Notes under the pieces: model-generated
Databases searched by the model: none
What the model was told of the DNA's origin: nothing
What the model saw: the letters and a program-made list of their open reading frames with translations, nothing else
NCBI GenBank assembly: GCA_964016885.1
Contig: OZ024745.1
Location: forward strand, 74,524,001-74,588,000
Source: Eledone cirrhosa
Lineage: Eukaryota
DNA: 64,000 bases
Reading direction: 5' to 3'
In this document: in pieces, positions 1 through 64,000 of the stretch
How positions within the stretch are numbered: the first letter of the stretch is position 1
Layout: every line of letters begins with the position of its first letter
Position numbers and translations under genes: made by a program

Positions 1-417
1 CATATTAAGTTGAGTTAACAATTTATATGAAATGAATAATAAAAATATAAATATTAATATTCATGAATGGGACATAAATATATAATATGAGAAATTAAAC
101 ATTGTTTAATAATGATTATATGTTTAGTTTAAAACTTGAGATCAATATACTAAAATTTGAGTTTAAGCATCCAAAATGTACACATTGCTAGAGAAACCAC
201 TGTCTTATATATATATATACACACGTCCTGAAAATAGAAATTATATCTACTCAGGTCTACAATATAGACATACAAAACGCAAATGATTTCTCTTAATCAC
301 TACTATACATTCCTTGTGTTATAAACAAGGAATGTATAGCAGTGATTAAGAGAAATCATTTGCGTTTTGTATGTCTATATTGTAGACCTGAGTAAATATA
401 ATTTCTATTTTCAGGAC

Positions 418-490
<73 letters not shown>

Positions 491-693
491 AGATAGTGGT
501 TTCTCTATCAATGTGTACATTTTGGATGCTTAAACTCAAATTTTAGTATATTGATCTCAAGTTTTAAACTAAACATAATCATTATTAAACAATGTTTAAT
601 TTCTCATATTATATATTTATGTCCCATTCATGAATATTAATATTTATATTTTTATTATTCATTTCATATAAATTGTTAACTCAACTTAATATG
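1..693. repeat. Long foldback palindrome (centre ~320), left arm truncated by window edge
   Basis: 1-317 is the near-perfect reverse complement of 324-693; the internal TA tract is expanded only in the right arm. Confidence 0.95.
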
Positions 694-1122
694 ACATGAC
701 GTAAAGTTTTCATTATCTCCCCCTCTCTCTATATATTATTTCTCTCTCTTGAGTCTTTCTATCTGTCTGATGACTTGATATCTCTCTGTTGCTTTCCTCT
801 GTTTTTCCTATTTCTTCCTCTTTTCTTTTTTCTTTCTTTCCTCCTGTCTTTATTTATCTCTCTCTTTTTTCTCCATGCATTTCTCTCTCTCTCCGATATC
901 TCTCCACGTTTTTTCTTTTTCTTTTTCTTTTTCTTTTTCTTTTTCTTTTTCTTTTTCTTTTTTTCTCTCTCCGTCTTTTTTCTTTCTCTCCGTCTTTTTC
1001 TAATTGTCCTTAACACTAAGACTTATTAAAATAATATAAACAATTCACTATCCAGATGGCTTCCAAAAATAATGGTTGCATTTTAAAAGGGTACGTCAAA
1101 GCTTATTTGTAAAAATATATTG

Positions 1123-1187
1123 TATTTTGTCTGATGAAGGCATACCATAATTTAATTTGGTATCCCTGAAATATGTATAATGAAATA
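1123..1187 (+). ncRNA. Type I hammerhead ribozyme
   Basis: TATTTTGT-CTGATGA-AGGCATACCA..TGGTATCCCT-GAAA-TATGTA-TA^-ATGAAATA; stems I and II pair, near-palindromic stem III; predicted cut after 1179. Confidence 0.8.
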
Positions 1188-1227
1188 AATATGGTTTTAT
1201 AAATATAGTTTCCATTTATTAATATCG

Positions 1228-1257
<30 letters not shown>

Positions 1258-1259
<2 letters not shown>

Positions 1260-1385
1260 TCTTTCATATATCTAGTTGAGTAACCAAGATTGTCTCGGCT
1301 TGATTCTTTCTGTACATTTAATATTCATCATTATATGTATGTACATGATACTAGTTGTTACTCATTTAGATATATAAAAGAGACT
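1258..1385. mobile_element. Small MITE-like inverted-repeat element
   Basis: gtctctttcatatatctagttgagtaac ... gttactcatttagatatataaaagagac imperfect terminal inverted repeats. Confidence 0.5.
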
Positions 1386-1549
1386 CTTTCGTATATCGTT
1401 TAAATTTGTATATACACAAAAATTATATATATATATATATGGTGGGTATTTATATGCTATATCCATTGCACCTTTTTTAGCTTCCCCTCCTCCCACGTGC
1501 GATTTAGCTTCTGTTTAACTCATCACTGTTCTTCTCCCCACCATCATTA

Positions 1550-1850
1550 CATTCTCAGTGCTGCTATAAACATTGTTTTTCTCTCTAATGATGGGCTTTG
1601 AAACGTCAGTGTTTTTGTCTCCCAGCAACATAAAAAAAATATCCAAATTTGAAAACATTACAAAATATTTTTTGCCAACGTAGACTTCCACTTGTTTTTC
1701 TCAGTGCTACCATAAACATTTAAACACTGTTTTTCTCTCTGTCAATAGGCTTCGAAGCATCAGTACTTTTGCCTTCCAGCAACATACAAAATTATCCAAG
1801 TTTAAAAACATTACAAAATACATTTTGCCGTCGTAGATTTCCACTTGTTT
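1550..1850 (+). repeat. Diverged tandem duplication (~165 bp unit) with decayed HHR-like motif
   Basis: ttctcagtgct..cacttgttt occurs twice; first unit has ctaatga-tgggc-ttt-gaaacgtc at ~1585-1608. Confidence 0.55.
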
Positions 1851-2491
1851 CAGATGCAGTAGGGTGTCGGTTATATAGAAGCAAGGGGATGTAAGGTAAT
1901 TTTTTGCTGCAACACCCGTCTCGCTTTGATGTGAATATAACGTTCGAAACCGTCGAAAATTTAACTAAAATATTTCCGGGTGTAATAATGTAATAGTAAA
2001 CATTTGCTGAATGTAATTATGAATATCAATAAGGCCGATGGAAAATACTCCAGAGACACAAAACATATATACGTTCTTCTTTCTTTTTTTTTTCTTTATT
2101 TTACCCCAAGCACTGCAAGAGGCATTTTGGAAACAGCAAATATTTTTCTGTAATTAGCGAAATACCTAAATTAGAAATAGATTATAGAAGGTAGTAGGCT
2201 CTTGGCAAATAATTTTAATAGTAATATGACACACATACTTGACGATTCGATAACTAGAGATCAATTAAATGAGTGTAGCAGTAATTTGATCTCTTGTTCA
2301 GGGGGATATAGCACTTAGCTAAACACTTCGGCCCCCTCAACAAGGGCCCGACAGCAATTCTCCCATTGGCACTTCAACAAAGGTAGGTCTGCACACCACT
2401 GTAAATATCTTTTGAATCATAGCATACACCACAACAATATAAGCCTTTTTTTTTTTACATTGTCAGCAATAGCCTCGTAACAGGTTATTAA

Positions 2492-2640
2492 AATAATTGT
2501 TTCTACTTTTTGGCATAAGGCCAGCAATAACTCAGTACATTACTGGTACTTTATTTTATCGACCCCGTAAGGATGAAAGGCAAAGTTAACCTCGGCACGA
2601 TTTGAACTCAGAATGGCAAGGGCCGTAACTCTATGCGTTA
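2492..2640 (-). mobile_element. tRNA-derived SINE (family A), partial
   Basis: Same sequence as the other copies: B-box GTTCAAATC and GCCTTTCATCCTTACGGGGTCGATAAA central domain on the minus strand. Confidence 0.85.
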
Positions 2641-4511
2641 TTAAAATAATAAATATATATTTAAGTCGCGATCATGGTTTATTTGTTCATTCAACTGCAT
2701 TTTACACAGCGCTTCAGCAAAACATTACTACCACATCTGCCATTTCAAAGTGAACAACAATACCGAAACCAACTCTTCACACGCTATAACTAAATAAATT
2801 TCGATTGTTATATAAGTACTGAGATCAATTGAAACAACTGTTATTCTCACTAAAGGTTTGGCTTTCTAGCGGCGTTAGAAATCAATATTTACGTATCATC
2901 AAGTTATGTAATGAATTGAAACATAAACAAGATGTAACTTCAAAACATAGGAGCTATGCTTTGACTAATTAGTTATGCTGAGCTGTACATTATGCAAAAT
3001 TATCTTCAGACAAATTTCTTGTTGTTTCATTTTTTTTTTCTTTTTAACTAGTCAACGAACTATTATATCTGAACTACTCTATCTATTATACAAGATTTTA
3101 CTGCTTACGTCAGAGGAACATAAATAGTAACAATCCATAGAACATGTTGCCAGCATGTCGTACTTGATATTCGAAATACTACATTCAAATAAATTATGCT
3201 TAACATACTCGTGTGTGTATGCGAGAGAAAGAAAGAGAGAGGGGGAGGGTCAAATTTATTTATTTTGAATAAATCTTATTTTAATGGTTTTATTTTTAGC
3301 TAGTTTAAGAGAGAATCATATCAGCATTATACAGAATCTGACAAAATATTGGTTATCATAACTAAATGCTTTGGAAGAAACAAGTGGAAGTTATGGAGTA
3401 TCTTAGTTTACTATTATTTCTTCAGTAATTTAGTTATCATGTAACAGTTTCAGCGTGCTTTATATATCTAAATTACTAGAAATAATATTAGGCTAGGATG
3501 CAGCAGTAATTTGAACTCTTGTGCTGATGTCAGCAAAATAGGTCAGTATCTCCACATATGCTGACCTCTGGGCAATATGAGGTTCATTTTTTTTCTTTGT
3601 TTCGAATTATTGTCGCCATTTTGTCTAGAGAAAACAACTCAACTGGGGTCATTTGCAGTTTATTTAAAATAACACTTTCTTAAGACCATTCTGCTCCTAG
3701 TCAAACTAAGCAGAGTTCATTACCGACCAGCTAAATGTAATGGTCAACACACCGACCCCTTCGGGTCTTTCTCTCTTCGTCTCTTGTTCAGCCAGGCCAG
3801 CGAAATTCATACCATCAACAGTAGTTTTGTAAATACATTTCCTAATAACTACTTTACAAGCAACCAGGTATACACAGCACATCCGATTCATAACATCACA
3901 TAATTCAACTGTGGTTATTTGTTCTTCGTGTATTGTCGTTATAACTTCGACGAAAGTTATATTTAATAAATTAGTAATATAACGGCTTTGTGTTATTGTA
4001 TTGTATACTAGCAGTGGTAACCGGCGTTGCACGGGATACGGTATTTTGGAACGCGGGCCGCCAACAGACCTAATCGTGGAAAAACTGCATGCCTGGACAA
4101 TATGTAAAGAAAATAAACCGAATACTCTGATGGCTGGATAATCTTTAAGATTTTCCTCGATGAAGCAGAAAAAATGCAGGTTTTCACCTAATGCGGGCCC
4201 TGAAGAAGAGACTGACTAATACATAGTATTTTCAAGGAGATCGGTCTGACGTAACGCCTCAAAAAACCCCCTAAAAACCTGAAAAAACACAGTTTTTCAC
4301 CTAATGCGGGCTCTAGGAGATACAAAAAGTAGAATTTTTTATGTGCATAATACTCCCTGAAATATAAGTAATACACATGTAAAGTTTGAAAAAAGTCGGT
4401 TGGGTACTTCTCGAGTTTTAGGGATTCAAACTCAGAGACACACACATATCAACACACACAGACATCCTCAGGGAAGTGACGTAATGCAGACAGCCAGACA
4501 TACAGACATAT

Positions 4512-4686
4512 ATTTGTTTCTACTTTAGGCACAAGGCCAGCAATTACCCAGTGTATTACTGGTACTTTATTTTATCGACCCCGTAAGGATGAAAGGCAAA
4601 GTAAACCTCGGCGGGATTTGAACTCAGACCGTAAAGGGGCGTAACTATGCTGGAAAGCATGGCGTCCGACCCTCTACCAATACTGC
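4512..4686 (-). mobile_element. SINE family A inserted in Helitron copy 1
   Basis: SINE sequence is present here and absent at the homologous position (~7330) of Helitron copy 2. Confidence 0.9.
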
Positions 4687-4920
4687 GGCGCGACGTTATA
4701 TGTATGTATATACATATCTAAAAAGAGAAAGACTAAGAATTATAGAGCGAGATCGCAAAATCGCCTAATGTGGTCCCTGGGGCATAGAAATTTTTTGCTC
4801 AGAACACTCCCTGAAACATAAGTATTATATGTGTCAAGTTTGAAAATAGTCGGTTCGGTGCTTCTCGAGTTTTAGGGATTCAAACTCACACACACACAGA
4901 CAGACATCCTCAGTTTTATA

Positions 4921-5329
4921 CGAGGGTAATCTCAAAAGTAAGGTCTCCAAAGCGAAGGGGACGCAGAGAAACTGTTCGTACGGCTGTTGGCAACAGTGTT
5001 GTGATTGGTGCTTCCTTCACTCCCAAACAAGCATGCGCGCGCTTCGCTGGGATGCTCAATCTTGGCTTGGCAGCCGTTGAGAATGGAGCTCCCGTTGAAC
5101 GCTACAGCCAAGTGCGAATTTCGCGCAGTTATTATATACGAGGGCAATCCCAAAAGTAAGGTCTCCTTCCGAGGAAAACATGCGTAAGAATCGGCGGATC
5201 ACTCTGGATGCTCTCTGCATTTTGGTTCCTGAGGTTTCCCGAAGCACCATCCACAGGATTTTAACGGAAAAGTTGCAATATCGGAAGTTGCAATATCGGA
5301 AGGAGACCTTACTTTTGGGATTGCCCTTG
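4921..5329 (+). mobile_element. Internally deleted mariner element
   Basis: TA-flanked TIRs cgagggtaatctcaaaagtaaggtctcc / ggagaccttacttttgggattgcccttg; transposase remnants MELPLNATAKCEFRAVI and NRRITLDAL..VSRSTIHRILTEKLQYRK. Confidence 0.85.
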
Positions 5330-5941
5330 TATATATAGATATTTCATTACCTATGTGATCAGGGTATATCACTTACTCGAGGAATCATTACATCATCATC
5401 ATCATAATGAACACAGTTACTCATCTTCTTGCACACCCGCAATCTCTGGTCACGCTGTATTAGGCATATCAATCTTGCTTCACCTACACAACAGTGACCA
5501 CACCACTGAGCAATCCACAAGTGAGCACACACACACACAACAACCGAATCAGCACCACAACACCATCTTCCATCCTAGCGCCAGACTCGCTATAAAAAGC
5601 AGCTCCTCGCTATAAGAATACATCGTAACTTTCACGTGTTTCTTCCAAAGAGTTTTATCATGGAAACCAATATAATTGTTACTTTATTTCATTTTTTAAA
5701 TTATCTGGGACACAACATGCTGTGACACCTTCTCCCCCCTCGGTCACAAAACGCGGTATTGCGGCTCGCAATGCAGAGGACAGGTAGACAAGCAAATGAG
5801 GGAGCTTGTCCGGCCGCTTCCTCTTTGCTCCTGTCGCCCTTGAGACCTCAGGCGTCCTTGGACCCCAGACAGTTGACCTCCTCTATAAAATCGGATCAAT
5901 AGCTGTCCGTCTGAGGAAGCAGCCCCACGAGGTGGGTGGGT

Positions 5942-5987
<46 letters not shown>

Positions 5988-6089
5988 AAAGATATTCAAA
6001 TTGATGCAGAAAATGATTGTTAATGGTTTTCCTTTACTTTTCAGATATTGGAAGTGTTGGCGTTGTGCTTAAATCAGAAACTATTATTG

Positions 6090-6302
6090 ATGGATTGGCA
6101 GTATCGGCAGAGCGTCGGACACCATGCTTTGCAGCATAGAGTTATGGCCCTTTACGTTCTGAGGTCAAATCCTGCCGAGGTTAGCTTTGCCTTTCATCCT
6201 TACGGGGTCGATAAAATAAAGCATCCTTACGGGGTCGATAAAATAAAGCACCAGTAATGCACTGGGGTAATTGCTGACCTTGTGCCAAAAGTAGAAACAT
6301 AT
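6090..6302 (+). mobile_element. SINE family A, near full length, with internal ~28 bp duplication
   Basis: A-box TGGCAGTATCGG, B-box GGTCAAATCC, duplicated catccttacggggtcgataaaataaagc, tail gtagaaac. Confidence 0.9.
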
Positions 6303-6663
6303 TATATAGTGAAGCACCAGACAAGTACTGGGTCGATTTAATCATCGACTTTTTCTCTCCCTACATGATTGACATTGTGCCTAAATTAGAAAGCGTCATA
6401 TATGTATTTTTATTGACATAGTATTGCGTAAAGATCATGAAATATTATTAGGTTTATATATGAGTGTAATGGTATGTTTAGTTCATTGTACTGTAGTCTC
6501 AAACTTCAAGTGTCGCCAATATTTTCATACTACAAGAGGAAGATAGTTTATGATTCAAGAATGCAGCTTACTCCAAACTTTCACGATTTCCACATTAATT
6601 GTTTGATTTGCTCTTTTGTCAGCATAATAACTCTTCGTCAGTTTGTTTTGCATATATATAATA

Positions 6664-7576
6664 CTAACAGTGGTACTCGGCGTTGCACGGGATAAGGTAT
6701 TTTGGAACGCGGGTCGCCAATAGACCTACAAACTGAATGCCTGGACAATATGTAAAGAAAATAAACCGAATATTCTGATGGCTGGATAATCTTTAAGATT
6801 TTCCTCGATGAAGCAGGAAAAATGCAGGTTTTCACCTAATGCGGGCCCTAGGGGATCAAGAAAATGAATTTTTTTATGTGCAAAATATGCCTTGAAATTT
6901 CGGGAAAATCGGTTAGACGAAACGCCTCCAAAAAGCCCTAAGAAGCGGAAAAAATAAAGTTTTTCACCTAATGCGGGCCCTAGGCCATAAAAAAAGTTGA
7001 ATGTTCTTTGCTTATGGTATGAAGAGACTGACTAATACATAGTTACAATTTCAAGGAAATCGGTCTGACATAACGCCTCAAAAAAACCCCTAAAAACCTG
7101 AAAAAACACAATTTTTCACCTAATGCGGGCTCTAGGAGATACCAAAAGTAGAATTTTTTATGTGCATAATACTCCCTGAAACATAAGTAATACACATGTA
7201 AAGTTTGAAAAAAGTCGGTTGGGTACTTCTCGAGTTTTAGGGATTCAAACTCAGAGACACACACATATCAACACACACAGACATCCTCAGGGAAGTGACG
7301 TAATGCAGACAGCCAGACATACAGCCAGATATTATAAGGGCGCGACGTTATATGTATGTATCTATCTAAAAAGAGAAAGACTAAGAATTATAGAGCGAGA
7401 TCGCTAAATCGCCTAATGTGGTCCCTGGGGCATAGAAAATGTTTGTTCAGAACACTCCCTGAAACATAAGTATTACATGTGTAAAGTTTGAAAACAGTCG
7501 GTTGGGTGGTTCTCGAGTTTTAGGGATTCGAACTCACACACACACAGACAGACATCCCCAGTTTTATATATATAGA
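6664..7576 (-). mobile_element. Non-autonomous Helitron (copy 2)
   Basis: High identity to 4008-5339 without the nested inserts; internal repeats of cacctaatgcgggc; 5' TC at 7576-7575. Confidence 0.75.
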
Positions 7577-8541
7577 CTAGCAGAAAACCACCCGGTGGGC
7601 GGTTTTCTGCTAGCAAATCTAGTGTATATACTGATATTGTTGAGATTTGGATGAGAAATGTTTTCGGCACCACATGTTCACCGTCTCTCGGTGTGTCTTT
7701 TATGCATGTATAAATATATATGTTATCTATACGGTGAAATCTTTGAAATAAATATATGTTAAAACGAAAAAGGAGAAAATAAATAACTGGCGGTTAGAAA
7801 AAAATATTCCTATGAAATTTTAATCATACCATTAGGTGTGAATAAGGAAATATTTTTTTATTGTCAAAACAAATGTTCAAAAGTTAAACTTCAATTTTTT
7901 GAATTATTTCCAATTTTTTCATGAAATTGAACACTGGACATTGGCTGCTGGAAATGGAAATTAAATCGTATTTAATTGTATTTAAATTTCTAACCTTATT
8001 TTATTATTTATATTTTTTCAATAAGAAATAAAAAAAAAACAACAAAAAAAATTGAAGAAAAAATTGAACAAATCAAAACGTAGGTTATGGAACTGCGCAA
8101 TCTGATTAATAAATTACCTCATCAGCAGCAACCTTCTTCAAATGGTCCTTATTATCAGCAGCAACAACCACAAATTCAATGGCAACCTTCTTCAAACCAC
8201 AAATTCAATGGCAACCTTCTTCAAACCACAAATTCAATGGCAACCTTCTTCGCATGGTGTCAAGTCAGAACCGCCTCGAACTGGTTACTTCTGGCTTGTG
8301 CAAGGTGTCTCTATAGCAACCAGCGATTCCCTTGGCCTCAGTGACCAAAGTCAGTGGAGAGAGGAAGGTAATATTTCTGTAGCACGTGTTTTAGCGTCTA
8401 TTCACTCTCTCTCTCTCCCTCCCGCTATCCCCCTCTCGTAGTCTGTCTCTTTCTTTCACTCTCACTCTCTCTCTACGCACGTGTTTCCACTGTCGGACAG
8501 ACAGACAGACAGAGAAATTGCTGGTTATATATATAAGTAGA
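7577..8541 (-). mobile_element. Non-autonomous Helitron of a second family, abutting copy 2
   Basis: CTAG at 7577-7580 with hairpin ctagcagaaaacc..ggttttctgctag; (GACA)n and TC terminus at 8541-8540; internal 28 bp tandem repeat at 8165-8251. Confidence 0.6.
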
Positions 8542-8593
8542 TAATGACTTCTTTATAAAATATCATAGACTATATATATATGTGTGTATATAT

Positions 8594-8630
<37 letters not shown>

Positions 8631-9577
8631 AATGTTATAGTCGGTGAATTTCTATAACATTCTTCTGTTGAGAACATAAGTTTGGCTCAAAATGTTAAAA
8701 TATTCGTCAGTTCCTGTATTTAATTCAGCCATTTTGAGCTACTTTATATTTGCTACTGTTTTTCAACATTATAGACGCTTCGGAGGGAATTTATTTTTAC
8801 CATATCTCTGTTATTCGTTAAGCTTCATTAATCTCGCTTTGCTTTTGAGACTGGTTCTTGTTTTTTGCAGAAGGTTTATCATGTCATGCGCATATAGAAG
8901 AACACATACACATTAATGATTTCATGGAGTGTCTTTTCTATTTAGTATGAAAGATTTGAAGCGAAATGAATGTGATTTACTTGAAACGTGATCTGAATCC
9001 AAGACAGCTTTTAGTTAAGGTGAGAATAAGACTAGAGATTAGAATCTGCAAGTCTTGTTTGCTAGAGAAAAGGGAGATGAAGGAAAGTTGATAATGCATG
9101 CTGAGAATTGTATGAACACACAACACATATCATCACAGTTTGTAGTAATGAGAGTAGAAGTAGGCCAAGAAAATCTGGTCATAAAATTTACTGCTACTGT
9201 TAAGTCTAACTGAAAAGTCTTTATATCAATCAACATGTTACAGAGCAAGCTGTTTAATCGATGTCAGATTATAATAATACAATTTGAGTTTTGTATGTAA
9301 GTATGGATCCATAACTCTTGGTGGGGGATGCGCCGTGGTAACATACGGCGCTTCTTATGCATTTTAAACCTGGCGGGACCCATCCCTATCCAGGTCAGAA
9401 TACATCCAATTTCGTCCAGAGAATGAGAGAGAGGGGGGAGAGAGAGGCGGGAAGAAGCGGTTCCAGTACTGGACTAATACTTTTTTTTATCGATCTCGAA
9501 ACGTCAGAACACAGCCGATTTTGTCCAGAGAAGGAGAGTGAGTGAAAAAAGATAGAAAGAGTGCAAGAAAGAGAGAG

Positions 9578-9642
<65 letters not shown>

Positions 9643-10006
9643 TGAAAAAGAGATATAGAGAAAGAAACGGTTAATCATTTTTTTTTTTCGACCCCGAAAG
9701 GTTGTGACGTTCGTGCCTGTTTTAAAACAATTAACGATATAGATGAAGTGAAATAGCTGCAACTGGTGATGGAAACTGGATCCCAGACTCAGCATGACAG
9801 AAGCTGATGAATTTGACATCATACTTCTGATCATCTGTTGCGACTTAGTTAATTCATGGCTGCTGATTGCAACCGTAAACTATGTAATAGAGGTCTAGAC
9901 TGCAGAGATGGCCGTCTACGGTAAAGTGTAATTACGAGATTGTGTATTTTGTTTGTTCGTTTTCTCCGATCGATGCTACGGTCCCTCTACATTTTTTTAC
10001 CTCGTC

Positions 10007-10069
<63 letters not shown>

Positions 10070-10403
10070 ACTAAGGAGGGGCTAATAGGGAATAGATGTT
10101 TTTGTTCGTTCGTCCCTTTGAAGCTATTTTCTGGAAAATATGACTTTGTAGCTTTCTAATTCAGTAAACTTATTTTTGTCAAGGATTCAACTTTGATTTT
10201 CCTTTTTAGCGAGTCCAGAAATTAAGTACTTACAGCACACTAAAGGCGATGTAATATATTATAGCCATTTACAGTAATAATTAATATTTCACTGTGTCAA
10301 GAATTTTACAAGGAACAGAGGCTACGTCTTCCTTAAATCCCAACATACTGCCTTTAAAATGAAGGACATGATAGGTAATGTAGTTCCAAATATACTGGGC
10401 TTG

Positions 10404-10590
10404 AAATAATTGTTTCTACTTTAGGCACAAGGCCAGCAATTACCCAGTGCATTACTGGTACTTTATTTTATCGACCCCGTAAGGATGAAAGGCAAAGTCA
10501 ACCTCGGCGGGATTTGAACTCAGATCGTAAAGGGACGTAACTATGCTGGAAAGCATGGCGTTCGACCCTCTACCGATACTGCCAATCCAC
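10404..10590 (-). mobile_element. SINE family A, full length
   Basis: Complete copy from gtggattggcagtatcgg head to agtagaaacaattatt tail. Confidence 0.9.
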
Positions 10591-12914
10591 CAAAAGACGG
10601 GTTGATACTGATTTCAACAGCTTCAATTTGTTAGCTCGATCAGGGCCGACTTGTGGCTAAATAACAACATTATAGTTCTGTCTACTTAAAATAATTTAAT
10701 GGTAGTAATACCTTTTTTTGGCAGCCTATTTAGAACCTCACTGCTACTTACAATGCACATTTAACCATCTGATAGCGTTTACTGACACAAAAACGCATCT
10801 TATTTCAACTTCTATATTAAGGAATCATTTTTAGAGATCTGATACTTCTAAATATTCAACACCCCTCCCTCATAGAAAGTTCACATTCTTTCCATTGTTT
10901 AAACTGTATCAAAAAGTATTTCCCTTCTCTTCTCAGCTCTCAGCAACTCGTTGAAGTACATGTACCGCTCAAAAAAAAAAAGCAAATTTTTTTCTATAAA
11001 TTCTTTCAATTACTGACATCTTCAAACACCTATAAGAAATCTCTTTTCTTTCTCAAATGTTATCACTTAACACTCATTTCCAGTTCTATCCACACCATAT
11101 TATCCGCTTCAGTTTCTCTTTTCCCACACTCAATTGAATTTAGATTGACCTGTAGGCGAGGGCCGGTGGTTATTTTCTGTTCAGACACAACGATAAGCAA
11201 AAAAGAAAAATGCCGTGAAAACTGTTTTTATCCCCACACAAGTTTCAATTTAGATTTTGACAGACAACTCCAGAATAAGATGATTTATTGTTTTTCGTCG
11301 ATGTTTCAAAGAATTACCGGTCAGCCCACAGCTTAAGTAGATCTATGGTGCTGAAACAGTTGATCAAAGAATCATTTGAATGAGTGTTCAAGACATCGCT
11401 AGAGTTTTTTCTCCATCTCTCCCTTTCCCTCTCTATCTTTATTATTATTACTTTTTTTCTTTTTTGTTCTCTTAAGAGTTATTATTTTCAAACATGTGGT
11501 CTCTATTTTAACGGTGTTAGATAGTTTGTTGAGAGATACTTGACTATTACACTGAGCAGCAATAGTCAAGTATCTAGTCACTACACGGAAGTGTTTACGT
11601 TTCCTGCGAATAAATTCAGTTAAGTAGTTTAATTGGAAACCAAATCCTTCATTATTACATGGAGGTAAAGTGTGGAATTTTAGAATTTTTCGGTTGAGAA
11701 TTGTCTCACTCCATTGCATCCAAACATTTATAACTAAAGAAAATTGTGTGTGTGTTTATACTGGAATTATATAGTGTGTTTTAGTGCAATCATTAGATTT
11801 CTAAAAAAAAACTCTCTCAACTTCACCTATTCTCTCCCCTATACTCTCCCTTTTTCTTCCCTATACTCTCCCCCTATTCTCTCCACCCTCATCTCTCTAT
11901 TTCCTCCGAAACGTCCACCATATTAAAACCATTCCACTGAAAATAATAGCAACACCTTTATTCTACAATTGATGATAATGAGGATAGTGATGACAGTACA
12001 GTTACTATGCTGGATTCAGAATGTTTTAACATTTTTCTCAGTATTGTGGGTTCTTTTTCTTGTGAATGAGCTTAATAATGAAAGAAATCGGGGGGGGGGG
12101 GGGGTAAAGAAAACCTGAAAGAAAGAAAAAATGAATAAAATTATACAACACATGATAATTGCGTGGTTTTTTTGTCAAAAATAATAGCAGAATGAAATCT
12201 CTTTCGTGTTTGGTAGACAAAAGGACATTTTATTAGTTTTTTTTGGTTCTCTTTATGTTTTAACTTTCTTTTCTCTTCCCGTGATTCCATCACGCAAATA
12301 CAACAATAATGACAACAGACTAAAACAAAAAATATTCCTCTAACAATTATGAAGCCATTAAATTCTTCTTTATTAAATCGTTTGTTACAATCAACGACCG
12401 ATCATACACCTATTGTTTCCATTATTGAGACTTGGTTAGTTACGGCAATGAATTGACTGAAGCGGAAAGACGATTGACAAATTGACTGGCTGTATTTAGT
12501 TAGCATCGCTTTACTTTCTGAAAGGATCGACTTGGCCTGTCATCCTTCAATAAAATAAATTATCAACCAAATATTTGTTGTTGTTGCGGCTCACACCTTG
12601 TGACTTTAGCTGGCCTCTTATAAGGTTGCAAATGACAGAAGGTTTCTTGACTATTTTAATGCTAGAGTGCTATCACGTTATCATTTTTCGGTAACTATTA
12701 AGTAACAGAAAATACAGTCTACAAATCTCAAAATGACCTACTTTATGGTATCAATCACATCTTATTAGGTGCCCTACGTAACATACACACATTCTTGGCT
12801 CACATTCACTGCAAAAAAAAATGATGATCCAGCTTTTGATACCAACTTGCCTGAAACCGGCCATAATTTTAATGTATAAACCTGCCAAATTTTAAGTGTT
12901 CATATATATGATCC

Positions 12915-13160
12915 GACTGGATCCCCAAACGTGACCAGCCAAGCTCATGGATGTTATTCAACCATCATGATCGGGATCTACCCCCCGGGTCTCCTACCGG
13001 TTGGTTTTGCCCGTAAATCTATCTGTCCAGCGATTCTTTCCTGAGACATTCTAACCATAAGTCCACAGTATCGGAGCTGTGATCTCTCAATTCGAAGAAG
13101 TAGCGGCTCTACCTGAAGTGCCTCTCTGATCTCCGAGCTTCGCATTTTACTGCTACACAC
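12915..13160 (-). mobile_element. RTE-clade LINE 3' fragment
   Basis: Translates RSSEIREALQVEPLLLRIERSQLRYCGL..GRRP; homologous to 23590-23950 and 45810-46290. Confidence 0.8.
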
Positions 13161-14409
13161 GCACACTCGGAGATCAGAGTGTGTGTGTGTGGCGGTAAAA
13201 AAATTTGATGTTTGTGAATCAAATGTGTGGTTGTGTTGTTGATTAGATTTATCAGTTGTTCAATATAGGGTGGCAGGAATTTGTAGCTATAACCATTGGC
13301 TTGACAGGAGATTTCGGAAGTTGCTCTTTCCCATATAAAGTGCTGTGTGTATATCTCGGTGAATTGAGATGTATAACCATAGCCAGAATTGAATAAACGA
13401 ATAACAAGAGCCGCTAATATAATAATTTTATTAATGAATAACATGCCTCGAAGTTATTGTGATAATATAGAAAAAACAGTCGCAGTAAAATTGTGCTTGT
13501 CTGAATTCTTGAAGTAGTAATCTTAAACGTTGTATGTAATTAACTTTAGTTGAAATCGAACTGAAGAACGATTGTCTTAGCTTGTTTTGAGTCTGTTGAG
13601 AATGACCTTGTTCTGTCTCTCGTGAACTGAAGCGAACTGCTTGGACAGCCAACAGCAGACAATTTATGAGGGATCTGTTATCCTTGACGATAAGCAAATG
13701 GCCTCTAGAAAACCATTCCTCTAGACAATTTGGTGGCGCAAGTCCTCAAACAAAGGAAGTAAATATCACTTGCACGTTAATTTAACGAACAGGCTGTTGC
13801 GTTGATCGTATCAATAGGAATACTCGTCGACGGAATGCCACTACTACTATACATAAATGTGTGTGTGTATGTGTGTGTGTTGTGTGTGTGTAAAAACTAA
13901 AAGTAGTAACAGCACGGAAGTATATTTAAAGCATTTTTTTCTTTAATCCAACAGAGTAAATGCCTTTTTTTTTAAATGGGGTTTTTATAAAATATTACCG
14001 GTTTCGATGAGTAAATTCATCTTTCAAATATTAGATTTTAAAAAAGTCAAAGATTAAAAGTTGAAAATTTGGAAGTTGATAAAAGTCTCTTTATTTCTGT
14101 GTAATGAAAATATCTAGAAGAATTATTCTTTATATATACTGGTCTCTGTATGGATGCGATAGTGGGATTTCAACAGTTGGTAAAATTGATTTAAATTTCA
14201 TTTTATGAGAATGTTTCTCTTTTTGTGTGTGTGTGGGGGGGGGGGGGTCACGTGAATGACTAGTAGTGTATAGTGGTAAAAATTTCAAGGTATTTTGTGG
14301 GTTGAAAGGAAAACAGGAAATTAAAATTTGTCAAAGATCTATTTTTGGAGTAATGGTAGTTTTTGAAAAAAAAAACAATATAATCTTTCTTTTGTTTCAT
14401 GGTGAGGAT

Positions 14410-14550
14410 ACCTTCTGCAATTTCCTCCAAGCCGTCCCGTCCTCCGCCATTCTGATCGCCCCCCAGGGATTCACGTCGGTCCATGCGCAGATGTCACACA
14501 ACCAGCACTCTCTTGGCCGTCCCCCTCCCTTGTTGCCTGGCACACATCCA
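14410..14550 (-). mobile_element. RTE-like LINE C-terminal fragment
   Basis: GCVPGNKGGGRPRECWLCDI..MAEDGTAWR resembles the RTE C-terminal GRP..W..D..WR pattern. Confidence 0.55.
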
Positions 14551-15011
14551 GATATAACAAATACAACAGGCTGCAACTTATGAACACTGAAATGAACTTA
14601 CACTACTTCTGTTTCTTTCCTTTTTCTCGTATATTACTATTATTTTTACCACGTCTTTATTAAGATCTTGATCTATTGTGGTCGTTTCTAACTTTATTTT
14701 TAGCGTGTATTAATGTTGATTTTGCCGCACCACATTGCTGCGTTTAACGAATCGTGTTTTTCTTTGACACACTCATTACCAAATGTATCAACCTACCATC
14801 GCTTCTTTACAAATAGTTTGCAAAATAAAAAAAAATAAAAAAATCTGTAATTGTGCGGTTTGTGGGTAGTGTTAAGAAATAGTCGATGGTACGACTGCTG
14901 GATGCGCAGTATTGGCCGGATTAGAATATATAAATCGACAGACACAGTTGTATATTCAGCAGACAATATGCAAATTTATAGACATACATGTCAGTGATGT
15001 ATGTGATAGAC

Positions 15012-15585
15012 CATTATTTCCCAAAGTGGGCGGTACTGCCCCCCTGGGGACGGTGCTTTGATATCGTGGAGGGGGGGGCTGCGACAGTGTAGTATTAAAA
15101 AAAAAATAAAATAAACTATTTATTGTTTAAATTTTAAACAATAAATAGCTTTTTTTTTTTTTTTTTTTTACAAATATATTGCATATGTATATTAAGCATT
15201 TATATAGACATCTATAATAAAGACATATAGACATCTATAATTGTTTCTACTTTTGGCACAAGGCCATCAATTACCCAGTACATTACTGGTACTTTATTTT
15301 ATCGACCCCGGAAGGATGAACGGCAAAGTTAAAGACATCTATGAGATTGTGTAGATTCTACACAATCTCATAGATGTCTTTATTCTTATTGGCAAAATCA
15401 CATTCTTTTTACATCTATGTTACTAATGATAAACTAACATCATCACCATCATTGTTTAATGTCCACTTTCTCTGCTAGTAAGGTTTGGATGTATCATCAC
15501 AGACTGATGGTGGGAGGGGGGCTGAGGGTAGGGGGCGCTGAGGGTATTACGTGACGGGGGGGGGGCAAACGTTTGAGAACCTCTG
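15012..15585. mobile_element. hAT-type MITE remnant with nested SINE fragment
   Basis: Ends cattatttcccaaagtgggcgg / tttgagaacctctg resemble CAGTGGTTCCCAAA-type TIRs; SINE piece at 15238-15330. Confidence 0.5.
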
Positions 15586-18500
15586 TGATAGACGGTATCA
15601 ACTAACGACGGATCCACTACATGGTCTCTCAGCTTGCGAAAAATAGCAGCCAAAGGCTCCCACAAACCACTCATTAAAATCTAGAAACTAATACATGTCT
15701 CAAGTCCGGTGCCTCATTAAGTCAGTGCTTATTCTGGTTTTCTTAGCGTTAAGCGGCTGAGAGTAAAAGACATCCCTCTGGACAGGACGCCACTCATCGT
15801 AAGGTTACCCCCCTTCTATCTACTGCTTGTACTCATTTTCCTGGAGCAACGTGAAATGAAGTGTTTTGCTCAAGAACACAAAACACAACCCGGTCTAGGA
15901 ATCGAACTTACGACTTTATGATAGTAAATCCGACACACTAACCACAAGGCCACGCACCGTCACTAGTATCATTAAAAAATACATTGGATAATGTAAACCA
16001 GGCAGAATCAACCAGGATTTGGTACTCGGGGAGCTTCGGAACATTCCGGGTGGGCACTCTTTCGCAAGGAACGTATTTCAGGATATTTTTCATAATGAGC
16101 ACCCTCATTTGCTCATAATAGTCAATGAATAAACGAAAGAATGAAGCAAAGTTAGTAGTTACCGTTTTGATTGCCAGGCAAACGCGGCTGGCAGAAGACG
16201 CCTGGCGAAGGCCAGGCGCCGGAAGGGCAAATGAGAGATAGGGAGCCGAAAGCTATTCGTTTTATAGGGCTCTGCCGGAAGTGATAAAAAGGGTTCTATC
16301 ACCCCAACGGGAAGCAACTCCAACTACTTCCCGTCTAGAGGGCGTTAATCTATTGGGGTTGTGAGTGTCACAACAAGGGAGGCAACTCCTGCTACAGAGT
16401 CAATTCGAATGTTCTCCGCCATACTGTCTAACTGAACACGACCGATATAATAAATAAATGACTAATGTTATCAATATCAAAGTTTAACCGAAGAGAAAGA
16501 TAGGGCCAGATAATTTGTGAATTCTGGCATGAGACTGGACATTTCTAGATTGTTCTGGTACTAACTACCGATATCCAGGTGATGCAATGTTGTTTGTACT
16601 AATTATTCGAGAAGAGCAACTGCAATTTTATATTTTTATACTTTGAGAGAATTACAAACGATGTGGATGTTCGTTGGTCAGTCAAGCGTAATTCCTTGTC
16701 AAATCATAACTATATAGGTGGAGTGGCTGTTGCAGTGCATCTCCCTCGCCGTTCTCCGGGGAAATGGGACCCCGAAGCAGAGGGTAAGTTTATTGGAAGT
16801 GGCGGATACTCGTTCGGATGTCACTTTCTCTCTATTTCTTTAAAATGATATGCTTTCCCATTCAGAAAATATCATAAAAAGTTAGGAGACTTTAAATGAA
16901 AATTGTATCAGCTTTCTGTGTTCTAAATTTAAAAATACTATATAAAGAGACACGAAAGCAAAACAAGATGGCACAAGGTTGACAACAGATGCCATGCAAC
17001 GTTTATCGGTTATCTCAAAATCTAAATGCCACCTTTACACACACACACATCTTTTCGATTTTGATCCTAAATCGAACTGTCATTTTCGAAGCTGCTAAGG
17101 TCCATTTCAACGACTGGAGACTCTGGAGTTTTGTGTCTTTCGTTTGTATCTTTATTTTCCAAAAAATAATTTTTTAAGGTTTCTTCTTCAAAGTATTATT
17201 GTTTTACGTTTTGCCTTGATATAAAAACAGCGTAAAAGAAAGTGTAAACAAATTGGTGTATGGGTGATGACAGGTGCACAACAATGAACATATGTGGAGG
17301 AGGTGTGACAGGAGTTTCCGACCATAATTTGTTCCAAATTTGCCTTGGTGTAAAAGTAATAGGATACAATCGGAAGTTTGCTCTCATTAACATCATTTCC
17401 AAATCGCCCCCTGTTGGACGTGCGCTCCACGCTGAGAACCACTGCTCTAGAGTCTTAAATAAAGGAAAGACACATTGGTTAATGTAGTTCATTGGTTACA
17501 TTACTAGAATGCCTTCATAGTCTGCTTGATCTGGGGCTAAACAACAACAACCATACTGGTCAGTGTAGTCGTTGATGCCGCTGCAATCATTATCATCGTC
17601 ACCACCGTTATTGTTTGACAATATAAGATGTCAAAACAGAAGAAAATAGTTTGGATACTCTGCGTGGAAATATTAAGTTTAGATGAAGAAAAATTATGAA
17701 GGAAATAAAAAGAAAACGCAGGAATGTGTAAATAGATGGAACGATTGATAAATACAAAACTACTTTATTGGCTAGCAGGGATTTGGCAAATAATATTTAC
17801 TCTAGGATAATACACTTTAGTAATTCTGCTATCATTTATCACCCACCCCCCTCTCTCCTATATATCTTCTTGTGTTGATCCTCTCATTCACATGTCCATA
17901 CACACACTATCTATTTCGCTTTATATCTCTCAATCACTTTCTTTTAATCCCCCTCTCTCATCCTCTCTTTCTTTCTCCCCCTCTCTCTCTCACACACATT
18001 CAACTATGTGCATGTTAATAAATGTTTCACTCGACCTAGCTGCATATAGTGGAATCATGACTAGCCAAGTGGATAATGTGCATCGATGCATAGATCTATC
18101 GACTGGTGATATGAAATGTTTATATATATATATATATATATAAGTTCAAAGAACCGAGGGTTGAAGTTGCTGGTATGTCTTTTTGTTGTTTTAAACAAAT
18201 CTACCCCAGGATAGAAAGTAGGTCTATCTTAGGCGGGACCGTTGATAAGGAAGAGGAGGGGGCATTGGATGGCACTGTCCTCACATCCACCCCACACCAC
18301 CGCCTATTTGTCAATGGTGCACCTTCAAATTTAAGAAAATACAGTTTATAAAAAAATGTCCTGAAATACGTTACTTGAAGTCTTGACTAAATTTTCTTCT
18401 CAAAACAAGAACAAAGAACAGAAATAAATGTATTTAAAAAAGGTTAACCTAAAAAGCTGGCCGAAAAATTCCCTAGGAATTTAGAGTGCCCTCCCAGAAT

Positions 18501-19319
18501 GTTCTAAGCATCAAAAGTTGGCGACGAGCTTGATCTTAGATAACATTTCTATAAGATCTGGTACTGGCTTGACAGGTTTAATCTGCCACACGATTTAAAA
18601 CCACTTCTTGGAGGCCTTTACCAGAGTCTACTCTATTGCCATTTCTCTCTTCCTTTCAATTTTCAGACAATTTCTCCGGCCCGAGGATAATCCATGGGAT
18701 GTGGTTTATTCGCCTCGTTCCCCAACCAGTTTTGAAGGTTGTTTTATGGCTGAATAAGATAAAGTAAAAATGGATGTGTGTGTGTAGGCGTGGAAGGTAG
18801 GAAAACACATAAAAATCATGTAAAATAACATGTATTTTTTTTACGCTTCAATAATAGATATAACATCGAATCATAACAATATATATGGTAGAAAATAGGT
18901 GACATGCAGAAATTATCAGTGTTCATGGTAATATATGTGATGTGTACAAAAATCCAATGAGTTCATGCGAAAAATAACAGTTCGATATATATATACGTGT
19001 GTATGTGTGCGTGTGTGCGCTTGTGTACGTTTACTGTTATGTCCTGTAACAAAGAGAGATCGATAAAATCAGTACCAAACTTGACAACAATTAGTACTGG
19101 GGGGGGGGGGGGGGAGTTCGATATGATCGACTAAATCCTAGCATGACCGCAGTCAAGTGAGTGAAACAAGTAAAAGAGTTAAAAAATAAAATAAATAACA
19201 AATATAAATAATATATATATAAATAACAAACAAATAGATAACATGCATAAATTAAAAACAAACAAAAGCAATTAAGTTTAATATATAACATGACTTGAAT
19301 GTAGGGCAAGGCAATGTCC

Positions 19320-19620
19320 CGTAACTCCTTAAGGAGTCGTAAGGATGCCATATTGACATACGGCGTTTCTAGAGGATTTTTAAACCTGGCGGAGCCCAAT
19401 CCTCTCCGGGCTTGAATACAACAGATTTCTCCCAGAGAAGGATAGAAAGTTAGAGAATAGAAGTGATAAAGAAATATAAAAGGAAAAATTGACCCCAATA
19501 CTTGACTGGTACTTTTTCTATCGACCTCGAAAGGATGAAAGGCAAAGTTGACCTTGGCGGGATTTGAACTCAGAGAGCCGAAACGAATACCACAAAGCAT
19601 TCTATCCGATGTTCTAACGA
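19320..19620 (-). mobile_element. SINE family B (longer tail, shares central domain with family A)
   Basis: Homologous copies at ~41570-41810 (+), ~43640-43945 (-), ~48400-48700 (-). Confidence 0.75.
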
Positions 19621-21710
19621 CTTAACGAGAAATGCAACATTTTTTTTAAATATTCACAAGATAACATCCAGAGTTGTTAGGGTTTTTTTTGGGTGGGTGG
19701 GGGGGGGGGGGGGTCCTTAAAATAAATAGTATTAAATAAATCAACAGCATACATAACATACATACATCGATTAAAAAAACAATGAATAAATCATTTTCCC
19801 TCCATTTCATTATCCATATTTACATCATTTATATCCTAGTTAGTCATTCTTTCCGACTGAAATAAAATTTTAAAAAACGCACATTTGTCTCTTTTTTTTC
19901 CCCTCTCTTCATTACATCAAACAATGGATTTTACTTCGTTCTAGCTTCACATTTTTATGTTTTTTCTTACATCCAGTGATTTTCATCCATTTTCAGTTCA
20001 GTATGTTTTGAAAATTTTATATACAAATTTTCTTTTTTTATTATTTTTCCCAGAAAACTAGTCAACCGTCGGAATTAAAAATAAGTTTTTCAAAAATAAT
20101 CTGAAAATCTGTGCATGTGTATGTGTGTGTGTGTTTGTATGTGTTGTTGTTGTTTAGTTCCAGGTCAAACCTGATCAAGTAAACTTTTGCCGTGATTTTC
20201 CTATGTGATTCTAGGACTAAATTATCTAATATGTCCTTCCATTCATAAGACGCTAGAGTGGGATTTGAGGGGGCACGTGGCGGTTCCCTCTCTTTAAGCC
20301 CAGAGGTTTTTCACGTGGTAAGAATTCTAGTGGTATAAGATCTTTATGAAAATATACAATAAAAACAGCTCGAAATAAAAACTGAATGCAAACATTTAAA
20401 AGGGTTTACTTCTTTCATTGTAATCATGGAAGTTGTAGACTTTATGAATATAGACGGTGACCTCATTTGACAACTGATAAGAAATAACTAATACACCCAC
20501 TGTTGCACTGTTACTTTACCTTTTGGTAAAGTATATATATTTCTTTATATAATTCCTTCGCCCACTTATTCCTGGGAGAATCGTGGGAGTAGAGCCCGCA
20601 AACATTCTTTCCAGCGGGTCCTGTCAGAAGCAACCGTCTCCAACAGGCGAGACTAGCTAAGCTCATGGACAGTGGCGGACTGGGTCTAAAAATATTGGTT
20701 GCCAGGAGATGAAGGGGGCCCACCTACATATAGAATGCTATCATTTAATTTTTATAATGAATAAATAACATTTTCGAAAAATACATAAGTGGAAACAAAA
20801 CAGTGCAATCAAATTTTTTTAGAAAAATATCTTACCTTCTCCAGATGTCGACCCTGATTTTGAAAGTAGGTTTATAATTATCAATTTTCATTATACTTTT
20901 GTAGCGGTCTCGGTGGCTTAGTTGGAGGAATCATAGACAGTGGTGATCCTGGTTTGAAGGTCGATCCTGGTCGGGGGTAGGGTTCCGGGTAAGCCGTTTC
21001 AGTTTTTTTCTATTGGTTGTAAAATAAAAACTGAAAAGGTTACATATACCTCTAGACTAGGATTGAACCCAAGGCTAGGATCTGTACCGTCTCTAGTACC
21101 TACCGCTAGGCCAGAGAGACAACTACGAAAATTCATACTTAAAAACCTACTTTCAAAATTTTCAAAACGAAGTGTTGTGGTGTCGTTCATGTCTTTCTTA
21201 ATGTTATTGCTCGTACTTAAGGTCGACTTCTAAATCAATTGGGTGATCCATAAACTGCATCCTCGTTTTGTTTCACATCTCTCTAGACTATATTTTAACC
21301 TGTAATCCATATTTCATTTCTGTTGCACCTCTCCCCCCCCCCCCCTTCTCTCTTTCTCTCTGTGATATTTGAATCTACTATGATTTGGGCTTACCTTATT
21401 CCTATATATATGTTTTTGTATGTCAGTTAGATTCAAACTTACAATCATTGGCATTATATATATATATATATAGGTCTAAAAATATTGGTTGCCAGATGAA
21501 GGGGGCCCATCTACATAGAGAATGATATCATTTTATTTTTATAATGAATAAATAACATTTTCAAAAAATGCATAAGTGGAAATAAAACAGTGCAATCAAA
21601 TTTTTGCGGAAAAATATCTTACTTTCTCCAATAAAAAATATTATGTATTTTGTGAAATCAAGTGACTTTCAATAATGACCTTTGGTCTTTCACACTCACT
21701 CAATATATAT

Positions 21711-22733
21711 CTTCTTTCTTGGTTATCCATCGTAAACAATGATGACATCTCCTTTATTTTAGTTCCCGTCTGCCGTGGGCACGAAGGTGGCTGTGGAGGC
21801 CGATCCTTGACTTGCAGGTCTGGGGACAGTGGGGGCAGGGGAAGAGACCGGCATCGCTTGAGGCAGCTGTTGATGCCTTTCTTCTCCTTTCACAGGCCTC
21901 AGTGACCTCTGCCCGTCTCTTCTCTTCAAAAGAGACGGGCAGAGGTCTGGTAAGGGCTCGCCACTCAATCCTGTCCTGAGCATGGGACTTGAGTTGTTTT
22001 GGGGCGATTCCAGTGTTGTTGATACTGGACTTCACGCAGTCATTGAACCTCTTGAGAGGCCTGTCCCGCTTTCGTTTCCCCGAACTGAGTTCCCAATACA
22101 TCAGTTGCTTCGGAAGCCTGTGATCGTCCATCCGGATCACATATCCCACCCATCGAAGTCGGCTCTTCAGTATCATAGCTTTGACACTGGTTGTCTCAGC
22201 CATGTCGAGAACTTCGAGGCTGGAGACCTTGTCCTGCCATTTGATGTTCATAATTGACCGCAGGCTGCGCATGTGGAACCGTTCCAGCTGCTTCATGGGC
22301 CTTCTATACAGGGTCCATGTCTCACATCCGTAGAGGAGGCTGGTGATAACAACGGCCCTGTACACCTTGAGCTTGGTGGACTGCCTGATGTTGTGCTGGT
22401 TCAGGATGCGTGTATTCAGGCGACCAAGGGCTTGACTGGCCTTGCAGATCATGGCATTTATCTCCTTGTCGAGGCTTCCATCGCTGCTAATGACACTGCC
22501 GAGGTACTTGAAGTCGTCCACCGTCTTTAGCTGGGTGCCTCCGATGGAGATGGAAGGAGGGTGGGCGGCGGAGGCAGGTGCAGGCTGGAACAGGACCTCA
22601 GTCTTGCCAAGGCTAATTGTGAGACCGAAGAGGCAGGAGGCCTCCGCGAACTTGTTGACGCTGACTTGGAGGTCAGACTCCCTGTGGGCCATGAGGGCAC
22701 AGTCGTCAGCAAAAAGTGCCTCCAGGACGATCC
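21711..22733 (-). mobile_element. 5'-truncated RTE-clade LINE (RT C-terminal half plus C2H2 zinc finger)
   Basis: ORF 21754-22878 contains LFADDCAL, FKYLGS, LLYGCETW, LRWVG, CPHC..HLRAH; GC-rich and uninterrupted; N-terminal part of the ORF is flank read-through. Confidence 0.93.
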
Positions 22734-22942
22734 TCAATATATATATATATATATATTGAGTGCAATATATATATATATATTGAGTGAGTGTGAAAGACCA
22801 AAGGTCCATTACGAGCTGAGGATCCGCTAAGGTGAAACAATTGTTCTCGGTATGGTGAACTAACTGTTGTGTTACCATTTCTACCTAACTCGTCCCATGG
22901 ACTGAGTGCTCTACCACTACGGATATTCCCTTCCAGTGTTCT

Positions 22943-23025
<83 letters not shown>

Positions 23026-23165
23026 TATATATATATGTGTGTGTGTGTGTCTGTGTGTGTGTATCTATCTATATATATATATACCACCTTCACCACTAAT
23101 TGATTTGACAGATGTCTTTAACCCATTGATACCAAATATGATTTGGTCAGTAGTTCGTGTGTAAG

Positions 23166-23243
<78 letters not shown>

Positions 23244-23589
23244 CATATATATGCTTGTGTGTCTGTGTCTATATTTGTATGTTTACATGCATAAATGAAC
23301 ACACTAAGCTTTAGATTTAGTAGAATGTACAACCACCGATTCCAGTTATTTGCAGTATCGTATATTTTGGTTTCTAATAATTCCCTGAGGAATTGGTTGA
23401 CCAAATGCTTTGCTTAATTGTTTTATTTATTTGTTTTAAAATGTTATTCTTTCTCTTAGATTTCATGCATTTTTTGAAAGCAAAGCATTGGCCCCTAAAA
23501 TACTACAGTGGGCCCTGCAATGCTACTGTGGGCTCTTGCAATGCTACCCTGGGGCTCCTGGGGTCCACTTGCCACTGGGCAACCTGGCA

Positions 23590-23950
23590 ACCTGGCTAGT
23601 CCGCCACTGCTCATGGATGTTATTCAACCTTCTTGATCAGAGTCTACCACTGGGTCTCCTGTCGGTTGGTTTTGCCCGTAAAATCTGTCCAGCGATTCTT
23701 TCCAGAGACATTCAAACCACATGTCCATAGTGTCAGAGCTGTGATCTCTCAATTCGGAGAAATAGCGGCTCTACCTGAAGTGACTCTCTGATCTCAGAGC
23801 TACGCACTCCATCGGGTATCGTTGCTCCAAAGACCCTTCGGAGCAATCCAATTTCAGCCGCCTGCATTCGTGATCGTATTTCTTCGGTCATTACCCAAGA
23901 TTCATGACCATAGGTAAGGATTGGCACAAATACTGGATTATGGATGATAC
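23590..23950 (-). mobile_element. RTE-clade LINE fragment
   Basis: FVPILTYGHESWVMTE..RMQAAEIGLLRR..RSSEIRESLQVEPL. Confidence 0.85.
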
Positions 23951-25063
23951 ACTGCATATAATCCTAAAAACGGGTTTTTAGTTGAGAGCTTACTCTCAAC
24001 ATTAACTGGTTGCATTAATCAGAAATATATTAACATATTCAACCAAACTATTCCATTGCTCTATTTTCTAATGAATTGAGCTGGCTTCAGTAAGTGTTAA
24101 TTCTAATCCAGTAAGTTTATTAGTCATGGGCACTAATCATGACTATTCCGTCTTTTTTTCCCCAGACATTGTGTATCTACGGCTACATTACGCAATGTAA
24201 TTTCCCATTTTTAATGGCAGTAGGGTGTATGATATGATAAGGTTTAGATTAGCTGCTATTTCTAGTAGGCTGAGTAGCCGCGTAAAGGTTCTTTCATTAA
24301 CTTGGGGTGTAAGAGACTAGTTCTTTTGCTGTTAGAAACTGAAAAAAAAAAAAAAGAATCTTTGTTTAATTCTTTATTAGCATCAGTGAATAGTTGGCCT
24401 TTGGATTCGTTCCTGTCATACTCATAGCACTGGCATTTACTGATTCCATTCAAATCTTCTCTAAGGCTGCAGTTAAGCTTCTTAAGATTAAAGCAGAGGT
24501 TTTGCTGACGAGACTATGGGGATATGACATTGCAAGTGAAAAATGTCGGTCGTTTCAATATTTTTTTTTTTAAAATCTAATTTTCCATGTTTCAGTCAAA
24601 CGAACATTGCTTTCATAGTTGTGAGGCAGAACAGAGATAAATATTCCATTCGCAGGTGATCTGGAATCTATTCCTAAAATCTAACTGAACTGAAATAACG
24701 TAGATTGTAGCGTTCGGTCCAGAAACACAAACTGTGTTGGTAGTTCAACTCCTTATTCATTCAGCCATTTCTTCTTTATAAATGTTTCGGAACTGGTTCA
24801 CACAGTCGACCTTTTTGGAGCTTACCTCTTACTATACGATACTCGCCACACACGGGAATTTAATATGGTTACTATCGATCGAATCTAACTACAAGGCCAA
24901 ATGTTAAATTGTATATTGATTGATCACTTAGCAACAACATACTTTAATGGAATGTAACAATTCTGAAAGCTAGAGGATAGAGTTCGTTGATAAGGCCATC
25001 GTGTGTGTATGTATGTGTGTGCGGGAACGCTTCAAAAGTATGTGTATGTGTATATTGTGTGTG

Positions 25064-25178
<115 letters not shown>

Positions 25179-25275
25179 TTGTGTAATAACCTAAAGGTTT
25201 CGTGCAACTGGTCTTTCGTGCAACTGGTCTTTCTGGATTGTTGTACTCATCGTTGGGTGCAATATCATACAACGC

Positions 25276-25356
<81 letters not shown>

Positions 25357-26168
25357 TACGGTATGTAGATTGTATCGTGAGAAGATATGGTGATGTGGTG
25401 ATTGGTTTGATTGTCGTGTTCACTTGTGGGTGGCTTTGGGATGTGGTCACCGATGTGTAGACGAAGGAGGAATGATGAGCCTGTTTGTGTGCGTGACCAG
25501 ATATTACGTGTGTGTGCAACTGAACAACAGTGTTCATTATAATGATGATGATTTGATGATTATTTGGGTTTAGTGACTTACTTTGATCACATAGGAAATG
25601 AAATAAAAACAAAATTGCTACTTAAATATATTTATTAATTTCATAATCTACTACGAGGCTATTGTTGATAAAATAGGAAAACAAGGCTGTGTTGTTGTTG
25701 CGTATGCTTGTGTGCAATTGTTCGAAAGATATTTATAGTTGTGTGTGAACTAACCTTTGTCGAAGTTTCATTGGGAATAAAACTAACTGGCCCTTGTCGA
25801 GTGGGCCGGGGTGTCTGGTTAACGCCTACGTCTCTGGACAAACTGAATGTGTTGTGACTGCTATGAGAGAAGAGAGCAAAAAGACTTGAAGAAGTTAGTG
25901 AATCTCTGATAACCTCCAGTTGGTTCCCTTCTGCCGACTGGGTGACGCCAGGTCTTAAAACAAAAGAAAATGAACACCATGTTTCTCAGAGGTCAGTCTG
26001 TGTGGTCACACTGACCTTATTTGCTAACAGCAGAACAACTGTTCAAATTACTGCTACACATTTATATATACATTAGTCGCTACAACGTCATCAGACAATG
26101 AGAAAGATTCTATATTGTCACTCGATCTGCCAGAATTAGCAACTAAATCTTCCGCAAATTATAACCCA

Positions 26169-27302
26169 CTAGCTGACGTACCCAGCTTCGCCCGGGTAAA
26201 CAGATAATAAGCGAAGACAGGTAAAATAGAAAATGACTGTATTGGATGTTTGTCTGGTTACAGTATGAGGCGAGTCCGTGGTGTCTGTGTGATACAAAAA
26301 ACAGTAAAAAAAATCTTCCAGATATACCAGATTCTTCGTTGCACCGTTTGTGCATAATATATAAACAATTCTAGGTGCTCCCACCTAGAATAGTGACCTC
26401 TAGGAGATGGTTCATCTTCTGCCTGACTGTAAAACGTGTATCATTGCATAGACGTGGTTGTTCCACGTTTCTCAAAAGGATGATGGAAGTTTCAATCTTT
26501 TATATTATATGTAGATATAGATATAGATAATTAATATAAAAGATGATGCTCAGCCAGTTCGTCTTCAGCCATGGTAGCACGCCGTCGCTGCTTGGCTCCA
26601 GTGTTTCGTTGGCGTTATTCAGCCAGCTCCTCTTTATTCATGGCGGCACATCTTCGCCTCTGAAGTTCGGCGTTCCGATGGCGCTGTTCGGCCCGCTTTT
26701 CTTCATTCCTGGCTGAACGCCCTCGCCGCTGTAGTTCACTGGTTGATAAAGTCGAATTGCTTTTATTATCAGTATTCATTTCGAGCAATTGTCAAATAAT
26801 GACACAATAATAAATATAAAAGATGCCCGTCAATGTAAAAAAAGGTCCCTATTTACTCCCTTCACAACTCTGTGTATGTTAGACTGACAGACAGGCACAC
26901 CGACAGATAAACTGCGTGGCGATTGTGGTACACCGCACGTACACACACATACACGCATGGAAACGCGCATACGCATGCAAACTTACACACGCACCCGTGC
27001 ACTTACACACACGCACACACTCACACATGTTGATAGTTTTTACTTTCTGTGGAACGCTGCATGCACGCACACACACATAAACATACGCGCACGTACATAC
27101 ACACGCACACATGGTAATAGTTACAGCGTTCGCTTTGCCTCTCTGTTTCTTACTCTCCCCTCTTACTCCCTCATTGGCATTATGCATATTAATTTAAGTT
27201 TGGTGTCGTTGAGGTGGGCGGAGTCGTTTGAAACCTATGAACCAATGATAATCGAGAATTATGACACACGGAATACTGACATTGTTGAAATTAATATATA
27301 GA
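26169..27302 (-). mobile_element. Helitron-derived element with decayed Arg/Glu-rich coding remnant
   Basis: CTAG plus hairpin tacccagcttcgcccgggta at 26169-26198; 26545-26740 reads ELQRRGRSARNEEKRAEQRHRNAELQRRR; TC terminus at 27302-27301. Confidence 0.55.
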
Positions 27303-28042
27303 TGATATTAAAAGCGGATGGACATTTTGGATAATGTGTATGTACATGTGTGTATCTGTGTGCACGCGTGTGTGTGTGCATGCAATGTCTGTGTATGTGT
27401 GTGTGCGTGCATGTATGTGTATGTGCGTGTGTGTGCGTGTGTGTGTGTTTATGTGTGCATGTGTGCGTGTGTGTGTTTGTATGATAATGGCCAATAAACA
27501 CGAAGGTGCTGTGCTCACATCGACTATTCTATGAATACATGAAAACATTACGGACGGAAAAAGAAAAAAAAATGAAATTTATATTAAAATTGATATAATT
27601 TCCACACATATATTTCCCATAGGTATCCTTAATACGTACATTAGATAACATTGTTATCATGGCTCTGTATTAAACATCGATCCCCATGTGTATCTATAAC
27701 ATAAAGATGTATTGACCGATATATTAAAAAATATTTGTATCAAACTCTCAACTACGAATAGAGGTCGTTTAAAGGTATGGAGCGATGTGTACGGTCCAAG
27801 AGAAAAACACTTAATTTCACGTTGCTCCAATATACTCAGCTGAAAATAAGTACCAGCAAAAGCTAGGGGTTTAACTCTGCGATGGACTGGTGTCCTGTCC
27901 AGGAGGGGGGAGGGGGGGGGGGGGGGGGGTTGTACTCTTAGTCACTTCACGCCATGAAACCGGGATAAGCACTGGCCAAATGAGCCTTCTGGCTTAAGAC
28001 AGACTTTAGAGTCTAAACTCTGTCTTAAGTCTAAAGTTTAGA

Positions 28043-28099
<57 letters not shown>

Positions 28100-28578
28100 C
28101 ATAGCATAGACACACTATATATTTCCGGGGGTACATTGTACCCTCAGATATATATTAACCTTATTCAATATTCTCCAGTATGTAGAGAAAAATCCTGTCG
28201 TTCTATTTAGTTGCTAAAAATCTTTTTTGGTAGCGATCATAGACGGCTAGTCTACGATTTCCCGCCTTCACTATACACCAATGTATTTACGGGTCACTTT
28301 CACGACCTTTCAGACCTGTATTAGTTGGAGTGAGGTCATATATTTTGTCGTTCCTGGGGTTTTTAACTCTAGGACAGGAAAATGGTTCTCTGATGATCGT
28401 TGCTTTTCCATTAATATCCACGTGATATCTAATGTTTTGCATCGTGAAACTGTACAGTTAGGGCCATTTGAATAGGTACATATTTATATTATATTTTTTA
28501 ATTTTGATTAATTTTAATTGTATATTAATTTTGATTTATTTTGAAAAATTGGTTGAATTTTACTTGTTCTGCTTATCT

Positions 28579-28681
<103 letters not shown>

Positions 28682-29812
28682 TGTGTGTGTTTTGTAGTTC
28701 ACCTCTGGATAGAACTTGTCATTCCGTTTTGTTAATTATGATATAATAATAGTAAAATCACTCTACGTTACGCAGCTCATCCATTGTTGATTTTGAATCC
28801 CGTGGCTGGTGCAGGAACGGAGTTAGACATTGGTTTAATTAAAATAACAAGATGGTCCTTTAAAGTTTTACTGTTTCAAAAACACTTTATATATTTCAAT
28901 GGCCTGGTTAGGTAAGCTCCTGACAATTTCTCTGAGGAAGAAACGCATTTACATTTATTATCCTAAATTAAAGATTACAATTTAAATATATATGATGTAA
29001 GATATTATAAGCACTGATTTACGACAGAAAAGGATAAGATTCTCTACAGGGACTCAAAGCTAGTGTCCATTGCATTCTGGGAGGAGCGTTATTGATTACA
29101 GCGCATAGTAAATGCTGCCTGTTTCTGAAATTAGGCTATAAATGTTTTACTGTTCTAAATTAACACTTCTGCCTTTACAACTATCGCATCAAATTGAAGT
29201 TTATATCTTCGCTGTGGTTGTTGTCGGATGTCCATCGTTTCCGCTGACGACTGCTCCAGTTGATTCAATCAACAGAACACCCTGCTCGTGAAATTAACGT
29301 GTAAGTAGCTCATCATTTCACAGACACGTGTACCCTTAACGTAGTTCTCAGGGAGATTTAGTATGACATAATGTCTGACAAGACTGTCCCATTGCATTAC
29401 AGATATAACTGGAGCATCGGGAAATAAAGTGTTTCACTCAAGGACGCAACGTTATACCGGGCCCGGGTATCGAACTCTCGACCTTTCGAACGTAAGCCAC
29501 GCGTCCTCGTGCTAAAATCACATATCTGTTTGAGGCTGAGTGAATTATGAATCCTCTAAGAATCAGATAGATGTGGTTTGGTAGACATGTTAGTTTATAC
29601 CAGTAAATCACAATTCAGGCGCTCTGTGGTGCACTCACTAATACAGTCGGCTGAAATGTGACAAATGAGGGTTGTGTCAAAGAGCCTGTTATTTTCTGTC
29701 CTAGATTAGTGCTTATAATGTCTAATAGAATTTGTATATTTATAAATCCACCTGATGGAAGTCGTAGCTCTACTCTTCATTAAGTAGGTCAGTTTGCAAA
29801 AACATGACGTTT

Positions 29813-29854
<42 letters not shown>

Positions 29855-31199
29855 CGAACTGTTCTTTTTTTATTCAGTTTGCCTACATGTATGTTTGTAT
29901 GTATGTGTGTGTGTTTACACATACACACACACACACGCATATATGTATATATTGGAAGACTGAAGACTAGTTTGATTATATACATTTCAAAACAACTTTC
30001 TGTTCAGTGTTGGTTCTATTATAAGTGATAGACGTTATATATAATTATTTAAAAAACCTTTTAAGAACCTTTCCTATTTTAACAAAAGAAGATTATCTTA
30101 TGTGCAATTACGAACCAGCAAGAACTTCAAGCGCTTTCAAATATGTCATTAGAACTATGTTCCTATCTCATGGACGATGTGTCACATTGTGAACGCAGCA
30201 TGACCGAATTGTAAAAAACATCCGCTCCGCAATCATTAGGTTCCGGGTCCAATTCTACTGCGTGACATCTTGGACATTTGTCGTTTACTATATCGTTGGA
30301 TCAACCTATGGCGTGTGAGTGAAACTGAGTAGGTTGAAGTTGTTTGGAAGCCCGCCGGGCGAACTGTAGCGAATACAAGCGGTCTGATTTGAACTGTTGT
30401 TTCCAGGCTGGCTAAATAGGTCAGCATGCTAACCCAAAGATATTCAGTTCCTTTGTTCGGGACTAGTCGCCAGATTGTCTGGAGAGATTGCCTACTGGAG
30501 GTCATCTGCAGTTTGTCAAGAGATAACTAGCTTCATAAATTCATTCTTCCCTCGACTGTCAAAGTAGGCACAACACGTCAGTTTGTTCCACAAACAAAGC
30601 AATGTTGTCGTCAATCACTTCGGCTCTTTCGGGCAGTGGGCCGAGGCAGCCATACTCCCGTTCGACTTTAACAAAGGTTAGTCCCATGCATCTTTTAAAA
30701 CTATCCACACACTCATACACATCAGACAATCCAACTGTGAATATCTTTGTTTTCCTCTATTATCACAATAACTTCGAAGCAAGTTAATAAGTAATAAAAT
30801 GATTAAAGTAGCGATTCTTGTTTATTGTTCATTCACTATGGTAGTTCACACAGCACTTTATATGGGACAGGTCGAGCTTTACTGCTACAAAAATTCCTGC
30901 CATGCCACAATTAACAACGGACTAATTCACATCACACAACCAACATCTGAACATATACTCGCTACAGGAGTACCTCTAGATCAACAGGTCAGCCTTATAA
31001 CAACTTTTATATGCAACTCTGAAGCTCCTTGAGAATTACGTTAAGGTTAAACGTGTCCGTGGAACGCTCAGCTACTGGCACGTTAATTTCATGATCAGGC
31101 TCTTTCGTTAATCGAACAATTGGGACACTCATCTTCGAAACCGACGAAAGTCCTTTCCATTGTATCACATTATAAATACAATTCAATTTATACAATGAT

Positions 31200-31700
31200 G
31201 TCTAATTTAGGCGCATGGTCAGAAATTTGGGGGTAATGGAAAGTCGATTAAATCAACCCAGTACTAGACTGGTACTTTATTTTATCGACCCCGGACGGAC
31301 GGATGAAATGCAAAGTTGACCCTGGCGGAATTTGAACTCAGAACGTAAAGACTCGGAATTAAATGCAATTTATCTAATTGTTTCAACATTTGACACTAGG
31401 CCAGCAATCTGAAGGGAAGGAGAAATTCCATTAAATTGACCCCAGGTCGTAAATGGTACTTTATTTTATTGACCTCGTAAGGATGAAAGGCAAAGGTAAT
31501 CACTGCAAGATTTGAACTCATATGTAACTCTATTCCTCAAAGCAGGGTGTCCAACGCTCTACCGATCCTGCCAATCCACCACTCTTAATACAATTTATAT
31601 AATTGTTTCTACTTTTTGGCACAAGGCCACCAATTACTCAGTGCATTACTGGTACTTTATTTTATCGACCCTGTAAGGATGAAAGGCAAAGTCAACATAT
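31200..31700 (-). mobile_element. Cluster of three diverged or partial SINEs
   Basis: Three ggtactttattttat(c/t)gacc..ggatgaaa.gcaaag motifs. Confidence 0.8.
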
Positions 31701-32690
31701 AATGAAAACAATTTTGGTACAAAATTCAATTTTTCATGGTATCTAGTTCTATATGAGTAGCTGTGTACCATGAGTTCAAAATAAGATTTAATAAGGCTAG
31801 TTTACAACTAAGCAGTTCAAGATATGACATCTGATACAACTTTGAGTGAAGTGTGCACACGACTGAAAAGGGCTCAGTCGTTTTGGAACGGTTGATACAC
31901 TGTTTCTTTTATTTCCCAGCTTTCTACAAGCTAATTTACTGCACGCTATTTCTTTTATCCGTTGTTCTTTCTTCCCCCCCCCCCCTCTCTTCCTCCCCCC
32001 TCAGTGTCTCCCTCTACATACACAAACAGACGCACACATCATGCTTTTAGATTAAAATCCACCGGGGACCGGCTCACGCACCGCTGGCCTATGGAATTGA
32101 AAGCTTTGATGAAAGCAATGCTGCTACCCTTTATATTAGCAAACCTATGTCTGGCACGAGAAGTTACCCTCTGTGAACACTATTTGTTTCCCATCTCTTG
32201 GGCAGCAGACGTCCTGTCATAACACTCCATTTCAACGTCAACGGACTCCCCCCCCCCTCTCTCTCTCTCTCTGATCAACATCCCCTTAACTCTAGTGTAC
32301 GAAGTCAAGTGTACCCAGAAAATACTACAACCTTGATCAGTTGTTGATCGACAAAGCTGTAGTATGTCAGTCGATATCGACAACTACTAGCCATATGTAA
32401 TAGTATCAAAAAGAGATCGCTCTCTTTCACATGTTTCTATCTTGAGGTTCAGTGGTCCCACTGTGTGTGGGTATCAATGTTTAATCTTCGCGTGTTGCGA
32501 ATAATGACATCTTTGTATTTGAGTCGAGGAAAGAAGAGGGACTACTCTGGTTTCACGCGCAACTAGTCAGTTATAAATGGAGTATTTGCCTTGATAATAG
32601 AGTTTTCTTCATTCTTTGGACATGCCAATACCAGCCGAAGTTTCGGTGTACTAATATTTCATTTGTGCTAGGAAGCTTGGCTTTCTTTAG

Positions 32691-32963
32691 TGTGGGTATG
32701 TATGGTGTGGTGTGCGTTGGCCGGAAGCTGGGGAGTGCTCGACCGGAAGAGTGCTTGACCGGAAGGGTGCTTGGCCGGAAGGGTGCTCGACCGGAAGGGC
32801 CAGCAGATCGGTCTCTCTCTAGTGGTGATGAGAAACGTGGTGGACGCGAGTTCGGCAGCTCCCGGGTATTAATGAGTTGGACGCACGTAGAAGAGGAGAA
32901 ACCAGCCATGGGATTTAGCGGCGCCTATGAAAAGCGGTTAGTGAGATAGCTTTTTCTAACCAC
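32691..32963 (+). repeat. 5' LTR
   Basis: Starts TGT; matches 36670-36941; internal ~17 bp repeats gtgctcgaccggaagg; terminal A and PBS start appear deleted. Confidence 0.93.
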
Positions 32964-33090
32964 GGCACTGGAAACTGAGATCTGATTGAAAATAAAAAAA
33001 AATAAAAAACTTTCTCGAAAACAAAGCTACTGGAAAAACAGAGAGGAGTCTGTTGTTTTTTTTATTACGTACCGCAAGACAAATTAGGAT

Positions 33091-33852
33091 ATGGCGACGA
33101 GACTGCGAACGAGCGAAGCGATTAGGGCATTTACCGGTGAAGGCGATGTTGTCGCTTGGCTGCGAAAAGTCCGGCTGGTCGCAAGCTTACAGAAGATAGA
33201 AGATGTGGCTGGCCTCATGGCACTGTACCTCGAGGGGGACGCGTTGGTACTCTTCCTTGAGTTGGATGAACACAGCCAAAGGGATGCGCAAAAGATTGAG
33301 AGGCGCATGATGGAAGCGTTCGCGGAGGGACTGTTAGCCGCTTTTGCTAAGCTGGCAAGAATTAGATGGAACGGTGAACGCGTTGACATTTTCGCAGCGG
33401 AAATACGGCAATTGGCCATGTTGGCTGGATATCAGGTGGAATGCGAACGCACGGTGCGGTTGGCGTTCATAAATGGATTTCCAGACGACATAGCGGTGAA
33501 ACTGCAGCAAGTCCCGAGTTACAAAGAAATGGAGATGCGTTCACTGGTGGGGCAAGCCCACATCATAACAGAAGATGCCAAGAAGAGTGTCGCGGCGATA
33601 GCAACTACAGAGGTTCAAGACAGCTGGCAGCGAAATGGTGAAAGGGAGGCAACCACGGCACGCGGTAGCCCGCGAACGTTTGGAGGTCGCTGTTTTAGGT
33701 GCCAGGGCCCGCACATGGCGAGAGACTGTAGAGAGTCAAGGCCGGAAATAATATGCTACCGGTGTAAGCGACCAGGCCACATCGCTACTAACTGCAACCA
33801 GGGAAACGATCCAAGGGGAACTACTGCGCCGGTAGTTGCCCCTTACGAGTAG
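33091..33852 (+). CDS. gag: Gag with two zinc knuckles
   Basis: 253 aa intact ORF; CFRCQGPHMARDC and CYRCKRPGHIATNC. Confidence 0.92.
   Translation: MATRLRTSEAIRAFTGEGDVVAWLRKVRLVASLQKIEDVAGLMALYLEGDALVLFLELDEHSQRDAQKIERRMMEAFAEGLLAAFAKLARIRWNGERVDIFAAEIRQLAMLAGYQVECERTVRLAFINGFPDDIAVKLQQVPSYKEMEMRSLVGQAHIITEDAKKSVAAIATTEVQDSWQRNGEREATTARGSPRTFGGRCFRCQGPHMARDCRESRPEIICYRCKRPGHIATNCNQGNDPRGTTAPVVAPYE
33801..33844 (+). promoter_or_regulatory. Predicted -1 ribosomal frameshift signal (gag-pol)
   Basis: G GGA AAC heptamer in gag frame (33801-33807), 5 nt spacer, stem-loop aaggggaactact..ggtagttgcccctt; the -1 frame is open into the protease. Confidence 0.8.
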
Positions 33853-36656
33853 AGGCGCTGCCCGTGGTGGAAGTCTTCGTGAGGGGAAAGCCACAGCGAG
33901 CCCTCGTGGACACGGGCTGTACGACGACACTGGTGACCGCGGGGGTGGCACAGAGATGCAGAGGGAAGAGCAGCGTAAGGGCAGTCGACGGCAGGAAAAT
34001 TGAATGCCGATGTCGCAGCGAGGTGGAGATGGCGGTTCGGGGAAGGAAAATAAGGCTTTCTGCCATCGTAGTTGACAACGTGGTGGATGGGATCGGCGTG
34101 GTTATGGGCATGGACGCAATTGGCCGTCTAGGAGGCGTCACAGTGAACAACGTCGGTGTGTCATTTGGCGGTGCTGCATCGGTATGCGCTGTGAGTGCAC
34201 GTCATGAGAACCAAAAGGCCCACGATGAGAAATACCCCGCTTACACTGTGCAGGACAAAGACTTCAAGGCCGTGTTCGATGGGCAGCGATGGGTTGTTGA
34301 GTGGTACTGGAAGGGAGAACCACCAACACTGAAGACCAAAGTGGGCTGCTATCAACACACATTGAAGGGATGCATTAGGAGCGAGTTCGAGCGAGAGGTA
34401 GAGAGATGGATTGAGGAAGGCATACTGCTTCCCTGGAAAGAGGATGTGAAGTGCGGAGTATTGCCGTTAATGGCGGTGGCGCAACCCACGAAGAACAAGG
34501 TGAGGCCGGTATTGGACTTTCGGGAGCTGAACGAGCACGTGTCATGCCACACGGGTGGCGAGGTCTAGGATGTCTGTGGGGAAACCTTGCCTGAGTGGAG
34601 ACGCATGACGGGGCGTTCCGCAATCGTAGATCTAAAGTCGGCATACTTGCAATTGCATATAGATGAGAAGCACTGGCAGTATCAGCTGGTCAGGTATAAG
34701 GGCCGGACATATTGCCTGACCAGGCTCGGTTTCGGGCTGAGCTCCGCACCGAAGATCATGGCGGCGGTCCTCAAGACCATTCTGGGAAAGGCCGACAAGA
34801 TGAAGAGGGCCACTAATTCCTACATCGACGACATCCTAGTGGACGAGTTTGTAGTGTCTGCAGCGGAGGTCACGAGCCATTTACAGGGGTATAGACTGGC
34901 TGAGAAGCCGTCAGAAGCGTTGGAGGGAGGAGCCGCGCTGGGACTTAAGCAACGGCGAGACAGGACGGGCGTCTTGGTATTCCAGAGGGGAAATGAAGTT
35001 CCAGAACTGGGCCCAAGTATGAGTAGGTGGGAGCTTTTCTCGGTGTGTGGAAAGTTGGTGGGTCACTACCCGATTGTGGGTAGCTCCGGACGGCATGCAG
35101 CTATGTCAAGAGACGAGCGGGCGGGGTGACTTGGAGTGACAGAGTGGGAGAGAGGACGGTGGCCATGATGCAGGAGATCGTGGAGAGGGTGAAGGCCGAC
35201 GACCCAGTGCGGGACGCTGGTATGTTCCCAAATCGCAGAGCGGGGCCGTATGGTGCGATGCCAGCAGCATAGTGCTGGGTGTCACGTTGGAGATAGGAGG
35301 TGTTGAGGTTGAGGATGCAGCCTGGCTTAGGAAAAAGGACGACTGCAACCACATCAATGTGGCCGAACTGGACGCGGTGTTGAGAGGGGTCAACCTCGCC
35401 CTGAAGTGGGGACTGCGCACCATCGAGATACGCACCGACTCGGCTACTGTACTCGGATGGGTGAGATCAGTGCTCACCAGTGAGAAGAGAGTGCGAACGA
35501 GAGGGGCGGCGGAGATGCTGATAAAGCGCGCCTGGGGACTTTAGGAGAGCTGGCCACCGAGTTCGACGTGAGGCTGAGCGTAGTTTTCGTGCCCTCAGAG
35601 AAAAATAGGGCGGACGTCTTAACCAGAGTGAAGAAAGCCTGGATGAAAGCACCGGAGGAGGTAGAAGAGGAGATAGCTGCCGTGTGTCGGCTGACCCAGT
35701 CTGATCTGAAAGGGTTGCATGACATGCACCACATGGGAGTGGATAGGACCCTGTTCCTAGCCAGGAGAATTGACTCGGACGTTAACAGACACAGTGTTCA
35801 AAGGGTGGTTAGAGGCTGCGTCCGATGTCAGTCCATTGATCCCGCCCCGGGTGTGCACGAAACGGCAAGCCTCCCGGTGGATCGCGACTGGAAGCGATTG
35901 GCGGTGGATGTAACGCACTACCGACAGGGAACGTACCTCTCGATGGTTGACTGTGGACCAGGGCGGATGGCGATATGGAGGGAGATGAAGACTGGAACGG
36001 CCGAGGAAATCATGCGGACGTTGAGAGAGGTGTTCTTGGAGCGGGGCCCTGTGGACGAACTGCTGATGGACAACAGCGAAGCGTTCCGCTCGGAGGCGCT
36101 GAGGGAGATGCTCGATGGATGGAAGGTGGACCGTTTCTTCAGAGCAGCGTACAGGCCGAGCAGAAATGGAATTGTGGAGCGACACCACCGGACGATCAAG
36201 ACAATGGTGGAGCGGGGCCACATCTCACCAATGGAAGCAGTGTTCTGGTACAACATGTCCCCTCGGGTGGGGCAGGTTGAGGAATCGGTGCCACACAGAG
36301 CAGTATTCAGATACGAGTGGCGGCACCCGTGCACGCCACCACAATGGCCAGTGGGGAGAGAGAATGCATTCGTGCAGGTGGGCGAAGAAGTCTGGGTTAA
36401 GCCCCCAGATGCACGTTGCACATCTCAATGGGGAAGGGGAACGGTGACGGCCGTAAATTCCCAGAACAACGTGTCCGTGGACGGAGTACCACGTCTTGTC
36501 CTGGATGTCCGTAGAATCACTGTGTCAACGGACTCCGAGGAAGAGGAAACCCAAAGTGCCGCCCCAACACTGCGGAGATCGCAAAGAAGTCGCAAACAAC
36601 CAACCTGGACAGTAGACTTTCATATGCAGAAGGACGAGGGGGAAATTGATCCTTGA
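33801..36656 (+). pseudogene. pol: Disrupted pol (protease, RT, RNase H, integrase)
   Basis: LVDTGC; VRPVLDFRELN and YIDDILV; WCDASS, NVAELDAV, IRTDS; HHCC plus LAVD, MDN, NGIVER. In-frame TAG at 34566-34568 and frameshifts near 35085 and 35535. Confidence 0.93.
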
Positions 36657-36669
36657 GATCAGGGGGGCG

Positions 36670-36941
36670 TGTGGGTATGGTGTGGTGTGTGGTGGTCGGA
36701 AGCTGGGGAGTGCTCGACCGGAAGAGTGCTTGACTGGAAGGGTGCTTGGCCGGAAGGGTACTCGACCGGAAGGGCCAGCAGATCGGTCTCTCTCTAGAGG
36801 TGATGAGAAACGTGGTGGACGCGAGTTTGGCAGCTCCCGGGTATTAATGAGTTGGACGCACGTGGAAGAGGAGAAACCAGCCATGGGGTTTATATCGACG
36901 CCTATAAAAAGCGGTAAGTGAGATAGCTTTTTCTAACCACA
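36670..36941 (+). repeat. 3' LTR
   Basis: TGT...ACA; roughly a dozen substitutions and small indels versus the 5' LTR by eye. Confidence 0.95.
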
Positions 36942-36994
36942 TTTAGTATAGTGGTGTCCCTGGGGTTGTCTCAGGGGTCTCAACTTGAATAGTT

Positions 36995-37412
36995 TCAGTT
37001 TTTTTTATTGAAAAAGAAAGCAGCACTGGAAAGGACTGTAAATGCCATAAATGAAAGGAAAAGGAGGGGAAGAGCAAGGTCTACTAGACAAAGGAAGAGC
37101 AGTGTTTTGACTGCGCATCGCCGACAAAAAAAGGCATTTCCACTGACAATGGCTAGCGACAGAAGCTGCAACAGCCACCCCAACTCGCGGGGCTCCTTCC
37201 TCAGACGCGCTGCTATAGATCCGATTTTACGGAGAAAGTCAGCTGTCCGGGGCCCGAGGATGCCTGAGGTCTCAACGGCGACCGGTGCAAAGGTATTTGC
37301 TTGTCTTCCTGTCCTCTGCATTGCACGCCGCAGAACCGAGGCTTGTGACCGAGGTGACTAAACTGGAGGCGGAGAACGTGTCACAGCATGTCGCGTCCCA
37401 GATGAAGGATTT
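36995..37412 (-). mobile_element. CRE-like non-LTR retrotransposon 3' fragment (restriction-like endonuclease)
   Basis: FIWDATCCDTFS..FAPVAVETSGILGP..LSLAIVSGNA, the typical CRE-clade RLE C-terminus. Confidence 0.8.
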
Positions 37413-37582
37413 GTTTGTATCATAACAGCCATACTTATTCTGATCAGCACAATACTGTGGATAATACTATTGTTCGGTAATCTTTGGATGTCACTTTTTC
37501 CGTAACGAGTCTGTCCAAATATCTAGAATGGTCTTGAAGTTAAACATTCACAGGCCTTAGATTGTATCCCAAAACGTATATA

Positions 37583-38032
37583 TGTAACGAAAGTATTAGT
37601 GGTGGTTGTTAGATAAAATAACAAGAATAGCTGATTTACTTTATACATGAAAAGGTTTACTTCACTTCAGTCAAAAAGAACAATAAACAAGTTACCACGA
37701 GTCGCGAAGGTTGACGATGTTATTTTGTTGTTGGTTCATGAGGCTGGTGTAGTCTGAGGCCAGGAGAGAGAGAGTAATGTTCTGTGGTTGTCTGTAGACC
37801 TCAGTGGCCTGTAGGTGGCGGTGAATCTTTACATAGCTTGTCTATAGCGTACTGCTCCGACCTTTCTGTGTCAAACCTGGGATGATACAGGCTTTATATA
37901 CCTGTCGTTTTCTGTCTCCCTGCCTCGAGGGATCGCCCACACATGAACCTGTCCACGCCGAAAAGGATGGTGACCTAGAATTTGACTTTTAGGTGTCACC
38001 CAAGGTTCAAGGCGTGGACATATTTCGCTACA
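37583..38032 (-). mobile_element. Probable solo LTR (450 bp)
   Basis: TGTAACGAAA...TTTCGCTACA inverted termini, flanked by TATA on both sides; TATATAAA box on the minus strand near 37895. Confidence 0.65.
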
Positions 38033-38513
38033 TATACAGCTTATTATCAAAGACCTACTGACCAACGCTTTAAAACCCTGTTCCTATAGCTGAAAGCTAA
38101 ATTTCGAGTGGCATAGAATTAGATACAACACACACGATAATTTTTATATATCTATTCTCGACCTGCATTGGATATCTATTGTGAAAGAGTTCAATCATTC
38201 TTTGGTGATTCTACTGAAGTTTTCCCACGTGACTTTTATTATTGGATTCTCGTCAAATAATATTGTCTGACAGAGATCAACAGTTAAGTTTCAAAACGAC
38301 CAAGTTCAAAATTTCCAACACATTGAAATACGAAAACAGTTCCCAAGTGCGATATGACGATTTGTTATGGATTTGACATTTATTACAAAGTGTTCTAATG
38401 GAGTACAGAGGTGTCAAGGATAACTCGTGGGAAATGTCCAGTTGAGGTTTGGTGGCTCATAGAAATACGATTTTATAATCGAAGAGCATTCTGATGGCGT
38501 TTTTTTTTGTATG

Positions 38514-38547
<34 letters not shown>

Positions 38548-38551
38548 AATG

Positions 38552-38737
38552 TAAGGAATATACCCAGAAATGCTATAAAGATAGCTTATAAAATAGGGTG
38601 ATGACCCATAAAAGACAGAGGAAGCAGTTGCCATCGGCATAGCGGCCAATGGCAACTTCTTTTTCCGTCTTTTAAGGGTCATCATTCTATTTTATATGTT
38701 ATCTTTATAGCATTTCTGCGCTTGAGCATATCCCTTA
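38552..38737. repeat. ~185 bp imperfect hairpin
   Basis: cagaaatgctataaagata..gttgccat / atggcaac..tatctttatagcatttctg. Confidence 0.85.
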
Positions 38738-38743
38738 TACTTT

Positions 38744-38975
38744 CTCACTCACATTTCGACCAGGTCGGATGGTCTTTATTCTCTCTCGTCTACGATTTCA
38801 CAGAACTTATGTTCATCGATTTCAGGGACTTGACTCCTTCTTCCTCCCGTTTGACCTGTGCGAAATTCTTTCCTCACTCACATTTCGACCAGGTTGGATG
38901 ATCTTTATTCTCTCTCGTCTACGATTTCACTGAACTTATGTTCATCGATTTCAGGGACTTGACTCCTTCTTCCCC
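38744..38975. repeat. Direct duplication, ~130 bp period
   Basis: ctcactcacatttcgaccagg..gactccttcttcc occurs twice. Confidence 0.9.
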
Positions 38976-39209
38976 ACTTTTCGTTGCATTACCATCTTTG
39001 TTTGTTTACTGTCTCGCTCGTTCCCCCTATTTACGTGTCCCAACGACTTTCTTTAGCCGTTGGTCGCACCAACCAGAGGTGTATGGTCTTTGAAGCGATG
39101 AGGTACCAGTGAGGGCTGGAGGATCACTGATGAGGGACTGAGTTTATTCATATGTAACCCATTTGCAACCACGTAGCACGCCATGTTTTCATATTTTTCA
39201 TATTTATAT

Positions 39210-39800
39210 ATATATAGATGTACTGAAGGACAATGTAGAGACAAAAATATAGTGTACATAGGTAAGACAGCTCGTAGTGTAGGGGAACGGATAAATGAAC
39301 ACTGGCGAGACCTTCAAGATAGTAAAGAATCATCTGTACTCTACCAACATGCTAAAATAGAACATAAGGGTAAATTAGAGAACATAGAAATAAAAATAGA
39401 ATCTACACACTGAAAAGACGCAATGTTTAGACAAATCACAGAGGCAATAAACATAAAAGAATTACAACCAAAATTAAATAGAAAATATGAGTGGAACAGC
39501 AACATCACAACTTACAATTAAGGACAAAATGAAAACACACACACACATAGAACAAACAACCAACCGGTAACATGTAAATAAACAAATAAATAAACAAATA
39601 TAAACACACACAGACACCCGGATGTGGCGCATGCGCAGACTGAGCACACAACACACACACAGAAACAAAATGGCGTAGGACAGAACAAAGGAGAGGCACA
39701 AAAACAAAGAAAAGAATCCCCAGTCACTGAAGAGGTCACAGAATGTGTGACGAAAGAACTTTGACAATATATAAACAACTATCTGGTTGTGGAACCAACC
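39210..39800 (+). mobile_element. Penelope-like element 3' fragment (GIY-YIG endonuclease plus 3' region)
   Basis: YRCTEGQC..VYIGKTARSVGERINEH..RQITEAINIKELQPKLNRK with one stop; HHR downstream. Confidence 0.85.
39723..39765 (+). ncRNA. Type I hammerhead ribozyme (minimal) in PLE 3' region
   Basis: GTCA-CTGAAGA-G-GTCACA gaatg TGTGAC-GAAA-GAAC-TT^-TGAC; weak stem III. Confidence 0.65.
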
Positions 39801-39969
39801 AACCAGAAATTTATAAATTCCTAAATTTATAAATTTATTATAATAAATTGAAGTGAAATCAAATAGTGCTTGTGTTTCTTATTGGCAACATGACCTTCCC
39901 AAAGTATAACAATATCGGTTTCAACACACGATTTCAGATAAAGAATCTTGCAAAACAAATTCAGAAACG

Positions 39970-40025
<56 letters not shown>

Positions 40026-40474
40026 GAAAAAGATTGGATTACCTATAACGATATCTTGTTATCCTCTCTCTCTATATATATATATTCTCAGCGCTTATAA
40101 AGCCGAAAATTCGGCTTCGTATATTATGTGTGTGTGTGTACACATACATACATACATACATATATATATATTAAAAATTCTTTCTATTGACATGATCTTT
40201 TACTGAAAGTCAGACACTGGATTAAAAGTAAATAGAAAATCAATATTATAAAAGAATACAGATAAAAGAAATGAACAATACCAGATATAATTTATCTTGA
40301 CTAGACACATAATCACTAATCATCACCAGTTTAATCATCACTGTAATCATCATTACTATTATATCTATAATACAATATAATACACTCTTCAGACATTCGA
40401 ATTTTGATTGAATGCCAGTGCTTCTTCCTCCGCCTTCTATCTTCCTACAGTGTTTTAACTATCATATATATGTG

Positions 40475-40510
<36 letters not shown>

Positions 40511-40526
40511 TAGATAGATATATAGG

Positions 40527-40573
<47 letters not shown>

Positions 40574-40574
40574 G

Positions 40575-40696
<122 letters not shown>

Positions 40697-40827
40697 AAAT
40701 CCAGACTGCGACGCCAAGCGGTTTTGGTTTGGTTTGGTGGATTTTACATATCTCTATACCCACTCTGCATCTCCCCAGGCATCGAGTACTCACATGATTA
40801 GTGGTCTCCACGGTCTCAGCACCGCAG

Positions 40828-40963
<136 letters not shown>

Positions 40964-41159
40964 CGTGCGCGCGCGCGCGCGCGCGTATGTGTGCGCGCAT
41001 TTTCATCTTTATTATATGTGTGTGTGACTGGCAATAAATAGTTGGATCCTCACCCAATCTAGCCAAAATTCTCTTCGAAAAAATACATCAAATTATGTAT
41101 TTCTGCCAGCTTCATAATTTTCTAAATCTATGAAACATATGGAATAATCTATCTTGTGA

Positions 41160-41380
41160 GTTTAATACCAGATATCTTAGTTTTTTCTTCAAATTAGCGA
41201 AGAATCGCTTCCTATATTTTTAATTCTATATGCCTTAGCTTTAAGTTAAAATTAGCGAAGAAGCATTTCCTATATTTTTAATACCAGATGTCTTAGTTTT
41301 AGGTTCAAATTAGCGAAGAATCGTTTCCTATATTTGTAATACCAAATATCTTAGTTTTAGGTTTATAGCGAAGAAGCATT
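41160..41380. repeat. Minisatellite, ~4 x 55-60 bp
   Basis: taataccagat.tcttagtttt..aaattagcgaagaa repeated. Confidence 0.85.
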
Positions 41381-42547
41381 ATTTTCGAGGTTGACTTTGC
41401 CTTTCATCCTTACGGGGTCGATAAAATAAAGTACCAGTAATGCACTGGGTAATTACTGGCCTTGTGCCTAAAGTAGAAACAATTATTTTAAAGTGATTCT
41501 ACAAAGTTCGCCCGACCTTCTATTCACTGATACCTATTTCCTGATGGGAGTTTTGAGTCACCATAGTGACATATGACTTTGCCTTTCATCCTTTCGAGGC
41601 CTATAAAAAGTATCAGTCTAGTAGTGGGGTCAATTCATCCTCTGCATCTCTTTCTCACTTCCTCTGTCTCACTTTCTATCCTTCACTGGAAGAAATCTGC
41701 TATGTTCAGACCTGGAGAGAGGTAGGCTCCACCAGACTCAAAATGCCTAAGAAACACTCTATGACTCGGTGGAGTTCTAACGACTCCATCAGAAGTTACG
41801 GGACCATATAATACAATACGATTGACTTATGTCGAGCCTTGAGAATTTTAAACTGGGAGGAGCGAATGAGGACTCTGTCCCCACGTTCCTCTCAAGAAGA
41901 AGAAGTTCTGGGAAGCGCTTATTGATTAAGAAAGACGATCGTACATTAGATTGTTCTTATTGTTCATGGTGAACGGTGGGTTGAACTCGTAACGGTGGGT
42001 TACGATTCTTTGCCTAGTTTTAGATATTTTGTTGTTTGTGATGGTCTTATTTAATGCTTGGAACAGACATAATATGAAACGAGGAAAAAGAAATGATATT
42101 AATCAATGACTATATTTTCATTTTTCTGCCAAGTACGGAAGACAATTACGAATGAATATGTTTTGATCTTATTCTGAAGCAAATGCGGCAAATATGAGAA
42201 AGTTTTGCTGATAAGGTCAAAACATGCCTGAAAATAAGATTAAAAAATAAGATTAAAATATAAAATGTGCAAGCCCCACGAAGAGGAGTGGCTGTTACAG
42301 CGCGTCTTCATCACCTTCCTCCGAGGCAATGTATTCTCCATCTTGTCGGTCGGGACCCAGAGGTGAGGGTAAGTTAATTGGAAGTGGGGATACTCGTTCA
42401 GACGTCATTTTCTCTCTATTTTCAAATACCGTTTCTCATAAAATATAAGTCACACAAACATACACTATACACACCACATAGATCAAAACGTCTGAAAATA
42501 AGATCAAAGCATGTCTGAAATTGCTTTCCGTAATTTCATAAAAAATA

Positions 42548-43090
42548 AAAATAATTGTTTCTACTTTTGGCACAAGGCCAGCAATTACCAGTGTATTACT
42601 GGTACTTTATTTTATCGACCCCATAAGGATGAAAGGCAAAGTTACCCTCGGCGGGATTTGAACTCAGAGTGGCAAGGGCCATAACTCTATGCGTCAAAGC
42701 ATGAAAGTAAAAATAATTGTTTCTACTTTTGGCACAAGGCCAGCAATTACTGGTACTTTATTTTATCGACCCCGTAAGGATGAAAGGCAAAGTCAACCTC
42801 GGCGGGATTTGAACTCAGATCGTAAAGAGACGTAACTATGCTGGAAAGCATGGCGTCCGACCCTCTACCGATACTGCCAATCCACCGCCCTAATGAATGT
42901 AAAAATAATTGTTTCTACTTTAGGCACAAGGCCAGCAATCACCAGTTCATTACTGGTACTTTATTTTATCGACCCCGTAAGGATGAAAGGCAAAGTCAAC
43001 CTCGGCGGGATTTGAACTCAGATCGTAAAGGGACGTAACTATGCTGGAAAGCATGGCGTCCGACCCTCTACCGATACTGCCAATCCACGG
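42548..43090 (-). mobile_element. Head-to-tail array of SINE family A copies
   Basis: aataattgtttctacttt restarts at ~42550, ~42712 and ~42904. Confidence 0.9.
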
Positions 43091-45420
43091 CCAATGAATG
43101 TAAAAATAATATTACTTACTTACTAGTATCGTCACCACTTATGTTAACCTTTTAATGTTAACACAGATTTATGTTTTTCGTATTGATGGCGTCACTGAAT
43201 TTCTTCTTCTTGAGAGGGGTAGAGTCCTCAAATAATCCTTTCAGCTGATCCAGTGAAAAGCAACCGGTTCTAACTGAACCGGTTGGATCCCCAAGCGAGA
43301 CCAACCAAGCTCATGGATGTAATCCAACCATCCTGCTCGGAGTCTACCCCTGGGTCTCCTGCCGTTTAGTTTTGCCCGTAACTACTGAAATTTTAACATT
43401 TATCTTTGTTCAAATGGTTCATATGATAATGCAGTTAGGTTAAGCGTAGTGTCTATGATGTTATGTTTGCTTCATCAACCTGAATTTCCTAAATGTTTGA
43501 GGTATCGATTATGTAAACGCCCGGATACTTCGAGATCACTCAGACCAATATTGGATTTAGTTCGTCTTGTATTATTGTAGTGAGACAAACTGAACAGCTT
43601 TGTCAAGGAGGTCATTGTCTATAAATAGATCTTCTTCTTGGTTCCGTAACTCCTGAGGGAGTTGTAGGGACACGGTGTTTCTAAGACATGTTTTTAAAAC
43701 CTAGCGGAGCCCATCTCCTCTCCAGGTCTGAATACAGCAGATTTCTTCCAAAGAAGGAGAGAAAGTAAGAGAATGGAAATGAGGGGAGATATAAAGGAAG
43801 AATCGACCCCAGTACTAGACTGTTTTTTTTATCGTACTCGAATGGATGAAAGGCAAATTTGACCTCGGTAGGAGTTGAACGCACAGTGCAGAAAGCCGAA
43901 ACGAATACCGCAAAGCATTCTATCTGACGGTCTATTTAACGTTCGCCGCCCTGTAAATTGATACAAATATGTTTAAATTACCTGAATATATATTTATTGT
44001 TGGTTTCGATATCTCTGAGTCAGCTTATGACCACAGTGATGTTTTCTCATACTTTCCGGTATATAGAGCACCTTACGTTCTTGTTTATTTTGTATGTTTT
44101 CTTTTGATGAAACAGATTCTGCTTTGTGTCTGAATCCAAATGAATTGTGATAAATACATGCTGTGTAGGTTTCTTCTTAACCAAACAATTGCTGAAGTGG
44201 TGTATTTTGTATATTGATTTTTTTTTTTGCTTCTTGTTTTGCTTGCATGTTGATCTCATACTATGTATTGCTTTTGTTATGTCTTCACATAATAGCTTGT
44301 TGTTAGTTTCTTAACACACATCGTTTTGCTTGTTAATCTTTTCCGTGAATACATTGTTTGTTATATTTATTGATTCTAAGTCTAACTGTATCTTCTATTA
44401 CAATTTGCAAATTCTGATCTTAGATCTTGTTTTTAATAATGTTTAATGCATTAAGTTTAAATGCGTTGTCTTTTGTTCTGTGCTGGCAATTTTCAAGGTT
44501 TAAATGTAGTGTGATATTCTGTGTCATTGATGCTCCTGATTGAGTTGTTGTTACAGTAGACCTTCTTTTGCCTGTTGTTTCCTTTTTTTAATAGGGTGTG
44601 CTACTAATAAATTGCTAATCTAACTGTTTAAGATATTTCGTGCTGTTTTAAATATAGTAAGCTATTATTTAAAGATGACATTAAAATGACGCTCAAGTGT
44701 AACTTAGAATGTTCAGTATACCCTGTTAGTCATTTCAGTGTACTTAGCTAGAAAATAAATACCACTCCCATTTTCATCGTTTGAAAGGTTAACATAGAAA
44801 GGATTCAGTGTTACAAAACTCATATCACAAAACGTCATATAAATATTTATGCCATCTATTTATTCACGTCTAGAAAAAAAAAAGGGAAATCCAGTTTTTC
44901 ATAATAATCAATATGCAATCAGAAGGTACACACGATCACGATTCTCTTAACGGGCATGTCCAACACATGAGCAGAAATACTTAGAATAAAATAGTATAGT
45001 TAATATGAAGTATTGTGAGTATGTACTCTCGGGTCCCAAATAATAGGGGGATGGAATAAGCGGAGTTGGAGTGGAGTAGGCGGGGTGATGGAAAATCGGT
45101 AATTTTTCTAGGTTGTCTCCATTGATGTTTTTTAAAACCAGAATTAATCGTTTAGTTTACATATTGAGACCACAACCCAGCCTATTTATTTCATAACGTA
45201 TGGGATTTCTAGTAATGTACTTTTGGGGTCATGTATAATGTTTTTTAATGTCTAAAAAAAAATAAAATTGTCGCAGGAATACTACCACTAGCGATAGATT
45301 AGCACAGTTTAATAAGCGTGGGGATGAGTGGATAAGAGCGAGGTGGAATAAGAACGGGGTGTGTGGAAAAAAATCTAAAAAAATAATAAGTAGTGTGGGA
45401 ACGATTATTCGAAGAACTAT

Positions 45421-45692
45421 ATAGAAATATATAAAGGACAAAGAATAACAAATAAAACAAAACAAAGAAATGTTTTTCACCAAATATATTTCAACATAAT
45501 ATTTCAGGGTTATAACCCTCTTTTCAAATGCCAAATTATAAACGGTGCAAAACAAAACGAAGAATCGATGTGTTCTTCTCTAACTGAAATGAGAGTATTA
45601 ACCCTAAAATATTATGTTGAAATATACTTGCTAAGAAAAACATTACTTTCTTTTGTTTTATTTGTCATCCTTTGCCCTTTATATATTTCTAC
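45421..45692. repeat. Diverged inverted repeat (~105 bp arms) with decayed HHR-like motif in each arm
   Basis: tagaaatatataaagg..ttcaacataatatttcagggtt / aaccctaaaatattatgttgaa..cctttatatatttcta. Confidence 0.8.
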
Positions 45693-45809
45693 CGCATTGT
45701 ACTAGCTTTCTTAAATACTTACCAGTCATTTATTACAAATACACACATATATGTATATATAAGAGGGGTATGCCAAAGGTTTTGAGACCAACATATTTAA
45801 TCGCATGAC

Positions 45810-46290
45810 AACAGCATTCTTCTTCTCCTTCTTCTTCGCCCACTTAATCCTGGGAGCGTCGTGGGGGAAGAGTCCTCAAACACTCCCTTCTAGTAAGTCC
45901 TGTCAGAAGCAACCGTCTCCAACTGATCTAGCTGGATCCTCAAGCGAGACTAGCCAAGTTCATGGATGTTATCCAACCATCTTGCTCGGGGTTTACCCCC
46001 TGGGTCTCCTGCCGCTTGGTTTTGCCCATAGTATCGAAGCTGTCATCTCTCAAATCGGAGAAGTAGTGGATCTGCCTGGAGTGATTCTCTGAATATCCGA
46101 GCTACGTACTGTATCGAGTAACGTTATTCCAAAGACCCTTCGGAAGAACCCCATTTCAGTTGCTTGTATTCGCGATCGTATTCTTTCGGTCATTATCCAA
46201 GATTCATGATTATTGGTAATGGTTGGCACGAATACTAAATTGAAGATAGCGAGTTTGGCTTTTACACCAACCTCCCTTCTACTGATTTAT
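45810..46290 (-). mobile_element. RTE-clade LINE 3' fragment
   Basis: Homologous to 23590-23950; ends in a (GAA)n tail near 45816-45837. Confidence 0.8.
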
Positions 46291-47185
46291 TGTCAATTCA
46301 GGATTTCCCTCTTGTGTTTGGTGGAGATTTCTTGTACCTGATTGCATGGATGTATCCATCAAGATGGCACTTATGAGCTTGTCGGTTTATCTCTTCAATG
46401 ATCTCTATTTTTGTCACATCGTACCAATATACAACATTCTTAATGAACTGCCTTATTCGTATCAACAAAAGACAAAAAAAAAAAAAAATGCCCAAATGGA
46501 ACGCGCTGCATGAAGTGTATACATAGGCATAGATATTCGTGGTTTGTATATGGCGAATTAGAAAAAAACTTCAATCAACTGAGCCTATATACATATATCC
46601 GTTAGTATTGACGAGCGTGAGAATGAGTACTCAATACCCAAGGAAAGATTAATGATTTATTAAGGCTAATCCAGTAGCCTGTTATTCTGGAGTCTCTCGC
46701 CCGTATACTGCTTGTTCTTCAGAGAGTTAAACTCGTCGCTGTGTTTGTGAATGTGTGTTAGAGAGAGAGAGAGGGGGGGGGGGGGAGTGAGTGCGAGAGC
46801 AAGAGAAGGGGAGAGAGAAAGAGAGAGGGATAAAGAGAGAGAGAAAGTACAAACATCATTTTGATATGATGGAATTTCTGATCTAAAGCCCTCAATTCCA
46901 GAAAGAACACAAGATCAGAAATTATTCTATTCCTTCACAACGAGATTAAATAAGTTTGCATGCAACGGATTTACTAACTCGTAAGCTGCATGGTAACTGC
47001 TGCAATTTATATTGTAATATATTCTGTCAAGCTTTCATTTCTTTCTAGTTTTTATATCGATACAGTAAAGTATATCAGGTGTTTATAGGGTGTTTACTAA
47101 TAAACGTGAGAATACTAATGTATAAGGGTTCGAAATCACGATGCTGCCGCTTCTAAACCCCCTCTCTCTCTCTACCTGTATGTCT

Positions 47186-47280
<95 letters not shown>

Positions 47281-47819
47281 CTGCAATATAAATGCATTTA
47301 CAAACGACTGAATGTAATAATTCCTTCGCTATGTGATTGATATTGCATGTAATATCCGTCGAATCGATATGTTTATTTCATTTTAAATACCGTATGTAAA
47401 GACTAATGTTAGCAAGCGTGGAAGGACAAATATATATACGGTATCAAGGCTAGATATATAGAATGCAGCAGCAACAGCAGCAGTAGTAGTAGTAGTAGCA
47501 GTGGTAGTGACAGCAGTGGGTTTAAGTGATGAAATGAATTAGTTATCAGCAGGAATTGAAACCAAGTCGTAGACAGGAACAATTTGACGTTTACCTCTTA
47601 TGTTACGATACAAATCCGATGCGAGAAAGCCTTCAAAGCGGTCACTTGACCTGCTAGAAATAGCTGCCAAATTTCTCTCAAATCACACTCTACCGCCTTA
47701 AATTTTTAAAGAATGACGCATTGGATAATGTAATTCCTGAATTATGAAAAAAAGACGACGTAGATGTGATAGGCCAGCTCCATCAGGGCTAACATTAGGC
47801 TACACAATAATAATAATAT

Positions 47820-48700
47820 TTGCTTCTGATTTGGGCACAAGGTCGACAGTTTTCTGGGTGGAGAAAGTCGATTAAATCGACCCCAGTGCGTTACTGGTAA
47901 TTTATTTTATCGACTTCGTAAGAATGGAAGGCAAAGCTAACCTTGGTGGGATTTGAACTCAACGTAAAGGGACGTAACTATATCCCACAAAGCATATTGT
48001 CCGACGTTCTACTAATACTGCTAATCCACCGCCTCTAATGGTTAAAATAATTGTTTCTACTTTTGGCACAAGGCCAGCAATTACCCAGTGTATTACTGGT
48101 ACTTTATTTTATCGACCCCGTAAGGGTGAAAGGCAAAGTTAACCTTGGCGGGATTTGAACTCAGAATGACAAGGGCCGTAACTCTATGCGTCAAAGCATG
48201 GCGTCCGACCCTCTACCGTTACTGCCAATCCACCAATAATGATCTCTGATTTAGGCACAAAGCCGTCAATTTCTTTTTTTTTTGGGGGGGGGGGGGTAAT
48301 TAAATCGACCCCAGTGCATTCCTGGTACTTTATTTTATCGAGTAGAGCAGCTATAGAAGCATATCTCTAACCATAGGTATGGTATGGTCCCACAATTCCT
48401 CAGGTAATCGTAAATGTGCCGCAATGTCATACGACGTTTCTAGGGTATTTTAAAACCTGGTGGAGCCCATCACCTCTCCAGGTCTGAATACAGCAGAATT
48501 CTTTCAGAGAAGGATAGTGAGTAAGAGAATGGAAGTGAGAAAGAGATATAGAGAAAGAATCGACCCCAGTAATAGACTGGTACTTTCTATCGACCTCGAA
48601 TGGGTGAAAGGTAAAGTTGACCTCGGCTGAATTTGAACCGAATTAGCCGAAACGAATATCGCAAAGTATTCTATACGACGTTCTAACAACTCTGCCTTCT
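47820..48700 (-). mobile_element. Cluster of SINE family A and B copies
   Basis: Repeated central-domain motifs at ~47900, ~48100, ~48320, ~48580. Confidence 0.8.
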
Positions 48701-49184
48701 ATCTATAGGACAACTGTAAATATAGAACTGTGTACTAAGGATAAAGTATGCGACCACTATGCCTCTTTATCATAAAGAGGGGCAGAAAAGTATTATAATC
48801 GCCAAATGTGATTGATAAATAAAATAACAACTATTATAGAACTACGTTTGTATTGTTTTTGTTTGTATTTTTCTCATTTACTTTTTAGTATGCCTTTGTT
48901 TTGATTTTATTCTGGTTTTGTTTTTGTTCTGCTTTTTCTTTTTTCTTTTTCTTTTTCTTTTTCTTTTTCACCTTTGTAAATTTTCTCTGAAAATCACGAC
49001 TTAATGTTTTCTCACATTTGGTAACCAGGAGGTGAACACGCGCAACTGCCATACATTACCTGTAACTACTATATATAACAAATGTTTTAAAGTTGGCTTC
49101 TATTCCATCCGCCTTTCCATCGGCTCAGGCTGACCCAGGTTAAGTTGACCTGTAATTAAGGGCATACCAGCCATTACCTTCCTT

Positions 49185-49218
<34 letters not shown>

Positions 49219-49231
49219 ATATATATAGATA

Positions 49232-49409
49232 TAATTGTTTCTACTTTAGGCACAAGGCCAGCAATTACCCAGTGCATTACTGGTACTTTATTTTATCGAC
49301 CCCGTAAGGATGAAAGTCAACTTCGGAGGGATTTGAACTCAGATCGTAAAGGGACGTAACTATGCTGGAAAGCATGGCGTCCGACCCTCTACCGATACTG
49401 CCAATCCAC
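49232..49409 (-). mobile_element. SINE family A within (TA)n
   Basis: Near-complete copy flanked by TA arrays. Confidence 0.9.
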
Positions 49410-49430
49410 ATAATATATATATATAATATA

Positions 49431-49462
<32 letters not shown>

Positions 49463-49574
49463 TATATATATAATATAATATATATATATAATATAAAATA
49501 TATATATATATATATAATATATATATATATATAATATATATATATATATATAATATAATATATATATATAATAT

Positions 49575-49611
<37 letters not shown>

Positions 49612-49886
49612 AAATATATATATATATAATATAATATATATAATAACTTTTAAAGGCAAATATTGCCTAAACTAGCTATGCGCGGTTACACGGAAGCTTG
49701 AATTATCTCCTGTGTTATTCATGTATTTTTATATGTTAATCAATCTCTAGTTATTATAATATGCTCAGATGTATTTATCTTTGAGCTTAAATTCTCAGGA
49801 TATATTGGCGCATGCTTTTTGTCATGACACCCATGATTTCGATTTAGATTAAATTCATTTAATTGATTTATCTTAATTTTGGACTT

Positions 49887-49972
<86 letters not shown>

Positions 49973-50035
49973 ATATATGTTGATTTAAAACTGCACTATC
50001 CACAAGTGTTTTTTAACCTTCATATCATGTCTTCC

Positions 50036-50106
50036 TGTTTTATCTGACGAAAACACAAATATTATTGCATGATGATATTTGTTTTTGAAATGCGCATAAT
50101 AAAATA
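50036..50106 (+). ncRNA. Type I hammerhead ribozyme
   Basis: TGTTTTAT-CTGACGA-AAACACAAATAT..ATATTTGTTTTT-GAAA-TGCGCA-TA^-ATAAAATA; palindromic stem III. Confidence 0.82.
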
Positions 50107-50134
50107 CATGGAACTCTTTTAACCATCTTTTGTT

Positions 50135-50298
<164 letters not shown>

Positions 50299-50436
50299 TA
50301 TAATATATATATTATATATAATATATATATATATATAATATATATATATATAATATATATATAATATATATATATATATAATATATAAAATAAAGTTAAA
50401 TAAAAGTCAAATGATTAAAATTTAGCTTCGTTTATT

Positions 50437-50491
50437 ACTGCTATATATATTTCAGTGACAGCCATCTTTGGCTGTGACCTCTTCAGGCAGT
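50437..50491 (-). ncRNA. Type I hammerhead ribozyme
   Basis: Minus: ACTGC-CTGAAGA-GGTCACAGCC aaagat GGCTGTCACT-GAAA-TATATA-TA^-GCAGT. Confidence 0.85.
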
Positions 50492-51221
50492 TTGAATTTG
50501 TATGGTATAGACAAGTACATATGTTGTTTAGGTGTATAATATTGTCAATACTCTGATATGCCCAGTTCCTTGTTGGGTTGTTAATTCACTGAGGAACTGG
50601 AGTCATATGAATTCAAACAAACGAATTTCAGTGTCAAAGGTCCCCTTCTCCTCTCATTGGTCAGTTATTAGAACATTCCTCATTCTAAGTGTTGTTATTG
50701 TTGGAGTTAGCTTAAAAATTGATAAAATAGTAGAAGGGACAAGGTGTTAAAGGAACAAAATAACAAAAAAAGTGTCAAACTTCCCATTGGTCAGTTCTGA
50801 AAGCATTCCTCAGTCAGAAGTCTATAGAATTCTTTCTGGGGTGAGGCTCCCTGTAGTGATTTTGCCTGCTATTGTTCAGTACATTTGACCGCCACCATTA
50901 TTTTGGTACTGTTGTTGGTGTAGTGGTCAGCTTATATCTTGCTGCTGCTAACAATTTAGCAGTATCCAGTTTGTGATTTTTTTCTTCATCCCGCCCGCCA
51001 CCATCGTAGTGGTGGTGGTGGGGTGGGGGGGGGGGTTTCTTCCATCTATATGAAGAAATATAAGGCAATAAATGAAAAAAACAGAAAATAAATAAATAAT
51101 ATAATAAAATAATTAATATAATTTGTGTAATTTGAAAATAAATAAATAAATAGAGAATAAAGAATAAAGAATAAATGAGAGATTGGTGAAAAAGTAATGA
51201 AAATGCATATGGAGAAGTGAG

Positions 51222-51410
51222 AAATAATTGTTTTTACTTTAGGCACAAGGCCAGCAAATACCCAGTGCATTACTGGTACTTTATTTTATCGACCCTGTAA
51301 GGATGAAAGGCAAAGTCAACCTCGGCGGGATTTGAACTCAGATCGTAAAGGGACGTAACTATGCTAGAAAGCATGGCGTCCGACCCTCTACCGATACTAC
51401 CAATCCACCG
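51222..51410 (-). mobile_element. SINE family A, full length
   Basis: Complete head-to-tail copy. Confidence 0.9.
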
Positions 51411-51631
51411 TAGGATGAAGTGTGTGTGTGTGTGCTATAACCAATCTCAAGGTCAGAATATGTTGGATAGATTGGTATGAGACAAGATGTTAAGATGAGA
51501 TATTCAAACTCAATGTGTTTGTGTTATAATCTATCTAAACTTAAAATAAATATAAGGTGATACAGTGAAGAGGGCAGAAAACAAATAACAAATTAATAAA
51601 GAGAAATCAAGATTTAAGATTGGAACTTGAA

Positions 51632-53997
51632 AGTCACCTTTCATAAAACTTCCTGGGGTACAGCACCTCTCTCTCCATCCTGACTCTTCTTCCAAAGTAG
51701 TATTTAAAAAAAAGAATCAGTTGTTGGCCGGAGAGAAAGATGTCTGACCTCAACCCTTTCAACCTTGTCCACCATACAACCTCTTTCGCCATAGCTATCA
51801 CACAAAGGAAAACCGCCTATCCTTCGTTTTTGAAGGAGGGTGGCGGTTTGATCATGACAATGGACTCGGTGGTCAACCGGATTGGTCCCGCCCGCGACAA
51901 TAGTCGTTCTACATAGCCCCACAGGTCGGTGACGCCCGGGCAGTGTATGAATGCGTGCGCGACGGTTTCTTCGTCTGCACGCACCCCGGACAGATCTTTT
52001 TTGCAGGGTCCCTGCCCGGGCGCCCATGTCTGTAGAGCTTGTCTCGAACTGGTAGAGCTCCTCGGTAGCACTGCCAGGCCAGGGACTTTTGGAAGTTGTC
52101 CATCGGTCCCGGGTGGAAGGTCCTACCGAACAGACTGGCCAGTTCGTCTTCCTCTACGCCTAGAGTTTCACCGAGCACGTCGTCGCACTTGCTGCGGATC
52201 AACCCTCTATAGAATGACGAAGTGGAGTCTCCACTGATCGCCGGGTCCGCCTGCCAGAGGGCTGTAAGCGCCTGAGCACATTCGATGTGCCAGTCGCCCA
52301 TTTTCCTCGGTCTTTGCTTGACCCAGGACTGCAGCTCGGTCAGCGAGACGAGTCGTGGGAAGGCTCGCCTCACGAACGGGGGCCCACACCGGTTGTCCGG
52401 TGAGGAATACGTAGAGATGCCGCAGCCTGAGCGCGTGTTTGCGCATCGTCAGCCACAGCATCCCCAGCCCTCCGTTGGAAGGGTGTTGGCAGCAGATGGA
52501 TCTTCTCACCAAAGGAGCTCGCCTCTTCCAAAGGAATTGGAAGAGCGCGCGCTCCATTTTGGCGAGCGTTTTGGCTGGACACGGCACGACGGTCAAGCGG
52601 TAGTAGATGGCGGACGCTATAAAAGTGTTCGCCACCTCCGCTCGACCTTTCAAGGATAGTTTGCACTCGGCCCACTTCTGGGTGAGTGCAAACACCTTGG
52701 CCGACACCTCGTTCCAGTTCTTCTCCACCTGGAGGTCCGGACCAAACCAGACCCCGAGCAGCTTGACTGGTCCTTCCGTCCAGCGTCCGACGACGCCATC
52801 GGAAGGCACCGGTCTGCTTCTCCACGATCCGAGTTGCAAACCGATGGACTTGTCCCGGTTCAGCTCCGCTCCTGTGAACCTTTCGTATTCCTTTAGTAAG
52901 GTGCCGACTTACTCGATTTGCGAGGCGCTCAACACCATTACTGTCACGTCGTCAGCGTAGGCCGAGGCCGCTTTCCGCAGTTCCGGTTCCAAAGGGATGC
53001 CCTGCAATAGCTCCAACTTCCGCAGTAGTGGCTCGAGAGTCAGTACGTACAGAAGGGAGGAGAGAAGGCATCCCTGTCGAATGGATCTCGTGATATGGAA
53101 CGGCTCTGAGAGGTAGCCGTTCACCTTGACCCATGAGCAGATGTTGCTGTTATGCATTGCAGCAATCCAGCCGCTGAACACGGGTCCGAAGCCTGCCGCC
53201 TCGAGCACCGCATCCAGGTAACGATGGTCAACCCTATTGAAAGCCATAGACTGATCCAAGTTGATCAGGGCTCCACCGAACCGGGTTTACACCCTACCTT
53301 CTCTATGATGTATCGCATGAGGTGGAGGTTGTCGTGTATGGGCCTGGTCGGGATTGCGCATGTCTGCGCTTCTCCCACCAGGTTCTCGACGACAAGCGCC
53401 AGCCTCTTTGTCAACACCTTGGCCAAAATCTGTAACTCTGTGTTTAGTAGAGTTATGGCCCGGAAGTTGCCTATGTCATCCCCCTTATTCTCGTCCTTCC
53501 TGGCTAGTGTGACTACGCCTCCGGTCACAGAACTGGGAATTCTCCCGTTCTGTTGCCAGTTGCAGTAGACCGCTTCCAGGAGACCTGAGAATAAGTCCGG
53601 CATTGCTACATAAAATTCGTAGGGTAGACCGTCGAGACCTGGAGATTTGGGTTTGCCGCATTGGCTCAGCGCATCCCCTATCTCAGCGGCTGTAATCGGC
53701 TTTTCGCAGAACTTTGCCTCGCTGTCCGAGAGTCGCGGTAGGCCGAGAAGGTATGGACCGAAATCCATAGCCCCTCCCGACGCGCCGCCCTGCCCGAACA
53801 GTTCAGCAAAGTGCCGCTGAAAGGTCGCACACATCTGCTTCGGCTCACGTATCACGCGTCCGTTTTGGTCCTTCAAAGACCGAATCGTGGACTTGTTGCC
53901 ATATTTTGCCCCCGTCAATCGGGCCCAGCTAACAGCTTTGGCTCCCTCGTTTCCCAGAGCACGTATTTTGCTTCTGACAACGCAGCCCTCATGCTTA
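51632..53997 (-). mobile_element. 5'-truncated Tx1/L1-clade LINE ORF2 (frameshifted)
   Basis: KSPGLDGLPYEFY, RAITLLN, DQSMAFNRVDH, RQGC, AYADDVT, KLLGVWFG, C-terminal CPGC..ETVAHAFIHCP across several frames. Confidence 0.92.
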
Positions 53998-54021
53998 TAA
54001 TATAATATATATATATATATA

Positions 54022-54060
<39 letters not shown>

Positions 54061-54101
54061 ATATATATATATATATAATATAATATATATATATATATAA
54101 T

Positions 54102-54968
54102 ATACAGCAGCACAGACTCCACTACAGCAATGAAGAGGCGGATTTTCAGGTCTCTACGAAGGTCCGACTTCCACACCGATCTCAAGCTGTGGTACGCCGC
54201 CCAGGCCTTGCTCTTCCTCTCAACCACATCATCTTCCGTATTCCCAATCTTTGCTCCCAAATACAGGAAGTCCTCAACCAATTCCAGCGGCTTTCCGCCT
54301 ACATTAGTGATCCCCTCTGGCTTCTCAACATTCTCTACCAGATATTTTGTTTTAGTCTCATTCATTCTCAGCCCCACACTCATGACACAGTCTCAACCTC
54401 CCGCAACAAATCCTCTGCCTCCTTCACTCTATTTGTCACCAAAACTATGTCGTCGGCAAATTCAGCATCCGATACCTTTTTCGTCCTAACTCTCCTGCTC
54501 TGAGCCGGTGACACAGTAAAGCCAGAGTCCTGGTGTTTCTCCAGTGCAAGGCGCATATGGGTCTGAGACTTGGACACTGACCAAGAAACTCAATCAGATG
54601 GTGGATGGGTGCTACACGAGAATGCTGAGGATGGCTCTGAACATTAATCAGTATACACTGAGGATGAAAAACTCAGAGCTGTATGGGAGCATCCCAAAAG
54701 TCAGCTCAAAAGTGACACAGAGGAGACTGAGGTTGGCTGGACATGCTCACCAACATCCAGAGTTGACATTGCACTCAGTGCTCCTTTGGGAGCCCCTACA
54801 TGGACACACTAGAAGAGGAAGACCAAGGTTTAACGTATGTTGATGCCCTAAGGACAGACACTGGTCTGTTGGAGATGCAGGACATGGCAGCGATAATGAG
54901 GGACAGAAACCGCTGGAGAGAACTCGTCCATGGATCTCGGGAATTTTACCCGCCTTAGATAGATAGAT
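54102..54968 (+). mobile_element. RTE-clade LINE with 5' inversion (copy 1)
   Basis: 54102-54555 antisense (FADDIVL, FLYLGA, ESVLLY); 54556-54955 sense (YGSETW..RRGRP); (TAGA)n tail. Confidence 0.9.
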
Positions 54969-55057
54969 ATATAATATAATATATATATATATATTATAAT
55001 ATATATATATATATAATATAATATATATATATATATTATAATATATATATATATATA

Positions 55058-55095
<38 letters not shown>

Positions 55096-55182
55096 GGAAA
55101 ATTTGAACAGGAACAAAACAGAGAGGCAGTACAACGAATGTTTATTAATTTCAAGCTCTTGAGAGTGGGGTGGTGGTGGGGA

Positions 55183-55214
55183 ACGACGTTTCGGGCATAA
55201 GCCCTTCTTCAGGT
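55183..55214 (-). ncRNA. Minimal hammerhead ribozyme
   Basis: Minus: AC-CTGAAGA-A-GGGC TTAT GCCC-GAAAC-GTC^-GT; stem I very short; lies in a CA-rich PLE-like 3' region (55095-55860). Confidence 0.65.
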
Positions 55215-55863
55215 GAAAAGTGTGTGGGAAGAGAGTTCAAAGGGTGTGTAGGGGAGTGGTGGAGAGACATATAGCGAAAAGGGGGTGGGAGGAAACGGTG
55301 CGAATGAAATTAAAAATAAAAACATGATCAAAATAAAATAAAATTAAAATGGGGTGAAACAGGTGGTGGAAGGGTGTGGGGCGTGTAGGGGTGGTGGCGG
55401 GTGGAGTGGGGAGAGGGAGACGGGGTGTCCGAGCGGGGAGGGCTGAAGGTGGTGTGTGTGTGTAGGTGTACGTGTGTGTGTGTGTGTGTGTGTGTATGTG
55501 AAAGCAAGGGTTGGGGGAAGAACGGGGTTGCATGTTCAGGAAGAGGTGTGTGTGGGGTGGGGTGTAGGTCGGAGTGTGTGTGCGTGTGTGGATAGAGGGG
55601 TGGGAGGAGAGGAATCCGGAGGCTGAAGGTGTAAATATGTGGTGGAAAGCACGTGTGTGTGGGGTTTAAGCGTGTGTGGGTGTAGGTGGCGTGTGGGAAA
55701 AAAAATGTTTGGGGGTGTGTGTGTGGGGGATTTATAAAGGTGATTCCGTGAGATGTGGTTGAATGGTTGGTAAACTCCTAGGATGGTAGTGATTCCGCGG
55801 TCAAGGTCCACATACGAGTATTCCACGAAGAGATGGTCGGAAGAGGAGAGATGTGGGGTGCAT

Positions 55864-55916
<53 letters not shown>

Positions 55917-55944
55917 ATATAATATATATATATATATATATATA

Positions 55945-56029
<85 letters not shown>

Positions 56030-56053
56030 ATATAATATATATATATATATATA

Positions 56054-56106
<53 letters not shown>

Positions 56107-56352
56107 ATATAATATATATAATATATATATATATAATTTATATATATATATATATAATATATATATATATAATATAATATATATATATAATATAATATAT
56201 ATATATAATTGTTTCTACTTTAGGCACAAGGCCAGCAATTACCCAGTGCATTACTGGTACTTTATTTTATCGACCCCGTAAGGATGAAAAGCAAAGTTAA
56301 CCTCGGCGGTATATAATATAATATATAATATAATATAATATATATATATATA

Positions 56353-56391
<39 letters not shown>

Positions 56392-56626
56392 ATATATATA
56401 TATATATATATAATTTAATATAATATATATATAATATATATATATATAATATAATATATATATAAAAGAATTAGTATATCTACCAACATATTTATACAGA
56501 TGTATACTTACGCTAGCAAGATATAGGTTTTGTCTTAGTAACTTTGTGGTTCAATACAAACATGTCGAACAATTATATGAAAGACGTAAAATAAGAAAAT
56601 TATAGTAATTAACTTACTTAAGTTTC

Positions 56627-56703
56627 ACTCCAACTAATTAGTTTCTGAAAGGGGATATACATAGTGTTCAAAACTATGGAGAATCCTTTCTTCATCAGGG
56701 AGT
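56627..56703 (-). ncRNA. Type I hammerhead ribozyme
   Basis: Minus: ACTCC-CTGATGA-A-GAAAGG..CCTTTC-A-GAAA-CTAATTAG-TT^-GGAGT; A.A mismatch at the base of stem II; upstream hairpin at 56705-56750. Confidence 0.78.
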
Positions 56704-56751
56704 CAATTCTCGCCTAAGATTCCTGGCGATAGGAATCTTAGTCGAGAATAA

Positions 56752-58526
56752 ACTCTCGAGACTAAAACATTCGTATTTAACATCTTACGGAAACAGAAGA
56801 AGATAGCCCCAAACCTCTCCAGGACACAACAACTCGCCCTGAAGAACCTACGGAATAGGGAACTTATATACTTACCATCCGACAAAGGTAAAGAGTTTTG
56901 CGTCATCTCTCAAGCCACATACAATAACCTAGCCTTTGAACACCTAAGCGACAGTGAATTATACACAGTGATCCCGGACATGACTGCAGCCCAGATCGAA
57001 AAACAGACCAACTCCATTTGGTTCGATATCTGTAGGAGAAGACAACTCCCAAATAAAGTTAAGCTCAACTACACCACTAGAAATAGCAGACTGCCCACTT
57101 TCTACCACCTCATCAAGACCCACAAGAATAGTACTAAGACGCAAATAAGACCCATCGTCTCTAGCATAGAAGGACCCCTATACAAAATTTCCTGGCTCCT
57201 CTCCCAGGTCCTCAAGCCTCTACTCTCCACCTTTCCCGGGCATGTCAGTAGCTCCGACGAAGTTATACGTAGACTACACCAACTCCAGCCAGAACAACTT
57301 AAACTAAATAAATACGCTTTTAGCCTCGACGTTGTCTCCCTCTACACTACAGTCCCCGCTCATCCAGCTGTCGATTTATTGACGGACTGCGTGGTCGCAG
57401 AGGACATCCACTGCTACGGCCTCCACCCGACGGACATACACCAGCTTTTGTCCTTCACAGTAGACAACACGTACTTCACCTTCCACCACCACACATACAG
57501 ACAGACAACAGGATTACCCATGGGATCCAGCCTATCGGGCCTGCTGGCCATCACCTACATGAACCAGCTAGAATGCCGAGCCCTCAACACCTGCCATTCC
57601 CATGCCTTCTTCACCCGATATGTAGATGACACTCATCCTTACATCATCCCGTGAGGAGGCAGATAAAATATACACAACATTCTCCAGCATGGACGCCAGT
57701 ATAAAGTTCAGCATGGAACACCCCGATGACCGCGGATCCCTATCCCTACTGGACTTCCAACTCAGGGTAACAGAGGAAGGCAACATCCACACCTGCTTCT
57801 ATAAAAAAAGCCACCAGCAGGGACCTGTTCGTACATTTCAGATCGGCCCTCCCTCTCGGTGCCAAGTTCGGATACATAAGGAACGAACTGGCACGTATCC
57901 GGAACAAATGCACCGACGCTAGAGACCGAGACACACACACCACACATTTCCTGGAAGTACTCAAACTGAACGGATACACGACATCCACCACAAACCGTGC
58001 CAGAAAGAACAGAAGACACCACACCCGAGGCACTAACACTTGCTTCCTGAAGCTCCCACACTTCAGTGAAGAAACAACAACAGCCATCCGCAGAGCCATC
58101 AGACGAGAGGGACTGGATATCCAACTGGCCCACTCGGGTCCTTCTCTGCGCGGACGGCTGGCCAAGAGACACTCCACCAGACATGACAACTGCTGCAGAC
58201 TAGCCAACTGCCCCATCAACGACACAGACCTATGCCACCAGGCTTACGTCGTATACAGACTAGAGTGTGACAAATGCAACAACTTCTACGTAGGTAGCAC
58301 CACCAGACCACTCCACATAAGAATAAAAGAACACCTCAATACTAACGCTTCCTCATTTAAGAAACACCTAGCTAAATGCAAAAACACCGACAAAACCATA
58401 ACAGTTAGGATAGAAACTAAGGAAAGAAACCTCGGCAATCTTAGAATTAAGGAAGCACTAATTATAGATAAAACACAACCACCAATCAATAATAGACTAG
58501 AACTCAACACCCAATTTATAACCTGA
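56752..58526 (+). pseudogene. Penelope-like element RT plus GIY-YIG endonuclease, 5'-truncated, two frameshifts
   Basis: PSDKG, LIKTHK, IRPIVS, SLDVVSLYT, GLPMGS, RYVDD; VVYRLECDKCNNFYVGSTTRPLHIRIKEH; stop TGA 58524-58526; shifts near 57630 and 57810. Confidence 0.93.
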
Positions 58527-58902
58527 TAGGGCTTCTAGCCCCATATTTACACACGCCACACACACACACGCACGCGCACACACACACGCGCACACCTCCA
58601 CTTGTTCTCTCTCACACATACACACACATAACCAGTTCTAACACCAGATAACACCTATCCCCCACATTTACGAATAGACTTATCTTCCCACACTCACACA
58701 CACACACTCACATATATACAGGCATGTATATAAAATATTTTTTTTTTTAAATAAAAAAAAACCCTAAACAAACCCCTTTTAAAGGGAGACTACTCTTTAT
58801 CCACCTAATTTTAACTCTTTGACATTAGAGATAGAACAGATACTCTATACTATTTCCTGTCAGCATGGCTTGGCAAGATATTTAGAACGCTGGCTTGAGA
58901 CC

Positions 58903-58958
58903 TTTATTTCCCTCTGAAGAAGAGATATTATCTCGAAAATTAAGGACATTTAAATAAA
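58903..58958 (+). ncRNA. Minimal hammerhead ribozyme in PLE 3' pseudo-LTR
   Basis: tttattt.CCT-CTGAAGA-A-GAGATA t TATCTC-GAAAAT-TA^-AGG..aaataaa. Confidence 0.78.
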
Positions 58959-59108
58959 TCTAAGGTAAAGGACGAATTGTCAACAATGTCTTTTACAATT
59001 GCATTCTTTTTTCTATGTCTATACCTGCATTGTTTTGGCTTTATTACAGATATTCAAACGTTTATACCTCATTACACAATGCTTCAAGTGAACTATAACC
59101 TCCTCCCA

Positions 59109-60053
<945 letters not shown>

Positions 60054-60253
60054 NNNNNNNNNNNNNNNNNNNNNNNNNNNNNNNNNNNNNNNNNNNNNNN
60101 NNNNNNNNNNNNNNNNNNNNNNNNNNNNNNNNNNNNNNNNNNNNNNNNNNNNNNNNNNNNNNNNNNNNNNNNNNNNNNNNNNNNNNNNNNNNNNNNNNNN
60201 NNNNNNNNNNNNNNNNNNNNNNNNNNNNNNNNNNNNNNNNNNNNNNNNNNNNN
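60054..60253. other. Assembly gap (200 N)
   Basis: Run of N. Confidence 1.
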
Positions 60254-60371
60254 CACTGGTCACTTTACTGTGAGTGTCCAAGCTATTCTGTATGTAAACA
60301 CACAGACAAACCGGTTTTTAGAGTTTTTTGAGGAAACACCTTTCCTCTATTCTCCAGAAAGCCAGGCAAGG

Positions 60372-60416
60372 AATATTGAACTAGTTTCGATGTTGTTACA
60401 TCTCATCAGCAATATT
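60372..60416 (-). ncRNA. Type I hammerhead ribozyme (array A)
   Basis: Minus: AATATTG-CTGATGA-GATGT aaca ACATC-GAAA-CTAG-TT^-CAATATT. Confidence 0.9.
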
Positions 60417-61243
60417 TTACCTATCTTCCGGCCTCTCTAGAGAATCGTAAAAGCACATATCGTAATATGCTTTTTTCTATGAAAATTAGTAGTGGGCAGA
60501 CTAATTTGCATAGAAGCGTGAGTACGTACCGGTTCAACGGAGACGATAAAAACAAATAACGAAACGAAATTAAATTTCGTTTCGTTTGTAACTCACTTTT
60601 TGTATGACTGACGCTTAAAACAATTAAGTTAAAAATGTACATCCACATATGTATACTGAATACTAGTATGCATATGAATACACACGTATACATATGTAGA
60701 TCTGCTACGAGTTATCACTGGTCACTTTTACTGTGAGTGTCCAGCTATTCTGTATGTAAACACACAGACAAACCGGTTTTTAGAAGTGGTTTTAGGTAAT
60801 TGTGATGGTAAACAACGAAGTCAATTCCTTGTCTGGCTTTCTGGAGAATAGGGGGAAGGTGTCAGAAAACCAGTATGACTCTAAACGGTTTGTCTGATGT
60901 TGTTACATCACAGCAATATTCTAGGGCCGCTCACTGAAAGGACCAGTGAAAGACTTGGTACACCTACATATGTATACGTGTGTGCTATTAATTATAGCAG
61001 ACTAATTTCAGTATGCATATGTAGATGTACATTTTTACTAATTGTTTAACGCGTCAGTCATACAAAAGTGAGTTACAACGAAACGAAATTTAATTTCGTT
61101 TCGTTATTTGTCTTTATCGTCTCCGCTGAACCGGTGCGTACTCACACTCTATGCAAATTAGTCTGCCCACTACTAATTTTCATAGAAAAAGCATATAACG
61201 ATATGTGCTTTTACAATTCTCCAGAAAGGCCGGTAGATAGGTA

Positions 61244-61288
61244 AATATTGCTGATGAGTTGTAACAATAACGAAACTAGTTCAATATT
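61244..61288 (+). ncRNA. Type I hammerhead ribozyme (array A)
   Basis: AATATTG-CTGATGA-GTTGT aaca ATAAC-GAAA-CTAG-TT^-CAATATT; stem II covaries with the 60372 copy. Confidence 0.9.
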
Positions 61289-61525
61289 CCTTGTCTGGCT
61301 TTCTGGAGAATAGGGGGAAGGTGTTCCCCCGAAAAACCAGTATGACTCTAAAAACCGGTTTGTCTGTGTGTTTACATACAGAATAGCTGGGCCGCTCACT
61401 GTAAAGCGACCAGTGAAAGACTTGGTACACCTACATATGTATACGTGTGTGTATTCATATACACACTAGTATTTCAGTATGCATATGTAGATGTACATTT
61501 TTAACTTAATTATATATATAATATA

Positions 61526-61738
<213 letters not shown>

Positions 61739-61748
61739 TATATATATA

Positions 61749-61811
<63 letters not shown>

Positions 61812-61820
61812 ATATATATA

Positions 61821-61896
<76 letters not shown>

Positions 61897-61965
61897 GGAA
61901 CAATTTTGAATAGCGCCAGTTCGTAATTTGAACTCGGGAATTTTATATTCTCCGAGTGAAAAGAT

Positions 61966-62047
61966 CCTTCTGACGAGAGTTTATCTTTGCAACGGATGCC
62001 GTATGGACTCCGTATATTTTTGAGACTCGAAACCGATTCGGTAAAAG
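61966..62047 (+). ncRNA. Type I hammerhead ribozyme (element B, copy 1)
   Basis: CCTT-CTGACGA-GAGTTT..AGACTC-GAAA-CCGATTCGG-TA^-AAAG; cut after 62043; one stem I mismatch. Confidence 0.82.
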
Positions 62048-62448
62048 TAACCATAGTAAGTAAAGTTAATTTTTTAAAATTTATTTTGAAACTTTTTCTT
62101 ATTTGCTAAACCTTGATTATATATGTTCTGGCTCGTTAATTTATTAACCTGCCATTGAACCACATTGGCATATGGTTGGACAATACATGTGTCCCTTAGC
62201 GCCTTGTGCGTGTAGGAACATATACTCTATTATTACTTATCTCCTCTTGGTTGAGAAAAAATTTGGTCACTCTGACTGCTGCTAGTTATAGCGGGAGCCG
62301 ATTGACCTCCCTGCCTCTGCCTCTATCTTTACACACGGCACTTGAAAGAATTGATTCCACTTCATTTTCTCTCATCTCGGGAACAATTTTGAATAGCGCC
62401 AGTTCGTAATTTGAACTCGGGAATTTTATATTCTCCGAGTGAAAAGAT

Positions 62449-62530
62449 CCTTCTGACGAGAGTTTATCTTTGCAACGGATGCCGTATGGACTCCGTTTAT
62501 TTTTGAGACTCGAAACCGATTCGGTAAAGG
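62449..62530 (+). ncRNA. Type I hammerhead ribozyme (element B, copy 2)
   Basis: CCTT-CTGACGA-GAGTTT..AGACTC-GAAA-CCGATTCGG-TA^-AAGG; cut after 62526. Confidence 0.9.
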
Positions 62531-62599
62531 TAACCATAGTAAGTAAAGTTAATTTTTTAAAATTTATTTTGAAACTTTTTCTTATTTGCTAAACCTTGG

Positions 62600-62647
<48 letters not shown>

Positions 62648-62933
62648 TAATATAATATATATATATATATAATATAATATATATATATATATAATATAAT
62701 ATATATATATAATATAATATATATATATATATAATATAATATATATATGTATATATATATATATATTATATATATATATATATTATATATATATTATATA
62801 TATATAATATAATATATATATATAATATAATATATATATATATATAATATATATATATATAATATATATATATTATATATATATAATATATATATTATAT
62901 ATATATATAATATATATATTATATATATATAAT

Positions 62934-63584
62934 ATCTGAGTGAGTCTCTTGGTCAGTGTCCAAGTCTCAGACCCATACAGCAGCACAGACTCCACTACAG
63001 CAATGAAGAGGCGGATTTTCAGGTCTCTACGAAGGTCCGACTTCCACACCGATCTCAAGCTGTGACACGCCGCCCAGGCCTTGCTCTTCCTCTCAACCAC
63101 ATCATATTCCGTATTCCCAATCTTTGCTCCCAAATACAGGAAGTCCTCAACCAATTCCAGCGGCTTCCCGCCTACATTAGTGATCCCCTCTGGCTTCTCA
63201 ACATTCTCTACAGATGGTGGATGGGTGCTACACGAGAATGCTGAGGATGGGCTCTGAACATTAATCAGTATACATTGAGGATGAAAAACTCAGAGCTGTA
63301 TGGGAGCATCCCAAAAGTCAGCTCAAAAGTGACACAGAGAAGATTGAGGTTGGCTGGACATGCTCACCGACATCCAGAGTTGACATTGCACTCAGTGCTC
63401 CTTTGGGAGCCCCTACATGGACACACTAGAAGAGGAAGACCAAGGTTAACATATGTTAATGCCCTAAGGACAGACACTGGTCTGTTGGAGATGCAGGATA
63501 TGGCAGCGATAATGAGGGACAGAGACCGCTGGAGAGAACTCGTCCATGGATCTCGGGAATTTTACCCGCCTTAGATAGATAGAT
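62934..63584 (+). mobile_element. RTE-clade LINE with 5' inversion (copy 2)
   Basis: 62934-63210 antisense, 63211-63572 sense, (TAGA)n tail; same family as 54102-54968 with a different breakpoint. Confidence 0.9.
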
Positions 63585-63658
63585 ATATAATATAATATAT
63601 ATATTATATATATATAATATAATATATATATTATATATATATATGTATATATATATAT

Positions 63659-63692
<34 letters not shown>

Positions 63693-63712
63693 ATATATAT
63701 TATATATATATA

Positions 63713-63792
<80 letters not shown>

Positions 63793-63795
63793 ATA

Positions 63796-63844
<49 letters not shown>

Positions 63845-63925
63845 AATATAATATATATATATATATAATATGTAATAATGAAATGACAGGAGGCTGGATT
63901 TGTGTAAATCCTTGAAAGGTTTATT

Positions 63926-63983
63926 ATACTATGATCATTTCAATGACCGGGTTCCGTATGAATCCGGTCATATCATCAGGTAT
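63926..63983 (-). ncRNA. Type I hammerhead ribozyme
   Basis: Minus: ATAC-CTGATGA-TATGACCGGATTC atacg GAACCCGGTCATT-GAAA-TGATCA-TA^-GTAT; palindromic stem III. Confidence 0.83.
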
Positions 63984-64000
63984 TCGAAAAAATATAATAC

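Follow-up and report, generated by a model that had tools for sequence, protein, structure and literature searches.

How does a short, non-coding repeat with two hammerhead ribozymes (HHRs) come to lie as about one and a half head-to-tail units inside a (TA)n tract, and could it have been copied there from a circular RNA? The question is raised by a locus in the window, the 64,000-nt stretch of the 3.0 Gb genome of Eledone cirrhosa analysed here (contig OZ024745.1), for which a preliminary description had suggested a retrozyme-like element, mobilised by Penelope-like elements (PLEs) and left by reverse transcription around a 483-nt circle.

Layout of the window copy

The insertion occupies positions 61894–62607 of the forward strand, on which all of its parts are read, as a single arm of ~1.48 units that is truncated at its 5′ end and stops at its 3′ end in a site that we call A. 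Direct comparison within the window shows 61894–62124 repeated at 62377–62607 with a period of 483 and 3 mismatches in 231 nt (62014A/62497T, 62046A/62529G and 62116A/62599G); one complete unit (61895–62377, with 61895 as position 1 of our unit numbering) is followed by a second, partial lap (62378–62607, unit 1–230) as a pLTR-like direct repeat. Unstranded (TA)n tracts, the presumed target, flank the insertion at 61511–61894 and 62601–62935, and the terminal copy of site A (62600–62607) is fused to the latter. An internal copy of site A, TA-like, lies at 62117–62124, and a second TA-like site, B, at 62220–62240.

Both laps carry an upstream hairpin (61932–61957, second copy 62415–62440; stability z −3.6), whose pair 39/62 is C–G in 125 laps of the family and T–A in 24, followed by an HHR with a predicted cut between unit positions 149 and 150. 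Cleavage at both HHRs would release a cut-to-cut monomer of 483 nt (62044–62526, 38% GC), for which we calculate a circular MFE of −118.5 kcal/mol (z −3.8 versus 40 shuffles). The element contains no real ORF of at least 150 aa; the preliminary description had noted the absence of a transposable-element protein motif. We likewise re-derived the (TA)n-flanked period of 483, the two same-strand HHRs with their cuts after 62043 and 62526, the ACGGA/TCCGT helix in the long stem II insert and the upstream hairpin, all of which had been described before.

Hammerhead ribozymes

The two window HHRs have type I topology, rather than the type III of plant LTR retrozymes, and share CTGACGA (at 61970 and 62453), a 52-nt stem II, GAAA, stem III CCG-ATT-CGG and a GUA triplet. 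Within the long stem II an inner helix (61991–62014, AACGGA/TCCGT.) is capped by a CC-tetraloop-GG hairpin. The 3′ HHR (62449–62530, predicted cut after 62526) has all core bases and stems intact, whereas the 5′ HHR (61966–62047, predicted cut after 62043) has a C–A mismatch in stem I, where 62046A disrupts one of the four pairs, a point absent from the preliminary description. Because of this mismatch the window copy, put forward as a source of circular RNA, is a poor candidate for that role. Two adjacent intact HHRs occur in 16 of the 36 arms of the family that cover at least two. An Rfam search, proposed as a check, returned no match to either window HHR at E ≤ 1, probably owing to the 52-nt stem II.

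Compensatory base changes support the predicted HHR fold. Stem I changes between UA (27) and CG (8), stem II among GC (27), AU (7) and GU (4), and pair 99/118 of the inner helix is T–A in 101 cases, C–G in 60 and T–G in 14. Across 38 diverse HHR regions, rows that were selected by a core-requiring pattern, 92.8% of cells pair in the named structure versus 22–52% with slid partners, and changes on both sides of a pair, found in stems I and II as well as in the inner helix, fill 25 cells, where shuffles give 8.2 (0/500). Pairs that change on both sides number 5, a figure within the range of the shuffles (253/500), so that the compensations represent few evolutionary events. Sequence conservation was assessed in the top-hit loci, which were chosen without regard to the HHR: the HHR core has 9 mismatches in 734 positions, unit 190–298 diverges by 1.7–1.9% and other regions by 3–15%, and none of 35 subfamily-diagnostic sites falls inside the HHR core or inside unit 190–298. 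The active fold lies above the MFE in both window copies, by 2.6 kcal/mol in the 3′ copy (−34.3 versus −36.9) and by 9.5 in the 5′ copy (−26.7 versus −36.2); folding z scores versus shuffles are −0.8 and −0.5, and family alifold did not recover the active fold.

Variants of the HHR were seen elsewhere in the family. The tip of the stem II insert (unit 107–110, window 62001–62004) is a GNRA tetraloop, GCAA in 77 laps and GTAA in 33, and the subfamily of the window copy carries GTAT there (63 laps). A diverged subfamily (L223, L232, L237, L244, L272 and others) has a palindromic stem III, CCGCGCGG, with compensatory stems I and II, and might allow dimer cleavage. Nine copies (L161–L169) have a stem II shortened by deletion, several of them between two GACTC repeats.

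A dispersed family

A genome search with the unit as query yielded 44 near-full matches at 89–100% identity among the best 40 of 2,707 candidates. An exact HHR-core pattern matched at 457 places, the exact 3′ terminus (site A running into TA) at 1,014 and read-through copies of site A at 702, each with 0 matches to the reversed control. The 457 versus 0 core matches, together with an identical architecture on many contigs, exclude chance and the assembly artefact against which the preliminary description had cautioned. Subfamilies only ~80% alike exist, as read from printed sequences and from pieces at 77–85% identity. Arms range from 0.1 to about 3 laps, and a 2.5-unit query found no copy beyond ~3 laps among the best 40 of 2,832 candidates, well short of the long tandem arrays of a satellite. 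The genome-wide search for permuted multimers, proposed as a check, found dispersed multi-lap copies whose 3′ end is fixed.

At the loci checked, element ends never ran directly into a PLE ORF, the tblastn matches being separate neighbours, which speaks against the constantly ORF-attached pseudo-LTRs that had been considered as an alternative; nor does the element have the reverse transcriptase (RT) plus GIY-YIG ORF between pLTRs that defines an autonomous PLE. The window element can be classed as a member of a repeat family that is non-coding, carries hammerheads and is dispersed through the genome. In a sequence run of a second organism, from another study, short pieces are ~90% like window 61890–62610, and related elements may therefore exist in another species.

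Fixed ends at two internal sites

We examined insertion ends in 80 loci picked solely by an intact HHR core (75 analysed, 5 complex ones excluded), in 74 further stretches selected by an A end, and in the top-hit set (24 loci, after removal of 2 duplicates and 4 complex ones). Among 46 single arms of the HHR-selected loci, the 3′ end is A in 40, B in 1 and elsewhere in 5, and all 29 head-to-head loci of this set join one A arm to one B arm. An inverted arm was detected at 20 termini of the A-selected stretches, with a B end in 19, and the 8 inverted loci of the top-hit set comprise 5 A+B, 2 A+A and 1 other; one excluded complex locus (L011) runs against the A+B rule, combining an A arm with an arm that ends at 473. 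Site A lies at unit ~230, 81 nt downstream of the predicted cut, and site B at unit 326–346. Both are TA-like and fused to (TA)n: at least two TA units directly follow 114 of 136 3′ ends, and (TA)3 adjoins 50 of 62 single-arm 5′ ends.

With a 3′ end fixed at A and variation limited to the 5′ end, the element is no random permutation of its unit. Of the ‘circularly permuted 1.5-mer’ proposed for the window copy, the variable 5′ end stands and the free 3′ end does not, this being fixed at unit position ~230. We read the fixed ends best as target-primed internal start sites, with first-strand priming at A and, in the head-to-head copies of the family, second-strand priming at B. PLE-type traits of the family are a truncated 5′ end, partial tandem copies, inversion of a 5′ arm and a tail at one end. 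The possibility that, on the circle, the A arm and the B arm obstruct one another was dropped, as the arms usually overlap (by eye).

A Penelope-like element of matching geometry

The genome contains 10,595 GIY-YIG candidates, and the 483-nt family co-occurs with autonomous PLEs, as retrozymes do. One autonomous family (L141; G000:C1:145869500-145878500) has RVT_1 and GIY-YIG in a single frame of 938 aa from stop to stop, named homologues that include bivalve proteins, and the linker CxxxxCxxC, ascribed to Neptune/Nematis PLEs in the part of the literature consulted (PMC8557442). The HHR-like motif in its pLTR, with 6,770 pattern matches in the genome, marks a very abundant, young PLE; it shares the CCTT/AAGG stem I and the GUA triplet of the 483-nt element, but at core positions 3 and 8 it has U and A where C and G are usual. 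Hammerheads with this U3–A8 pair can work; our literature search for a U3A8 hammerhead core returned nothing.

Copies of L141 end at +82 and +150 from the HHR-like cut site, compared with +81 for site A of the 483-nt family, and its head-to-head pairs join A to B in 14 of 17 (22 unique of 30 loci). At the other end 21 of 36 arms stop at −74 to −60, a pile-up that likely marks the 5′ end, or start, of a linear transcript. The fixed A and B ends, the head-to-head A+B copies and the recurrence of this pattern in L141 together support the earlier suggestion of a retrozyme-like element mobilised by PLEs, and we consider PLE-type mobilisation of the 483-nt family highly probable.

L141 appears to display the mechanism itself and is a candidate partner of the family; it is not proven as such, because nucleotide homology beyond the HHR motif did not rise above shuffles in six PLE pLTR alignments. 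Aligning the unit to 50 GIY-YIG loci by blastn gave only weak matches (best 43 nt, E 0.013), and a short-stem-II pattern, tried as a route to the parent PLE, gave 9 matches that were all deletion variants of the 483-nt family. A frameshifted PLE (RVT_1 then GIY-YIG), not contiguous with the 483-nt element, lies at window 56752–58526; by eye it is near-identical to a PLE in L151, and an HHR-like CTGAAGA...GAAA stands near it at about 58914–58945 (by eye).

Circular or linear template

The whole explanation that we favour, as probable though well short of certain, is that of a dispersed non-LTR retrozyme mobilised in trans by a PLE, with a circular 483-nt RNA as the probable template. The transcript of a copy whose two HHRs are both intact would cleave itself and be ligated to a circle; a PLE protein with RT and GIY-YIG would nick (TA)n, and the nicked strand would prime at A, 81 nt past the cut, accounting for the fixed end. 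Reverse transcription would then cross the ligated junction and continue over a variable distance, giving the observed 0.1 to about 3 laps, after which the cDNA would either join the other target end or be accompanied by a second strand primed at B on the same RNA, giving the observed head-to-head A+B copies.

Alleles speak to the number of templates per insertion. At the 35 diagnostic sites, tandem laps within an insertion agree in 842 of 868 comparisons (505 expected) and inverted arms in 497 of 514 (295 expected), counted without 9 complex loci and homopolymer zones; with the zones included the counts are 1650/1735 and 1003/1081. We count this agreement in favour of one template per insertion and of a circle, as we do the twelve different haplotypes that are identical across laps (18 arms). 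A circle is also favoured by the 99 A arms described below, of which 86 cross the cut site and 18 cross two. On the opposing side, at least one of 13 sites differs in 13 of 31 multi-lap arms, and three loci (L010, L015 and L058) look chimeric.

The strongest rival also invokes a PLE-driven family, with uncleaved linear read-through RNA of multi-lap donors as the template, extra laps that are regenerated only occasionally and an HHR that acts at another stage. It can appeal to work in vitro in which, in the parts of the study consulted, unprocessed RNA was the dominant insertion substrate and HHR cleavage was dispensable for PLE insertion (PMC11167929), to the autonomous PLE of this genome, whose copying continues past the uncleaved HHR-like motif as far as −70, and to an active HHR fold that is not the MFE. 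Arm lengths lend it some support as well. The 99 A arms (of the first 100 listed A ends; two segments in this sample are duplicates, and one arm breaks off at a gap) have a median of 323 nt, 3 exceed 800 nt, and the stopping hazard climbs with length from ~0.1 to 0.3 per 50 nt. Several arms end at 685–770 nt; six of the nine past 670 nt do so at 685–710, where none of the HHR-selected set ends, and one locus (L262) reaches 1,191 nt. The rising hazard would also fit finite linear donors, and slower second-lap copying during strand displacement could produce it too.

Other counts weigh against linear donors. Laps are concordant over at least 12 haplotypes and in subfamilies just ~80% alike, and lap-specific alleles common to several loci are shared by 2–3 loci at most, homopolymers excluded. 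Private alleles present in both laps number 18 in 14,330 tandem positions, at least as many as the 4 in 9,053 of inverted arms, where linear donors predict the reverse. Long donor arrays were not found among the best 40 of 2,832 candidates, nor was a fixed 5′ stop, the densest 15-nt window holding 10 of 104 5′ ends (at 363–377; null P 0.24, not significant), in contrast to the pile-up of L141 arms at −74 to −60. We therefore regard linear read-through as unlikely, though a serious competitor, and a circular template, with the RNA circle that it predicts, as the more plausible case on balance.

If the template were instead a cleaved linear monomer, RT would have to jump from its 5′ end to its 3′ end in imitation of a circle, for which a few chimeric arms and 5′ ends that are slightly over-represented at the cut site (7/104, p 0.02; a count that also speaks against a circle) could be cited. 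The first cut site, however, stops only 3 of the 89 A arms at risk, and the junction is free of scars, with 152 of 183 laps exact at the cut and 6 indels in 1,482 positions, below the background of 0.9%, which makes such jumping improbable. Least probable of all, and largely refuted, is an origin of the copies as pseudo-LTRs truncated from an autonomous PLE, as a DNA-level satellite or as an artefact: the anatomy is pLTR-like and the genome PLE-rich, but the arms run on into the same non-coding unit, which was not joined to a PLE ORF in the loci checked, the copies are dispersed with few laps, and the window laps differ by substitutions in a layout that recurs across contigs.

Returning to copying from a circle, we put forward more tentatively, and as a reading that may well prove wrong, that the insertions of this family preserve, across the genome, traces of target-primed reverse transcription around a rolling circle, in which a PLE dimer would prime both nicked (TA)n strands, each at its own site, A first and B second, on one circular RNA. 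Were this true, the tail of PLEs, their inverted pLTRs and the tandems of retrozymes would be products of one mechanism, with retrozymes using circles and their autonomous partner linear RNA.

Other elements in the window

Between the (TA)n tracts at window 60264–61510 lies a second, unrelated HHR-bearing element with a period of about 462–467 nt in head-to-head arrangement, possibly a second retrozyme family. It has HH9-like matches below the gathering score at 61233–61304 (+) and 60356–60424 (−), a 7-bp stem I and a minimal stem III, and part of it recurs at L151:6938-7157. Candidate minimal HHRs with a palindromic stem III at 1131–1179 (+), 50044–50098 (+) and 50486–50442 (−) resemble motifs in L146, L149, L157 and L159. 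LTR-retrotransposon-like fragments (zinc knuckle, aspartyl protease and integrase) occupy 33088–36656, and a GC-richer fragment between (TA)n tracts at 62936–63574, whose 3′ part recurs near 54900, looks by eye like a LINE remnant.

Relation to known systems

The preliminary description held the unit to be larger than known monomers. This is so against the ~170–400 nt given for metazoan non-LTR retrozymes (Cervera & de la Peña 2020, PMC7229834); the range of 51–972 bp in a recent survey (Li, Clavereau & Pollet 2026, bioRxiv 10.64898/2026.07.22.740005) includes it, both ranges being taken from parts of these papers. With non-LTR retrozymes, as portrayed in the same portions, the family shares a non-coding tandem unit, a type I HHR, a GC content below 45% (here 38%), co-existing PLEs and a proposed mobilisation by a circle and reverse transcription (PMC7229834; bioRxiv 10.64898/2026.07.22.740005). 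It differs in its dispersed copies of 0.1–3 laps, with long arrays not found, in its 52-nt structured stem II, and in its fixed A and B ends and (TA)n targeting, which do not appear in the portions of the published accounts consulted.

EN+ PLEs of the Neptune/Nematis type, for which we drew on parts of four papers (Craig 2021, PMC8557442; Arkhipova 2013, PMC3846280; Frangieh 2024, PMC11167929; Cervera 2014, PMC4209133), likewise show 5′ truncation, partial tandems and an inverted 5′ arm, an optional tail at one end that is set by two internal RT start sites (PMC3846280, PMC8557442, PMC11167929), AT-rich or (TA)n targets, and, upstream of these start sites, an HHR whose helix I has 4–5 bp. In contrast to these, the 483-nt element has no ORF, and its tail is about 100–115 nt rather than 30–40. 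The PAc PLE, in the data consulted, starts at a site non-homologous to the cut DNA and in vitro uses the same start site for both strands, whereas the start sites here are TA-like, matching the target, and the second arm holds almost all uses of B.

Non-autonomous PLEs of Chlamys (MRC1; PMC8557442) are similarly non-coding, pLTR-forming and multicopy head-to-tail, but their 3′ end resembles an autonomous family, and their clade is described in the section consulted as lacking canonical HHRs; the 483-nt element matches a PLE only in the HHR stems and the cut-to-A spacing. In plant LTR retrozymes (PMC4918200, PMC6765202), too, a non-coding core is flanked by two direct repeats that carry HHRs. 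As far as these accounts were consulted, they have a type III HHR, fixed LTR ends, PBS/PPT, a 4-bp TSD and a Gypsy partner, in contrast to the type I HHR and ragged 5′ ends of the 483-nt family, in which a TSD is unreadable inside (TA)n.

The combination of a circle with reverse transcription was proposed earlier (PMC7229834, PMC4209133), and a PLE origin of retrozymes has been argued from 31 vertebrates, 3 insects and 1 anthozoan (bioRxiv 10.64898/2026.07.22.740005). How the circles of animal retrozymes return to the genome, and how tandem and inverted copies of PLEs arise, are treated in the consulted parts of this literature as hypotheses or open questions (PMC7229834, PMC4209133, PMC8557442, bioRxiv 10.64898/2026.07.22.740005). 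Our literature search found neither the 483-nt family nor start sites assigned to strands, and supplements, Repbase or Dfam may hold the family.

Set against these systems, the element is best identified as a non-LTR retrozyme that would work like a non-autonomous PLE, with all the sequence-level retrozyme features that we tested. As this class of element is already known and the window copy is partly decayed, what the family offers is less a novel type of element than predictions that can be tested. Its roughly one thousand young insertions make these base-exact, with priming at +81 and about +180 to +197, one priming site per strand and read-through of the junction, and a candidate partner PLE of matching geometry resides in the same genome.
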